From Minutocellus sp. GHC0000111 (Eukaryota): DNA of 64,000 nt. This document shows, piece by piece, positions 1 to 64,000 of the stretch; positions within the stretch are counted from its first letter, which is position 1; every line of letters begins with the position of its first letter. The position numbers and the translations under genes were made by a program. Under the pieces are notes generated by a model, which saw only the letters and a program-made list of their open reading frames with translations, made no database searches and was not told where the DNA came from. The DNA is taken from assembly GCA_977018835.1 (NCBI GenBank), contig OZ361257.1, forward strand, positions 3,844,001 through 3,908,000, given 5' to 3'.

Positions 1-837
1 CGTGTCGGAGCAGACTTTCAATGCCTGCTGCCGCCCATGTTTGAAGATAGAATTGCAAGTATTGTTATGAGGCGCTGGTCCAATGGTGTAAAGTCACTTG
101 ATGTGACTCTTAAGGTGTGTCGCGAAGCCGGATTGGCTGGCCCTTTGAGCAGCACAGCCACAACATCAGTGGGAAGAAGCATTGAAGTTGACAATGGTGA
201 ACATGGAGCTGATGCAGGGGCTGAAGACGACGCTGTTGATATCGGAACACCATTACCCCCTCGAAGAATTTTGGCGTCTCCTCCATTGGCGCGCTTTATC
301 AATGCTTTCCTTGACGGCCTGAATGAAGCCCGTCGGTGCCTGTTGCCGGGTTCCTCTGAAACTCTACGCAGGGCAAGTATCCAAGTATTCAGTAGTGTTG
401 ATGCTATCCTTCAGGCAAATGAGAGGGTTGTCTTGGCTCCTGGACTTCGCGGCGAAGCCGCGAAACTACGAGATGCTGCTGCAAGGATGAGAAAAGACTA
501 TGCCACTTGTGTTCAGCCATACTTGAAGATGGCAGTCGAATTTTCCATTGGAAGTTTGGACCGTCTTGAGAAAGACCGCCACTTGGAAAACGAAAGGGCT
601 GCGATAGTGCATACAGAACTTGTTGATTCTTGCCCCAATGACAAGTATGGGGAGACCAAGACGGAAGATGAAGGTGCCGACGGGACTAATGAAGTGAGAG
701 ATCAAGCAGTCCCTGAGAGACATGCATCTGGTGCTCCAATCTCATCTTATAGTAGAGACCCACTCGAAGAAAATCAAAAGAAGAAGGGGGGAAATTCAGA
801 GGGGCTTTCAGTGCGATCTATTGTTAAGTCTGATTGA
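1..837 (+). CDS. COG8: 3' part of a conserved oligomeric Golgi complex subunit 8 (Dor1/COG8-like); 5' end outside the window
   Basis: ORF 37..837 contains PPRRILASPPLARFINAFLDGLNEARRC, matching the Dor1/COG8 C-terminal motif as I recall it. Confidence 0.7.
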   Translation, partial: RVGADFQCLLPPMFEDRIASIVMRRWSNGVKSLDVTLKVCREAGLAGPLSSTATTSVGRSIEVDNGEHGADAGAEDDAVDIGTPLPPRRILASPPLARFINAFLDGLNEARRCLLPGSSETLRRASIQVFSSVDAILQANERVVLAPGLRGEAAKLRDAAARMRKDYATCVQPYLKMAVEFSIGSLDRLEKDRHLENERAAIVHTELVDSCPNDKYGETKTEDEGADGTNEVRDQAVPERHASGAPISSYSRDPLEENQKKKGGNSEGLSVRSIVKSD

Positions 838-856
838 GACGAAAACTCTCAACAAG

Positions 857-1420
857 TAGATCTACTACGTAGTAGGAGTTACACTGTGGAGTGTGCATGG
901 TGCATGACAGTTTTCCTTGAATTCTGTAGGAGACCCATCGAATCTTACTTGGGCAGACGTATGACGATGAAATATTGATGAGATTGACATAGATCTAATC
1001 AAGCGACTGACCGAGAAGAACATAAAGTACATGTAGACAGAAAAAACCACTAGCTAGATCGAGGAGGAGTACATGTATGAGGAAACCACCACCACCACCA
1101 CTAGCTAGATCTAGAGATAAACGTTTACAAATACATGTGGATTCTAGTCATAGATCTACGTATTCTTCTGATAAAAAGATTATGCTGTTTGTTGTACGGA
1201 TTGCCTCAAACATGTTGATCCTCTCTCTGACAATTCGGTAGATCTAAAAACGTTTTCGTTGATTTATTATAGATCTACATGTACATGTAGATCTGCAGAT
1301 CTAGAGATATCTAATTCCTTATTCCTTGGTCCAAAATACATGTATATAGATCTACTGGTAAATGTAGAGTGCTCTCTAGACTCTAGATCTACATGTTGTA
1401 GATCAAAATATATATATTCC
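857..1420. repeat. AT-rich tract built from short palindromes (AGATCT, TACATGTA, CTAG, TACGTA)
   Basis: Many copies seen directly, including the perfect 24-bp palindrome AGATCTACATGTACATGTAGATCT at 1271-1294. Confidence 0.8.
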
Positions 1421-1425
1421 TCCGA

Positions 1426-1926
1426 TTGTGGCCGAGAATGATGGAGAGATACCTCGGCATCGAACCTGGCACCTACAAAACCTTCAAGCCGTCGGAGCCA
1501 GGCCTCATCCCTCCCAGAAGAATGCGAGCGACAACAACGCCCTTCACCCCGACCCGAGACGAAGGCCCACGAGTATGCAGCGCGTGTAACGTCGTCAATT
1601 GTCACCGCCCTTGCCTTTCACCCCTCAGCAGGCCGCCCTTGTGCGATAGCTGTGGATTCAAGCACTTCGAAAACTACAATCTTTGCACCCTCATCGTTGG
1701 AGACGTAGCAGAGACCGAAGATGCCGATGAATCATCCACCCCTCACACCCCTCAGACTCACACCGCCACCTCCACTACTATGTCTCCCATGATCAATGCC
1801 CTCACCGAAGCTACAGTAACATCGGTTATCGGTAACATCGAGGAAGGCACAAGTGCAACCGTGCTTACTAGAATCACGAGGAGCAGAGCAAACAGGATGT
1901 CTTCATTGTCCTCGGTCCATCTATAA
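1426..1926 (+). other. Short ORF with a Cys/His cluster, possibly a repeat-derived remnant
   Basis: CSACNVVNCHRPC...CDSCGFKH...C zinc-finger-like pattern; no recognisable family. Confidence 0.3.
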
Positions 1927-1950
1927 CTCGTAGAAGGTCTACTGAAGTCT

Positions 1951-2358
1951 CTACTGATCAAAAAGACTATCTTCGTCGTCATCGTCGCTTTCATCGTCGT
2001 CAATGATTCGTAGAAGATCGACAGCAAAGGAGAGGTAGTGGGCCTCACTCTTCTGGGCGGGGAGGTTCTCCATTTTCCTCTGGCCCCGTTGAGAGATCCG
2101 GGGCAGAGTTCTTTTCGAGGGCGCATCGCCCTTGGTGACGTCTTGTTGAGCATAAGGCGTGTCTTTCAGGGGAGGCTCCATCTGGGGTGTGGTTGAAGGG
2201 ATTGGGGTTTCCTGGTCCTCGGTGCTTTGGCCCGTTCGAGTTTTATTTTCGCTATCATTGTTGAGATTGTAATAGGCCACAATCCGACCCAAGAGTTGAT
2301 CGAGAGGGGTCGAGTCGGGTGAGGAGGAGGCGGCGGTGGAAGTGTCCTTGGCGTCCAT
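1951..2358 (-). CDS. Hypothetical 135-aa protein with acidic C-terminus
   Basis: ATG-initiated ORF; no recognisable domain. Confidence 0.3.
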   Translation of the reverse strand: MDAKDTSTAASSSPDSTPLDQLLGRIVAYYNLNNDSENKTRTGQSTEDQETPIPSTTPQMEPPLKDTPYAQQDVTKGDAPSKRTLPRISQRGQRKMENLPAQKSEAHYLSFAVDLLRIIDDDESDDDDEDSLFDQ

Positions 2359-3284
2359 CGTTCTTCTGTATTGATTCGTTTGGCCGCTCTTGAGGATAAC
2401 TGGCTTGGCCTGGTGCTGACCTGGATCTACTAGCTAGCTTGGATTGGACTGATATGGATAGTTATGGATGGGTGTTGTTCTTCTTCTCTTTGCCTTGATT
2501 TTATAATGAGCACGAATGGGCGATGCGTCCGGATGTCTTGTGTGTGCCGAGCCACAATCGACAGCATCGACAGTACATGTACAACTTCGTCGCCTCGCCG
2601 CACAACAATTTGTAGGCGATTTCGTTGAAAGTAGGCCCGTGGAAAGTCAATCAGTCAATCGGGTGCCGATTTTGCGGCTAGGCGGGATGGTATTTGAGTG
2701 CTTGGAAAGTCGAGGCCGAGAAGTGGGAAAAACTTGCGGGTCCTTGAACGAGGTCGAGGCCGAAAGGCCGTTGCACTTAGATGACGGATTTCCGGAACTT
2801 CTCGCGGCATCACACAGTTCGCAGCACACATGTGTTCTTCAAGTTACTTTCAATATTTATAAGCCTCATCCGTCCGACGTGGCTTTGGTGTTCGTCGCCG
2901 ACAACAATTTATTTGGTGGGGCTTTAACATAAGGCCGGAATCGAATGCGGTCCCTTGAACAGGGTCAGGCCGAGAATCGGTTGTGCTGACTTTGCCGAGT
3001 TTCTGGCCTAGAGAATAGTGCGCAATTGGTCATAGGCCACGAGAATCAGCGTGGCCATGGATTCCATCCGAGGCCAAGTTTCGTGCGATACACAACAAAA
3101 GGCTGAGTTTTCGGCGCGGCTCTGGCATGAAAGCAATTATTTAGGCTCCAAATACGGGTCATCGGGTCATCATCAGGTCATCGGGTCTTTCTGGGGGCCG
3201 AACCATCCATAAATGCCCTTCGCCCTTCGAAAGAGCGGTAGTCAAAGTAGTTCGAAGCAGTGAGATCAACTAAAGAAAGGCACC

Positions 3285-3743
3285 ATGGCACCACGGACGA
3301 CGTACCCATCTCTTATATTGGCATCCGCCCTTATCCTCGCGACGCCTCCCCATGCTGCGGCACGGAGTGGCATACCAAAGCGGCACCAAAACAATTCCAT
3401 CCGAGGCGATCCCAGAACGGAACCGATCAATGACCCGGACTGCTGGTGTACGACCGACACGTGCTTCCGGTGTGGCATCCACCTGCTCAACGAGGAATGC
3501 ATCAACATCCAAGCCGATGGATATTGCGACGAGGTGGTACTGACGGTGGCCTCGGGTGGAGGTGGAGCAAAGGCACCAGACGTCAGTGACCCGCTGCCGC
3601 CACCAATTGTAGACGGGGAGGATATGGTGGCCTGTACTCAGGATGTGGGAGAGTGCACCGACGGGAGCTTTGTCAGTCGCAATCCCAAGACCGGTTGCGA
3701 GTATGATCCCTGTCCTAAAGGTCATACTCTTGTGAGCCGATAG
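3285..3743 (+). CDS. Small secreted cysteine-rich protein
   Basis: Signal peptide (LILASALILATPPHAAA), a six-Cys block and a C-terminal ACTQDVGECTDGSFVSRNPKTGCEYDPCP module. Confidence 0.7.
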   Translation: MAPRTTYPSLILASALILATPPHAAARSGIPKRHQNNSIRGDPRTEPINDPDCWCTTDTCFRCGIHLLNEECINIQADGYCDEVVLTVASGGGGAKAPDVSDPLPPPIVDGEDMVACTQDVGECTDGSFVSRNPKTGCEYDPCPKGHTLVSR

Positions 3744-4164
3744 ACATGCGTGGCATTGGATTTGGCTCTGACGTACCGGTATTTGATGTGGAGAATGGGC
3801 ATGATGCAAGTAAATAATACGATAATATGATATCGGATGTTCACGCTGACCCAGATGTGTAACAACAACGAACGGGTCTCTTGTTTACGTGAAATTTATT
3901 TGCGTTCACCTGATGAGTGCCATGCCAGAGGACGATGCATCGACAACAGCTTCATTGTGCAAAGGACGGTGAAGGATGGGGACATTTCCAGAATTGTGAG
4001 TTGCATGTATGTAAAACAGAATGGATCAATGAAGATACTCAAGGAACTAGCTGTAAAAAAAAAAAAATGAATTCTAAATTAAATGCAAAACAAAGTAAAT
4101 AAAATAAAATAAATGAATGTAACGATTCTAACTCGCTTCTCTCAAATTTGACAATTCTAAGCCA

Positions 4165-4845
4165 CCAAAAATCCAAGATTTTGGCGTCGTCAACCCCAGC
4201 AGTAACATAGAAACACATGTGAGCTTTATGGTGAAGGAAACATTCGCCCAAGCCTTGTATACCTTGTCTAGGTGATACCTAAGGTGGCGCTATGCTTCTA
4301 TGTTTGAGTTTGGGGTCAGAATGCCGAGATTTACATATCAACAGCCCGCCCAGAATGCCAGATTTTGCCGTCGTCAACCCCCGGGAGCCATAGTAGTCTT
4401 TGTTGGGACCCAAGCAGCGAAGGAAACATTTGCCCAAGCTTCTATATCTGGCCTGGGTGATACCTAAGGTAGCACTATGGTTCTATGTGTGAGTTTGGGG
4501 TCAGAATGCCGAGATTTATATGTCAACAGCCCGCCCAGAATCTTAGAGTTTGCCGTCGTCATCCCCCGGGAGCCATAGTAGTCACTGTTGGAGGCCAAGC
4601 AGCGAAGGAAACATTCGCCCAAGCTTTGTATACCTTGTGTGGGTGATACCTAAGGTAGCGCTATGCTTCTATGTTTGACTTTGCACTTGAAAATTCGAGA
4701 TTTATATATCAACAGCCTGTCCAGAATCTGAAAAATTGCCACCATCGACCTTCGGGAGCCATGATAGGCACCGTAGGGACCGAAGTAGTGAAGGAAACCT
4801 TCGCCCAAGCCTTTGATACCTTGTGTGTGGGATACCTAAGGTAAC
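4165..4845. repeat. Tandem repeat, unit about 186 bp, about 3.6 diverged copies
   Basis: Anchor AAGGAAAC.TT.GCCCAAGC recurs at 4234, 4420, 4605 and 4791; GATACCTAAGGT is present in every unit. Confidence 0.92.
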
Positions 4846-5399
4846 GATGCGCAGTTTTGGTAGAATTTGTTTGTTCATCAGTTATCTTTCATACTCTAAC
4901 TTTGAAACCATTTTATCAATTCTATCCCAATGTTCAATTATAGGTCCTTCTGTTGTGTTGTTTATGAGAAGATGTTCTATCAAACAAATCCGGTCTATTC
5001 AACCCAGGCCAAATTTTTGCCTAGGTACGTGGATGTAGTTGAGAGTGGCAACAAATCTCTCGGCAGCATCTCCAATCGATCGATGTAACCAGTGAAGTAT
5101 ATTCCCAGAACGGATCAGAACAGAAAATAAATCGATCTTCCAGAGCAAATTTGTTTGCCGCTTGACTCACAACTACCCGATGTCGACGCCCTTTTCCGCG
5201 ATGGAACAATTTCATCACGATGTGACGGCAGCAAAGCATTGCATCGACATTATCGCCAATCGGCATGTCAGCGGATGGCCTCGAGGCCGGACCCGTACCA
5301 GCCTCCCCACCCGGAGTGCCCATAATCCAAGTTTCTTTCATTTGATTGAGTGGTTGGGTGCAGGACATTGGCAGGCGCAATTACAACCCCCCAATCGCA

Positions 5400-6071
5400 T
5401 CACCACGTGGGTACCTTGGTCTTTGGACGGACCAAAGTTGGCGCCAGCTGATCGTTGTTGTTCGCACTCTCCAACGATCCCATGGGGGACAGATACTGGT
5501 AGTCCAACCCATTCTGCAGATTCGTCGCCCCCTTTTGGGCCTTGGTACCACCTCCACCACCGCTACTACCACTGCCATCCGAGGCCGAATCGCCAAACAT
5601 GAAGCACTGCTCCCACAACGTCCCGCGGTCGGCGCAGGCGTCCAACCGGGCGTCCTGCAGGTCCTGCAACTGCGTCAGCCCCCGCAGGGCGCGGGTGGTC
5701 GGCAGTTCCCGCCGCAGATTTTGGAAAGCCTCGGTTTCCGATAGTTTGGTGGTCACTTGCCGTCTGAGGATGGACGCCGTGATGTCCGATGGCGAGGCGT
5801 CGGCTGCGTCAGAAGGGAGGGGAGATGCTACGAGTATGCCCATGGCCATGATGGCCGATGCGGCAATTGTGGCGATGGGCGCATGATTATTGTTGTGTTG
5901 GGAGGTCGGCGGTATGTCTGCCTGGGCTTGGCTGCTGATCGCGACGTGCCGGAATGGCGAGAATGCCTCCACACTTGCAACGTGTGGCGAGCATAGAGCG
6001 CACGCAAGGCACGCGGGAAGAGCAGATCGGCACCGTCGTCGTCGGCCGCTCATGGTGGGGGTCTTCGTCAT
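5400..6071 (-). CDS. Plastid-targeted, possibly thylakoid-lumenal, protein of unknown function
   Basis: Signal peptide ending VEA-FSP, then a second hydrophobic stretch ending SDA (lumenal-transfer-like); C-terminal domain has a Cys pair and ends PTW. Confidence 0.7.
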   Translation of the reverse strand: MTKTPTMSGRRRRCRSALPACLACALCSPHVASVEAFSPFRHVAISSQAQADIPPTSQHNNNHAPIATIAASAIMAMGILVASPLPSDAADASPSDITASILRRQVTTKLSETEAFQNLRRELPTTRALRGLTQLQDLQDARLDACADRGTLWEQCFMFGDSASDGSGSSGGGGGTKAQKGATNLQNGLDYQYLSPMGSLESANNNDQLAPTLVRPKTKVPTW

Positions 6072-6182
6072 TGTTCTTCGAGAGGGTAAATGAGCGAAGC
6101 AAAAGTAGTTGAGAATGAGTCAGTTCTCCGGTTCTTTTATCTTGTGCCATCCAAGCACAAAAGTAGCCACCACCCAAGCGTA

Positions 6183-6213
6183 CAGTTCAGTTCAGTTCAG
6201 TTCAGTTCAGTTC
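6183..6213. repeat. (CAGTT)6 microsatellite forming the retroelement 3' tail
   Basis: Seen directly, abutting the left TSD copy. Confidence 0.95.
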
Positions 6214-8012
6214 ACATAATTACTTTAGAATCTAATCTAACTGGTTGGGCACCTTTATAGGTCACTGCTCTTGAAGCTCTAGGATGAACCATAAACAAGC
6301 TAACTGTGGCGTCCAACATACGTTGGGGTCACAGCCGAGGAAATGACAGTTGTAGCAGTCTCTGCTGCACAACTTGTTGTGTGTGGAGAATAAGATTGAA
6401 TCGCAGGGGTACTGTGAAACATGGGAAGTACTGGTAGACCAGGGGACCGTAATCATTCGTCCTCCTGATCGATAGCCAGAAGCTCCTTTTGAGGGGAGCG
6501 GTCGGTAGTGCGGAGTGGTGGAGGTGTCTTGGACCGCCGAAGACGGGCCAACAAACCCCCATCGATGAAACGGCGTCGATAGAAGCCGCGGATGGCTGTA
6601 GGGGCCTGGGAACCAAGGACATGCTCGCGGCCTAGGTGGATCTTGTCCAACCAGGCAAGTTTGGCCTCGATCGGTCGTCGCAGCAGATGATGGAGGGGGC
6701 ATTCGAGGAGAGGAAGCAATTCTCTCGGCACGTAGTCCGAGCCTTGAGCCACCAGTTGCTGGATGTGTCGATCCAGCTGCAACTGCAGCCCCAAAGCTTC
6801 CTCGTCGTGCCCCGATTTGATCTGGAAGTTTCGGAACATCCACATGTCCCACGCCGTGTTCCAGAGCTTCTTGATCAGCTCAGTCACCCACCGTCGGCCT
6901 GAACGCAAGCTGCCTTGGGCCTGGAAGTGGTCTGCCTGAACACGTTCCCACTCTCGGGAGTGAAACCCCATTAGCATTGCGCCCCATCCTATCGAGGTCT
7001 GATCTCGAGCAGCGACCTGTAGAGCTGGCGATCGGGCCGACCACCGAGGCACATCAGCGTCCCGACGGTGTGGCTGTCGTCGCCACTGCGACAGCCCCTC
7101 CAGCATCGTCGCCATCAATCCAGGAGCCGCGCCCGATTTTCGTCCCCATTGTCGGAGCACAGCCGAGCACTCTTCAAAGCGGGGGTCACCGAACCTGCAG
7201 CTGAGGACGTGGTCAGGTGTTTCTACCTCCTCGTTAATACCATCGGCATGCCACGGTCCCCTTCCTCGGTGACTTCATCAGCTCCGTCCCCCTGTTCGTC
7301 CTGTTCCTGGCCGGCGTCGCCGTCGAGTCCGGCGTCGCCGTCGAGTCCGGCGGCCTCCTGCCCGCCTCCAACGATAGGGCCCTTAGCCTTGGCGCTAGGC
7401 TTCCCATCTTCGTTTTCTTCACGTTCCTCAGCGGCCTTGGCCTCGGCCTCGGCCTCGGCCACCGCCGCCTCCAGGGCATCCTCCTCGGTATCGTACTGGA
7501 GGAACGACTTGGGGGTTCCCTGAGTCTTTTCCTCCGCCACGTCGCCGAATAGCACCTTGCTTGCACTAGCAAGATCGTTGTGGCCTAGAGGGGTCGGCCC
7601 CGGGCCGGAACCCCCGGACCCACCCGTGAGGTCGGTGATGAGGGCGGCAGTGGCCGTGGTCTCGACGTCCTTGCGGGTGGCCATCTCCTTAGCCTTGGTG
7701 GTGGCATGGGAGACCGGAGTGACCTTCTGATCGCGGCGTTTGGCTTGCTTGACTGGGGTACCTGCAGTGCCAGCCAGCGTGGCCTCCGGTGCCTCGGCAT
7801 TGGCCTTCGAGCCACGCTTGGCAGCGTTCCTGGACGATTTCTCGTCCTTCGAGCGAGCGCCAGCTCCCCCGCGCACACGGCCGGACCTGGTCGTGGTGGA
7901 GAAGTTGTTGCTGACACGGTAACTAGTAGAGCTAGCTGTCTTCATGGAAAAAAGTAGAAAGTTAGTTGAATAGGTTATGAGTCCACACCTTACTGGAAAA
8001 ATCCGAAGTTGT
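6184..8012 (-). mobile_element. Internally deleted non-LTR retrotransposon (L1/Ambal-like), non-autonomous
   Basis: Perfect 18-bp TSD GCCACCACCCAAGCGTAC at 6166-6183 and 8013-8030; (AACTG)n 3' tail at 6184-6213; ORF1-like N-terminus 7945..7223; ORF2 C-terminus with ETPDHVLSC and QTSIGW...LWNTAWDMWMFRN; no endonuclease or RT. Confidence 0.9.
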
Positions 8013-8134
8013 GCCACCACCCAAGCGTACTAGCTACGAGGGCTCGTAGTAAGCATGAAGCAAAACGAAGAGTAGAGAAGTAAGCAAGCACGAACGACCA
8101 TGGAGAGAAGCAGCAGCAGCGACAGCCAGCGGTG

Positions 8135-9813
8135 ATGATGATGGTGACCTGGCTGTACACGGCCTGCACCCTGGCCATCGGCTACATGGGCCTGTCGTCG
8201 TTTGTTACCCAAAGCGTCTTTCGACAATTTCTCAGATCGTACATGACGACGGATGTTGGCGAGACGGATGGGATTTCGACAGGGATATTGTCATCGTCAG
8301 GCGCCGAACCTCCAGAGGCATTTGGGGTGGATGAATTGATATTGCCATCGCAATCGTCGTCGGCGCCTCCAACTCGAGCACGCAGCAGCAGTAGACGCCG
8401 AAAATACCCAGACGATCCCGACCTCGATGAGTACGGGGACAACGTCCATCCCATGAACAATAGCCTTACCATTGGCATCATGACCAGCGTCTCACATGAG
8501 CAGTACACGGAGATGGCACAGGAGGCCTTGCAAGACATTGACCCCCTGTGGAGAAGCGTCGACACCACGTGCACCCTGCACGTATCACGACGGAATGTGC
8601 CCAAATCTCGCACCGAACGCAAGGAGCGCAACATCCCAAGGGATCACATATCCAAGCTGGCAAAGCGACTCGATGAATTCACCTTTGACTTTAGTACATT
8701 GCCAGATGAGAATGCTGACGCCACCATGCGACTGTGTCGGGTGAACGGTGAGGGGGATCCGACCAAGGCGGCCATACTCACGCTCGCGTCCGACATTGGG
8801 TATTTACAGAAAGATCTGACGGCCCTACCGGCATTTTTGAACAAGATGACGTACGCCGAGCACAGCAATACGACACTGTATCTGTTCCTGGGATCGCTGG
8901 ACAAGCACGCCATCCGAGAACGGCCGGGATTGCCATGGAACAGCCCATGTTCCGCGCAGGAGGAGAACTCCAACCACTTTTTGAAGCCCATTGCGTTCCT
9001 GTCCTTGCTGGAACTCGCCAAACCTCGGCACGAGTGGATATTCTTCATGGATGCCGATGCCTGGTTCAATGAGGGAGCTTTCTACCGCCACGATACGGAG
9101 GGGATGCACATTGATTCCTATTTCAATTTGACTTCCAACCCAATCTCGTTGGTTGGATCGCAGAATCGCTTTACTTGGTACCTCGAAGAGAAGAGCTATA
9201 CGCCCATAATATTGAACGGTGGGTTGCTTGGACTGCGCAATGACGAATGGTCGAGACAGTTTTCGGCCCTTTGGTGGCGATCGCGATGTGGATTCAAGGA
9301 TCAGCTGGGACTGTGGAGCATTCTGTTGGCCTACTGGAGTTCCGAAGTGGACCGGATACGAAGAAGTCGTGGTAGCAGTCAGGCACAGTCCAAACAGGTT
9401 GATGATGACGAGATGGCAAATTATGTGTTTGAGTTTGACAAGTCAGCGTTTGACAACTACACGAACACACACTACGTGTACCAGCACCTGATGCACAATG
9501 CCAACAAGATCCGCGCGGCTACTGGAATTGATGAAGCGAACGATAATGATGGCGGATTCTTTTATAAAAGACGGGCTTTTTAGCAACGGGCGTTCCGTTG
9601 GAGCTACCGAGGGTGATGGTCTTGCCAACATCGTCGGTGTTTGATCTCCCAGCACTGTTTTCGCAGTCCGACCCTGCAAAGTTTGGTCCTAAAGACACCT
9701 TCATCTGCCATCAGAAACTGTTCGAGAAGAAGGCGGCAAAGCTAAGGACCATGCACTGCCACGAAAGAAAGATATGTAGTAGCGGCAAATGCGGTAAATA
9801 TTATATCCGATAG
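8135..9813 (+). CDS. Type II membrane glycosyltransferase (GT34-like), probable 1-nt frameshift near 9567
   Basis: N-terminal TM segment; WIFFMDADAWF (DxD) and ILNGGLLGLRNDEWSRQF motifs; reading continues in the 9598..9813 frame after an A run. Confidence 0.7.
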
Positions 9814-9838
9814 TCCGAAGATTTGCTATACATCTAAT

Positions 9839-11219
9839 CTATCTCGATGCCAAAAGGGCGGCAAGCACGATCAAAATCCCACCAAGTTTCTCCGTCGCTG
9901 ACGTTATTTCGCCAAGAAGAATTCGCCCAAGTATCATGGTAAACACCGGCTCGATGCACAGTAAAACATTGGCCTCGCTCGCACTAACGAGTCGCTGCCC
10001 CCACTGCTGGAGAATGTCTGCTAATGCACCCGTTGCCACGGCAGAGAATAGTAAAAGTGTCCAAGCCTGCCAGCTTTTCCATCCCAACCAGAGCTCGGCG
10101 ACGGCACGCCACCCTCCATCGTCTACTAGGTAGCATCTTATTGCTGACACGATTACCCACGATGTGTACAGGAGGGCAATTGTAAAGGTCTTCAATGCCT
10201 GCAGTCGGACTTCCGGATAGGAATTGCCAAAGCTCGAAAGGCGAAAGATGTACATACTCCAAGATACTGCGCCGCCAAGTACTAGCAAATCGCCTGCGCT
10301 AAATGAGAGGCACGATAGTATGGAATGAAATGTTGCCCAGATGCCATCGTCGCCGTCCTCGGCCTCCACGATATACTCGTCGTCATCGTCAGCAGCCATT
10401 GGCCGTCCTTTATCAGACAGCAATACCAACCCAACCAACGCCGCTGCACATCCCGCCCATACCATTCTTTCAACCTTTTGTCCGCATGCACTGCTAACGA
10501 GGGGCGTGATGACGACCGATAATTGTGTGAGAAAAGACGCTCTGGCGCTCTCCACAAATAGCAGCCCAACATTGAGAAAAGCCAAAGCGCCGAAGTTAGA
10601 TACGGCCAGCTCTGCGGCCGCCCACAAAATTGGCCTTGCTTTGGTGGATGTCTCTATGGATAGTATCTTGCTTTTGTATCCTCCCGTCCCTCCACATTGT
10701 TACCAAGGCTGGCACAAAGCACACGACCGCCAACCAGCCTCGGACGGCGCTCAGCACCGATGCCGACGGTGGTCCGGGCATTTCATACAATAGTCTCAGC
10801 ACAACGTTGAAACTGCCAAACAAAAAGGCAACAAAGAGAAGCGTGATTCGTCCTCGGAGTAGGACTGTGGCGGATACAGATACAGTCATCGGGTCGGTGG
10901 CATTGCTAGGCGAGGCAAGTGAGGACAGTGCCGTAATGCCGGCGGTCGATTCGTCGTCGTCTGAGTATGGGCATGGTTTGGGATTGTCATGGAAGAGGTC
11001 GTTTTTACTAGATGAATTCTCATCGTCACTGTTGACATCTCCCATGGTGATGGAGAGGGAGGTGATTAGTGGGCGTGTTGTGACGCAGCCTGGTTGTGCG
11101 GTGGATGTGCCGCCATCGGATGTGCCGCCATCGGATGTGCTGGTTGATGGGTCAAGGAGGGGGCGGGACGTTTCGCCAGTTGCACCGTAAGATGTGCTCA
11201 TGGTGGCACCGCGTTCCAT
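9839..11219 (-). CDS. EamA/DMT family transporter, 1-nt frameshift near 10627
   Basis: Two overlapping multi-TM ORFs with ARASFLTQLSVVITP and ASEANVLLCIEPVF...LLGE motifs; removing one T from a T4 run joins them (KANLWAAAEL). Confidence 0.85.
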
Positions 11220-12156
11220 TTTGCCAAGCGCTCAAGTTGCTGCAAGTCAATTGGTTGTGGCAACAACTCACCACGCATGCGCACTCTCGCCACAACAGAT
11301 TAGCCATCGTTCTCATCCTCGCCGCGCCGACGAAAGTTCAAAGCGTTCGATTTTGGATCGAATGAGTCGAGTCCATGCAACTGTACACTCCCGAAATAAT
11401 TTATGAGAAAATATTTGCACATGTTTGTGCGGGGAGTGGGGTTACCGCTTTACTCAGAGGTTATGAGCCAATGGTCCGCTGCTTGTTGTTATTGTTGTTT
11501 CAAGGTACGAGGACCATGACGGATGTTGCGGTGCTGTTGAGGCCTGGTGCGGAACTTTGGATCGATATAAGACAGATGGTTGGCAGTGCGAGCGCTATGA
11601 GATACGTTGGTTATGCGCGGCTGCGGATATCGGAAAATTGGGCAGGCGATCGACTTGCTTCAGAAGTTGATCAGCTGCTACCACCAACAAGCCACCGCCG
11701 TTACCGTGAGAAGGCTTCTTGCAGTGTTGGCGTCACAAAAGATTGACAAGAGTCTATCTTGAGCGTGCATCGGCGCATGTTGCAATCGGCTATGTGTGGT
11801 TGGTGGTACTGCTGGTTGCGGCAGGGATGTCCGACGCTCGTGATACGCTTCGAGCATGAATCGCTCGGCAGGTGACGGTTTCCGGAAACCAGAAAGCACC
11901 CGATGGACGTCTTGATCTACCTCCCTGCCACGATGAGCAAATTGGGGCAAGAAGATATCTCTGACAATGTTGTCGATGCGGCTGTTATGGCGTACGAGTA
12001 ATGCTGCTTAACCAGCGAAACTTTCCACTTTTCATGCCACTGTTCGATCTTCAACAATTTTTGCTCACATATCCTTCCCTACCTCTCTCATTCATATCGA
12101 ACCCCTCCAGACACAATCATTTGCTCTTATTTTTATACCCCAAAACACTCGCAACC

Positions 12157-12687
12157 ATGTCCGACGAGAAGAAGAACGTTATGAAGGAGATCAAGGTCGA
12201 CAAGATGGTCCTGAACTGCTGCGTCGGTGAGTCCGGCGATCGTCTCACCCGCGCCGCCCGTGTGCTCGAGCAGCTCACCGGCCAGCAGCCCGTCTACTCC
12301 AAGGCCCGCTACACCCTCCGTTCCTTCGGCATCCGCCGTAACGAGAAGATCGCGTGCCACGTCACCGTCCGCGGAGAGAAGGCCATGGAGATCCTCGAGC
12401 GTGGCCTCAAGGTCAAGGAGTACGAGCTCCTCCAGCAGAACTTCTCCGAGACCGGCAACTTCGGCTTCGGCATCAACGAGCACATCGACCTTGGTATCAA
12501 GTACGATCCCACCACCGGCATTTACGGCATGGACTTCTTCGTTTGTTTGACCCGCCCCGGTGCCCGCGTCGCCCGCCGCAAGGTCCGAAAGGGCCGCATC
12601 GGCCACCCCCACAAGATTACCAAGGAGGATGCCATCAAGTGGTTCCAGGACCGATTCGAGGGTGTTGTTCTTGCTAAGGCGCTTTAA
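12157..12687 (+). CDS. RPL11: 60S ribosomal protein L11 (uL5)
   Basis: [24 protein letters not shown] and [17 protein letters not shown] motifs; strong codon bias. Confidence 0.98.
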
Positions 12688-12946
12688 GCATTGAAGCGCT
12701 TGTAATAAAAGTAAATGAAGGGACATATCCTGTGTACACATCATTTGTCTAGCTACGTAGTTGAAATTTGCACGGCTGACTACAGAAGACGAGATATTCT
12801 TGGATTTTGCACTTTCCAGCAGGCAGAGAGCAAAAGCTTCTTCAGATGAAGAAAACGAAAATGAAAATCATCCGAGAAAGAACACACGGGTTTGGGTCAA
12901 GCGAAACCTAATCTCATCGTTTTGGCCATTTAGATTCAATGCATCT

Positions 12947-14953
12947 ATGTTTCGACTTTGTTTCTCCACCCATTTCAGTTCCAATCTTCCTTCGCCAAGC
13001 TGTTTCAGACTCGACGGCCTCATCGACAGTAGCAGACGGGCCCAAACCAACATACATGCAAGTGATGCACGCATGAGTATGTCGACTGTGCCTTCTCAAC
13101 TGGAATTTAATCCACAAGAGGACGACTCGAGTTTTGTTTCGAGCAATGATCTGGGTATCACGCCACCAGAAGCAGAGAATGTGGCACCCCTCCGAGCAAT
13201 GCTCTTCATTGACGGTACCAATTTGTATTACTCCACATTTGGACGGCAGAGGGTGATTGGTCACAAATTCGGAAATGATTGGCCAAAAACGCATAAAATT
13301 GATTGGAACGAGTGGCCCCGGGTGATTTGCGAAGCTCTGCAGAAGCAGATATTCGAACAGGGGTGGTCAGCGCGACCGGTGGAGATTGTTCGAGCGTGCG
13401 TGTTCACTGCGTACAAGAAGAGCACCGGAAGGAAGTCCGATCGAGTGCAAATGTTTGAGGATATGAGCAATGCCGGCTACGACGTACACATTATGGAAGC
13501 AACAGGTGATGTCGAGAAGTGTGTTGACATTCAGTTGGCTACCGAAATTCTTCATTATGCCACCGTTCCAAAAGCGTATGATATCGCCATCCTTTTGTCT
13601 GGCGACAAGGACTTCCTTCCCGCTCTCATTCGAACGAGGCAAAAGGGCAAACGAGTTGCCATTGTTGCCTCCAAGGTGGGGTGCAATCAGGCATTTTTCG
13701 ACACACCAAACATTAAAGACTTTGATATGATTTTCTGGGATGATTACTTGGACCGTCTTGTCAAGCCTTTGACCAACGTGGAGCTGGAAATGAGAAAGTC
13801 GGCAGGAGAAGTTTCAGATTTCATCTTTGCAAAGCTACTACGAGATATGATTAAGCAGTTTGGTGATGAACAAAAGCAAATATCCTCTCGCGATATTGGC
13901 AGATGTTTGAAACAGGTGCCATTCGCTGACTCCAATATGCTGGAATTGATGAAGGAAAGCCACAGATCAATTCGACTATTTCTTCAAGAAAAGGTACCAG
14001 ATATGTTCACCTTTCATGAAAGACCCTGGGACACCGAGGCACAGGACTTTGAATTTTGGCTTGGCCTAGCTGACAATGCAGACTCTCTTCTAGCGGACTT
14101 GGCGAAGAAGACAGAGTTTTCAGATTTAGAGAAGGAATTCCTTCGAGAGTATCTGGCCTCGAGGCAGGATACCAAAAATACTGACGCCGAATCAGTTGAA
14201 GAGCAGCCTCTCGAGCTTCCTTCAGATCTTACTGTAGATTATTCCACATTCAAGGTCACCGAGCTCAAGGAAAGATGTAGAGAACGCGGCCTACCTGTCT
14301 CCGGAACAAAGGCCGTATTACTCGAAAGGGTTCAGGCCGATGTTGAAGAAGAGAAGAATCGTTTGGAGGAGGAGCATAAGGAAAATATGCGAAAACAAGG
14401 CACTATTCGGCCTGTACCTACCGCTCGACTCAATTTCCAGCCCAGCTTCCAAATGGAATTGGAAAAATACGATACAGAGAACATTGATCCTGCCGTTAAA
14501 GACCATCTGATAGCTTTGATAAAAGAGTATCTTCAGGCATCTGGAGGTAGGGCCGGCAGTAGAGATATTGGGAGATATCTCGCCGTCAACAAGGCCTTCG
14601 ACACCGAAAATTATATGACTGCACTCCAAGAGATGAAGAAGCACTACGGCAGCTTTGTGACATTCATCATGGCAAATTGCGATACCTTCTCTAGAGGAAA
14701 GCAACACCTTACTCCGGAAGGGAAAGAATACGGCTTTCCTGTCTGGGAAAGAAAGGAGGGCAACGTTTTGTTGGGACGCAGTGCTTACATGGAAGACATC
14801 CCCCCTCCTCCAAGCAGATTCCCCCGCGGGCGATCAGGGCAGCGTCGACGATATAGTGGCGGTCGAGGTCGAGGTCCAGGTCGAGGTCCAGGCCGAGGTC
14901 AAGGCCGAGGTCAAGGCCGAGGGCCTGGTCGGGGTCGATATCGATACTACTAG
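12947..14953 (+). CDS. NYN (LabA/DUF88, PIN-like) ribonuclease with SAP domain, two SRDIGR helical repeats and an RG-rich tail; start uncertain
   Basis: FIDGTNLYY, EKCVDIQL and LLSGDKDF catalytic motifs; SAP consensus FKVTELKERCRERGLPVSGTKAVLLERV; C-terminal (GRG[P/Q])n. Confidence 0.88.
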   Translation: MFRLCFSTHFSSNLPSPSCFRLDGLIDSSRRAQTNIHASDARMSMSTVPSQLEFNPQEDDSSFVSSNDLGITPPEAENVAPLRAMLFIDGTNLYYSTFGRQRVIGHKFGNDWPKTHKIDWNEWPRVICEALQKQIFEQGWSARPVEIVRACVFTAYKKSTGRKSDRVQMFEDMSNAGYDVHIMEATGDVEKCVDIQLATEILHYATVPKAYDIAILLSGDKDFLPALIRTRQKGKRVAIVASKVGCNQAFFDTPNIKDFDMIFWDDYLDRLVKPLTNVELEMRKSAGEVSDFIFAKLLRDMIKQFGDEQKQISSRDIGRCLKQVPFADSNMLELMKESHRSIRLFLQEKVPDMFTFHERPWDTEAQDFEFWLGLADNADSLLADLAKKTEFSDLEKEFLREYLASRQDTKNTDAESVEEQPLELPSDLTVDYSTFKVTELKERCRERGLPVSGTKAVLLERVQADVEEEKNRLEEEHKENMRKQGTIRPVPTARLNFQPSFQMELEKYDTENIDPAVKDHLIALIKEYLQASGGRAGSRDIGRYLAVNKAFDTENYMTALQEMKKHYGSFVTFIMANCDTFSRGKQHLTPEGKEYGFPVWERKEGNVLLGRSAYMEDIPPPPSRFPRGRSGQRRRYSGGRGRGPGRGPGRGQGRGQGRGPGRGRYRYY

Positions 14954-15070
14954 TAGCTAGCTGATAAGAATAAATAGCAATATGTTCGCTTGACTTTTCA
15001 CTACCACACACTGTGCGATCGTACCCCTATTCATCTTGTCATTATGAGTAGCTCATCTACTATTAAATAA

Positions 15071-17454
15071 TTAATTAGTATACACTTCCATTAGTCTTCG
15101 GACCATTCGCTCACCTGCGCAAGATCCGTCGGTGTCCTTGCTCACGTAGCAGAACTTGTTGAAGCTTGCGAAGCACCAGTTATTGGCAGCAAGGGAGGTA
15201 AAGACAATGATCAGACATCCAGCAGTTGCCAAAGCAATGATCGTAGCAAGGATGCAAATGAGGAGACTGGCTTTCCCGGTCTTCTTAACGTAAGAGTCAA
15301 TGTACTTCTTCCCAATATACGCGCCGCAAAGACAGATGCAGAAGAAGAAGACCGCGTAGGACCAAGGAACAAGACCCGACGTAACGAACATGATGGCGAC
15401 ACTGGAACTGGTGAGGACAATCATAGTTGCGGTGGTAGCGGTCGATACACGGGGGTGGATGCCCATGATCAACATGAGAGGTCCAAGGACCATGCCGCCA
15501 CCAATACCGATGAGACCGGCAACAACACCTGCCACAAATGTAAAAGCTGAGTAGAAACGGACCTTCTGGAAGTCCCAGATGACATCGTGGGGCTGGTACG
15601 GGTAGCGGACGGCATCTTTCTGCTTCTTCTGGAGAAGCTTGTACGCGTAGAGGCTGGCGAAACCAAGAGTCCAAAGGAACTGGAAGGCAATGAGAACACC
15701 GAACCAGGGGGACTCGCATGTAATGCCAACAAGAGACTCGACACCCTTGCCGCCCTTGAGGAAGGTGATGATGATAAGACCAATCCAAAGAATGAGCAGA
15801 GCCAGGAGCTTCTCCCGTGGGTACTGACGAGCATCTTCCTCAAGATACTGGATACGAAGCTTGTGTTCCTCAATCATATTGACATCATCAACGACCTTCT
15901 CCTCCTCATCCTCAAAGGTTTCGTCCTTCTTCTCTGCCTCATCGGCATCAGCAGTTCCGCTGGGAGACTCATTGTCATCCGTGTTCTCTCCAGTAAGTTC
16001 GACAGTGCCAATGTGAAGAGCTACCGACGCCTAGTTCCTTCTTGGCCTTCTTCGCCTCCTCCTTCTCTTTCTTCTTGGCAGCCTCAGCCTTCTCCTTGGA
16101 GCGGGTGGCAAAGAATTTCTTGTATGTCTTGTAGCTGGTAAATCCCAGTATGACGGAGGCAATCATGAGATAGAGCCAGTTTGGGAGGATGGCCTGGATG
16201 AGCTTACCAAGGACAGCGCCGGCCATCTCCATGGGAGCAAGGAAGAGGGCCATGTCGTAGTCGATGAGAGGACGGGTGTAGTACTTGACGCCGCTGTGCA
16301 TGGAATAACGGAGGGAGAAGGCGCGGTTGGCAACGTATTCGGCATCGGGCTCCTCATCCTCGTCCTCGTCGTCATCCTCGGGGGGCAGGACGATGTTGCC
16401 GTCGGCATCACGCTGGCAGGGATAGTCACGAATCTTCTTATTGGGGTGCTTGGCACGGATGTTGATCAAAAGTCCTCCCAAACTGGCACCGAAGATACTG
16501 GCCTGGGACAGACCGGAGGCTGGCTTGGGTGCAAACTGCAGAAGGAGGATGCCGAGGGGGACGTAGATACCCCCTCCACCAACACCGCAGGCCGTGGCAA
16601 CACCAGCGGCACAGAACCAAACGAAGGTGCCGACAATGTCATTCCATAGGTAGTGGTAATCGTCGTCGTCGCTACCGGCACCGAAGAGCTTGCGATTGAT
16701 GCACTGATTGTTAATCTTGTCTGCAAATACATACATGTAAGAGAAAGGTACGGAGGGCAAATGAGTGATGTAAGATATGTTTACATGATATAAGAAATGC
16801 GGCATATGTGTGACTATGATATCCCCTGTGACTTTTGAGCAATCAGTGCCCAGCAAAGAGAAAACACAGGCAGAATCGAAACCACTCCATTTTGTTCCAA
16901 AAGTCGGACTATTTCTCCGATGCGGGTAGACGTTAGAAGAATGAGAACGAAAGGATTCATTCCTTTTCCGATGACGAAAGCTGGGATCGATCTGGATTCT
17001 CCCTCCCAACTGCCCAGCCATATAATTGCAAACAATCTAGCATGACTTGGTTGTACTCCCTTGCACTTCAAGCATATGTGCTGGACAAAAGCAGGGGTCA
17101 TTGGAAACGAACAATCGAATCACCAAGCGTGTCTCTTGTCCATGGCGCACGCTTTCATATTTCCAGCTTTCACATCGACTTTCCAGCACACCATGTGCTC
17201 CTTTCTCCTAAAGCATTTGATTGAGCAAAGAACTCACCAGTGTTGAGGAAGCCATCGCAGGCCAGGCAGTCGGTCACCTCGATGCCACCGCAGTTGGGGC
17301 AGTAGAAGGTCTGTCCCTCGGTGGCGCAGCTGTCTCCGTAGCCCGCGAGGAGCCGTTCAAATGCGGCAAGGTCGGTGGTGGCGCTGCTCCCACTGGCAGA
17401 GGCCGAAGCCAGGCACGCGAACAACGCGCACAGCAAGACGAAGAGCGATCTCAT
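15071..17454 (-). CDS. Sulfite exporter TauE/SafE family membrane protein; exons 17454-17238 and 16720-15071, 1-nt frameshift near 16025
   Basis: Two GVGGGG/GIGGG repeats and IDYDMALFLAPM; GT-AG intron 17237-16721 joins FLNT/DKINNQC in frame; signal peptide plus a Cys-rich N-terminus. Confidence 0.88.
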
Positions 17455-17834
17455 CTTGTCGTGGAAACAAGAGAGGTGTGTTGTTATTGTTGACTTCAAC
17501 TCCACTTCAACAACAATGACCAGATCGAATTGTTATTGCTGGGCGCACTTGACTTGAAAAATTTCACGGCCACGCTGACATGTCTTTCCGACCGACGAAG
17601 GCCAGAGCACTCCATTTCGATCGATTTTGTTCCAATCTGACACATCGCCCGATGACGTTTCCTGGAATTAATACGTAAATTACAAAGAAGATTGTTATCA
17701 AACCAATATTCGTATTCATGGCACGTGGCGGGCTTTTGCTGAATCTTCGCGCCTGGCGATGGCATCACTTTTCTCTTTCCACCGTCTTTGGTGCTACATG
17801 TACTCCATCTCCTCCATCCAATAGATATACAACC

Positions 17835-19812
17835 ATGAGCGACGAATGGGATGTCAAGATCTGCTGCATGGGCGCCGGCTACGTCGGAGGCCCGACCATG
17901 GCCGTGATTGCCAAGCAGTGCCCCAAGGTACGACCCTACCATCACCACCGGGAGGCAATTGATTTTTTTTGAGTCAGGGACATTGCCGCTCTGCATCTCG
18001 AGGCAATTTGGGGCAATAAGTGGGAAGCAAATTAGGAAACAATTCACATGGAGTGGGTGGCAGGAATCGATCACAATCGATCGAACATACTCGGCATGGC
18101 AGTGGCTAATGCTGGAGTAACGGTTCAACAAACGAAACCCAACAAAACTGGCACATGTATTATTGTGGCGCGCAATGCGGGCATTTTGCCGGCCGTCATT
18201 TGATTCGAACGATTTATTTGCTTAGGGAGAATGCTGCACGGAACAGGCTACAGATACCAGCTGGCTGCAAATACAAATGAAAATAAACTCCCAGTGTGAT
18301 ATGGATGGGTCGACCTCGGGACTTTTGCATGCATGTTTTTCACATATCACATTATCGCTCTCGTCATTACTAACGCATTTATTTTCATTTATTTTTGTGC
18401 ATCCGGCAATTGCATTGCGCATTACTCGCCATAACACCCAAAACTACTTGCTCGGCACTTAACTATAATCACGACAGGTCCGTGTTTGCGTCGTGGATCT
18501 TTCCCAGAAGCAGATCGATGCCTGGAACAGCGACAATCTGCCCATCTACGAGCCCGGTCTGCCCGAGGTCGTTCAGAAGTGCCGCGGTCGCAACCTGTTC
18601 TTCTCGACCGACATTGACAACGAGATCAACAAGGCCGACATCGTCTTCATCTCCGTCAACACCCCGACCAAGACGCAGGGCATCGGTGCCGGACGTGCCG
18701 CCAACATCAAGAACTGCGAGCTCTGCGCCCGTAAGATTGCCGAGGTTTCCACCTCCGACAAGATCGTCGTGGAGAAATCGACCGTCCCCGTCCGTACCGC
18801 CGAGGCCGTCAGCCGCGTCCTCAAGGTCAACGAGAAGGGACTCAAGTTCCAGGTCCTGTCCAACCCGGAGTTCCTCGCCGAGGGTACCGCCATTGACGAC
18901 CTCATGAAGCCCGACCGCGTCCTCATCGGTGGGCAGCAGACCCCCGAGGGCCTGGCCGCTGCCGAGAAGCTCGTCAGCGTCTACGCCAACTGGGTCGACC
19001 GGGACAACATCCTGACCACCAACCTCTGGTCTTCGGAGCTGTCCAAGCTCGTTGCCAACGCCTTCCTCGCCCAGCGCGTGTCGTCCATCAACTCGATCTC
19101 GGCCCTCTGCGAGGCCACCGGCGCCGACGTGTCCGAGATCAGCCGCGCCGTCGGCAAGGACGACCGCATCGGCCGCCGCTTCCTCCAGGCCTCCGTCGGC
19201 TTCGGCGGCTCCTGCTTCCAGAAGGACATCCTCAACCTCGTCTACCTCTGCGAGACCTACGGCCTCGACGAGTGCGCCGCCTACTGGAACCAGGTCATCC
19301 TCATGAACAACTACCAGAAGAAGCGCTTCTCGGAGAAGATGGTGGCCAAGATGTTCAACACCGCCACCGGCAAGAAGGTGGCCATCCTCGGATATGCCTT
19401 CAAGAAGGACACCGGCGACGTCCGCGAGACCCCGTCGATGTTCGTCGTCCGCGATCTGCTCCAGGAGGGGGCCAAGATCCACGTCTTCGACCCCCAGGTC
19501 AAGCGCGAGGACATGTGGATCGAGATGGACTACACCTGCGGCGTCAACAAGGACAACACCCCCGGCCTCGAGGATGCCGTCACCACCTGCACGGACCCCT
19601 ATGAGGCCTGCAACGGCGCGCACGCCCTGGCCGTCCTGACCGAGTGGGACGAGTTCAAGGCCTACGACTATGAGAAGATCTATGCCTCCATGTCCAAGCC
19701 GGCCTTCATTTTCGACGGACGGAACATCCTCGACCACGACGCCCTGCGAAAGATTGGCTTCGAGGTCCATGCCATTGGCCACCCCGACCCCAACGAGTTC
19801 GATGACCTGTAA
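17835..19812 (+). CDS. UGD: UDP-glucose 6-dehydrogenase; exons 17835-17927 and 18478-19812
   Basis: [13 protein letters not shown]ossmann motif, SNPEFLAEG and [10 protein letters not shown]; phase-0 GT-AG intron 17928-18477. Confidence 0.97.
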
Positions 19813-20107
19813 AGCGCCTGGCCTACTTTTTGATTGAATGAATTCTTTGGTCATTGATTGGGGGTTTAGAATACAACATATCAGTTTTGAGCCGTGTGGA
19901 AGCAAGAAAGTATGTCACGTCATTCGCGCATACTTCGGGTTGAGATGGACACATGCATCATAGTTTGAAGCATTTTCGGATCACATTAAGATCAAGAGAT
20001 GAATGTATTGAATGGAAGGAAAGAGAGAAGATAAGAGAAAGAGAAAAATATAGAAACAAAAAACTTTACTCTAGAGAATTATATCAGAAATTGCAGATGC
20101 CGGCATG

Positions 20108-21073
20108 CTAGTGCAGCAAAAGCTGCAGGAACCGCGGCAGTGCTCCTACGTCAGATACTATCATATGGGCCCCAGTCTTCATCAGTTGCTGCCTTTCACC
20201 GCTACCGCTCAGTACGCCGATGCACAGACCAGCTCCTGCGTTCCGTGCCATGCCCGTATCGGCGATTGTATCGCCCACAACAATGCATTCTTGTGGTTCT
20301 AATCCGGCTTGTTTGCATAATTGCAGGAGTGGATCGGGACTCGGCTTGCCATTGGTGACCTCGTCCCCACAAATGGAATAATTCACCAACGAAGCGATGT
20401 TCCAATGACCCAGGGCAGCATCTGTCGATTTGCGATCGTCGGAGGCACACACTGCTACAATGAGATCGTGTGATTGGCATGTCTGGATAACCGCGGGTAG
20501 ATTATCAATAATTGGCGCATCGTTGGAATGGAGGGATCCGATCTCGGCATGCCACGATGCCACCTTATCGAGAATTTCTCTACATCTCGTCGAGTTGTTT
20601 CCAATCGCATCCGTCAGATTTTCGGCAAACTCTTCCAATGTTTCCTCCCAAGTTCCAGAAGCCAAAAGAGCAGAAGGTAGAATATTTCGTTTTTGGTAGT
20701 CCCAGCCGATGGCAGAGTGGATTTTCGAAAGACATTGGTCGATATCATTTGTAGACAAGTCACAATGCGATTGTAGCAGCTCAGCGCGGGCTCGGCTGGT
20801 CATCTCCTCGGCCCATCGACGGAGGGAGTCACGATCGTTGCCCAGGGTGCCGTCCTTGTCAAAGACAATCATCCTGAATCTTTTGATGCGTGTAGAGGAA
20901 TTCTCGTTGGGAGGGCCAATGTAGCCCGAAACATCGTCAAAAAGGACATTGACCTTCTTCTCTTTGCCGACATCGACATCGTCGATGTTGAGAGGGCGAA
21001 GGACGTCGTGCTTGGGGATTGTTTCATCGGCGCCAGCATTCTCAGATGGTCTGTTCAGAACCAACGAATCCAT
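20108..21073 (-). CDS. HAD-superfamily hydrolase (phosphoglycolate phosphatase-like)
   Basis: FDKDGTL (motif I), GKPSPDP (motif III), VVGDTIAD (motif IV). Confidence 0.9.
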   Translation of the reverse strand: MDSLVLNRPSENAGADETIPKHDVLRPLNIDDVDVGKEKKVNVLFDDVSGYIGPPNENSSTRIKRFRMIVFDKDGTLGNDRDSLRRWAEEMTSRARAELLQSHCDLSTNDIDQCLSKIHSAIGWDYQKRNILPSALLASGTWEETLEEFAENLTDAIGNNSTRCREILDKVASWHAEIGSLHSNDAPIIDNLPAVIQTCQSHDLIVAVCASDDRKSTDAALGHWNIASLVNYSICGDEVTNGKPSPDPLLQLCKQAGLEPQECIVVGDTIADTGMARNAGAGLCIGVLSGSGERQQLMKTGAHMIVSDVGALPRFLQLLLH

Positions 21074-21263
21074 GGTATTGGTTATGCTTTGAAGAAGGAA
21101 ACAAGGTAATGCAAGTTCTCGTGTTCTTTGCATTGCTCCTCGATCGATTCAAAAGATTCGCTTGGAATGATGCTGCCCTTTCCTCATGTGGGATCTGGCA
21201 CTAACAGCGGAGAAGATTACGTCCCAAAGAAAGGCCTGAAACCTGACGCTGCTGCGACCATCT

Positions 21264-23863
21264 CACAGCACCATCTGCCAGCCGGATGACTCGCATACTT
21301 TTGGTCGCACTTTCGGTGGCCGGCCGGCGCGCGAAGCAACCGACCGGCGCGCCCAACGCGAGCCACCATGGCGGCAAAAATTCAAATTGCCGCCGCTATG
21401 TGCAGAACGAAGGCGATATCTCGCGCTGGTGTGGGAGAATTACGGCACGAGACCAACCAGGTACTCCCGACATCCTGGTGATATTCCCGTTGGTCTCGAT
21501 CCATAATTCTCCATGAGCAAAAAAACAACGGCCGCAATCCCGCGGTCAACACCGCAGACAGATTTGCGGTGCAGGACGCCCTGGCTGAACTGCTCGTCCG
21601 TCTTCGCAGAAAGGAACTTCATTACTACAATTTCATCGGCAACAACAACGACTCCTTGATGAATGTGTTGGGATGCAGTCCCATCATGCACGGCGCCGTC
21701 ATGCACACTGCGGGCATCTTGGGTTTGAAGAAGAAGAAACACGAAGACTGTGCGATGTGTTTTTTGTGAGGACAGACAACCAGAATGGATGGGATGAAAT
21801 GGTGTCAAGACACTGCCTTGCCGACGACGTTCAGCGAACCCCATACAAAAAGAGCATGTTTGTTCGCCTCGGTTCTATCAATCCTCGTGCAGCCGACGCT
21901 CTCCATGATGATGGATGGATGGCTTTCGACATGGTCACAGTCGAGCAACAATTTCGCCTCGAAACACCGCCGCCGCGGCTCAATTTGACGAAGGCATGTG
22001 ATGCATTCCTCAAGTCGGTCGCACCACACACATCGGTGGGATGTGCGGCGATGGACTACGAAATCAACAGGCAGATGTTGCTCGAGGCCCAGAAGTTCCC
22101 TGGTGGGTGCAATGGCCAGGACGATGGGTGGGACAATGACGACGACGTTGGGACGGTGGGCGCCCTGACCACGACGGAGGCCGGCGAGATCAGTGAGGAC
22201 GATGACGACGAAGACGAGGACTGTGTGCCCTGTTATGAGGACGAAGCTGACATTGCAAGAGAGGACGCTACACATGAAGCATGCATGCAGCAGCACTTTG
22301 AGAAGAATCGTCAGAAGCACGGTGATGGCGAGCCAGAGATGGGAGCTGTCGATGATCCCGAGGATGACGATGCCCCTCACTTCCATTTCCTGAAAAAGGC
22401 CGGCATTGAGGCGGCCGACTCAGGTAAAATAAGGGCAGTGCTGGCAGAATGCTGGAGAGCTTTATCTATTAATGTTTCTGATGGCAACAACAAGAAGAAA
22501 CCAAGGACAATGGAGTTCATCCACCATGACACCTCCACCAAAGGAGCTCTCCTAGAGCACAATCGCGAGGAAGATGGCATGACGGATGACGACATCAAAG
22601 AGCTCTGCAAAGCTTGCTCTAATTTGCTCCACACTCTTGACGCAACATGTTCCAGGTTTCTGAAATGGTGCATGAAATGGGATGATGAGGCAAAGAAGGC
22701 TGTGAGAGAGCTTGAAGCATTGATTGCAAGTGCCCTCAAGCAAGCACGGGCAATCGGCATTAGCACAACGCCCAAGTGGCACTTGCTCGAAGATCACATC
22801 TTGGACCAACACATTTGGCTAGTGAAGAATGGATGGGGCGGCATCTATTGGCTCGACGAATCGTTTGTAGAGCGAGCCCACCAAGAGGGCGTTAAGGAAG
22901 ATCGTCGGACTCAGGGCGTCAAGGGATATGAGGCCCAACAGACGGCGCAGTTCAAGGCTGAGGGGAGGGCATCCAATCCAAAGGTCGAGGAGAGGCGGGA
23001 GCGAAACTCTCGGGTGGCAAGAACAAGGAAAAGGACAAGGACCGAAGCTGTTAAAGCAGAAACTGATGACAAGCGCCAACAAATGATCATGATGGCCACC
23101 GATGGAGATGAGGATGTAGAGATGGGAGCAGGGCATGTATAAAATTAGAAAATGAAATTACACTGCTGCTACACAACACAACAAATGAATTGCACAATCC
23201 AACTTTTACAAACAGCATCGCGATTGAGCAAAAAAGTAAATAGTACACCCAAACAAACACATCACGTCCTTCTTAACTCACCCATTTATCTCCCAGACCA
23301 AAAAGTCCCTTTGTCGGGTTGATTGTTGCATAAACTTATCCCAATGCTATCTGTCTCTCCTCGGGCGCAAAATTATTGTCGGAATTCCGGGAGGTCGAGT
23401 GGGGATGCGATCGGTCGGGATCAGCGAGAGTCGGTCATACGGGGGGTGCGGCGCAATCCCGGCAGTTTATCATCAACAACAACGTGGGAAAGTACCAGAG
23501 GGTCTGGGGCATCACAACGGGAGCACGACGAGCACAAAGACGGAGCGATGGCACCACCCCAGAGAAACGAACGGCCGACAGATGGAGGAAAAGTAGGCCG
23601 ATGGTTCGTGGCGTTGATACGCAGCGGAGGCCAATCTGAGGATACAGTAAGCTTCAACTATATCCAAACATGATAATGAATGCGTATTTGGTACGAAAAT
23701 ATAGTTATACGCCGGCGCAACGCCGACGGACCACCATGGTGTTGGACGGTCAAAGAATGGGTGACGAACGAGATTGGGTTTTGGTGGGTTTCTTCGTGAC
23801 GTGTTCGTCTTCTGCCGAAAAACGCTTCATCCGACCGGCGAAACAAGACGAGATGGGGCTGTG
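21264..23863 (+). mobile_element. Transib/Chapaev/RAG1-related DNA transposon, 2600 bp, asymmetric TIRs, 4-bp TSD
   Basis: Ends CACAGCACCATCT and (reverse complement) CACAGCCCCATCT, 12/13 identical; ATCT duplicated at 21260-21263 and 23864-23867; internal ORF with TPKWHLLEDH...GGIYWLDESFVERAHQ. Confidence 0.88.
21513..23142 (+). pseudogene. Degenerate, probably internally deleted transposase of the 21264-23863 element
   Basis: Frames 21513, 21569 and 21673 join after single-base corrections in an A7 and a T6 run; Hx4H and Ex3Ex2H C-terminal motifs present; no recognisable RNase H Asp motifs. Confidence 0.72.
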
Positions 23864-23944
23864 ATCTGCCACGTTGTCTCATATTCTCAGAACTCTTTGA
23901 TCATTGGAATCTTCGTCGCATAATTACTTCCAAATAAGCACAAG

Positions 23945-26656
23945 ATGTGCTGCAAAGGAGATACCATGCGACCAACCAGAGATAGGAGGCGCAAGCGATC
24001 AGCCAGCAGTGGCGGCATCTTGAAAGCCCCGTCTGCCCTGGCGCTTGCGCTTGCCCTGTCCAGCGGCGTGCGCAGTCATTGCTCGTTGTTCGGCGTGGCT
24101 TCGGCATTCCAACCTCCCCTTCCTCCTCCTCCAGTTGCAGTCCAGTCCAGAAGCTTCTCTGCTATTCATCGCATTCCTTTGCATCAAGAATCATCTGCCA
24201 CTGTGACACATGCTGTGTCGAATTCTGGACGTGCTAATATCCGCCCCCTGGCAACCACGCATTCTCAGTTGCATTTCCAGCATGCCAATAACAATTATCA
24301 CAAGTGTACGACCGCCCTTTCGGCCACCAACAATCAGAACAATGATTCCGACAAGGACGACGATACCAATGCCAGCAGCGGACCGCTGAGCAAAATCACC
24401 GCCCCAATTCGCACGGCCATCGCCGCCCTATTCGCTCTCCTTCCCAAGCCCGTCCAGGACTTTCTCACGAGCGTCTCGGCCAAGTTGGAATCCCTCTTCC
24501 CCACCCTTAAAGTCGCCTTCACGTCCTTCTTCGTAGGGACCGTCCTCGGCATTGGCATCATCCTCTACCCCGTTTACGAAGCCATTGAAAACACCCCCGA
24601 GCCGGTCATGCTGTTCGAAACCATCCTGTCGGATCTCGATAGAGGCTACGTCGACAAGGTCGATACCAGCAAATTGTTCGAGACGGGGATGAGCGCCATG
24701 CTCAAGAGTTTGGATCCCTACACGGAATTCGAGGGCAGGCAGGATACCGCCGAACTAAACGAACAGGTCAGCGGCCAATACGGCGGTGTTGGCTTGGTTA
24801 TCAGCGGACCTGCCGCCAAGGAGGGAAGGGCGGGATATTTGTCGCCATCAGAGGATGATGAGAAGGATGGACAACCACAACAGCAACAGTCGGGCAGCAA
24901 GCTCCTACCCCAGGATGCCATCGATGACAACCTCCGTCTCAACGACGGCAGTTCTTCTTCGTCTCCTGGCAACAATGTCGATTTCGACGCATCTCAGGAG
25001 CCCATTGTTTACGAACAGTACATGCTGGACTCCCCTGACGATGACGAGGAAACGTTGGCCGAGAAGGCCGAACTGCGGAGAGCCGAGAAGCGAGCCCGTA
25101 TCAACGGCGTCCGGGTCGTCAACGCCTTTGAGGGGTACGCCTACGACTACGGTATGCGAGTTGGGGACAAAATCATGGCCGTGGATGGTGTGCGATTGAC
25201 GGACATCAGCACCTCCGACGATGTCCGGAACATGCTCCGTGGAGCCCCGGGAACGTTTGTGGATGTGTCGTTTTTGCGAGATGGCGTCGAAGGGGAGACC
25301 ACGGTTAGCATTCCCCGTATGGTCGTGCGGATCAACGACGTCAAGTTGGCCACGTTGTTGGGCAAGCCCGAGGATGGCATCGGATACATTCAGTTGAGTG
25401 GCTTCAATGCCAACGCCGGTAGGGAGGTCCGCAATGCCATTCTGGGATTGCAGCGCTTGACCGAGGATGCCACTGGAGGCGGCAAGAGCTTGCAGGGATT
25501 GGTGTTGGATCTGCGCAACAATCCCGGCGGGTTGCTGAATTCGGCAGTCGATGTGGCCAGTCTTCTCGTCCCTCCAGGATCCGACATTGTCAGTGCCAAA
25601 GGACGCGGCTTCCCAGGCGTGTTGTATCGTAGTTTGGAAGAACCCGTTCTCGGACCTCAAACGAAGCTGACCGTACTGATCAATGGTCAGACGGCGTCGG
25701 CTGCAGAAATTGTGTCTGGTGCGGTGCAGGATTTGGATGTCGGTGTCATTGTCGGTGCCGATCGTACCTTTGGCAAGGGGTTGGTCCAAAGCGTGGATAC
25801 CCTGCCCTTTGGTTGTGCTCTCAAGTATACCGTGGCAAAATATTATACGCCATCTGGTCGGTGCATCCAGAGCACCAATTATGCCGAGGGCGAAGGGCCC
25901 AATTCTGGAAACGGTGGGAAATATCGAGCCAGCAAGGTTGCCGACAAGGATAAGAAGACTTACCTTACCAAGAATGGCCGAGAGGTCAAGGATGGCGGCG
26001 GCGTGACTGTGGATTTCAAGGTTGAAGCTCAAAAATCTTCCCCCCTCGAGTATACTCTGCTTCGTTCAGGCATGTTCTCCGACTTTGCCAGTAAGTGGTC
26101 AAAAGAGAATCAGCTGACTAACGATTTGGATATTGTCACCGACAGCACCTACCAAAAATTCAAGCAGTTCGTAATGGAACGGCAAAAGGAGGGCGATATC
26201 CAGCTCGATGCGGTTTACTCTCGTCCCATTGATGATCTGAAAAAGTCTCTGCAACTGAGTGGATACAAGGGCACTACGAAAGAGCTCGAGCAACTGAGAG
26301 CTTCTCTACTAAAGGATATTGAGCGAGACTTTGACAAATACAAGAAGGAGATCAAGGAGGATATCGGACAGAATATTTTGGCCAGGTACCTGCCCGAGTC
26401 AATGCTTCTCGAGATTGGCGTCAAGCGCGACGCTCAGGTCCAAGCTGCCGTAGAGCTGATGCGCGATGAGAAGACATTCAATACTTTGCTCGGCCGCGTC
26501 GGTGATTCGACTTCTAATGCCGTTGGCGGTAAAACCGCCATCAGAGATGGTCTCGGCACGGCGATCGCCTCAAGCGACAGTTTCATCGAGGGCGATACGC
26601 ACTTCCAAATTGTTTTCCTGGGCGACAGGGATGTTCCTTCTCGAGCAAAGAATTAG
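23945..26656 (+). CDS. Plastid-targeted C-terminal processing peptidase (S41A, CtpA-like) with PDZ domain
   Basis: ASAFQP presequence; LDPYT, LDLRNNPGGLL, TASAAEIVSGAVQD, TFGKGLVQ and KYYTPSGRCIQ motifs. Confidence 0.93.
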   Translation: MCCKGDTMRPTRDRRRKRSASSGGILKAPSALALALALSSGVRSHCSLFGVASAFQPPLPPPPVAVQSRSFSAIHRIPLHQESSATVTHAVSNSGRANIRPLATTHSQLHFQHANNNYHKCTTALSATNNQNNDSDKDDDTNASSGPLSKITAPIRTAIAALFALLPKPVQDFLTSVSAKLESLFPTLKVAFTSFFVGTVLGIGIILYPVYEAIENTPEPVMLFETILSDLDRGYVDKVDTSKLFETGMSAMLKSLDPYTEFEGRQDTAELNEQVSGQYGGVGLVISGPAAKEGRAGYLSPSEDDEKDGQPQQQQSGSKLLPQDAIDDNLRLNDGSSSSSPGNNVDFDASQEPIVYEQYMLDSPDDDEETLAEKAELRRAEKRARINGVRVVNAFEGYAYDYGMRVGDKIMAVDGVRLTDISTSDDVRNMLRGAPGTFVDVSFLRDGVEGETTVSIPRMVVRINDVKLATLLGKPEDGIGYIQLSGFNANAGREVRNAILGLQRLTEDATGGGKSLQGLVLDLRNNPGGLLNSAVDVASLLVPPGSDIVSAKGRGFPGVLYRSLEEPVLGPQTKLTVLINGQTASAAEIVSGAVQDLDVGVIVGADRTFGKGLVQSVDTLPFGCALKYTVAKYYTPSGRCIQSTNYAEGEGPNSGNGGKYRASKVADKDKKTYLTKNGREVKDGGGVTVDFKVEAQKSSPLEYTLLRSGMFSDFASKWSKENQLTNDLDIVTDSTYQKFKQFVMERQKEGDIQLDAVYSRPIDDLKKSLQLSGYKGTTKELEQLRASLLKDIERDFDKYKKEIKEDIGQNILARYLPESMLLEIGVKRDAQVQAAVELMRDEKTFNTLLGRVGDSTSNAVGGKTAIRDGLGTAIASSDSFIEGDTHFQIVFLGDRDVPSRAKN

Positions 26657-26780
26657 ATGGCCGGCAAATGACAATTCATTTGGACTGAAATATGCACATA
26701 CGCAAATCTACATTGAATCCTGCATTGTTTTGTATTAATACTTTAGTTGATAACCACTTCCGTTTATTTTATTTCATTTG

Positions 26781-27998
26781 TTACTTACGGTTGTTTTTAG
26801 CTCTATCTTGCTCATCATCCTTGGACGGATCTCCCTTGGCCGCCAAAAACTTGGCCTCGACTTCCTCTGGGCTCAGCCGATAGACCTTGCTGCAGAAGTG
26901 GCATCGTGCCTCGATCTGTTCCTCCTTTTCGAGGATTTCATCCACCTCCGATCGAGGGAGTAAACGCAAGGCCCGAAAAAGTCTTTCTTCGGTGCATTGG
27001 CATTTGGCCACAGGTTCGATGGACTGGAGGGGCTCCATGTCGAGTCCATCCAGAATAATTTCGCAAATTTCATAAGGCGAGGTACCATGCAGCAGCAGGT
27101 TGGTGGGCAACGTATCACCACCATCCTTCTCAACCAACGTGGCCAAATTTTCCTCAACCTTGGCCATGGTCTCTTCGTCACAGTCGGGCAACTTTTCTAC
27201 CAGATATCCACCGGCAGCCTTGCACAGAATGCCCTCCACGGACGTACCGGCCGCCAAAGCGCAGGATCGCTGCTCACTCTCGGCCAGGTAGGCGCCGACG
27301 TCGCGATCAATGTCGGAATGACGAATGGCCGCAATTCCATTATACGGCGTGGGCCACGAGGGATGATTCTTGACGACCTTGATGACACCCTTGCCCACGG
27401 CCTCCTGCAGGGGCATTTCACCAATGCCAGGATTGCCAACATATCCACGGACCTCACCTCTACCGGAACTGATGGCCACAATGCCCCGAAGAGGACCATC
27501 GCCATCGACCGTCAGCTGAAACACCTGCTCGTCTTGCATACCGTTGGAAACGAGGACGCTGCACGCCACAGCACGGCCAAGTGCATCGATGGGAACGGGC
27601 GTGAGGTTGTGCATGATCATCATGTCGTTGACCATATTCCAGACGGTGCAAGCCTTCACTTTGATCCCACCGTCGCCGGAAATGCAGGAAACAACCTGAT
27701 CATTAATGTTGTTCTTGTTCTCAAAGGTCGACGAGGAGGTCGTGGTCGTGGCCGAGGAGGCCGCCGATTCAGCGTCCGAATCTTCCGAGGTCATTTGCAA
27801 TTTGCCGCTTCTGTGAGTCTCTGGCCGGAGAAGAAAAGTTGCTCGGCCCATGAGAGAAGACGTGCTGGCAGCAGTATTGCCGGACGACCATCGCATTTGA
27901 TACCGCGGACCGGCACGTGTCGCTTGTGTCGTAAAGGCGAGGGCACATCGAAAGAGAACCATGTTGGCAAGCAGTATGGCTGATGAGGAAAGCTTCAT
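26781..27998 (-). CDS. Hsp33 redox-regulated chaperone, organelle-targeted
   Basis: GDGPLRGI, YLAESEQ, AAGGYLVEKLP and C-terminal CQC...CHFC zinc motif; N-terminal signal ending ALA-F. Confidence 0.93.
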   Translation of the reverse strand: MKLSSSAILLANMVLFRCALAFTTQATRAGPRYQMRWSSGNTAASTSSLMGRATFLLRPETHRSGKLQMTSEDSDAESAASSATTTTSSSTFENKNNINDQVVSCISGDGGIKVKACTVWNMVNDMMIMHNLTPVPIDALGRAVACSVLVSNGMQDEQVFQLTVDGDGPLRGIVAISSGRGEVRGYVGNPGIGEMPLQEAVGKGVIKVVKNHPSWPTPYNGIAAIRHSDIDRDVGAYLAESEQRSCALAAGTSVEGILCKAAGGYLVEKLPDCDEETMAKVEENLATLVEKDGGDTLPTNLLLHGTSPYEICEIILDGLDMEPLQSIEPVAKCQCTEERLFRALRLLPRSEVDEILEKEEQIEARCHFCSKVYRLSPEEVEAKFLAAKGDPSKDDEQDRAKNNRK

Positions 27999-28328
27999 TG
28001 CTTTGAATGCCTATGAAAGAATGCTGGCCGAGGATAGGTTAGGGATGGCGCGCAGGCAGGGAGGAGAAATGAACAGGAGCCTCAGCCGCCGCAACATGAG
28101 CAACTTCCTGCGTCATCGCGTCAGTGGTGGTCGGCAGTTCGGCGAACTTTTCCTCGGCGAGGTTTTTTCAACTTCTGTCCGCCATCAGCCTGGTATGTTC
28201 GCTCAGGCCGCCAGATCAGAGAAATGGGCGGGATGATACCATGGATACCAGGGCAGAGCAAGATGAGTTTCAACCCAAACATGAACAGCTCTCTGTCTAA
28301 TCGTGGTAGAGGTCAGGCATCTTGTCGC

Positions 28329-29495
28329 ATGTGTTCGTTTGTGCTGCATCTGCTCGTGCTGGCACTCCACGAATGTTCCGGTTTTGCACCACCTCAAGAA
28401 TGTGCCCATCATTTTCGGCATTCGTCATTCTCATCAACGCAAACGACGAGAAAAGATATATTGTCGAATGCCAAAGCATTCCATATCAACAAGGATTCAT
28501 TTGCCCGGTTTCATGCGGCGACTGAGTCAGCCACTGCGGAAACCTTATCCTCTGCGCAGAAATCGCTCGCTGCCGATCAGGGGACATCGGGGAAGATGTT
28601 GTCAAAACGAGAGCAGAACTGGTGGAAGCTATTTGGCGAGCTTGACGAATACAAACGAGATCATGGAGACTGCAACGTGTCGTTTACATACTACCCGAAC
28701 CCCAAGCTAGGCAGGTGGGTATCAAATCAGCGACAGGCATACAAAAGGAAAGATCTCAGCGACGAGCGAATCGAGGCCCTGGAGAGCATAGGATTTGAAT
28801 GGACGAGACCTGCCGGGACACGAAATGATGACAAGTGGTTGAACAGATTAGCAGAGCTAAACGAATACAAGCAAGAATATGGCAACACCCTGGTCCCGTC
28901 GACATTGATTAGGGACGACGCAATGTGGGTTGTTGAACAACGCACATAATATCGTTTGCTCAAAGAAGGGAAGCATTCACGTCTTTCAGATGATCGAATC
29001 AGCAAGCTCAACGAGATCGGCTTTATTTGGAGTGCCCAAGAAGCTATATGGGAAGAAAGTTTCGCCGACCTGGTTGAGTTCAAAGCAACTCATGGCCACA
29101 CAGACGTTCCAAAGTTCTGGCATAATAGCAATCTTTACAACTTTGTTCGTAACCAAAGGGAGTTTTACAGACAATTTAAGGCAGGAAAAATAACCCATAT
29201 TACCGAAGAAAGGATACGAAGACTCGAGGACCTTGGATTTGAATCAAGATCGAGGAAGCAATATCAATGGAAAATGAATTTTGGCGAACTGTGTGATTTT
29301 TACAACAAGAATGGCGTCGTTCCCATCCCACAAGCGAAACACATGGTACTGTACAGATGGACATATAACCAAAAGAAGGAGTATGATAAGTTTGTCAAAG
29401 GGGAGAAAACGAATATGGACGAAGAGAGAATAAGAGACCTCGAGAGCATCGGCTTTTTCGAAGTTTATGGAAAAGATCAAATAAAGAAATCGTAA
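28329..29495 (+). CDS. Helicase-associated (HA) domain repeat protein, plastid presequence, one in-frame TAA at 28947
   Basis: Four HA repeats (W...L..YK..HGDCNV...LGRWVSNQR...ERIEALESIGFEW); ORFs 28224..28949 and 28956..29495 share a frame; CSG-FAP presequence. Confidence 0.85.
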
Positions 29496-29559
29496 TTCGG
29501 TTGTTTTCAGTTGGCTCTATGTTCTATTCAGTTATGTGAACGTGCCAGCTCGGTACAAA

Positions 29560-30966
29560 TCAAAAGTGGTTTCCTTTTCGCCTACTTCCTTCCGCAGCCA
29601 TGGTCTGCTCAATCTTGGTAAGAAGAGCACGGGCCATGAACTGCTGCTTTGCCAACCTCCTAACGGTCTTCAAATGGACATCGAGGGGTATGGTTCCCTT
29701 GACAAGAGCCCGATCCAAAAAGTACAGCACATCCGATATGGCATGGTTCTTGGCATCCAACTCCAGCATCTGTCTCGATCGGACGGACGAGGGTTGGCAT
29801 AAATCATCCACCGGTATTTCCACTTTGCTTTCCATCGATTTCAAAAACGATTGAATGTCGGCCGTCGCTGCGTCCATGGCAATGTGCGATCTTTCGAGGG
29901 CATCCTTCCTCCTTCGCAGGTCCAAAATTTCCTCCCGCACGTCGTCCGATCCACGTTCCAGCTTGGTTTGCTTTCTTAAATCGTCCGATATCACCTCCCG
30001 CGCTCCGCTATAGAACTGACTGAGCCGTCCCTGCAGCTTGGACGTGAGCTTGCTCCGCAATTCGTGCATCTGCTCCTCCTCGACCCGTGCCTGCCGTTCC
30101 ACCTCGGCCGCCTCGCTGAGCCGCCGTGCCTCCTTGAGCCGCTCCTCCTCCTCTTCCTTCCGCTTGGCCTCGGCCAGCTCGGCCTCGATGCGGCTGCATT
30201 CTAATGCCCGGCGGATGTCGGGATCGTCATTGCTGTTCTCTCTCTGGCCGTATCCGTTGCTAGCATTGGAGTTGGCGTTGGCGTTGCCTGTGGTCGGTGG
30301 GGTGTTGCCCGCCGATATGGAGTCATAACTGGGCGGTGTGGCTGCTCCGCCACCACCACTGCCACCATTCTGCTGATTGACATGTGGATTGAACACCCCC
30401 TGCATAAAGGTGTTGGCCATGTTGGTCGCCGCGGCCGCCAACTGATCCCGACGCCTCCCACCACAGCTATTACCGCCACTGCCATTGCTATTGCTGCTGC
30501 TCCCGTCGGGCGGTTTGGCATAGCACGGCGGCTCGGCACCGAACAGACTGCTCAGACACACGGCCATCTCCACCAACGAATGCGTCGGCGCCCTCCACTC
30601 CGACAGGTAGGGCATGTACACGTTGCCGTCGGACCCGACGTGCTGGTGGTTGGGCTTGATCATCATCCCGGGCGTCGGCCGTACAAAGATGACGGGCGGC
30701 CGGTGCGGATACTGCGGCGGCAGGTACGTGTCGACGGGGATGTTGTACGTGGCGCCCTTGTAGGACATGGCGATCGTGCCGCTGAAGACCAGGACGGGCG
30801 GGGTGGAATCGCCATTGGTGTAAACCAGGGGGGACGTCGTGGGGCGCAGATGCGCCCCGAGCGAGGAGCGGAGGAGCCGGACCCCGTCGCGGCTCACCCG
30901 CGGTGGATCGTTGTATACCGCGTCGAGACGGGCCAGGGCCGCTGTTATGGAACTTTCGGCGTCCAT
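29560..30966 (-). CDS. TSG101: ESCRT-I subunit TSG101/Vps23
   Basis: UEV domain (GTIAMSYKGATYNIPV...YPHRPP...YMPYLSEW), coiled coil, steadiness box (LDVHLKTVRRLAKQQFMARA). Confidence 0.95.
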   Translation of the reverse strand: MDAESSITAALARLDAVYNDPPRVSRDGVRLLRSSLGAHLRPTTSPLVYTNGDSTPPVLVFSGTIAMSYKGATYNIPVDTYLPPQYPHRPPVIFVRPTPGMMIKPNHQHVGSDGNVYMPYLSEWRAPTHSLVEMAVCLSSLFGAEPPCYAKPPDGSSSNSNGSGGNSCGGRRRDQLAAAATNMANTFMQGVFNPHVNQQNGGSGGGGAATPPSYDSISAGNTPPTTGNANANSNASNGYGQRENSNDDPDIRRALECSRIEAELAEAKRKEEEEERLKEARRLSEAAEVERQARVEEEQMHELRSKLTSKLQGRLSQFYSGAREVISDDLRKQTKLERGSDDVREEILDLRRRKDALERSHIAMDAATADIQSFLKSMESKVEIPVDDLCQPSSVRSRQMLELDAKNHAISDVLYFLDRALVKGTIPLDVHLKTVRRLAKQQFMARALLTKIEQTMAAEGSRRKGNHF

Positions 30967-31538
30967 GCTTTGCTGTTTTGTTTGATAATGTGCGTCTTTT
31001 CGTTTCGGTTCAGTCTGCTTCGTAGCTTTGATTTGGCTCTCGGACTTTCAACGCAGCCAGTGCCGGAAGATGATTGATTCTCGAAACTGGCACGTCTTTT
31101 CAGAGTAACCGGCACAAGATGTGTCAAAAGCACTCCAACGCTTGGAATCCTGGCAAAGATTCACCCAAACACAACCAACCAAAGCCTCTGGGTGTGTATT
31201 TGCAGTGTCTTGACGTCGCCAACTTCAGCAGCAGTGACTTCGGCGCGGAATTCCTTTGTATTGATTGTTCAGTCCTGTTTCTTCTCTCTCCGACCTTGAA
31301 GGACGGAAAAAAGCCAAGCTGAAAGCCGAGCGGGGACTTCCCAGCGAATTCGATAACCAAGTCAAAAGAGCCCCGATGCGAGGGACAATGCAAGTGGATG
31401 CGATACTGGCTCCAGCAATCGAAGCAGCAGCGGTTCCTCGGTCAATTGCAGCACATGTTATGCCATCTTGTTTATCTTGGATGATTCTTCTTGTCGGGTT
31501 GGTACCCCGTTTTGAGGTCATTATTCAAAACACGTTAA

Positions 31539-32858
31539 GAGGGCGCTGTCCATAACTTTTAGGAAGCCCCCAAAAAGCGTGTTTTGTGCCGTTTTTTCTT
31601 CGCACCATCGCCAAAGTTAGCACTCCAACGTGACAATGGGCTCCTCATCGAAGGCCGCCGCTCTCCACAGTGGCGAAGAGTCATCGACGTTCCTTTCAGC
31701 ATTAAGTCGGAAATCCCTCCAGGAACACTTGGTTCAGAGGAACTTCGATGAATCAACTCTCCCTCAGAAACACAACAGTCGACGCACACATCATCGTCGG
31801 ATCGACCGAAACTAGTCTCGGCCGACGCATAACCAGCAGTGGTGGTGCTGGTGGGAAGATATCTTGAAGTTTTGCTGTTAAGAGGTAAGGGGATATTTGT
31901 TTGGGGTATTTTTGCACGTCTCCCTCATTTGGGGTTCTTTTTGTAAGGTTCTCATCGAAAAGCGCATCTTGCGCCAGAACCGACACAAAGCAAAAAAACA
32001 ACCATGGAAACATCACGTTCTAACGCCAAGGAGGCAATCCTCTCACTCTTGCTCTCATTCCCAGACGACGTCAGATGTACTTACTACACTATTGATGAGC
32101 TTGTCCGCATCTTGATGCGCGGTGGCGTGTCGCCGAGCTTAGAGATCTCTCTTGTTCGATCATCTCTTCAACACGTCCCAACACGACACGAGGTCAACAT
32201 CCAACGACGACGTCCAGAGAAAATATCAGGCCTTGACGTTGCAAAGCCCTTCTACCGCTTCTCCAGAACAGCCGATAACGCCAGCCCACGCTCTCAACGC
32301 AATGGCAAGCGATCACTGCCGACCACACCTGAAAATTACTTCCAGGACGATGAAAAGCATGGGCCCCATCTCAACGCGATGCTGAAATGTTATTCCGACA
32401 AGAACTCTTCGGGCGGTCGGTCATCTACTCCCACCGCCAACGCTACCGATCGTCCCAACATCACCGGCGTGCAGCTCAACGGCAAAAGAATTGTGGTTGA
32501 GATGAAGCAGCTGTGTGATTTCGTGCAGAATCTCCACCGATCGTGCGGCAATCTGTGTCTCTCGGCCGAGCCAGTTCGGCGTGGATTCGGCGTCACATTT
32601 GAATGGCGATGCGACAGATGCAACCAACCTTTTTCTTTTTGCACTTGGATCGGCCAGAGGTCAGAAGTTGTGTGCCCCGGCAGAAAGCATTCTAGAAGTC
32701 AGGCTGGAATGAACTTGGAGCTGATGGAGGCAGCGGAAGATGAGGCCATGTGCGCAAGTTGCTTCATGAATTTCTGCACGAAGGCCGACATCGTCCATCC
32801 GACCGAAAAGAATGCCCGACAGGTGGAAAAGAAATGCAGAGCAGCGGCTGTTGACTGC
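31539..32858 (+). mobile_element. 5' fragment of a DNA transposon encoding a Mutator-like/Kolobok-type transposase N-terminus
   Basis: ORF from 32004 has RIVVEM..L...H..C...G...CDRC...N...FC...P, a zinc-binding pattern I associate with these transposases; candidate left end TTAA/GAGGG at 31535-31543; no matching right end found. Confidence 0.55.
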
Positions 32859-34586
32859 CAGGTCCGAATGCGCCGCGTCTTCTTCGATCCCCTCAAGGTC
32901 CGAGGCGTTCCCCGCGATCCTTCCGGTTTGGACAGCTCCGGGTTCGATCTGGTCAGTGCCCCGACCCGCAACCTGAAGGAGACCGTCGACAAAGAAGCTC
33001 ATCGTCGATCTCCTAACCTTCGCCTGGGAGGTGCGGGAGCGCGGCGGGCAGCCCCTCGTCGTGTTGATTGCCAGCGACGGCGATTGCTCCTACACGTTGG
33101 CCAAGCTCAACGATCGGGGGGTGATGAACGCCGTCCTGCACGGCCGGGATGAGTCCACGGCGACGATGCTGAGGGAGATTGCGCAGGATTCGCTCAGCTT
33201 TGAGAAGGATGTGCTGTTGGGATCATCATCATCAGCAGCAGCATCGGGGGGAGGGATGAGTGGCGTGGCAAGTGGTGCTAGTGGTAGCAATGCGGCAGCT
33301 GCAACGACTGCAGCTTCGACTTTGGCCTCGCAACAGCAGCAGCAGCAGTGTCATGCTTCCCAGCTTCAGAATCAGTCGGTGCCCCTGCCTGCTTCCAATG
33401 ACTGGCTGCAACAAAGAGGCACGGAACCAATGCAACCGGAACCTACGTCTACTGCCGGTGCCACTAGCAGCAACAGGAGAGCGGAGCGGTGCGTGTTCCT
33501 CAGGCAACTGCCAAAGGGCATTCAAGCAAGGGAAGTGCACAGATTCCTCACCAGCACCTACGGCATTGGAGTTCGACAAGTCAGCTTGGAAACTCTCAAA
33601 AAGGATGCCACCGGCAGAACTCGATTCGCGCACGTGCAGTGCAGTGCCAAGGATGCCGACCATTTGATCGCCCTGTCGAAGCAAAATGGACTGATCTACA
33701 AGGACGAGTGCGTTAGCGCCATCGACGATGCCAAGCCAATGTCCGCGGGCAAGCTACGGAAACTGCCGTCCAGCCTCCTCTATCGGGATCCTAGGTCGAC
33801 GATAGACGATGGCAACGCCGGTGGATTTTCGGACGAGGCATCCCTGAAGAGCGGCTCATCGATGGGTCCAGTCGACGACAATATCGTTGCTCTGTGCGTT
33901 TGCCTTTCCACCAAGCAGAAATCGTGGGGCTTTCACAAAAGTGTGGCGGAGGACGTCTGCTGGGTGAAAACATTGTGCAGCATGCGTTCGAACCGCGCGA
34001 CGACGAAGATGTCCCGGACATCTTCCAGGCAGTCCACGACCGAGCGATAGCGTGCGGTTTCGTCGAAACCGCACGTCATCGTCTCAGGAACAAGTGCAGC
34101 TACGTGCCCATCAACCTCCAAGAACATACGTCAAACCTTTCGGACATGCATTGCCTGCGGTTGACATCGTCCGGCAGAGATTGCGTCGAGGCGGTAACGG
34201 AGGCCGAGGTGGAATCCTTTTGTTCTGCGCTGTTTCGGAAGCAAAAGTATTGGTCGAGGGGCACAGGGGTTCCCGCCGAGAAATGCTGGATTGCTGTCAA
34301 AGTGATCGAAGAACTATACGAGCCTGCCTTCCCCCTCAAGGATGACAAAGGCGTTAGCTACCAGTGCAGGCAGACAAGAGATGCCGCAATAGCGTCCGAC
34401 TACCTCCAGATGGCAAGAAAAGATCTGCAGAGTGACAAGAATGACTTTGTTGTGCGAGAAATGTGGGACTCGTGTGAAACGGGACGGCTGTCGGACGACC
34501 TTTACTTTCAGCTGACTGTATCTGGGAGGCGTCTGGCGGCAAAATCCTTGGCATCAACGAAGCGCCCCTCCGACAAACGAAGATAG
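32859..34586 (+). pseudogene. 5'-truncated NYN-RRM-tandem-domain gene, paralog of 35038..36699; frameshifts near 32992 and 33960
   Basis: MRRVFFDP...DPSGLDSSGFDLV...DKKLIVD...SDGD.SYTL closely matches the neighbour; RRM-like VFLRQLP...FAHVQC; two C-terminal repeats ending LT..GR. Confidence 0.85.
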
Positions 34587-35037
34587 ACCTCGGCCACTAC
34601 CACCGCCGAATCATTATCGATGGGCCTCAGTGCTTGTAGATAGATGAAATAAAGGCACATAAAACCAAGCTCGCCAAGATCTGCTAACTTTAGACACTCT
34701 TATGCGATACCCTCGGAAGCCTCTTGTTTAGATGTGTTTTGTATTAATCGTTATCGATGCTACCTAATGTATGTAGATCCCTGAAACCATTGGTTATCCA
34801 TGTTGTTGGGGATGTGATTCGTCGGTCAATTATATCTCTGTTCGTTTTGTTTTAATTTGTTTCGTTCAGGATGTTGTTTCCGATTTATTCATTCCTCTCT
34901 TGTAATTGTTTTAAATCATTGCTTTGATATATTTGCTTGTTTTGTTTGCGATTCGAGGCCAAGAAAGCACTAAGCACATGTGCGACATATAATCCCATTG
35001 GCCACGATTTTGTAATGCTAGGAAAAGGGCTTGGAAT

Positions 35038-36699
35038 TTAATCCTCCAAGCTTTCAATGAGCTGCCTACCGACAGCTGTCAGGCGGATGTAGAAGTCGCG
35101 CGAGAGTCCGTCCAGGGTCACCTTCTCACCCAGGGGGCACAGGACAAACTCCTTGCTGTCCAAGTCCATCCTGGCCGTCTCGGCAAATCCGACCGAGATG
35201 GCGTTGTTGCGCGTATCCTTGCAGAGCTGGGTGTACTCGCCCCGTTCGGCGGGAGAGTACAGTGGTTTGTACTCCTTCTGAACGATCTTGGAGGGGATCC
35301 AGCAAACCTCCCAGTTGACTCGGTTGCCCTGCTCCCACTTTTTCTGCTTCTTGTAGAGGAAGTAGCAGTAGTCCTGGACACGCTCGAGCTGCAGCTCTTC
35401 CAGTAGAGCCCGGCCCTTCTCGGTGAAACGGATGAAGAATTCTCTTGTAAGACGACGGCCGGGCTCGGTCGGCTGGCCCAGCACGACGAGGTGATATTCC
35501 GTCTCATTCTCCAAGCTTCTGCGGGCGGTCTCGACGAATCTACCTCGGATGGCCCCATCTCGAGCGTCCTTGGCGGCGGGGATAGAGTTGGGATCCGACG
35601 GAGCACGGAAGGAATCCTGCAGCACCTTGCCGGGGATGTAGGCGCGCTCGTACGACACGCCCACCCCCTTCTCCCAGCTGCGTTGCTTGTCGGAGAGGCA
35701 GCTGCAGAAGGCCAGCAGGTCGGAATCGATGGGACCGAACTTGGCACTTTGCATGATGGTTGTGGTGTACTTGTTGCGAGTCAGATTCTTGGATGGTCTG
35801 TTGCTGCTGTTGTGGACGGACTTGATATTACTGGACTGCAACTGCTGGACCGGAATAGCAGGAGCCGGGCGACTGGCAATGGTAGGACTCACAGAAGCGG
35901 AAGGAGGATTCGTCGACGCGTCGTAGGCCCCAAATGCGTTGATGTTGCCACCAATACCATGAGCCTGCCGTTGAGAAGAGGGGCTGTTGGAAGCCGTCGG
36001 CGAAGCAGTAGTAGGTGACCCCTGAGCATCCCCGATGTATCCCAGAAGACGGCTTCCTGAAGGCCCACCGAGGCTGCCCATGGTGTTCAGTGATGAAGAG
36101 GCAGCAGCCGCCGCAGCGGCAGCGGCTGCACTTGGAGGCGATCCCATGGGAGGAGATGAGATGGGCGAAGGCATTTGATTAGCACCAGCGCTGGTGGGAG
36201 GAGGTCGCATGCTGAGACCAAGAACGTCCCGTTCGAAGCTCAGAGCTGCGTTGGCGTTGGAAATTAGCACGTCGGTAGTGACGCAGTTGGGACCGAACAT
36301 GACGACGTTCATGACGCCTCGATCACGGAGCTTGGACAAAGTGTAGGCATAGTCTCCATCGCTGGTAATCAAGACGACGCATGGCTCTCGGCCCTTGGAA
36401 GACGAGTCCCAGGCGAAGGACAGAACGTCGACGATGAGCTTCTTGTCGAGCGTCGAATTCATGTTTCGGGCCGGCGTATGGACCAGATCAAAGCCCGAGC
36501 TATCCAGTCCAGAAGGATCGGCCGGCCCGCCCGGCTTGTACGGATCGAAATACACCCGGCGCATTTCGATCCGTTGGCCGTACCGACCGACGGCCATCAG
36601 GATGGCCTTGGCCGCATCGGCAGGCGACACGTTGACGGGGAGAGGTGCGGTGATATAATCCCAAAACAGCGCGATCTCCCGCTCGCCGCGCGTCGCCAT
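35038..36699 (-). CDS. NYN ribonuclease (MARF1/limkain-b1-type FWD motif) with two C-terminal repeats of about 95 aa
   Basis: ALFWDY, TLDKKLIVD and LITSDGDY motifs; low-complexity linker; repeats C..L..KQ..W...AI..GF.ETAR...IR.T..GR.L. Confidence 0.88.
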   Translation of the reverse strand: MATRGEREIALFWDYITAPLPVNVSPADAAKAILMAVGRYGQRIEMRRVYFDPYKPGGPADPSGLDSSGFDLVHTPARNMNSTLDKKLIVDVLSFAWDSSSKGREPCVVLITSDGDYAYTLSKLRDRGVMNVVMFGPNCVTTDVLISNANAALSFERDVLGLSMRPPPTSAGANQMPSPISSPPMGSPPSAAAAAAAAAASSSLNTMGSLGGPSGSRLLGYIGDAQGSPTTASPTASNSPSSQRQAHGIGGNINAFGAYDASTNPPSASVSPTIASRPAPAIPVQQLQSSNIKSVHNSSNRPSKNLTRNKYTTTIMQSAKFGPIDSDLLAFCSCLSDKQRSWEKGVGVSYERAYIPGKVLQDSFRAPSDPNSIPAAKDARDGAIRGRFVETARRSLENETEYHLVVLGQPTEPGRRLTREFFIRFTEKGRALLEELQLERVQDYCYFLYKKQKKWEQGNRVNWEVCWIPSKIVQKEYKPLYSPAERGEYTQLCKDTRNNAISVGFAETARMDLDSKEFVLCPLGEKVTLDGLSRDFYIRLTAVGRQLIESLED

Positions 36700-37375
36700 G
36701 GTTCTGATGTGTATTCGATATCAAGTTTTTTGGGTATTCTTGTCGTTACTGAAAGCTTCGATGTCCCGGTCACTTGGTCTTTTTCGATAATCGCACAGGA
36801 TTTATTCGAAAGAATAATTTACGGAGGCAGTTGAAAAGGTTTCCCGCCCCCGGACACAAGATGTGCTCGAAATAAAATAAAAAAGATACGACCGATAAAA
36901 CAGGCTGACCGCAGCAGCCAACAAAGCCACCAACACCCCACGGACCAACCCAGAACGCTCCCCTTTATCCTTTGCACCCGTTGCAAAGAGGAGGTTCGAG
37001 TATCCGGCACGGTTCCAAGGTTCAATGGCTGCAAAGCAACGCAACAGAAGGAAACATCGCGAGGATGCGCCAGCTCAGATCGAAAAGTATTGTACTTTTA
37101 CGAAACTCTATGTCAGTCAAACAAGTCTTGCGATTGCAGAAGCCTTGTTCCTCGGTCTTGCGTCGACCGTCGGCATTTCGTTTCGCCGAAGAACGAACAA
37201 CGAAAGATACGATCCATCACCGGCCGACACATCTTGTGTTCTCTTTGACGATCTAACGCATTTTCTCCCAGTGCATACCTCTACCAACGGCACCATTATA
37301 TTGCATCGACTTGTCCATATTAGATCGGCGCATATATCCCATATTTTACCCAAATTACAACAAATCATCCAAAAC

Positions 37376-38371
37376 ATGCTCTTCTCCACTCTCCATAAGT
37401 CCACCGGTCGGCAGGTCCTTGCGTCGGTCCTGGAAGCTACCACCGCATCCTCCGGCCGCCGGTGCATGTCGTCCACCGCCAAGGTATGGGTCGACAAGAA
37501 CACCAAGGTGATCTGCCAGGGCTTCACCGGAAAGCAGGGAACCTTCCACTCCACCCAGGCCATCGAGTACGGTACCAACATGGTCGGAGGAGTCACCCCC
37601 AAGAAGGGCGGTCAGACCCACCTCGGTTTGCCCGTCTTCAACACGGTCGCCGAGGCCGTCGAAGGTGTGCAGCCCGATGCTTCCGTCATCTACGTGCCAC
37701 CGCCGTTCTGCGGTGCCGCCATTATGGACGCCATCGAGAACGAAATCCCGCTCGTCGTGGCCATCACCGAAGGCGTCCCCCAGCAGGACATGGTCAAGGT
37801 GAAGAAGGCACTGAGCATGCAGAGTGTCTCCCGTCTCATCGGGCCCAACTGTCCCGGCATCATCAAGCCCGGGGAGTGCAAGATTGGCATCATGCCCGGA
37901 TACATCCACATGCCTGGCAAGATCGGCGTCGTTTCCCGATCGGGTACCCTCACCTACGAGGCCGTCCATCAGACCACCGTCACCGGACTTGGACAATCGA
38001 CTTGCGTCGGCATTGGAGGAGATCCTTTCAACGGCACAAACTTTATCGATTGCTTGGAGCGCTTCACCAACGATCCGCAGACGGAGGGCATTATCATGAT
38101 TGGTGAGATTGGCGGATCGGCCGAGGAGGAGGCTGCGGAGTGGTTGAAGGAGCACGGAGACCCGAACAAGCCTGTTGTCGGATTCATTGCGGGTATGACC
38201 GCCCCTCCGGGACGTCGGATGGGTCACGCTGGTGCCATCATTGCCGGTGGCAAGGGTGGTGCCGAGGAGAAGTTTGCCGCCTTGGAGGCCGCCGGTGTTC
38301 ATGTTACCCGAAGCCCCGCACAGCTCGGCAACACCATGCTCGCTGCGATGAAGGAGGCCGGCAAGGCATAG
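37376..38371 (+). CDS. SUCLG1: Succinyl-CoA ligase alpha subunit, mitochondrial
   Basis: [30 protein letters not shown] and RMGHAGA (phospho-His) motifs; mitochondrial-type presequence. Confidence 0.97.
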
Positions 38372-38455
38372 ATGTTTGGTAGAAAAAGGGAAAGGAGGAA
38401 ACAAATTGGTTGTCCTCGCTGCGGAATTGTAAAGAAAAGAATAGATAGATACTCG

Positions 38456-39649
38456 TCATCTACTTGAAGTGTTATTACTATATATCAACCCCCTCGCAAC
38501 ACAGTCGTTGTATTGCTCTTCAAATAATTCTCTACCATATTCGTACAATTGAAAATCCAGTGGAAATTGTTTTCGGATGGCAGCATCTCCGGCATCACTT
38601 ACGTTGTAGGCGTACCCCTTGTTTGCATGTACGGACTTGCCAAGACTAGGATTGGCCTTCATCGCCTTGTGTACCCAAGACACTCGACATCGTAGGAGGT
38701 CTATTGTTTTCTGTGGTTCTTCTACCAAACCCAAATTAAATTTTCTTCGAAGCAATGCCTTGGCGTTTTCGAGATCCCTTTCGTCAAAACAGCATCGGCG
38801 CAGCTCATGCCCCCCTGCCTCGGTAAAATTATGCTCAACGAAGAAACTCAGCAAGTAACCATCTTTCATGGTTTTTGACCACTCGTTGAATGGTGTCTTT
38901 TCTGTTTCTTCGCCAAGTTTATGCAGGCCGCCCATGGACTTGGCGTAATGATAATGTGAATTGAGCCGCTCCCATGGATTTCTAAGCTGCGTGAAGAACG
39001 CGGCCGTGTCCATGTGCGTCCCGGGCCAGGTTTGGTCCAGCTCGTAATAGGATAAATGATTCAATCCGCCGTACACCTTTGTGTTGATCCTCCGAGTTTC
39101 AGACAACTGTTTCCACTTTTCGCGACCTTCGTGCACAAAATTGATGAAGCGGCAGCTCACCGCTACACCATAAATCATCTCACGTATCGATGTTCCACCG
39201 CATTTTGGTACATGGACAAAGGCAAGGCCATTGTAGTATCGCTCGGTGATGGATGCGTTGGAACCTGGCTGGCAGTTGACTGGTTTGTAACTCTTTGGTC
39301 TGGGATGGGTAGCAAAATATTTCAACCTCGCAGCTCGCTGTTCCAATATGATTTTGTACACATCAAAGGCAAGGTAGCCAATGAACAGCACCATACAAAC
39401 GATGAAGATTCCGATGGCCCGGCATACAAATTGTCGCACTGATCTGCATGTTCGGTTGTTGCAGCTCTTGCAGCTGATTTCGATGTAGCCTCCGTGCTTG
39501 TCCTTGTCATCAGAGGAATCAATCTGCAAATCATCACGACGTGGAGGTGATCTACTCCTTGAATGGGCTCTATGCCTCATTGTATCGTCTCGAGAAGAAG
39601 ACGCTCGCTGTGCACGCCGCCATTGCGCCAGCTCATTGAACTGCGCCAT
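38456..39649 (-). CDS. Golgi-type sulfotransferase (type II membrane)
   Basis: Single TM segment; FVHVPKCGGTSI (5'-PSB) and LRNPWERLNSHYHY (3'-PB); LDFQLYE near the C-terminus. Confidence 0.88.
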   Translation of the reverse strand: MAQFNELAQWRRAQRASSSRDDTMRHRAHSRSRSPPRRDDLQIDSSDDKDKHGGYIEISCKSCNNRTCRSVRQFVCRAIGIFIVCMVLFIGYLAFDVYKIILEQRAARLKYFATHPRPKSYKPVNCQPGSNASITERYYNGLAFVHVPKCGGTSIREMIYGVAVSCRFINFVHEGREKWKQLSETRRINTKVYGGLNHLSYYELDQTWPGTHMDTAAFFTQLRNPWERLNSHYHYAKSMGGLHKLGEETEKTPFNEWSKTMKDGYLLSFFVEHNFTEAGGHELRRCCFDERDLENAKALLRRKFNLGLVEEPQKTIDLLRCRVSWVHKAMKANPSLGKSVHANKGYAYNVSDAGDAAIRKQFPLDFQLYEYGRELFEEQYNDCVARGLIYSNNTSSR

Positions 39650-39936
39650 CACGACATTCAGCAAGTTCAAGAAAATTTTGAAGTGGTATGCCAAGGGCGA
39701 GTGCGAAATTCCCGAAGAGTTCTTTACCAATCCGCACAACGAGTACGATCTGGAGAACTTGATTTTGTAGAGTTTGCGCAAAGAAGGGAGGGAGGGATTC
39801 TTGTACATAAAACGGAGGTAGTGGTGATGTGATGTTGCTAATCTAAGTAGTAAAGCTTACTCTTATTATTTTATTATTTCTGGAGCAATACCTAAATCAT
39901 CTAATACGTAGCTGATTTGCTTATCTCCAAAAAAGA

Positions 39937-41756
39937 TTAAAAGGCTCCGGGAGCGATGGCGGTGACAGGGGGGTTGACGTAGGGAACGATTCCGACTGGC
40001 TCACCGGTATCCGCACCAAGAACAATATCGAAGCAGCCGATATCGTCAAGCTTCTTGACATAGTAAACGGTACGGTAGAAGACACCTTCACCCTCGTCAA
40101 CGAGCTTGACCTTATTTCCGTTCGAGAGCTTGAGGAAGAAATCATCGGTGTTGGCACCGTTGGCAGTAGCAGCCCACTTGGGAGGCTTGCCATAGTCAAT
40201 TTCTCCCGGGAATCCTTCATACACAACGAGGTTGCCATCAGGATGCCGTAGAAGCATGGAATGATTGGATTCTTCGTCATACAGGATCTCGCTACGCTCT
40301 AGGCGGTCACCGCTGGACAGTCTTGTAAGGATGTTTGACCAGACAATGTCACCAGCATCCTCTGGGTTGCTTCCTTCGAAGATATGGATGACGCAGGAAG
40401 AGTCTATGCCAAGAAAGTAGTCACCGACTTCTCCAGCGGAGTTGGAATCCCACCCAATTTCTCCTGTACCACCTTGCTTGATACGACCGTTTTTGAGTAG
40501 AAGTCGACCAGATGGACGAAGGGCAAGGATATACCCAGCCAAAGCATCCTCAACTCGGCGTCCAGGTGGCCCAGGGAGATGAAAGCCAAGGGATCCAGTG
40601 TGCCACATGAAATAAGAGCCGGTGTAGACGTTGAAATTTCCATCCGGCTGGAGACGGATGGAACATTTGCCATCGTGGAAGGACATGGCAGTGCCGCTTG
40701 TGATAGTTTCGCCAGCTTTCATAACTATCTCAATATCTTCCGGGCAGGGGCGAGGCACTGCGGTAGGTTCATAGGAACAGGGGTCCAAAGCAACGTGGAA
40801 GCAGGCAGAGGCGTACCTGTGTGGTTTCATTACACTTCCAAAAAGATCCTTTGTGTAGTAGACACGCTTGGGTGGTCCATCCTCCGTGAGCTTTAGCATG
40901 CCATTTGGGCGGACATCAAGATGAAAATCAAATGAAGCACCACCAGCGGTGTTGGATGCCCAAAGGGGGATTCGACTTGAATCGGTAAAATCGGACCCAT
41001 CATAAACAACGAGGTTCCCATCTGCCGGCTAAAGAATCATAAAGGCATTCCGTTTGGTATCCCGGTACATTACTCCTCGGCCGAGCCGGTCGCCAGCCCT
41101 CAAGGGACCGGTGTGGATGTTAGTCCAGATCTTGGCACCGATATTATCAGGGGTCCCAAGGTAGATGCCCAAGATGCACTCTTCGTCGATTCCAAGGAAG
41201 AAGGATTCATCGCCAACGTGGCGGTTGGTATGCGTTGAATATATGAGTCATCCTCTCATTCCGTCTTCCAGTTCAAAGATGCGGAAATTGCCTCCCTTTT
41301 TCATTGCGTACTGGATTCATTGAGAAATATTGACAAAACATGATAGATTATGTATTGTGAGTGAGCTCATCAATACTTCGTGTAACTTATTTCACAAAAA
41401 CAATAGAAGACGTTATTGACGTGAAATGAAACAGAAAATAAGAAAAAGCTCACCTCATAGTTGCCAGCACCGATGGCACCGGTGTCCCACATAGTAGGGA
41501 AGGCGCCGAGAGGATTGTAGGGTGGTTCGCCACGGCGCTTGTTGACTGAGAGATTCCCATCCTTCTGGAAGGCGATGCGACACTTTCCATCGTGGACCAA
41601 CATCTCGGTGCCACCTGGTACCCTCAAGACGATGGAATCGTCAAATAGGTTTTGCGAACGAAGAAGAGGCTCGACTGCCGCGCTCGATGACCTGACTGTA
41701 GCCATAACGAGAATCAAGACGGCGGTGAACGATTGAAAACTGATGCCGAACAACAT
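39937..41756 (-). pseudogene. Secreted bulb-type (B-) lectin repeat protein with two in-frame stops; exons 41756-41454 and 41310-39937
   Basis: Signal peptide; four QxDGNxxxY-like motifs in a two-fold internal duplication; GT-AG intron 41453-41311; in-frame TGA at 41250-41248 and TAG at 41031-41029. Confidence 0.75.
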
Positions 41757-41985
41757 GATGATTGATATGATAATGACAATTCACTTTGTTTGGTTCTTGG
41801 CAGGAAATTTATGAGCTGAGGATTCTGCTTGGATCTTACCAACGCCACAATAATAGCTCTCATTTCGTCCACGGCACTTCTACAACCTTCAAAGAAGCGC
41901 CAAGCGGATCCTGTTTGGTCAAAAGATTTAGTGCCACGGTGCCAAGTCCAGTCGTGATGCACATACAACGATCTACACCAGCCCT

Positions 41986-43085
41986 TTAGCCCTTCAAAAA
42001 TTCACACGAATCGAGCACGTTTTCAGCGCCTGGGCGGATTTTGTGTCTGTACACCAAAAGTGATTTGTCCAACATATCCCAAAACGAATCGGGCAATGAA
42101 TCAGCACAATCCGGCGGCATCATGCCGCCCTTGAGATCACGCTCTCCCTTGCTTGGAGCCTTGTGCATGACATCAACTACCGACTGAAGCCGATCTCCTT
42201 CTGGAAAGCCAGCTGCAAATGCATAAACAGTCACCCCGGCACTCCAAATATCGGTCTTGTAAGTGTACTTGCGAGCAAACATTTCCGGTGAGTTGTAGAA
42301 TGCCGACCCAGCCATCGTTGTGTGCGGTTTTGGTTCGGATGCATCATCGTGGGATGGTGGATCATCGAAGGTACCGGAGCCATAATCGATTAATCGCAGC
42401 CCTTCCACGTATTCGACAGGAATTACATCCCTAGTTGGATCAAACTTATGCACAAACATTGCATTCGCCGGCTTCAAGTCACGATGAATCACGCCATGTT
42501 TGTGACAATGGCAAACCGCCTTGAGGATTCGGATGGTCACTTCTCTCACGATATCGGCAGGAAGCAAAGCATTTCTTGCCGATGATGCTGCCATTACTTC
42601 ATTTTCTTTTCTGTAATATTGCAAACACGCCGACCGAAAATCGTGTAAATCACCACCCAAACAAAGTTCCGTCACCAAATACAGAATCTCCGACCTTCGT
42701 ACACCCCAACGAGCTTCAGGTTGTACTCCTGACCCTGCAGACGGCGCAAGATTTCCACTTCCGTTTCCAGTACACCTTCTTTCGGAGGATGGAATACAGT
42801 GTTGTCGTCGTTGATCGAGTATCCCTTGCACAACACCTTGGCGGCATACTGATTGTTCTCATTATTGTTGCCATCACCATTTGCTTTGTTGCGAACCAAC
42901 CGGACGGCACCAAAGGCACCTTCTCCGAGGATCGTCAGTTTGTTCTTCTTGGAGGCATCTGGAATTTCCTGATATTTCAGCAAATACTCCTCCTCCGTTC
43001 CTGTTGCGTCGGCAATCAGTGGCGGGCCGTAGTAGGCGTCGGCCACGCGGGTGGCGAAGCCCGAGACGAGGTCGAGGAGGGACAT
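41986..43085 (-). CDS. Ser/Thr protein kinase (CAMK/CDPK-like), 1-nt frameshift near 42697
   Basis: LGEGAFGAV, YAAK, HRDLKPAN, IDYG, SPE and DIWSAG motifs; adding one A gives YERSEILYLVTE. Confidence 0.9.
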
Positions 43086-43329
43086 GGTTCCGATGGCTCT
43101 TCCGGTCAAGCAAAAGGACGAGAATGGCAAATGAGGGGATTTGCATTTTTGCCCCATAATGCAATCCCCCCTAAGTCGATACGCGGTTATGAGCCACATG
43201 CATGTGGGAACTTATGCTCTTTTATGTAAGTCAGTGCTACGTAGGGAAGCTTGTCTTTATCCAACACAGAATGCACTGCTACATGTCATCTGCATCCGAC
43301 ATGTAGCCCATTCAATCCAACTTATAACA

Positions 43330-44140
43330 TCCGAATAACCAAGTTACCGCTGGGGGAAGGCTGTCCCTCCCCCCCTTCCGTCCGTCAGAGCTCTGTTCAA
43401 AGATCCTCCGGTGAATCTCTATGTCACCGGAGTTAGCATCAATCGATGACATCCTTCTCCGCCGCCTTCAACGACTTGGCCTGCGTCTCGACGGTAGCCT
43501 CCAGGGTCCGAAGATGGGTGATGGGGGCACGGTTGTGACACAGGAAGATCATCAGCATGGGGGCGATGCTCGGGTGACGAATGAACTCCAAGTCCTGCAA
43601 CTCTCGCATCACACGCAGCTCTTGAAGGGTCGCCCATGAGCAGGTAGAGAGGAACATCTGGCCTTGTCCGTGTTGAGACATGCTGACATGGCATGGAGAC
43701 CCGAACCTCCTGCATTTCCTCACATGCGATCTTCACCATCGTTGCCACAACCTTGAAGCACTCGTCCTTTTCCGCCTCGGTCGACGAGTTCCGGCGGTCC
43801 GGAGAGCCGGGACCAGTGCGGGGCACGAAAGAACCAAGCAACGTCCGAGCGGCCGCGGTCGAAGCCTCAGCCACACCCACACCCAAACCCCCCCCCCGGT
43901 CACCATCTGAAAAGAAGACAACGAACCACTGGGAGACTCACCTGCGGCGTCGGCGGTAGCCGAGCGAAGGTGAGTGGACATCGTGTCCCGAAGGGAGGAA
44001 AGAAGGCCGGCGGTGCCGCCGGGGTGGAGGCAGCACGACGCAGAGGCGAGGTGCGACCGGAACGAGAGGCTTGAGACATGATGGGGGTGTGAAAGTAATA
44101 GATAAACTAAGAAAAGAGTAAAATCAAAGAATTGAGTGTG
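43330..44140 (-). mobile_element. Degenerate remnant of a probable retroelement ORF1; boundaries approximate
   Basis: Broken frames contain WATLQELRVMRE...FIRHPSIAP, a motif I associate with diatom repeat ORFs; a G-rich tract follows the ORF; no TSD found. Confidence 0.4.
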
Positions 44141-44487
44141 TCCCTGCACGATACGGATCCCATGTGTCCTGCACGACATAGCTAGCAACTCTCTGCGTTC
44201 AATTTCAAAAGGTGAGCCTTTCTTCAACCTCGCACGTTCATCATTGGCATACAAATCTGCAGGTTTCCCGAAAGGCTCCAAACACCAAGAAGCCCCCCTA
44301 CGTAGCACTGTCGTTCTCAAGGCCTTGTTCCCCGCTTGGCATTGGTTAGCGCGCTGAGCCTGCATGAAATAAATGATGTGCTGCATTTTGGTTAGCAGAA
44401 AGATACCGGAAGCGAAAGCATTTGACTTACCGCACCAAGCCTCCCTTCTTCCCGAACTGTTCTTCTTACTGAATCATTACTACTAGT

Positions 44488-45693
44488 ATGCCGCCCCCAG
44501 CCAAAAAGAAGCGCAAGACCCAGGCCAAGTCCTCGAAGAATGAGGAACAATGCAAGCATCCTCCCAATAATGCTTCGTCACAAGAACCGAATCTCAGTGT
44601 GGAATTGATCGGGAAGGTCGCCTCCTTCGCCGGTTACGGCGCCGATACAATGAACATTTGCCTTGCGGTCGACCCAAAGCAAGCGCGCGTAGTTCGACAC
44701 GCCTGTTTGCGGCGCAACATCGGGTATCTGGATTTTCTGCTCGCGAAGAGCTTCGAGAGGAACGCCTCTGCAATCGCCACTTCGACCACATTTGCGATGG
44801 GCGAGTTTATGAATTCGCGCGTTCTCCTATGGTTGGAAGTAAACCAAGCCGACTGGAAAGAGCTCTGCACTGCGCACAATTTGGAGGAGTGCAAGGAAGT
44901 CACAAAGGCCAGTCCCACAAAAGGAATGATTGGAGTATTAGGGAATCCAATCGCAATGCTCTGCAATCCATCGGTTGCCATCGAATTTGGGCTTGTTGAA
45001 GTTCTCAAATATTTGGTGGAAGAGGTAGGCATTGATATCAACAGTTGCCAGTGGAATGCTTATCAGAATCTTGAGATGAAACATCTATTGGCATATGCTT
45101 CGGAAATGAGCGATGGTTCTTGCTTTGGATATCTCTTGTCGAGAAACGACATCAACGTCCATGCGAGGTATGTTGCGGCCTCGAAGCAAGACAGGGCGAA
45201 TGATGATGACAGCGACGACGAAGTTGACGATAGCAAACAGCGGAGTGTGTTTGAGTATATTTACGACTCTGAGAATATATCGCTCCATGCATTTGAGTCA
45301 ATCATTCGGCACTCTAGCTTCAAGCCAAACGAGCCGATGGATTTGATAGGCACCATAGTGATGCGTCCACTCCAGTACGCCTGCATGTCTATAAGTGCCG
45401 ATCTCGAGGAGTCGGATCCCGATAAGAAATTTGAAAAGCTACTGAGCTTGATCAAGAAAACCGATGTTGATCCAACTCTGAGGACGGAGGAGGTTCCTGA
45501 TCCGTACAGCCTTACTATGAAAGTACTTATTGAGGCTGCTTTTGCAAGTACATGTATGGGCGAGGATGGCAAAGAAGAAAAGGAAAGCGACGCCCCGCCG
45601 CCTGTACATGAAAGCTGGTATGATGTTGAGCATGAAATAAGAAAGAAGATTCCCAAAGGTTGGCGGCCTCCACCGTGGACAACGGCAACGTGA
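44488..45693 (+). CDS. Hypothetical protein with ankyrin-like repeats and a basic N-terminal NLS
   Basis: 401-aa intact ORF; VAIEFGLVEVLKYLVEEVGIDIN ankyrin-like segment; PPAKKKRK. Confidence 0.7.
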   Translation: MPPPAKKKRKTQAKSSKNEEQCKHPPNNASSQEPNLSVELIGKVASFAGYGADTMNICLAVDPKQARVVRHACLRRNIGYLDFLLAKSFERNASAIATSTTFAMGEFMNSRVLLWLEVNQADWKELCTAHNLEECKEVTKASPTKGMIGVLGNPIAMLCNPSVAIEFGLVEVLKYLVEEVGIDINSCQWNAYQNLEMKHLLAYASEMSDGSCFGYLLSRNDINVHARYVAASKQDRANDDDSDDEVDDSKQRSVFEYIYDSENISLHAFESIIRHSSFKPNEPMDLIGTIVMRPLQYACMSISADLEESDPDKKFEKLLSLIKKTDVDPTLRTEEVPDPYSLTMKVLIEAAFASTCMGEDGKEEKESDAPPPVHESWYDVEHEIRKKIPKGWRPPPWTTAT

Positions 45694-46149
45694 ATAATGT
45701 TTTTGAAAGCGTACATGTAAGACACATTTGACGGCACCACGATGTTCTACACTGCACTTTCACTGACATCGAAGAACTCTATTTGTGTCAAAGCCTGAAC
45801 TCATTGCTGTTTTGTTGCCCTCTTAGCGCTTACAGTGGTCTCCAAGTTGGCGACGGGCCCAGTCATGCAGTGTTCGTTCTCTCTCACTTGACCTGCCTCC
45901 AGAGTTCGGTTTGATGCTCAACAGTGGGTGGTAGGGCAAGACGATCCAGAACATAGCCTCCCGCGCCCCTGGGCGCTTACACTCTCTAGTTACCTACACA
46001 TGCCCGCTGCCTTTAGCTCATCGAAGGTAGCCTCAAGGTCTGTCTGTCCGCGTTAACAAGAGTTGAGTCGAATCATGGTTCTTAATTCGCAACTGTTGTT
46101 GCTACTCGCAGTAACACCAAGTGAAAAATGTTAGGTGTTAGTTAGTTAG

Positions 46150-46720
46150 TTAGTTGTCAAAAACCTCAAAGAATCTGACACTCTCGAGACCCTCTGTTCT
46201 ATGTTCGTTCATGTTCGTTTTCTCCCCTCTGACAAACTTGTCACGTTCCTTCTTTTGGTTCCAGGTCCAGTTGTAAAGCGACGGGTGCTTCGCTTGTGGG
46301 ATGGGAACCGCGCCATTTTCATCGTAGAAGTCACGTAGATCAACAAGGCGTTTCTTCCATTGGCGTGTCTGCTTCAATGTCCACTCAAACCTAACACTGT
46401 TTAGCTTTTCAATTCTTTCTTCGGCAACCTGTGTAGACTTTCCTTCCTTCAACTTCCCATATGTGTTCTCGACGCTGTGTCGACAGACACCCAAACGAAA
46501 AGTTGCTGGTTCTCCAAAGATTTCGGAATGTCTGTGTGTCCAAGAGATTCTTTGAAGTCAACCAGCTCAGCAAAGTTTTCTTCCCAGGTAGGTCTAGCCT
46601 TGCGAACTGTCCAAACAAAGCCAATCTGGTTGAGTTTGTTGACTCGTTCGCCCGTGAGTTGAGAGTGTGCTGCTTTCTCCTTCTTGCAGTAACCGACATT
46701 CTGACAACCAAAGCAAACCC
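46150..46720 (-). pseudogene. Frameshifted 3' fragment of an HA-domain gene, paralog of 28329..29495
   Basis: WEENFAELVDFKESLGHTDIP and GAVPIPQAKH...NQKKE.DKFV.GEKTNM align with the 29-kb gene; no intact 5' part. Confidence 0.8.
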
Positions 46721-47184
46721 ATAGTAATGTGTGCTGGTGCAAAATCCCATCCTGATTTCCATCGTTTGCCCAGCCGGTGCAGAACTTTTCCACGGCTACA
46801 TGTGTGGTGTGGCAGAGGTGACGGCCGACACGATGCCGGCATGCATGTGCGGCAAAGCAAAGATCAAAGATGCAAAGGTCGCGGCGCGGCGGACAGACGA
46901 AAACTATTTTTCGTCTTTCCGTCGCAACACCAGAGACATTCCCGACATACGTAGACGCCAGGTCAGAAGTCAACTCAGCTTATCTCATCGACCAAAGGCA
47001 GAGCGAGTCGGTACAGGAACCTGTGAGGGCCAAAGCATCGAAGTGATAGCACTGAGCAGGGGGAGGCCAATATCCCGTTTCGTTTTTCTTTTCTCGCATT
47101 CGTTCCGTGCGCGAAGCTTTTTTCACGAAATCATCTCATCTCACCAAAAAAGCCAAACTCGTCAACATCAGGCAGAGAAATCAG

Positions 47185-48114
47185 ATGTCAAGAGCAATGA
47201 CATCCTCCCTCCTGCCATCGTGCTTGGTCCTGCTGCTGGCGCTGCAGTGCAACGCTGCATTTGCTTTTCAATCGGCGTCGCATGGAAATGCCATGGCACA
47301 TAATTCTGTGAAAAGCAGCGCACTTTACGTAGTGCAAGAGCGACCGACCAGCGATGCCCAGCAAAAGTCCAAACGGGAAACCAGCAATGCCAAAAACAAT
47401 AACGCCAGCAATAACAGCAAGAGGCACAAGTTCACCGAGGTCGATCGGCTCAAGTTTCGGGTGTCGCAGCTCAAGGGCAACATGGTGGAGAGCGAGCTGC
47501 GCGTCACGGCCGCCGAGAGGCGCGTGGCGATGCTCCAGGAGGAGCTCAAGGTGGCGCAGCAGTCGGCAGCGGATGGTTGAGTCACCGAGGATAGTATCAG
47601 CACCGAAGGCCTCGTCGATGCCGAAGAGGCGGCCGCCAAGGAGGCAGCTCTCACCGCGCAGATTGCCGAAATGCAATCGCAGCTTGATGCCGCCGAGGCG
47701 CAGCGCAGACAGGTTCAGATGGACAACGACCAGCTGCGTCAAAGCGTGGCCGAGATGAGTGATCTGCATCGGCGGCTGTCTGAGGCCGAGACCAAGGTGC
47801 AGCAGAAGACGCAGTATGCCGAAGCCACCTCGACCGAACTGGAACGGCTCCGTACGGAAATGATTGATACTATCGCCCGCACCAAGGCGGCATCCCACAA
47901 AGTCCAGCAGGAACTGAAGGAGGAGTTGGCAACGGTGCAAAAGGACGCACAAAACGAGCAGACTCGTCTCATCGAAGAGAAGGAGGTGGCGGTAGCGGCC
48001 CTTGATCGGGAGATTGCTCACTACAAGAAGGAGAGGGAGAGTGTGCGGAAGCTCGCCAAGAGGTTGGTCGTGACGGCGGGAAGGAAAATTGCCAAGCCGT
48101 TCCGTCGCTCGTGA
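47185..48114 (+). CDS. Plastid-targeted coiled-coil protein with one in-frame TGA at 47578
   Basis: Signal peptide plus AFA-F; heptad-rich; ORFs 47107..47580 and 47671..48114 share a frame. Confidence 0.7.
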
Positions 48115-48331
48115 ATAAATCAATTTTGCCCAATGGAATATAGCATGTTTATAAGAGAGAAAACCCCGCTTGGAAGCTACAAATAATATCGAGAAAGAAA
48201 AGAGTAGTATAATTCGAGTCGTTGTATTTCTTTATCACATTTATATATCTATAACTTCTTTCAACAAATAATAATATTGAGCGGTATCTCTTTTCGCTCT
48301 AGCTAGCTCTATTTTCTTCTTCTCATTCTGT

Positions 48332-51300
48332 TCATGAGGACTTTCCCTTGGCTTCTCCAGCCGCCGCGGCAAGGCCAAGGGAACTGTTGATGCGTTTCAT
48401 TGGCTTGGTCGACGAGGAGATGCTGGTCTCGACGCCCTTGGGTGTCTTGATGCCGGCCGCGCTCTTCTTGTAGGGGAGCATCTTCTTCTTGGCCGAGGAG
48501 GTTTCCGACGAGAGGGATGATACGGATGCTACTCTCGGAATGCTGTTCTTACTAGACGAAGCTCCACAGCCTCTTCTCGAACCGCCGCCGCCTCGGTTGG
48601 GAGTTGACATGACACTACCAGGCGAGCACGGCTCTCGGCTGGCTTCACTGTTGGCCGGCGAGCGGCCCTTGACACGACGTCCGGCACGAGTGCCACGGGC
48701 CCGGCGTTTGCTACCGCCTGGATTGCGGCCTTCAGAGGATTTGCCAGTCGCACTGCGAGGGGCGACCAGTTTCCACTCGTCGTCGTCCTCGGCCCTGGCA
48801 GGGTGTCGGCGAGGCCCTTCATCGGCGTTGAATGTAGCGCGGCGGGTATTGAACGCCGCCCTTCTCATCGGAGGAGGAGGAGTCACAGGCTCGGCAGTGG
48901 CAGTACCAGCCGACGCACCAGCACGAGTGAGCGTACCACCGCCGGTGGCTCGATCGTTCTGACGAATCATCTTGGCCTTGAGACGATCGTTCTCTGCGCG
49001 AAGCCTGGCAAGCTGAGTCTCCTGAACAGACTTCTTCTCATCAACCTGCTCTTGGAGCTTCTCAACTTGTTTTCTCAGATACTCGTTATCCTTTGTAAGC
49101 TTTCTCTTGGCATCAAATGCCTGTTTCTTCTCGCGAGTAGCCTGGAAAAGCATATCTTTCTTGGCCTTCAACGTTTGTGCATTGTTCTGCTTGAGGGTAT
49201 CATACGAAAGGGACAAAGAAGCGTGCTGGGACTGAAGGGTCTGGTGGGAAAGCTTGAGCTCATCAAGGTCGGTCCGAAGAAGAAAGTTCTTGCTGCGGAG
49301 CTCAAATACTTCTTTCTTCAGAACACCGATCATGGCAAGACTGTCATCCATGAGCTGCTTATCGATACCACTGGCAGCGGCGCGGGCAAGAGACGACTTG
49401 GGCTGCTCGGCAACTTCTTCCTTGGGCTCCTGGGCGGCCTTTTCGGATACCTCGCTGACCTCCTCCTCATTCTCGGATTCCTCGACATCGGCGGAAGGCT
49501 CCTTCGACACAACCTGTACAACGCCACCATTGGCCTTGAGCAACTTCATCTCGGCCTCGGCAAGGCGCTTCTGGAGGGCAGCAATCTTCTTGTTGACGAC
49601 CGCCTCTTCCTTGGCTTCCTTGAGCGCAACGCGATATTTCGGCCTCTGGATCGAACCTCGAGCAATCTTTTGGATGGTAATGGCAGATGATCGGCACGAT
49701 TTGTAGTTCTCGCGAGCGACCATGGCCCGGTACTGGGCCTGAAGTATCGTACTGGCCCTCTCGCGACGGAGACGGACGAGCTCAACCTTGGCATTGACAC
49801 AACGCACCCAGCAGGAAATTGCAGTGGCAGCGCCCTTCTTTTCAACAAATCGTGATCGAGCAATGTGGCATCTCACAACGGACTGGAGGGCAATGGCACA
49901 GTCCTTCTTGTATAGGAATTCCGACCTGGCAAGGAAGCCCCGGACGATGCGCTCGATTTCGACAGCATAGACACCGAGGGCCTTGAGACGGCCTGCCTCC
50001 AAGTACTCGAGAGCACCTTGGCGGAAGTATACCCTCGACTTGCCAACTGCAAATGCCTTGGTGACGGTGCCATCCTCGGCACTGGTCTCCATACCCTTGA
50101 GGACTTCGTCAAGGAGCTTCTCCACGGCCTCGCGGTCCTCGGCACCATCCTGAGAGTTGTCCTCCTTCTTCTCCTCATCGTCGGACTCACTATCGCTATC
50201 TTCGTTGCTTGCAATCGCCGAGAGACAGGAGAAGCGCTCCAAGGCAGTGGAGTGCATAAGGCGGTTCGGAAAGGCAGCGCGGGACACTTTGACGGCAGCG
50301 ACAACACCAGCACACCGAAGCTGCTCGGTCGACGATAGAAGGTCGACTTCCAGAGGCTTCTTCTGAGGGTTGGGCTTGATACAACGGACGTATCGGGTCT
50401 TGGTCTGGCCAATGTTGTTCATGAGCGACGACAGCTGGGATCGGAAGGTCGTACTGACCGTCACCGCGGAGGAACGACCTCGGCCGGGCTTGGTAGCGGC
50501 CTCCTGCTCGGCCTTGGACTTGGTGGCATTCAAAAACTCCCCGGAGATGAGCTCGTTGTCGCTCTTGGTGGCGCATCCGACCAAATCGCGGGGCAGAGTG
50601 TCGGTATTCTTGGTGACAAAGTTGGTGGCATCGTACTTGACGGCACCGGCGTAGTGCTGGATGGCAAATTCGGTCGGCTTGTGGAGCCGATCATCGACGA
50701 GAGGGGCGGCGTCCTTGTTGATCGTCTTGATCTTGGAAACGAACGAGGTGTCGTTGCCGTTGGGACGGACGCACTCCTCGTTCAGCACGGCGATGATGCC
50801 CACCTTGCCCTCGATGACGCCCAAAACGTCGGCATTGTCCTGGTACTCCAAATCGCCGAGGGAGATGCCCTCGTACTCGTACTCCTCCTGGACACTGCTG
50901 AACACGTCCAGGGTGTACTTCTGCTGGAGCTTCTCGTTGGCGTAGTTGATGCAAAGCTGCTCGAACCGATTGACCTGGAAGCTCTCAAAGCCAAAGATGT
51001 CGAGCAGACCAATAATACCAAAGTCCTCCACCTCGTCGGCGTGGCCGTAATTCTCCTCCGCGCACGTCGCCGCGTTGATGGCCTCGACGAGCCAGTTGAA
51101 CGACTTGGAGTAGATCTCCTTGGCGAAGGCGTCGCACCCGTCCCGGGCGGCATCGGCCCGCAGGGGGACGGTGTAGCTGTCGGCGCCCCGCCCGCCGGCC
51201 GTGATGGTCCGGTACGTCAGGCTCTGGGTGATGTCGTCCACGTCCACGCCCATGAGGGATGCCAGCTTGGCCAGTTCGTCGGCCGAGGAGATGATGGATC

Positions 51301-52558
51301 CATCCTCGTTGTCCGGATCGACGGCAAAGGTGAGGTTGCCCAGCTGGAGCACCACGCACATGGACCGCATGAGGGTGCGCATCTTGTCCCCCGCCACGCC
51401 AATGGTCTCGAGAGCATCGACCGTGTGCTGCCACTTCTCTTCGTCCGTCTTGCCCTCGATGGTTGTTGTCTCATCGGCACCACTGGCACCGACGTATCGA
51501 AATTCCGTGCCCTGACAATCCATCAACCCGTCCCATATCGCCGCCTTGGCATCCTGCGGCGCCGCCAGGAGCTGGTAGAAGACGTGGTAGTTGCGCTCCC
51601 CGGCCTCGTGTCCGACGACGCGGCTCTTCTCCAGCAGGTAGGTTTCGCAGAACGATCCCGCGAGAAGGCAGGTGGGGACGGCCCTCCCCTGGTACGCCGC
51701 CTGGGTGGCATCCTCGACGTCGAACTGCAGTCGAATGTACTTGCCGAATCGGGAGGAGTTGTCGTTCCGGACGGTCTTGGCGTTGCCGAACGCTTCCAGC
51801 AGGGGGTTGGAATCCAGCACGCGTCGGACGACGGCATTGTCGCGGGGATGGTGGCTAATGTGTTCGCCGGGGGCGGTATTGGGCGCACCGTCGGGGGTGG
51901 CGGCGGCATCCTCCGCGGCCGAGGTTTGGATGCTGGCCAGGTGGCTCATGATGATCTTGACGGTTTCGGTCTTGCCGGCTCCGCTCTCGCCGGTGACCAG
52001 GATGGATTGGTGGGTGTCGTCCACCGCCAGGCCGCGGTAGGCGGACGAGGAGGTTTCGTAGACGTGAGGGGCCAGGCCGGCCTTGGGATCGTCCCCAGCA
52101 GCAGATCCACTTCCTCCAGTGTTGCCCTCGCGCCACACGAGCCTGTCGACGTACTGCTCCCGAACGTCATCGGCGTACAGCCCCTGCAGCCACTGGAAGG
52201 GATTCATGGCAATGACGATGTCGCCCACGCGCGTGTAGGGCAGGCACCGATGATGGCGGGCCCGCAGATTGTACAGGATGGCCGCCTCGTGCAGGCTGGG
52301 GAGGTCGCACATGTCCTCCCGGATGATGGGCCGGCCGTTCTCGTCGACGTTTTGCAGCGGCAGGGTTTGGGAGTCGTACGATGCGAGGTCGACGTCGCGT
52401 TCTTCGGTGGAATTTGCATCGGCACCAGAGGAGGAGGGGATGGTCACGACAACCTTGGCGGTTTGCTTGGCAGTGTCGTACGACAGGACGTTGGCGGGAA
52501 GCCAGCCGTGAGCATCGTCGCGGACGTACACGCACGTGCTGGATTGGGAGGTGGACAT
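48332..52558 (-). CDS. Myosin heavy chain (motor, several IQ motifs, coiled coil, basic low-complexity tail), intronless
   Basis: GESGAGKT P-loop, NDNSSRFGK, LLDIFGFE, FEQLCINYANEKLQQ and YVRCIKPN motifs; IQ-like repeats follow the converter. Confidence 0.97.
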   Translation of the reverse strand: MSTSQSSTCVYVRDDAHGWLPANVLSYDTAKQTAKVVVTIPSSSGADANSTEERDVDLASYDSQTLPLQNVDENGRPIIREDMCDLPSLHEAAILYNLRARHHRCLPYTRVGDIVIAMNPFQWLQGLYADDVREQYVDRLVWREGNTGGSGSAAGDDPKAGLAPHVYETSSSAYRGLAVDDTHQSILVTGESGAGKTETVKIIMSHLASIQTSAAEDAAATPDGAPNTAPGEHISHHPRDNAVVRRVLDSNPLLEAFGNAKTVRNDNSSRFGKYIRLQFDVEDATQAAYQGRAVPTCLLAGSFCETYLLEKSRVVGHEAGERNYHVFYQLLAAPQDAKAAIWDGLMDCQGTEFRYVGASGADETTTIEGKTDEEKWQHTVDALETIGVAGDKMRTLMRSMCVVLQLGNLTFAVDPDNEDGSIISSADELAKLASLMGVDVDDITQSLTYRTITAGGRGADSYTVPLRADAARDGCDAFAKEIYSKSFNWLVEAINAATCAEENYGHADEVEDFGIIGLLDIFGFESFQVNRFEQLCINYANEKLQQKYTLDVFSSVQEEYEYEGISLGDLEYQDNADVLGVIEGKVGIIAVLNEECVRPNGNDTSFVSKIKTINKDAAPLVDDRLHKPTEFAIQHYAGAVKYDATNFVTKNTDTLPRDLVGCATKSDNELISGEFLNATKSKAEQEAATKPGRGRSSAVTVSTTFRSQLSSLMNNIGQTKTRYVRCIKPNPQKKPLEVDLLSSTEQLRCAGVVAAVKVSRAAFPNRLMHSTALERFSCLSAIASNEDSDSESDDEEKKEDNSQDGAEDREAVEKLLDEVLKGMETSAEDGTVTKAFAVGKSRVYFRQGALEYLEAGRLKALGVYAVEIERIVRGFLARSEFLYKKDCAIALQSVVRCHIARSRFVEKKGAATAISCWVRCVNAKVELVRLRRERASTILQAQYRAMVARENYKSCRSSAITIQKIARGSIQRPKYRVALKEAKEEAVVNKKIAALQKRLAEAEMKLLKANGGVVQVVSKEPSADVEESENEEEVSEVSEKAAQEPKEEVAEQPKSSLARAAASGIDKQLMDDSLAMIGVLKKEVFELRSKNFLLRTDLDELKLSHQTLQSQHASLSLSYDTLKQNNAQTLKAKKDMLFQATREKKQAFDAKRKLTKDNEYLRKQVEKLQEQVDEKKSVQETQLARLRAENDRLKAKMIRQNDRATGGGTLTRAGASAGTATAEPVTPPPPMRRAAFNTRRATFNADEGPRRHPARAEDDDEWKLVAPRSATGKSSEGRNPGGSKRRARGTRAGRRVKGRSPANSEASREPCSPGSVMSTPNRGGGGSRRGCGASSSKNSIPRVASVSSLSSETSSAKKKMLPYKKSAAGIKTPKGVETSISSSTKPMKRINSSLGLAAAAGEAKGKSS

Positions 52559-53823
52559 GTTGGTTTATGTGCTGATCGGAGACAGCGCAGTGAAGATAGA
52601 TGATCCAATGAATTGTCAGTAAGTGCAAAGTAAGTGGCACTCCTTTTGGCGGGGGTTGGAATGTGGAGTCGGAACCCTCTTCGCCTTCAACTGACTGTTC
52701 CCCTTTGCTCTTTTGCTTTGCACAGAACAAATCCAAACTTACTCGTGCAGCGCAGGTCAGCCAAAAGTAGCACAAGATGTGTTGCAAAGTAAGATACGGG
52801 TCAGTTGAGAAATGGTGCAACCTGTGAAACTTCGCAGTTGGGACCTCGGTTGCTTGGGTATGAGCTACCGCTGCTGCTGCTGCCGCGGTTGGCGGTGAAT
52901 GAGGCGAACGAGTGGACGGTCGACGACCACTCCGCGCGTTTGGCGGTGTCAAACTCGTCGCTCTTTTGGGGAGGCGTCACTCTTTGAGTGCGGTGTCTGC
53001 CACGTATTTCGTTTGTGTCAGATTTGAGAATGTCCAGACATCTCAAGATGTTTCGTTGTGACGAGTATTCCACAATACCTTCGATGCCATGGGCGGAGGT
53101 TGGGCCTTCGGTGGCAATCGTTCGTCGACCGAGCGAGAGGGAAGATAGCCCACCTGACTTTCATTGATATCACTGCCATCGTTGCGTGATAAGCCGCATT
53201 CAACCTCCCGGGCCGCTGGATATTTCGATTGGGTAAGTTCGTTCCGTTCAGGTAATTCCGAGACAAGACCATAACATACCAGACCGCACGCACCTCTTCT
53301 CGGCGAATGAAGTTGGGGAATCCTGCGCAGCCTCCATCGACGAAAGGGCAGGAAGCTCTTTGTATGCTTTCATTGGTTCATCGTTCATATCCATCCATGC
53401 CCTTTCTCTTCGTTCGCATTTATCTGTTTGAGTGTTATTGGTATATATTTCAGCACATAACGTACGCTCACGGAACCTCTCTCGCTCTCTCGCTCCATCT
53501 CTCCCCTCTCCTGCTTGTGCTCGGTTCGCATCGACAACATATCACACTCCATGCATCCCAACTGTTCCTGCCGTACAGCCTTGGGCTGATATACATCGTG
53601 AATAAATTCGTTCGGGTTCGGATATCTTCTAGATTTTCTTTCTTTCTCGTCGGGCAGAAGAAGCCTTGGACTCGAATCTCCCTGGCCGGCCGAAACGCAA
53701 AATAAAGAAAACCTCCAGGAAGGAACAAAAGCCCAGCGCGGGGGGTCATTCTTGTGCGAACCTCGTTGGAATACCGAAGAGCGCATACTTACAACCTTAC
53801 TTTGTACTTGAGTTGCTGCCAAC

Positions 53824-56800
53824 ATGACCTCGACCGCGGCCGACCTGAACCGGACCAAGATGACGGCGACGCAGGCGGTCATGCGGAACGCGACGCTGTC
53901 CGAATCCGACAAGCGGCAGCACATCCAGACCATCCAGAAGCTCGCCCGAGATGCCGGGCTGGACGACGCCACCAAGATTGCACGGATGGAGGACGTGGCG
54001 GCTTCTGCAGCTAGTGGTGGTGGTGGTGGATTGAACAAGGGCGGTAGCGGTGGTGACAATCACGAGACCGACGCCTCGTCCGACACGGGAAGTACCGGCA
54101 GCAGTTCCGCCGCCGACTCCTCGTCCTCAGTATCGTCGGCCGACGTCGGCAAGGCCAAGATGAAGGCCACCCAGGACATTATGCGGAATACCACCCTGAA
54201 CCAGGCCGAGAAGCCGGGATTGATTCGCAAGGTCCAGGCCGTGGCGGCAGATGACAGTTTGAGCAACAGTGTCAAAGTGCGACGGATGCAGAATCTGGCC
54301 GAGGGCAAGGAAGACGACGAGGGGGACGACAATACCAATACATCCGACGAAGGAAGCGACGCCGATGGCGGTGATGTGTCCGATGCCGACGTGGCCAAGG
54401 CCAAGATGAAGGCCACGCAGGATATCATGCGCAATACCACCCTGAATCAGGCCGAGAAGCCCCAGCTCATTCGCAAGGTGCAGGCCGTCGCGTCGGACTC
54501 TGCCCTGAGCAACGGCGCCAAGGTCAAGCAGATGCAACAGCTGGCCGAGGGCAAGGGCGATGCATCCGCTTCCTCGCCCTCCTCTTCACAACCATCGTCA
54601 CCCCCCAAGGACGTGTCCGATGCCGACGTCAACAAGGCCAAGATGGAGGCCACCCAAAAGATCATGCGCGACACGGCCCTCAACCAGGCCGAGAAGCCCA
54701 AGATGATCCGGGAGGTGCAGGCCATCTGTTCCGACGCATCGCTCGACAACGGTACCAAGGTGGATAGGATTCAAGACATACTCAACAAGGTGGAGGGCGC
54801 TCCATCGTCTGCAGCTAAGGATGATGCAGATGTCGCCAAGAAATCAGCAGCCCCCGACGTTGGAGAGGAAGAGGAAGCCGAAGATGACGACGACGATGAT
54901 GACGAACCAGTAGAAGATGTTGACCTCACCGCCTTCAAGTCCGAGGTCATCCAGGGCCTGATCAAGAACAAGAGCATCCCGGGTGAAGAGAAGCAGACCA
55001 AGATCCGTGCCGCCCATGCCGTCGTGCTCAATCGTACGTACGATGACTTTGAGAAGATCCGGAGGCTGCGCAAGATCCAGAAGGGCAAGGACGTCGTCGA
55101 GCCGATTGGCGAATCGGTATTTGCTCCCTTGCCCGAGGCTGGCGCCATGGCGGCGGCCCCGGAGGAGGCACCAGCTCCGACGGCTGGACATGGTACCGCC
55201 GACGAGAGGCTCCGTGCCAAGATGTCCGGCGGGGCAGGTGGAGGAGGTGCTCAGGCTGGTGTGACAACCAATTCTACCGCCAACGACCGGCTTAGGGCCA
55301 AGATGCAGGGAGGTGCCGCTGCAGGAGGTGGTGCGGGTGGTGGTGCCCCGGGCGTCTCGGTTGGGCCGACTGCAAACGATCGCCTGCGAGGTAAGTTTTC
55401 CATTTTATGCTTTCACTTGTCGCCATCAGCCTTTCCTCCCTTGAATCGTATCTTACCCTGATTTGATTCTATCTCCGTCTTACATCCACAGCCAAAATGC
55501 AAGGTGGTGGCGCCGCCGCTCCTGCTCCTGCCGCTCCTGGAGTAAGCATGGGCAGTACCGCAAACGATCGCCTCCGGGCCAAGATGCAAGGTGGTGGAGC
55601 TGCCGCCGGTGCTCCGGCACCACCTGCTCCTGGTATCTCCATGGGATCTTCTGCCAACGACCGCCTCCGAGCCAAGATGCAGCAAGGACAGGGGAGTGAT
55701 GCAGCTGCAGCACCGTCGGCACCCGGCGTATCTATGGGCGGTAACTCGACTGCCAATGATCGCCTTCGAGCCAAAATGCAACAAGGTGCAGGTGGTGGTG
55801 CTGCTGCCGCGCCCGCCCCAGCTGCTCCTGGAATTACGATGGGTAGCACAGCCAACGATCGTCTTCGAGCCAAGATGCAAGGAGGCGGAGCTGCCGCCGA
55901 CGCCGGTGGCGCTGCAGCTGCTGCAGCACCAGCTGCTCCTGGTGTGACAATGGGTGGAAATTCCACTGCAAATGATCGGCTCCGAGCAAAGATGCAGCAG
56001 GGCACAGGAGGCGGAGCTGCCACCCAAGCTCCGCATGCTCCAGGCGTGACTATGGGAGGTAATTAGACTGCCAACGACCGCCTCCGCGCAAAGATGAATC
56101 AAGGCGCCTCAGGTGCTGCTGCGGCTCCAACTCCTGCAGCTCCTGGCGTATCTATGGGCTCGTCTGCGAACGACCGGCTCAAAGCAAAGATGCAGCAAGG
56201 TGCGTCTGGCGGTGCATCTTCCGCGCCGCAGCCCGCTGCTCCTGGTGTATCAATGGGTTCATCGGCCAACGATCGTCTCAAGGCAAAGATGCAGCAGGGC
56301 GCTTCCGCTGCCGGAGGCGCTGCTCCTCAACCAGCTGCTCCTGGTGTATCAATGGGTTCATCGGCCAACGATCGTCTCAAGGCAAAGATGCAGCAGGGCG
56401 CTTCCGCCGCCGGAGGCGCTGCTCCTGGTGTATCAATGGGTTCATCGGCCAATGATCGTCTCAAGGCCAAAATGCAGCAGGGTGCTTCCGCCGCCGGAGG
56501 CGCTGCTCCTCAGCCAGCTGCTCCTGGCGTGTCCATGGGTTCGTCTGCTAACGACAGGCTCAAGGCCAAGATGCAGCAAGGAGCGACCGCTGGCGCTGCT
56601 GGTGCCGCAGCAGCTCAAGCCCCCGCTGCTCCTGGCGTATCAATGGGGTCTACCGCTAATGATCGTCTCAAGGCTAAGATGAACCAAGGCGCTTCCGGCA
56701 ACACAGCCGCCGCTGCTCCGCAACCAGCAGGCCCAGGTGTGTCGATGGGCTCAACTGCCAATGATCGTCTCAAGGCCAAGATGAACCAGGGTTCTTCCGG

Positions 56801-59536
56801 TGCTCAGGCCCCAGCAGCTCCAGGTGTAACATCTGGTTCAACCGCAAACGACCGTCTTAAGGCAAAGATGAGCCAAGGCGCCACAGATGGAAGTGGCGCA
56901 GCTCCTGGTGTATCAGCTGGAGCCACCGCAAACGACCGGCTCAAAGCGAAGACGCTGGGTGGCGCCAGCAATGCCAGCCAAAATGCATCTGCTGGAGACA
57001 GAATAAAAGCGTAAGTTTTGGTGCTTCAATTTATTGTCCGATGCCATTGGATGATTCTCGGGTTCTGACCCCCATTTCTCTCTCTCTCTCTCCCTCTCTC
57101 TCTCCCCCCTTCAACGTATCACAGGAAAATGCAAGGTGGTAGCGAAATAGCTGGAGCTGCCATCGGTGCGGTAGCAGCTGGGGGTACCGTTATGGCTGCA
57201 GCAGCCAACCAGACCGGCATGCCTGATGTTGTGTCAGGCGTTGAAAACACACCAGAAGGCATGATTAACGAGAAGGCTGCTTCTGGATTATCCATGTCAA
57301 TGAACGAAAAGCTCCGACAGGGTAGTGATGTTTCCGCAAAAACCAAGCAGCAACAGGGCAAATCGTCAACTTCCGCCGACCAATTCTTGCGAGACCTTGA
57401 TAATCGAGTTGATCGCAAGATGCAGGACGGTACTCTTGAAGGCCTCAATAGCGAAACAGACAAGCTCGCCTACAATGGCAAAAAGGATGAGACGGATCGC
57501 CGAAAGTCCATGGAATCTGATAAGGGCGAAAAGGGCGATGGCAAAGACTTTGACGACGGTCGCACCGATACTGATCTTACCGATCTTGGTGATCCTGGTG
57601 ACTTAGACGAGTTGCTCGCTGGCGATGTCCTTCCTGCCGAGGTAGCCGTCGACGAGGGCGGTGCCCTCCAAGCCACTCTCGCCCTCGAGGAAGAATTGAA
57701 GCAGGCCGTCAACGCCGGTGCGATCAAAACGCTGCAAGAGGTCGAAGCGGAAGAGCTTGAAGAGGCCCTCAAGGAAGAAGACTCTCGTCTGAAGAAGTAC
57801 TGGAAGAAGTTCACTGTCTTTGGTATCATCGTGGCAATAGTGGTTGGTGTAAGCGCTGGCCTCACGCGAGGCAAGGCCAAGAATCTCACATTCATGGAGC
57901 TTGAAGATATTTGCAATTACACCAACACAAGAGCACCTTGGTTGAGGAGCGCAGTGAGTATACAAATGCGGTGGGTCTGCTCCTTTGGGATTATCCTCCT
58001 TCACAATAATTTTCTCACCCTTTTCATACGCTCTGGCTCATCCAATGTGTATCGTTACAGGAACTTCGAGACGAAGAGAAGGAATACCTCGACATTCAAT
58101 TCAAAGACGGCACCTTTGCACCGATTCTTCGGGGCTTTGCCACGTCCGTGTCCATGTCCTACGACGGAACACGTGCCGCCGTGGCCGGACGCTTCGGCGA
58201 TGAATTCCATGTCTTTGAGAGAGATACCGAAGAGAACTTTACCAAGGCAGAATGGAAGGTCGTTGGTGGAGTCATTCCCATGCTCCATTCGCACATGGCT
58301 GATAAGTACGAGGAACTGGAAGAACATCAGTCCGACGTCGCGCTATCCGGCGACGGCACCGTCGTAGCCTGTGGTTATCCTTACTACCGAACCGACGAGG
58401 AGTATGACGGCAAGTATGAAAAGTGGGGAGCCGTCGCCGTTTACAGAATCGGCAAAAGTGGCGAATGGGAGTTGATGGGCGAGCCCTTCTACGGCGAAGG
58501 CCCCAGAGACTACCTCGGTCAAGCTGTTGCTCTGTCCGAAGATGGCACCGTCGTTGCCTTTGGAGAATTCCGCAACACCTTCCGAACCGGTCGCATCACC
58601 GTCCACAAATGGAATGGCGAGGAATGGACCACCATCGGCATCATCCCCGGCAAGGACCGTGGCGAGCAACTTGGCGGCGAGATATCTCTTTCCAGGGACG
58701 GCACCATCGTGGCCGCCAGTGCTCAATACGGCGGCAATGACGGAAACGGAGAAGCCCGAGTGTACCAAATGGTAGGTGGAACGGGAGATCCCACCACGGA
58801 TTGGGTGCAGATGGGAACCGACATCGTCGCCGCTCCGGGATATCCCTACTTTGGATGGCCCGTCTCCCTTTCGGGCAATGGAACTCGTCTAGCTACGGCC
58901 AGTGCCAGCTTTGAGAGCGACGGTGACATCGAGGGGGGTCTCGACGCTGGCACTGTCTGGGTCTTTGAGTACAACCCCACCATTGCCGACTGGGAAGTCC
59001 TCGGTGAGCCCATCGATGGTGCCACCGGAGGCGACGGACTTGGTTGGGGCCTAGCCCTGTCGGCAGATGGCCGCACGGTCGCTGCCGGTGCTCCCAACTC
59101 GGACACCTACCTTTCCGAGGCCGGGTATGTCGCTGTCTTCCGCTATCTGTGCGGCAACTGGACCCAGATGGGCAAGGACATTGAAGGTCTCAAGCCAGAC
59201 AGTTGGACCGGTCTTACCGTCAGCTTGTCTGAAAATGGAGTGTACCTCGCCGCCGGTTCTCCCTACGACTATTCTGGCGAAATCGGCAAACCGGGCTACG
59301 TCCGGCTGTTTGAGTCGCCGTTTGACTTTGACTACATCGACCTCCGCACCGACGACTACGGCATCCCCAACAACGACACCGTCAAGTTGATCAAGGGCAG
59401 TCTGCCCGAGGGTGGTGCCGGCAACAAGATTTTAGAAGCTGCGTTGGCCGGCAAGAGCACGGTGAACGTTCGAGGCAAAATGTTGAGACGACGGATGAAC
59501 ACTCGGTACGAATTGTCGTATGAAAGAGAGCGATGA
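53824..59536 (+). CDS. Large single-pass membrane protein: helical repeats, about 19 ANDRL(R/K)AKM repeats, TM helix, FG-GAP-like beta-propeller; exons 53824-55390, 55492-57010, 57125-57953, 58061-59536; in-frame TAG at 56064
   Basis: Three GT-AG introns each restore the frame; TM FTVFGIIVAIVVGVSAGL; about seven (G)x(V)xLSxDGxxxAxG blades. Confidence 0.85.
55190..57010 (+). repeat. Coding tandem repeat, about 85-110 bp unit (APGVSMGS[S/T]ANDRL[R/K]AKMQQG)
   Basis: About 19 copies visible in translation and in the DNA. Confidence 0.95.
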
Positions 59537-59984
59537 GGATGACTTATAGAGATGTAAGAATGCTTGCATGGATGGATAGTCAAACATCAGAAGATTTTGT
59601 ATTATGTATATAGAGCTATATTTTTGCGTTCGAGAGCCATGCCTTTTCAACAAACAGGCAAGGCGTATTCATAATAACATTTAAAAGGTGTAATTAATTA
59701 CCGGTACTTTTCAACAGACTGATCCTCGTGTATGTCGATGGGTAGATAGACATTTGCCGTATTTTGGTTTTCCTTTGCGTCGTTGCCTGTGTTGTTCTTC
59801 TTCTTCAGCCTCAACTGTTGGCTGGCCGGCGATGGTATCCGGGTTTCTTTGTGGTCCCGGCCCGCCAACTGACGCGCGATGACCCATGTTCGCTTTCTTT
59901 CTTCGAATTTATCATCGGAACGCAAATTCCTTCAACCAAGACCAGCCTAACACAACCATCAGCCCCCCGCCTCGGCACCTAACC

Positions 59985-61538
59985 ATGGAAGTTGGGACCG
60001 GCGGTGACATGGCCACCCAGTCCCCCTCGAGCGTCGTCATGGTCCTCGCCGACGCCCCGCCGGAGCCATCAGCATTAGGCAGCGCATCGCGTGACACGAC
60101 CGCGGCGGCGGCGCAAGTCGCACAAGGAAGCAATAGCCAAAGTGCCGATTTGTGCGTCGTAAAGAAAGGAGACGTCAACGCTGCACCTCTTCCTCCTCGG
60201 TCGGACCCTCCGGATGCCCTTGCCGATGCGCCGTCAACACCAAAGACTCCGCAGACTCCCGCATCTTCTGTGCAGTATGCATGCGATAACGCCGAACACA
60301 ACAATATCGCAGAAGAACAAGACGATGCCGACGAAGATGACGGAGATTCTTCTTCGGACGAGGAAGAATACGAACGAACACCGACCGGCGCCTCCCGGTT
60401 TCTGCTGCCGGACACGACCGACACGTACCAGGAAAGCCCGGTCAAGTTCCGACCGGTCGTCGTGCTCGAAAAAGAGAGCCAGCGCAGCCCCCGAAAGAAG
60501 CTGATGGCAGCAGATGCCTCCCAGAATGAGTACGTCGAGGGCGAAAAGAGGTCGGCCGATGGCTTGGAGAGCATCGGCCTGCCCACCATCGACGAGGCCA
60601 TGGGGCCTTCATCTATAAATGGGACTAAAAGCAGCGGGACACGTCCGCCCTTGTCGGGAAGCTCCGCTGGAAATAATAACAATCGGAGAAGTCGGAGATC
60701 TACCGCCAGTGGAAGCAACGGCAGCAGTCGGGGTGGATCAGGCAGAACATCGACCACCAACACCACCGGAGGGGACATACTCACGGCCATACTCGACCGG
60801 ACCCTCACGCTGATGGGATGTGCCTCCACGTCCAACGCCTTCAGTTGTGGCCGTGCCGGTAGCAGAAGGAAGAATGCTGCCGGTAGCTGTCGATGCGGTG
60901 GAGGAAGCGCCGACGATGACGTGCTGTGGGACGGCGACGTCGACGATACCGCCACGGTCAACTCGGTCCATGTGCCGAGTCCCAGGGCCAGCCCGAGGGC
61001 CAGCCCCAAGCAGATGGCCGATTTGAACGGCCGGGTCCAGATCCAGATGCGCACCAGTGCAGCTGTTGGTGATACCAGTGGCACCGTCGCTCATCAGGCG
61101 GCAACGGCAGCAGCCGCGGCAGCCTCGGTGGAGGGCAAATCTGCCCACTACAAGACCAACCGAAACACCAAAAGCCGCGGCATGGGATGCACGGGCACCG
61201 GTGGCAAGTACGTGGCGTCGTCCCCGCTGACCACCACGGTACCGTTCGATGCCAACGATCTGTCGACCATCGTGCCCGATGCGTCGGATGCTCATCACCT
61301 ACCAACAACAACAACAACAACAACAACTACTACGACGACGTCGAGGGCAACTGAAGAAGGAGATGGCAGTGCCGCATCTCCCAAGGGCGGCACAACAGAT
61401 GACGACGACGACGACAACGACGAGGCGCTCTTGTCTCCCACGCATTTCTTCCGGCCGGTATCGTTCGATATCGACGAGAGTTCGTTGGCCGGTTCCATCG
61501 CCGGTTCGCTGGCCAGCGCCATCCGTGGTGTGAGGTAG
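59985..61538 (+). CDS. Hypothetical low-complexity (S/T/A/D-rich) protein
   Basis: Long uninterrupted ORF with ACCATGG start context; no recognisable domain. Confidence 0.6.
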   Translation: MEVGTGGDMATQSPSSVVMVLADAPPEPSALGSASRDTTAAAAQVAQGSNSQSADLCVVKKGDVNAAPLPPRSDPPDALADAPSTPKTPQTPASSVQYACDNAEHNNIAEEQDDADEDDGDSSSDEEEYERTPTGASRFLLPDTTDTYQESPVKFRPVVVLEKESQRSPRKKLMAADASQNEYVEGEKRSADGLESIGLPTIDEAMGPSSINGTKSSGTRPPLSGSSAGNNNNRRSRRSTASGSNGSSRGGSGRTSTTNTTGGDILTAILDRTLTLMGCASTSNAFSCGRAGSRRKNAAGSCRCGGGSADDDVLWDGDVDDTATVNSVHVPSPRASPRASPKQMADLNGRVQIQMRTSAAVGDTSGTVAHQAATAAAAAASVEGKSAHYKTNRNTKSRGMGCTGTGGKYVASSPLTTTVPFDANDLSTIVPDASDAHHLPTTTTTTTTTTTTSRATEEGDGSAASPKGGTTDDDDDDNDEALLSPTHFFRPVSFDIDESSLAGSIAGSLASAIRGVR

Positions 61539-62499
61539 AATCCAAGCCAATTCCCACTTACCGAAATTTTGTACATTTGTTCATTGTTGATATTACCATT
61601 CATTCATTATCTGTATCTTTAGAGGAGAGTTCCTAGATCTACGTAAGAAATACCATATGATGGCCACTGCCCCTTGCCAATGATAACTTTGGGAAGGGAG
61701 AAAAATGCATGCCACCAGCCCTGCGGTCAATGACTCATTAAAGATTGCGAGTTGACTACACTAGGAACATTCGTTTGTAACAAGTAGGATACTTACACTA
61801 ATTAATTGCAATCGCTAAAACCTCCACCACATAAAACCTCCAAGAAACGCGGCCTACTTGCCAGCCATTCAAATGAAAGTGCCGTAACAGAGGACCGAAA
61901 CATGCGCACGTCTCCAACTCGTTACACAACGCATGTAAAAAATGTCAACCTTACCAAAACACTTGAATCAAAGAAATGAATTACCACATATTAAAAGGGC
62001 TCTAGAGGGCAAGACTTGCCACTCTGGGTCGCACTCACACTTGTAGCAGTCCCCGTAGGTGGGTCAAGGGCCAGAGAGTGTAAGCATTTTGTATGGTAAA
62101 TGGCGGATTAAGGACTGCCTTCGGAAGGTGAGTTTGGGGTGGGTTTGGAGGCCGAAGGCAAGATTTTTTTGAATTTTGGGAGTGCTAGGGAGTGGTTTCT
62201 GGTGTACGTACTACAATGTAGTCCCCTGGACATTTGATGCCAATGTGATGGAAATGTCCGGGGGACTACCTAGTAATACGTACGTAGACGCAAGCTGTAG
62301 TCAAAGTTTGTTGCTACTGCTTTCGCTGATGCTACATGTGCGGCAAGTCACTCTGATTGCGTCCATGCAGCAGCGCTAACAATGCAAGCAAAGTGCAAAT
62401 AACAAGCATCTTATATATTTATATCTCCATATCGCACAATGTGATCATCCAGTGCGTGTGGCAGGCAGCACACTTGCTTCTTCTGCCTCCTGCCTGCTA

Positions 62500-63700
62500 C
62501 GTGGTTGGTCGAGAGAGCCTAATTTGTCGAGTTAATTTCTGGACAATCATTTTCACGCCATTCAAGAACTGAACCTGGCCTCTCTTGCACATCCTGTCTC
62601 CATTCGGTTCTACTGATATCAGTTCATACCAACGTATTTTTACTATCCAATCATTCTTCTGGAACGAATTTGTGCTGCTGCTGTGTAGCAGCAGCAGAGA
62701 GACTGGGGGGGCGTCCAACTTTCTTGCCGGCCCCTCCTCTCGTCCAAGGAAGTGCTCGTCATCCGGATTCAACCTTCGTTCTGATCGAACACAACCTTCT
62801 CATGCTCAGATGGGCAATCGTAATTTATCGCCGGCTCGTGCAGCAACGCCTGCTCTTGCCGCCTCTTTGCTCTGTGTGTGGCCGGCCGACCGTCGTGTCA
62901 GTCACCTCATGTTCATGAGGCAGAGGCACTTGTCAGAAGGAGCAGCAGACGGCACCGAACTTGGCTGACTGCTTGGCTTCAAAGATGGCTTGGAAGTGGG
63001 AATGATTGTGCTCAACCTTAACGTGAGTGGATCGAAGCACTGCTCAGCATTGGTCTCGCCTGCCTGGGAGGAGAGAGGTGGTAGAGGCAGCAGGTCTTCG
63101 TCTACCTCGTCGGAACCCACCGTCAAAGTGCACTCATTTGAGACCATCACGTCAACTCCTTTGTGCAAGCCGCATTTGGAACATCTAGAGACACACCTTT
63201 TTGAACACCTCAGCATGTTTCTTGTAATTAGGGTTTGCTTCTACCACCCTTGAGAAATGAGCACACACTTTGAAGTGCCACTCTTCGTTCCGAAAATCCT
63301 TTGGTTCTTACAAAATTCTCTTCTTAATTACATCAGGGTCGTTATTATAAGTAATGTTGCTTGTTGGCAATTGGTTGTGCTATCAACTGGCACAATGTCC
63401 CATTTCAGCGATGTCGGTTTGCAATTGCTTTGCTTTCGGCGATGGTTCCTGTTTTTCGAGGATCTCAAGAGCGACTTGTTCGACTGTTTGATATCCAGTC
63501 AAACAAGTCATGGAAATATGTGCCAGGATTGATTCATTTTGCTCCGTCGCTTTCGTTTTTCTTTTGCCCTCCATCCACCATTCAGCAACCATGGCGCCGT
63601 TGATCACCACCAGCCCGGCCAAGTGGCGGAGGAACAAGCCCGGTGCCGCAGCGCCGGAATCGTCGGCATGCTGTGCCATCGTTGACGACGAGCCCTCAAA
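62500..63700 (-). pseudogene. Possible degenerate gene with a PTSKPS/PSSQPS linker
   Basis: Fragmented minus-strand ORFs, one carrying the P-S/T-x-x-P-S repeat common in diatom extracellular proteins. Confidence 0.3.
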
Positions 63701-64000
63701 AAGTTTCGGCGTATCATCGGCCTCGCCGCCGTCCTATCCATTATGTCTGTCGGTCCGTTTCCTCGTCCTGGCGACCCTGGTCACGTGCTGGGTTGGCTTC
63801 TTCCAGAACTTTCGATCGCAAGGTTATCATCAAGGTGGTAGATCGGACGGCAGGTATGCATTAGATGATTCTATATTTGCAGAGAGCCATGGCAGTGCGG
63901 CAGCTGCGAGGGGAGCCGTGCGTCGCCGAAGAGGACGGCAAGAAGCCAAAGTAGGACCCCGAGATGGCACAGATTTTCCAGAAACCAAAGTAGGCGAGGG

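Follow-up and report, generated by a model that had tools for sequence, protein, structure and literature searches.

The reaction of V(D)J recombination is efficient only with one short and one long end, a constraint known as the 12/23 rule. A transposon in the window (the whole 64-kb stretch of DNA that we analysed) has ends that differ by one helical turn, which raises the question of whether this asymmetry belongs to a family or to one copy, and whether it reflects a comparable way of pairing ends. The initial annotation had described a RAG1/Transib-related element with an exact 12/23 arrangement, a robust 11-bp offset, and ATCT as a target-site duplication (TSD) 4 bp long.

To answer this question, we delimited the element, which spans 21264-23863 (2,600 bp), has CAC...GTG termini, and is flanked by two copies of ATCT (Table 1). 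In two of the four runs (X2 and X5) contigs pass from the left flank straight into the right one with one ATCT between them, so the 4-bp duplication is real. The reading of ATCT as a TSD is thus borne out, and the empty-site allele whose absence would have counted against it is present. In run X1 a contig on the right flank is half as deep as the left flank, which a heterozygous insertion would explain. In X1, X2, and X5 the depth of the element exceeds that of its flanks hundreds-fold, and an X5 contig on the right inner block reaches 18,643 compared with 157 for the flank. Depth is no copy number, but the X5 value points to roughly 100 copies or more; no second copy was found inside the 64-kb window. 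Matches to this stretch also occur in RNA runs. These data show that the element family is real, recently mobile, and polymorphic for insertion.

Table 1. Coordinates of the element and its parts in the window, with the evidence for each.
Feature	Position	Strand	Evidence
Left TSD, ATCT	21260..21263	.	Single ATCT in empty allele (runs X2, X5)
Left tip block, 13 bp, starts CAC	21264..21276	+	12/13 identical to right tip; depth rises here
Left second block, directly after tip block (short end)	21277..21289	+	Sequence comparison; spacing in P0016
Subterminal inverted third copy of second block, 2 mismatches	21336..21348	-	Sequence comparison
Broken transposase gene	21569..23142	+	tblastn of P0025, 94-96% identity either side of junction
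Deletion junction, between 22554 and 22555	22549..22560	+	Most copies share it
TPKWHLLEDH, H(4)H zinc-ligand motif	22768..22797	+	P, K, and both H conserved across relatives
DESFVERAHQ, predicted catalytic glutamate (E1004 of P0025)	22855..22884	+	Nearly invariant column
Right second block	23827..23839	-	Gap-free cover by high-depth X5 contig
Extra 11 bp (one helical turn) of long right end	23840..23850	-	Continuous high depth, no 11-bp deletion row
Right tip block, 13 bp	23851..23863	-	Depth falls after 23863; other copies run into other flanks
Right TSD, ATCT	23864..23867	.	Sequence and empty allele

The element's neighbours are genes for a HAD hydrolase and an S41 peptidase, and the window is gene-dense and eukaryotic. 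The N-terminus of the S41 peptidase carries an ASAF motif, the diatom-type plastid targeting signal, so the host is probably a diatom. In run X1 a joint of the right end (23863) with the left end (21264) across four letters, at a depth close to that of a single copy, could come from tandem copies or from two ends joined to each other; it is consistent with, but no proof of, a 4-bp rule. All 11 positions of the empty target site (21257-21263 plus 23868-23871) agree with bases 7-17 of the element's left end, and an equally good match occurs at 16 of 61,221 window positions. This match, noted post hoc at one locus, may hint at targeting of end-like sequences. Differences from copy to copy are nearly all transitions, many of them CA/TG pairs as CpG methylation decay would give, yet CpG is not depleted in the window copy (observed/expected 0.98).

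Both ends of the window copy read as initially given. Counted inward from the tip, the block GCCRGYCGGATGA begins at 13 bp in the left end and at 24 bp in the right end, an offset of 11 bp (p = 0.02 in a shuffle test with any shift allowed). The letters of a CACAG heptamer followed by CGGATGA are present as described, but the similarity between the ends spans 13 bp rather than 7, and the structure is better written as a 13-bp block, 0 or 11 bp, and a second 13-bp block. Hits to the second block like the one at 21336-21348 number seven in 128,000 window positions, three of them inside the element.

We then compared copies by overlaying the right end with 480 contigs (182 from X1, 195 from X2, and 103 from X5; X17 contributed none). 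No row among these contigs has an 11-bp deletion at the right end, and the only deletions tabulated are of 1 bp. Exceptions are a right end from which 10 bp are missing, a loss that reaches the tip block and is seen in a single contig of X1 and another of X5, and right-end records of single-copy depth that contain 13 gaps, in X2 and X5. At the left end, no 11-bp insertion occurs among the best-supported rows of the whole-element overlay. The protein P0016, from another copy with a different flank, translates through the same left-end spacing. The long right end is therefore common to the family rather than a private indel of this copy.

The gene within the element is broken by a frameshift near 21750, where other copies lack 2 bp at 21749, and by the in-frame loss of residues 329-902 (574 aa) of the full protein. 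The ORF at 21589-23142 contains TPKWHLLEDH and DESFVERAHQ as first reported; a database search found 16 proteins, most of which share 87-97% identity with it. Two full-length members of one cluster, P0022 (1,089 aa) and P0025 (1,097 aa), have D516, D615, C632/C635, L703-H704, H978/H983, and E1004. The segment missing from the window copy holds the two catalytic aspartates D516 and D615 together with CxxC, LH, and YHGG, and only H(4)H and E1004 are left, so this copy cannot be catalytic. Restoring 1,722 bp to it gives approximately 4.3 kb, the size of the complete relatives L032 and L050. The deleted form occurs in 20 of the 24 stored proteins that span the site and the full form in 4 of 24; because the junction is common to those 20, one deletion derivative seems to have been amplified in trans. 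A sister family (P0009 and P0012, 58-70% identical) has its own, different internal deletions.

A search with P0025 found 623 relatives at E <= 0.001 among cluster representatives. P0017, a copy with a full core, was modelled from a 70-sequence alignment (pLDDT 85). The model matches RAG1 (Foldseek E 1.5e-12; Z 22.0, rmsd 4.3, 478 residues aligned, RAG1 459-1007) and HzTransib (6pqx; Foldseek E 7.7e-5, Z 20.9), and its match to the P-element transposase is far below both (Z 11.5). Since the RAG1 and HzTransib scores are close, the fold does not choose between them; no Chapaev structure was among the structure matches listed. The predicted fold of this full-core copy agrees with the proposal that the ORF is related to RAG1 and Transib, and the Foldseek and Z scores argue against an origin outside that superfamily. 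Residues 556-673 of P0017 form a long coiled-coil hairpin in the model, inserted between the LH and YHGG of the zinc-binding region.

Several other features of RAG1 were sought. The nonamer-binding domain of RAG1 gave no alignment to the P0017 model, and no GRP or GRK motif was found upstream of the core of the transposase. Pfam returned nothing significant for the window ORF or P0017, and sequence searches of the PDB returned no RAG1, the profile giving coiled-coil noise only. The ESM Atlas, which we take as a lead only, gave RAG1 clusters only below 0.9. A separate model of the N-terminal domain has a pLDDT of 47. There is no room for a RAG2-like gene in four of four complete relatives, in which at most 795 bp lie beside the transposase, and the window copy has 721 bp after the transposase stop. 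The RAG2-like partner for which the initial annotation had recommended a search was thus not found in any of these elements.

On these grounds we file the lineage as a Chapaev-related member of the CMCT clade (EnSpm-Mirage-Chapaev-Transib), as that clade is set out in the portions of PMC12730594 available to us. C632/C635 and H978/H983 lie between D615 and E1004 of P0025, and the CA...TG termini and TSD length (2-5 bp in the clade) agree with this assignment. The CAC...GTG termini and 4-bp TSD are within the range for Chapaev (3-4 bp), and the C(2)C, LH, and H(4)H motifs of Chapaev are all in the full-length protein, with H(4)H only in the window copy. The Chapa domain (PF12560) was not found in the N-terminal frames of the window; the same domain matches L009 (E 1e-8). 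Because this zinc-finger domain is absent, we rejected Chapaev proper and use the term Chapaev-related. The fold is predicted to be RAG1-core-like DDE, as in Transib, but Transib was rejected on a TSD of 4 rather than 5 bp (a length reported to vary within Transib), the lack of a heptamer with an A-rich nonamer, the lack of a GRP motif, and a GC-rich inner block. RAGL was rejected because no RAG2-like gene lies between the TIRs. The earlier superfamily placement therefore stands as regards the RAG1/Transib fold, but the lineage is nearer to Chapaev than to Transib or RAGL.

An intron-rich group that includes L009 matches the same profile and shares the C-terminal motifs. It forms one side of a long branch (SH-aLRT 100) in a quick unrooted tree of 71 rows that holds unnamed relatives only. 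L009 encodes both a Chapa-type domain and a RING finger. This intron-rich element of 6,166 bp combines a Chapaev-like protein with a 5-bp TSD of RAG/Transib length and a long left end.

Because one family says little about how widespread the asymmetry is, we turned to the ends of relatives. Scanning metagenome contigs with [VIM]TPKxHxxEDH yielded 116 stretches, and the profile matches 102 of the 121 loci fetched. Paired ends were sought at 29 loci and credible pairs were obtained at six; weak candidates such as L063 were left out, and no left end was found for L047. With the window copy this gave seven elements, five of which have a one-turn best shift at p <= 0.02 each. The shift is +11 in the window copy and in L005 (p 0.0005), +10 in L032 (p 0.0035) and L050 (p 0.001), and -10 in L009 (p 0.0005; 5-bp TSD), where the long end is the left one and not, as elsewhere, the right. 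For L019 the shifts 0 and +10 score equally (p = 0.36), and L052 lacks a second block (p = 0.76). None of the seven yielded a symmetric bipartite pair. The window family is 23-25% identical in protein to L005, L032, and L050, which lie on three separate branches. Offsets of 10-11 bp thus recur in distant relatives, well beyond the single copy first described.

A shared-tip subgroup allowed a closer view of the spacing. Its 12-bp tip has an identity of 0.94, and TG[ACG]GTA lies at offset 32-33 in eight of eight right ends and at 22-23 in both left ends. The chance of this placement is approximately 0.002 per sequence, although the motif was picked after inspection and some of the ends are kin (DNA identity 86% for L013/L047 and 97% for L009/L027). 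The initial annotation had proposed to test whether the spacing is kept while the spacer sequence varies. Positions 20-31 do vary, being at random identity (0.26), but positions 12-20 of the long ends are partly conserved (mean identity 0.47, often CTAC); the extra turn therefore cannot be regarded as spacer of a wholly neutral kind. Four right ends of the L005 subgroup have the start of the inner block at 26-27, and three left ends have it at 16. Among 11 intron-rich ends, TTA[AG], again a post hoc motif, is at offset 23 in three, at 32-33 in five, and in neither class in three. The RSS nonamer starts at offsets 19 and 30, so by position the inner motifs of the relatives occupy about the same zone.

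These relatives come with some uncertainties of assembly and origin. No flanking duplication is present in L005, L019, or L032, which are therefore probably collapsed assemblies; L050 has a 3-bp flank match that may be chance. No relatives were found in viral contigs, and one of three prokaryotic-genome matches, L120, matches the profile. L120 belongs to a bacterial MAG, on a contig of 2.3 kb, and is interrupted as a gene with introns would be. It is likely contamination, and a caution for claims of bacterial Transib-like elements.

The description of these ends as exactly 12/23 did not hold up. Relatives have offsets of 10 or 11 bp, the length of the tip block is 12-13 bp, an A-rich nonamer is absent, and the extra turn is not wholly neutral. 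The label is valid only when counting from the 7-mer to CGGATGA, so its exactness is a choice of frame. It is overstated, and the invariant is one helical turn of 10 or 11 bp.

The window copy is a non-autonomous, internally deleted cut-and-paste element, and we consider it reasonably probable that the full-length transposase, with its predicted RAG1/Transib fold, pairs a short with a long end. The enzyme would come in trans from intact copies of approximately 4.3 kb. A dimeric transposase would make its cuts at the CAC tips, in the manner of RAG1 and Transib, and a second DNA-binding part of the transposase would hold the inner block. Since the offset equals one turn, both ends would present the inner block on the same helical face. 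A complex that is tilted and asymmetric, like that of RAG on 12/23 signals, would then favour pairing of left with right ends in the absence of RAG2 or a nonamer; by this analogy we infer a short-with-long pairing rule. Against this mechanism, vertebrate RAG1 is reported to need RAG2 to enforce 12/23 (PMC8355894), and asymmetry is reported as probably without effect on protostome RAGL (PMC7204232).

An unlikely but serious alternative is that the extra turn is an additional protein site or bend, such that the left and right arrays of sites differ and no RAG-like pairing rule exists. The partial conservation of long-end positions 12-20, with its frequent CTAC, would fit this, as would the third inner-block copy at 21336-21348 in the left end and the absence of a GRP motif and a RAG2 partner. 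It accounts less well for an inner motif held at a fixed distance while positions 20-31 drift to random identity, or for a 10-11-bp offset in lineages with unrelated inner sequences. Phase-tolerant drift, in which the inner block stays usable only after indels of whole turns so that one-turn differences recur and spread without being required, seems improbable. All four non-animal-type elements with a clear offset share its direction on three branches, and a symmetric bipartite pair is missing from the seven tested, although the rare right ends that lack 10 bp, the reversed polarity of L009, and the coexistence of symmetric and asymmetric families in Transib (PMC9435367) are as drift would predict. 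A private indel or chance match in one copy, with ATCT not a TSD, is exceedingly improbable, for although the second block alone is moderately significant in the window copy (p = 0.02), this idea is largely refuted by the empty allele and the family-wide long right end, and the P0016 left end and the offsets in relatives also oppose it.

Preferred pairing of short with long ends can be compared with what is known of related systems. Chapaev has been treated as a distant clade of the same group as RAG1/Transib (PMC4411706). The window lineage shares with it CAC...GTG termini, a 3-4-bp TSD, C(2)C, LH, and H(4)H motifs, and a single gene, according to the available parts of PMC4079192, PMC4411706, and PMC12730594, but has no Chapa or RING domain and is separated by a long branch from the Chapa-bearing group. 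Ends resembling RSS12/RSS23 have been described for five Transib families (Transib5, Transib2_AG, and TransibN1-3_AG; PMC1131882). These have CAC tips, bipartite ends, one-turn asymmetry, no RAG2, and a related fold, as here; they differ in having a 5-bp TSD, a CACAATG heptamer, an A-rich nonamer, and an enzyme of approximately 700 aa (PMC1131882), whereas in the window family the TSD is 4 bp, the inner block is GC-rich, and the enzyme has 1,097 aa and a coiled-coil insertion. The AanRAGL element of the pelagophyte Aureococcus anophagefferens has spacers of 4 and 13 bp, and all Subgroup I Transibs are asymmetric (PMC9435367). AanRAGL is a stramenopile element, as the window family probably is, and like that family has a 13-bp tip block with a second block at unequal spacing; unlike it, AanRAGL has RAG2L and a 5-bp TSD (PMC9435367). 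The GDHG and YHGG motifs of the window clade had no occurrences in one supplementary file of that paper. PflRAGL-A has a 10-bp asymmetry, and asymmetric TIRs have been placed in the first RAGL (10.1101/2023.08.20.553239). The window family resembles PflRAGL-A and vertebrate RAG1/2 (PDB 5zdz, 6xnz) in core fold, a 10-11-bp asymmetry, and an inner motif in about the nonamer zone, but has no nonamer, no GRPR/K motif, and no RAG2, and identity in the structural alignment is approximately 11%.

One-turn asymmetry in Chapaev-type or diatom Transib elements was not found in the portions of the literature searched, which did not extend to Repbase reports or Yuan and Wessler (2011); such ends, or diatom Chapaevs, may have been described there. 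The word Chapaev was absent from the searched part of the PMC12730594 supplement.

The origin of the 12/23 rule and the need for RAG2 are debated (PMC8355894; 10.1101/2023.08.20.553239), and the published one-turn asymmetries come from Transib and RAG-like elements (AanRAGL and RAGL-A). Comparison of the ends indicates that highly divergent relatives without RAG2 have kept the one-turn asymmetry, and the design of one short and one long end that underlies the 12/23 rule likely reaches into a branch lacking a RAG2 partner. That a distant single-gene branch has this geometry in other sequences suggests that the geometry predates the nonamer and RAG2. We tentatively raise the possibility that one-turn asymmetry with obligatory short/long pairing was ancestral to RAG1, Transib, and Chapaev and was enforced by a single transposase with no RAG2, nonamer, or GRP-type NBD. 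Insertion polymorphism together with open full-length reading frames makes the pairing rule directly testable. If no pairing preference exists, this is an ordinary new Chapaev-related family. If the proposal is true, this recently mobile family would be a one-protein system for testing how the 12/23 rule began.
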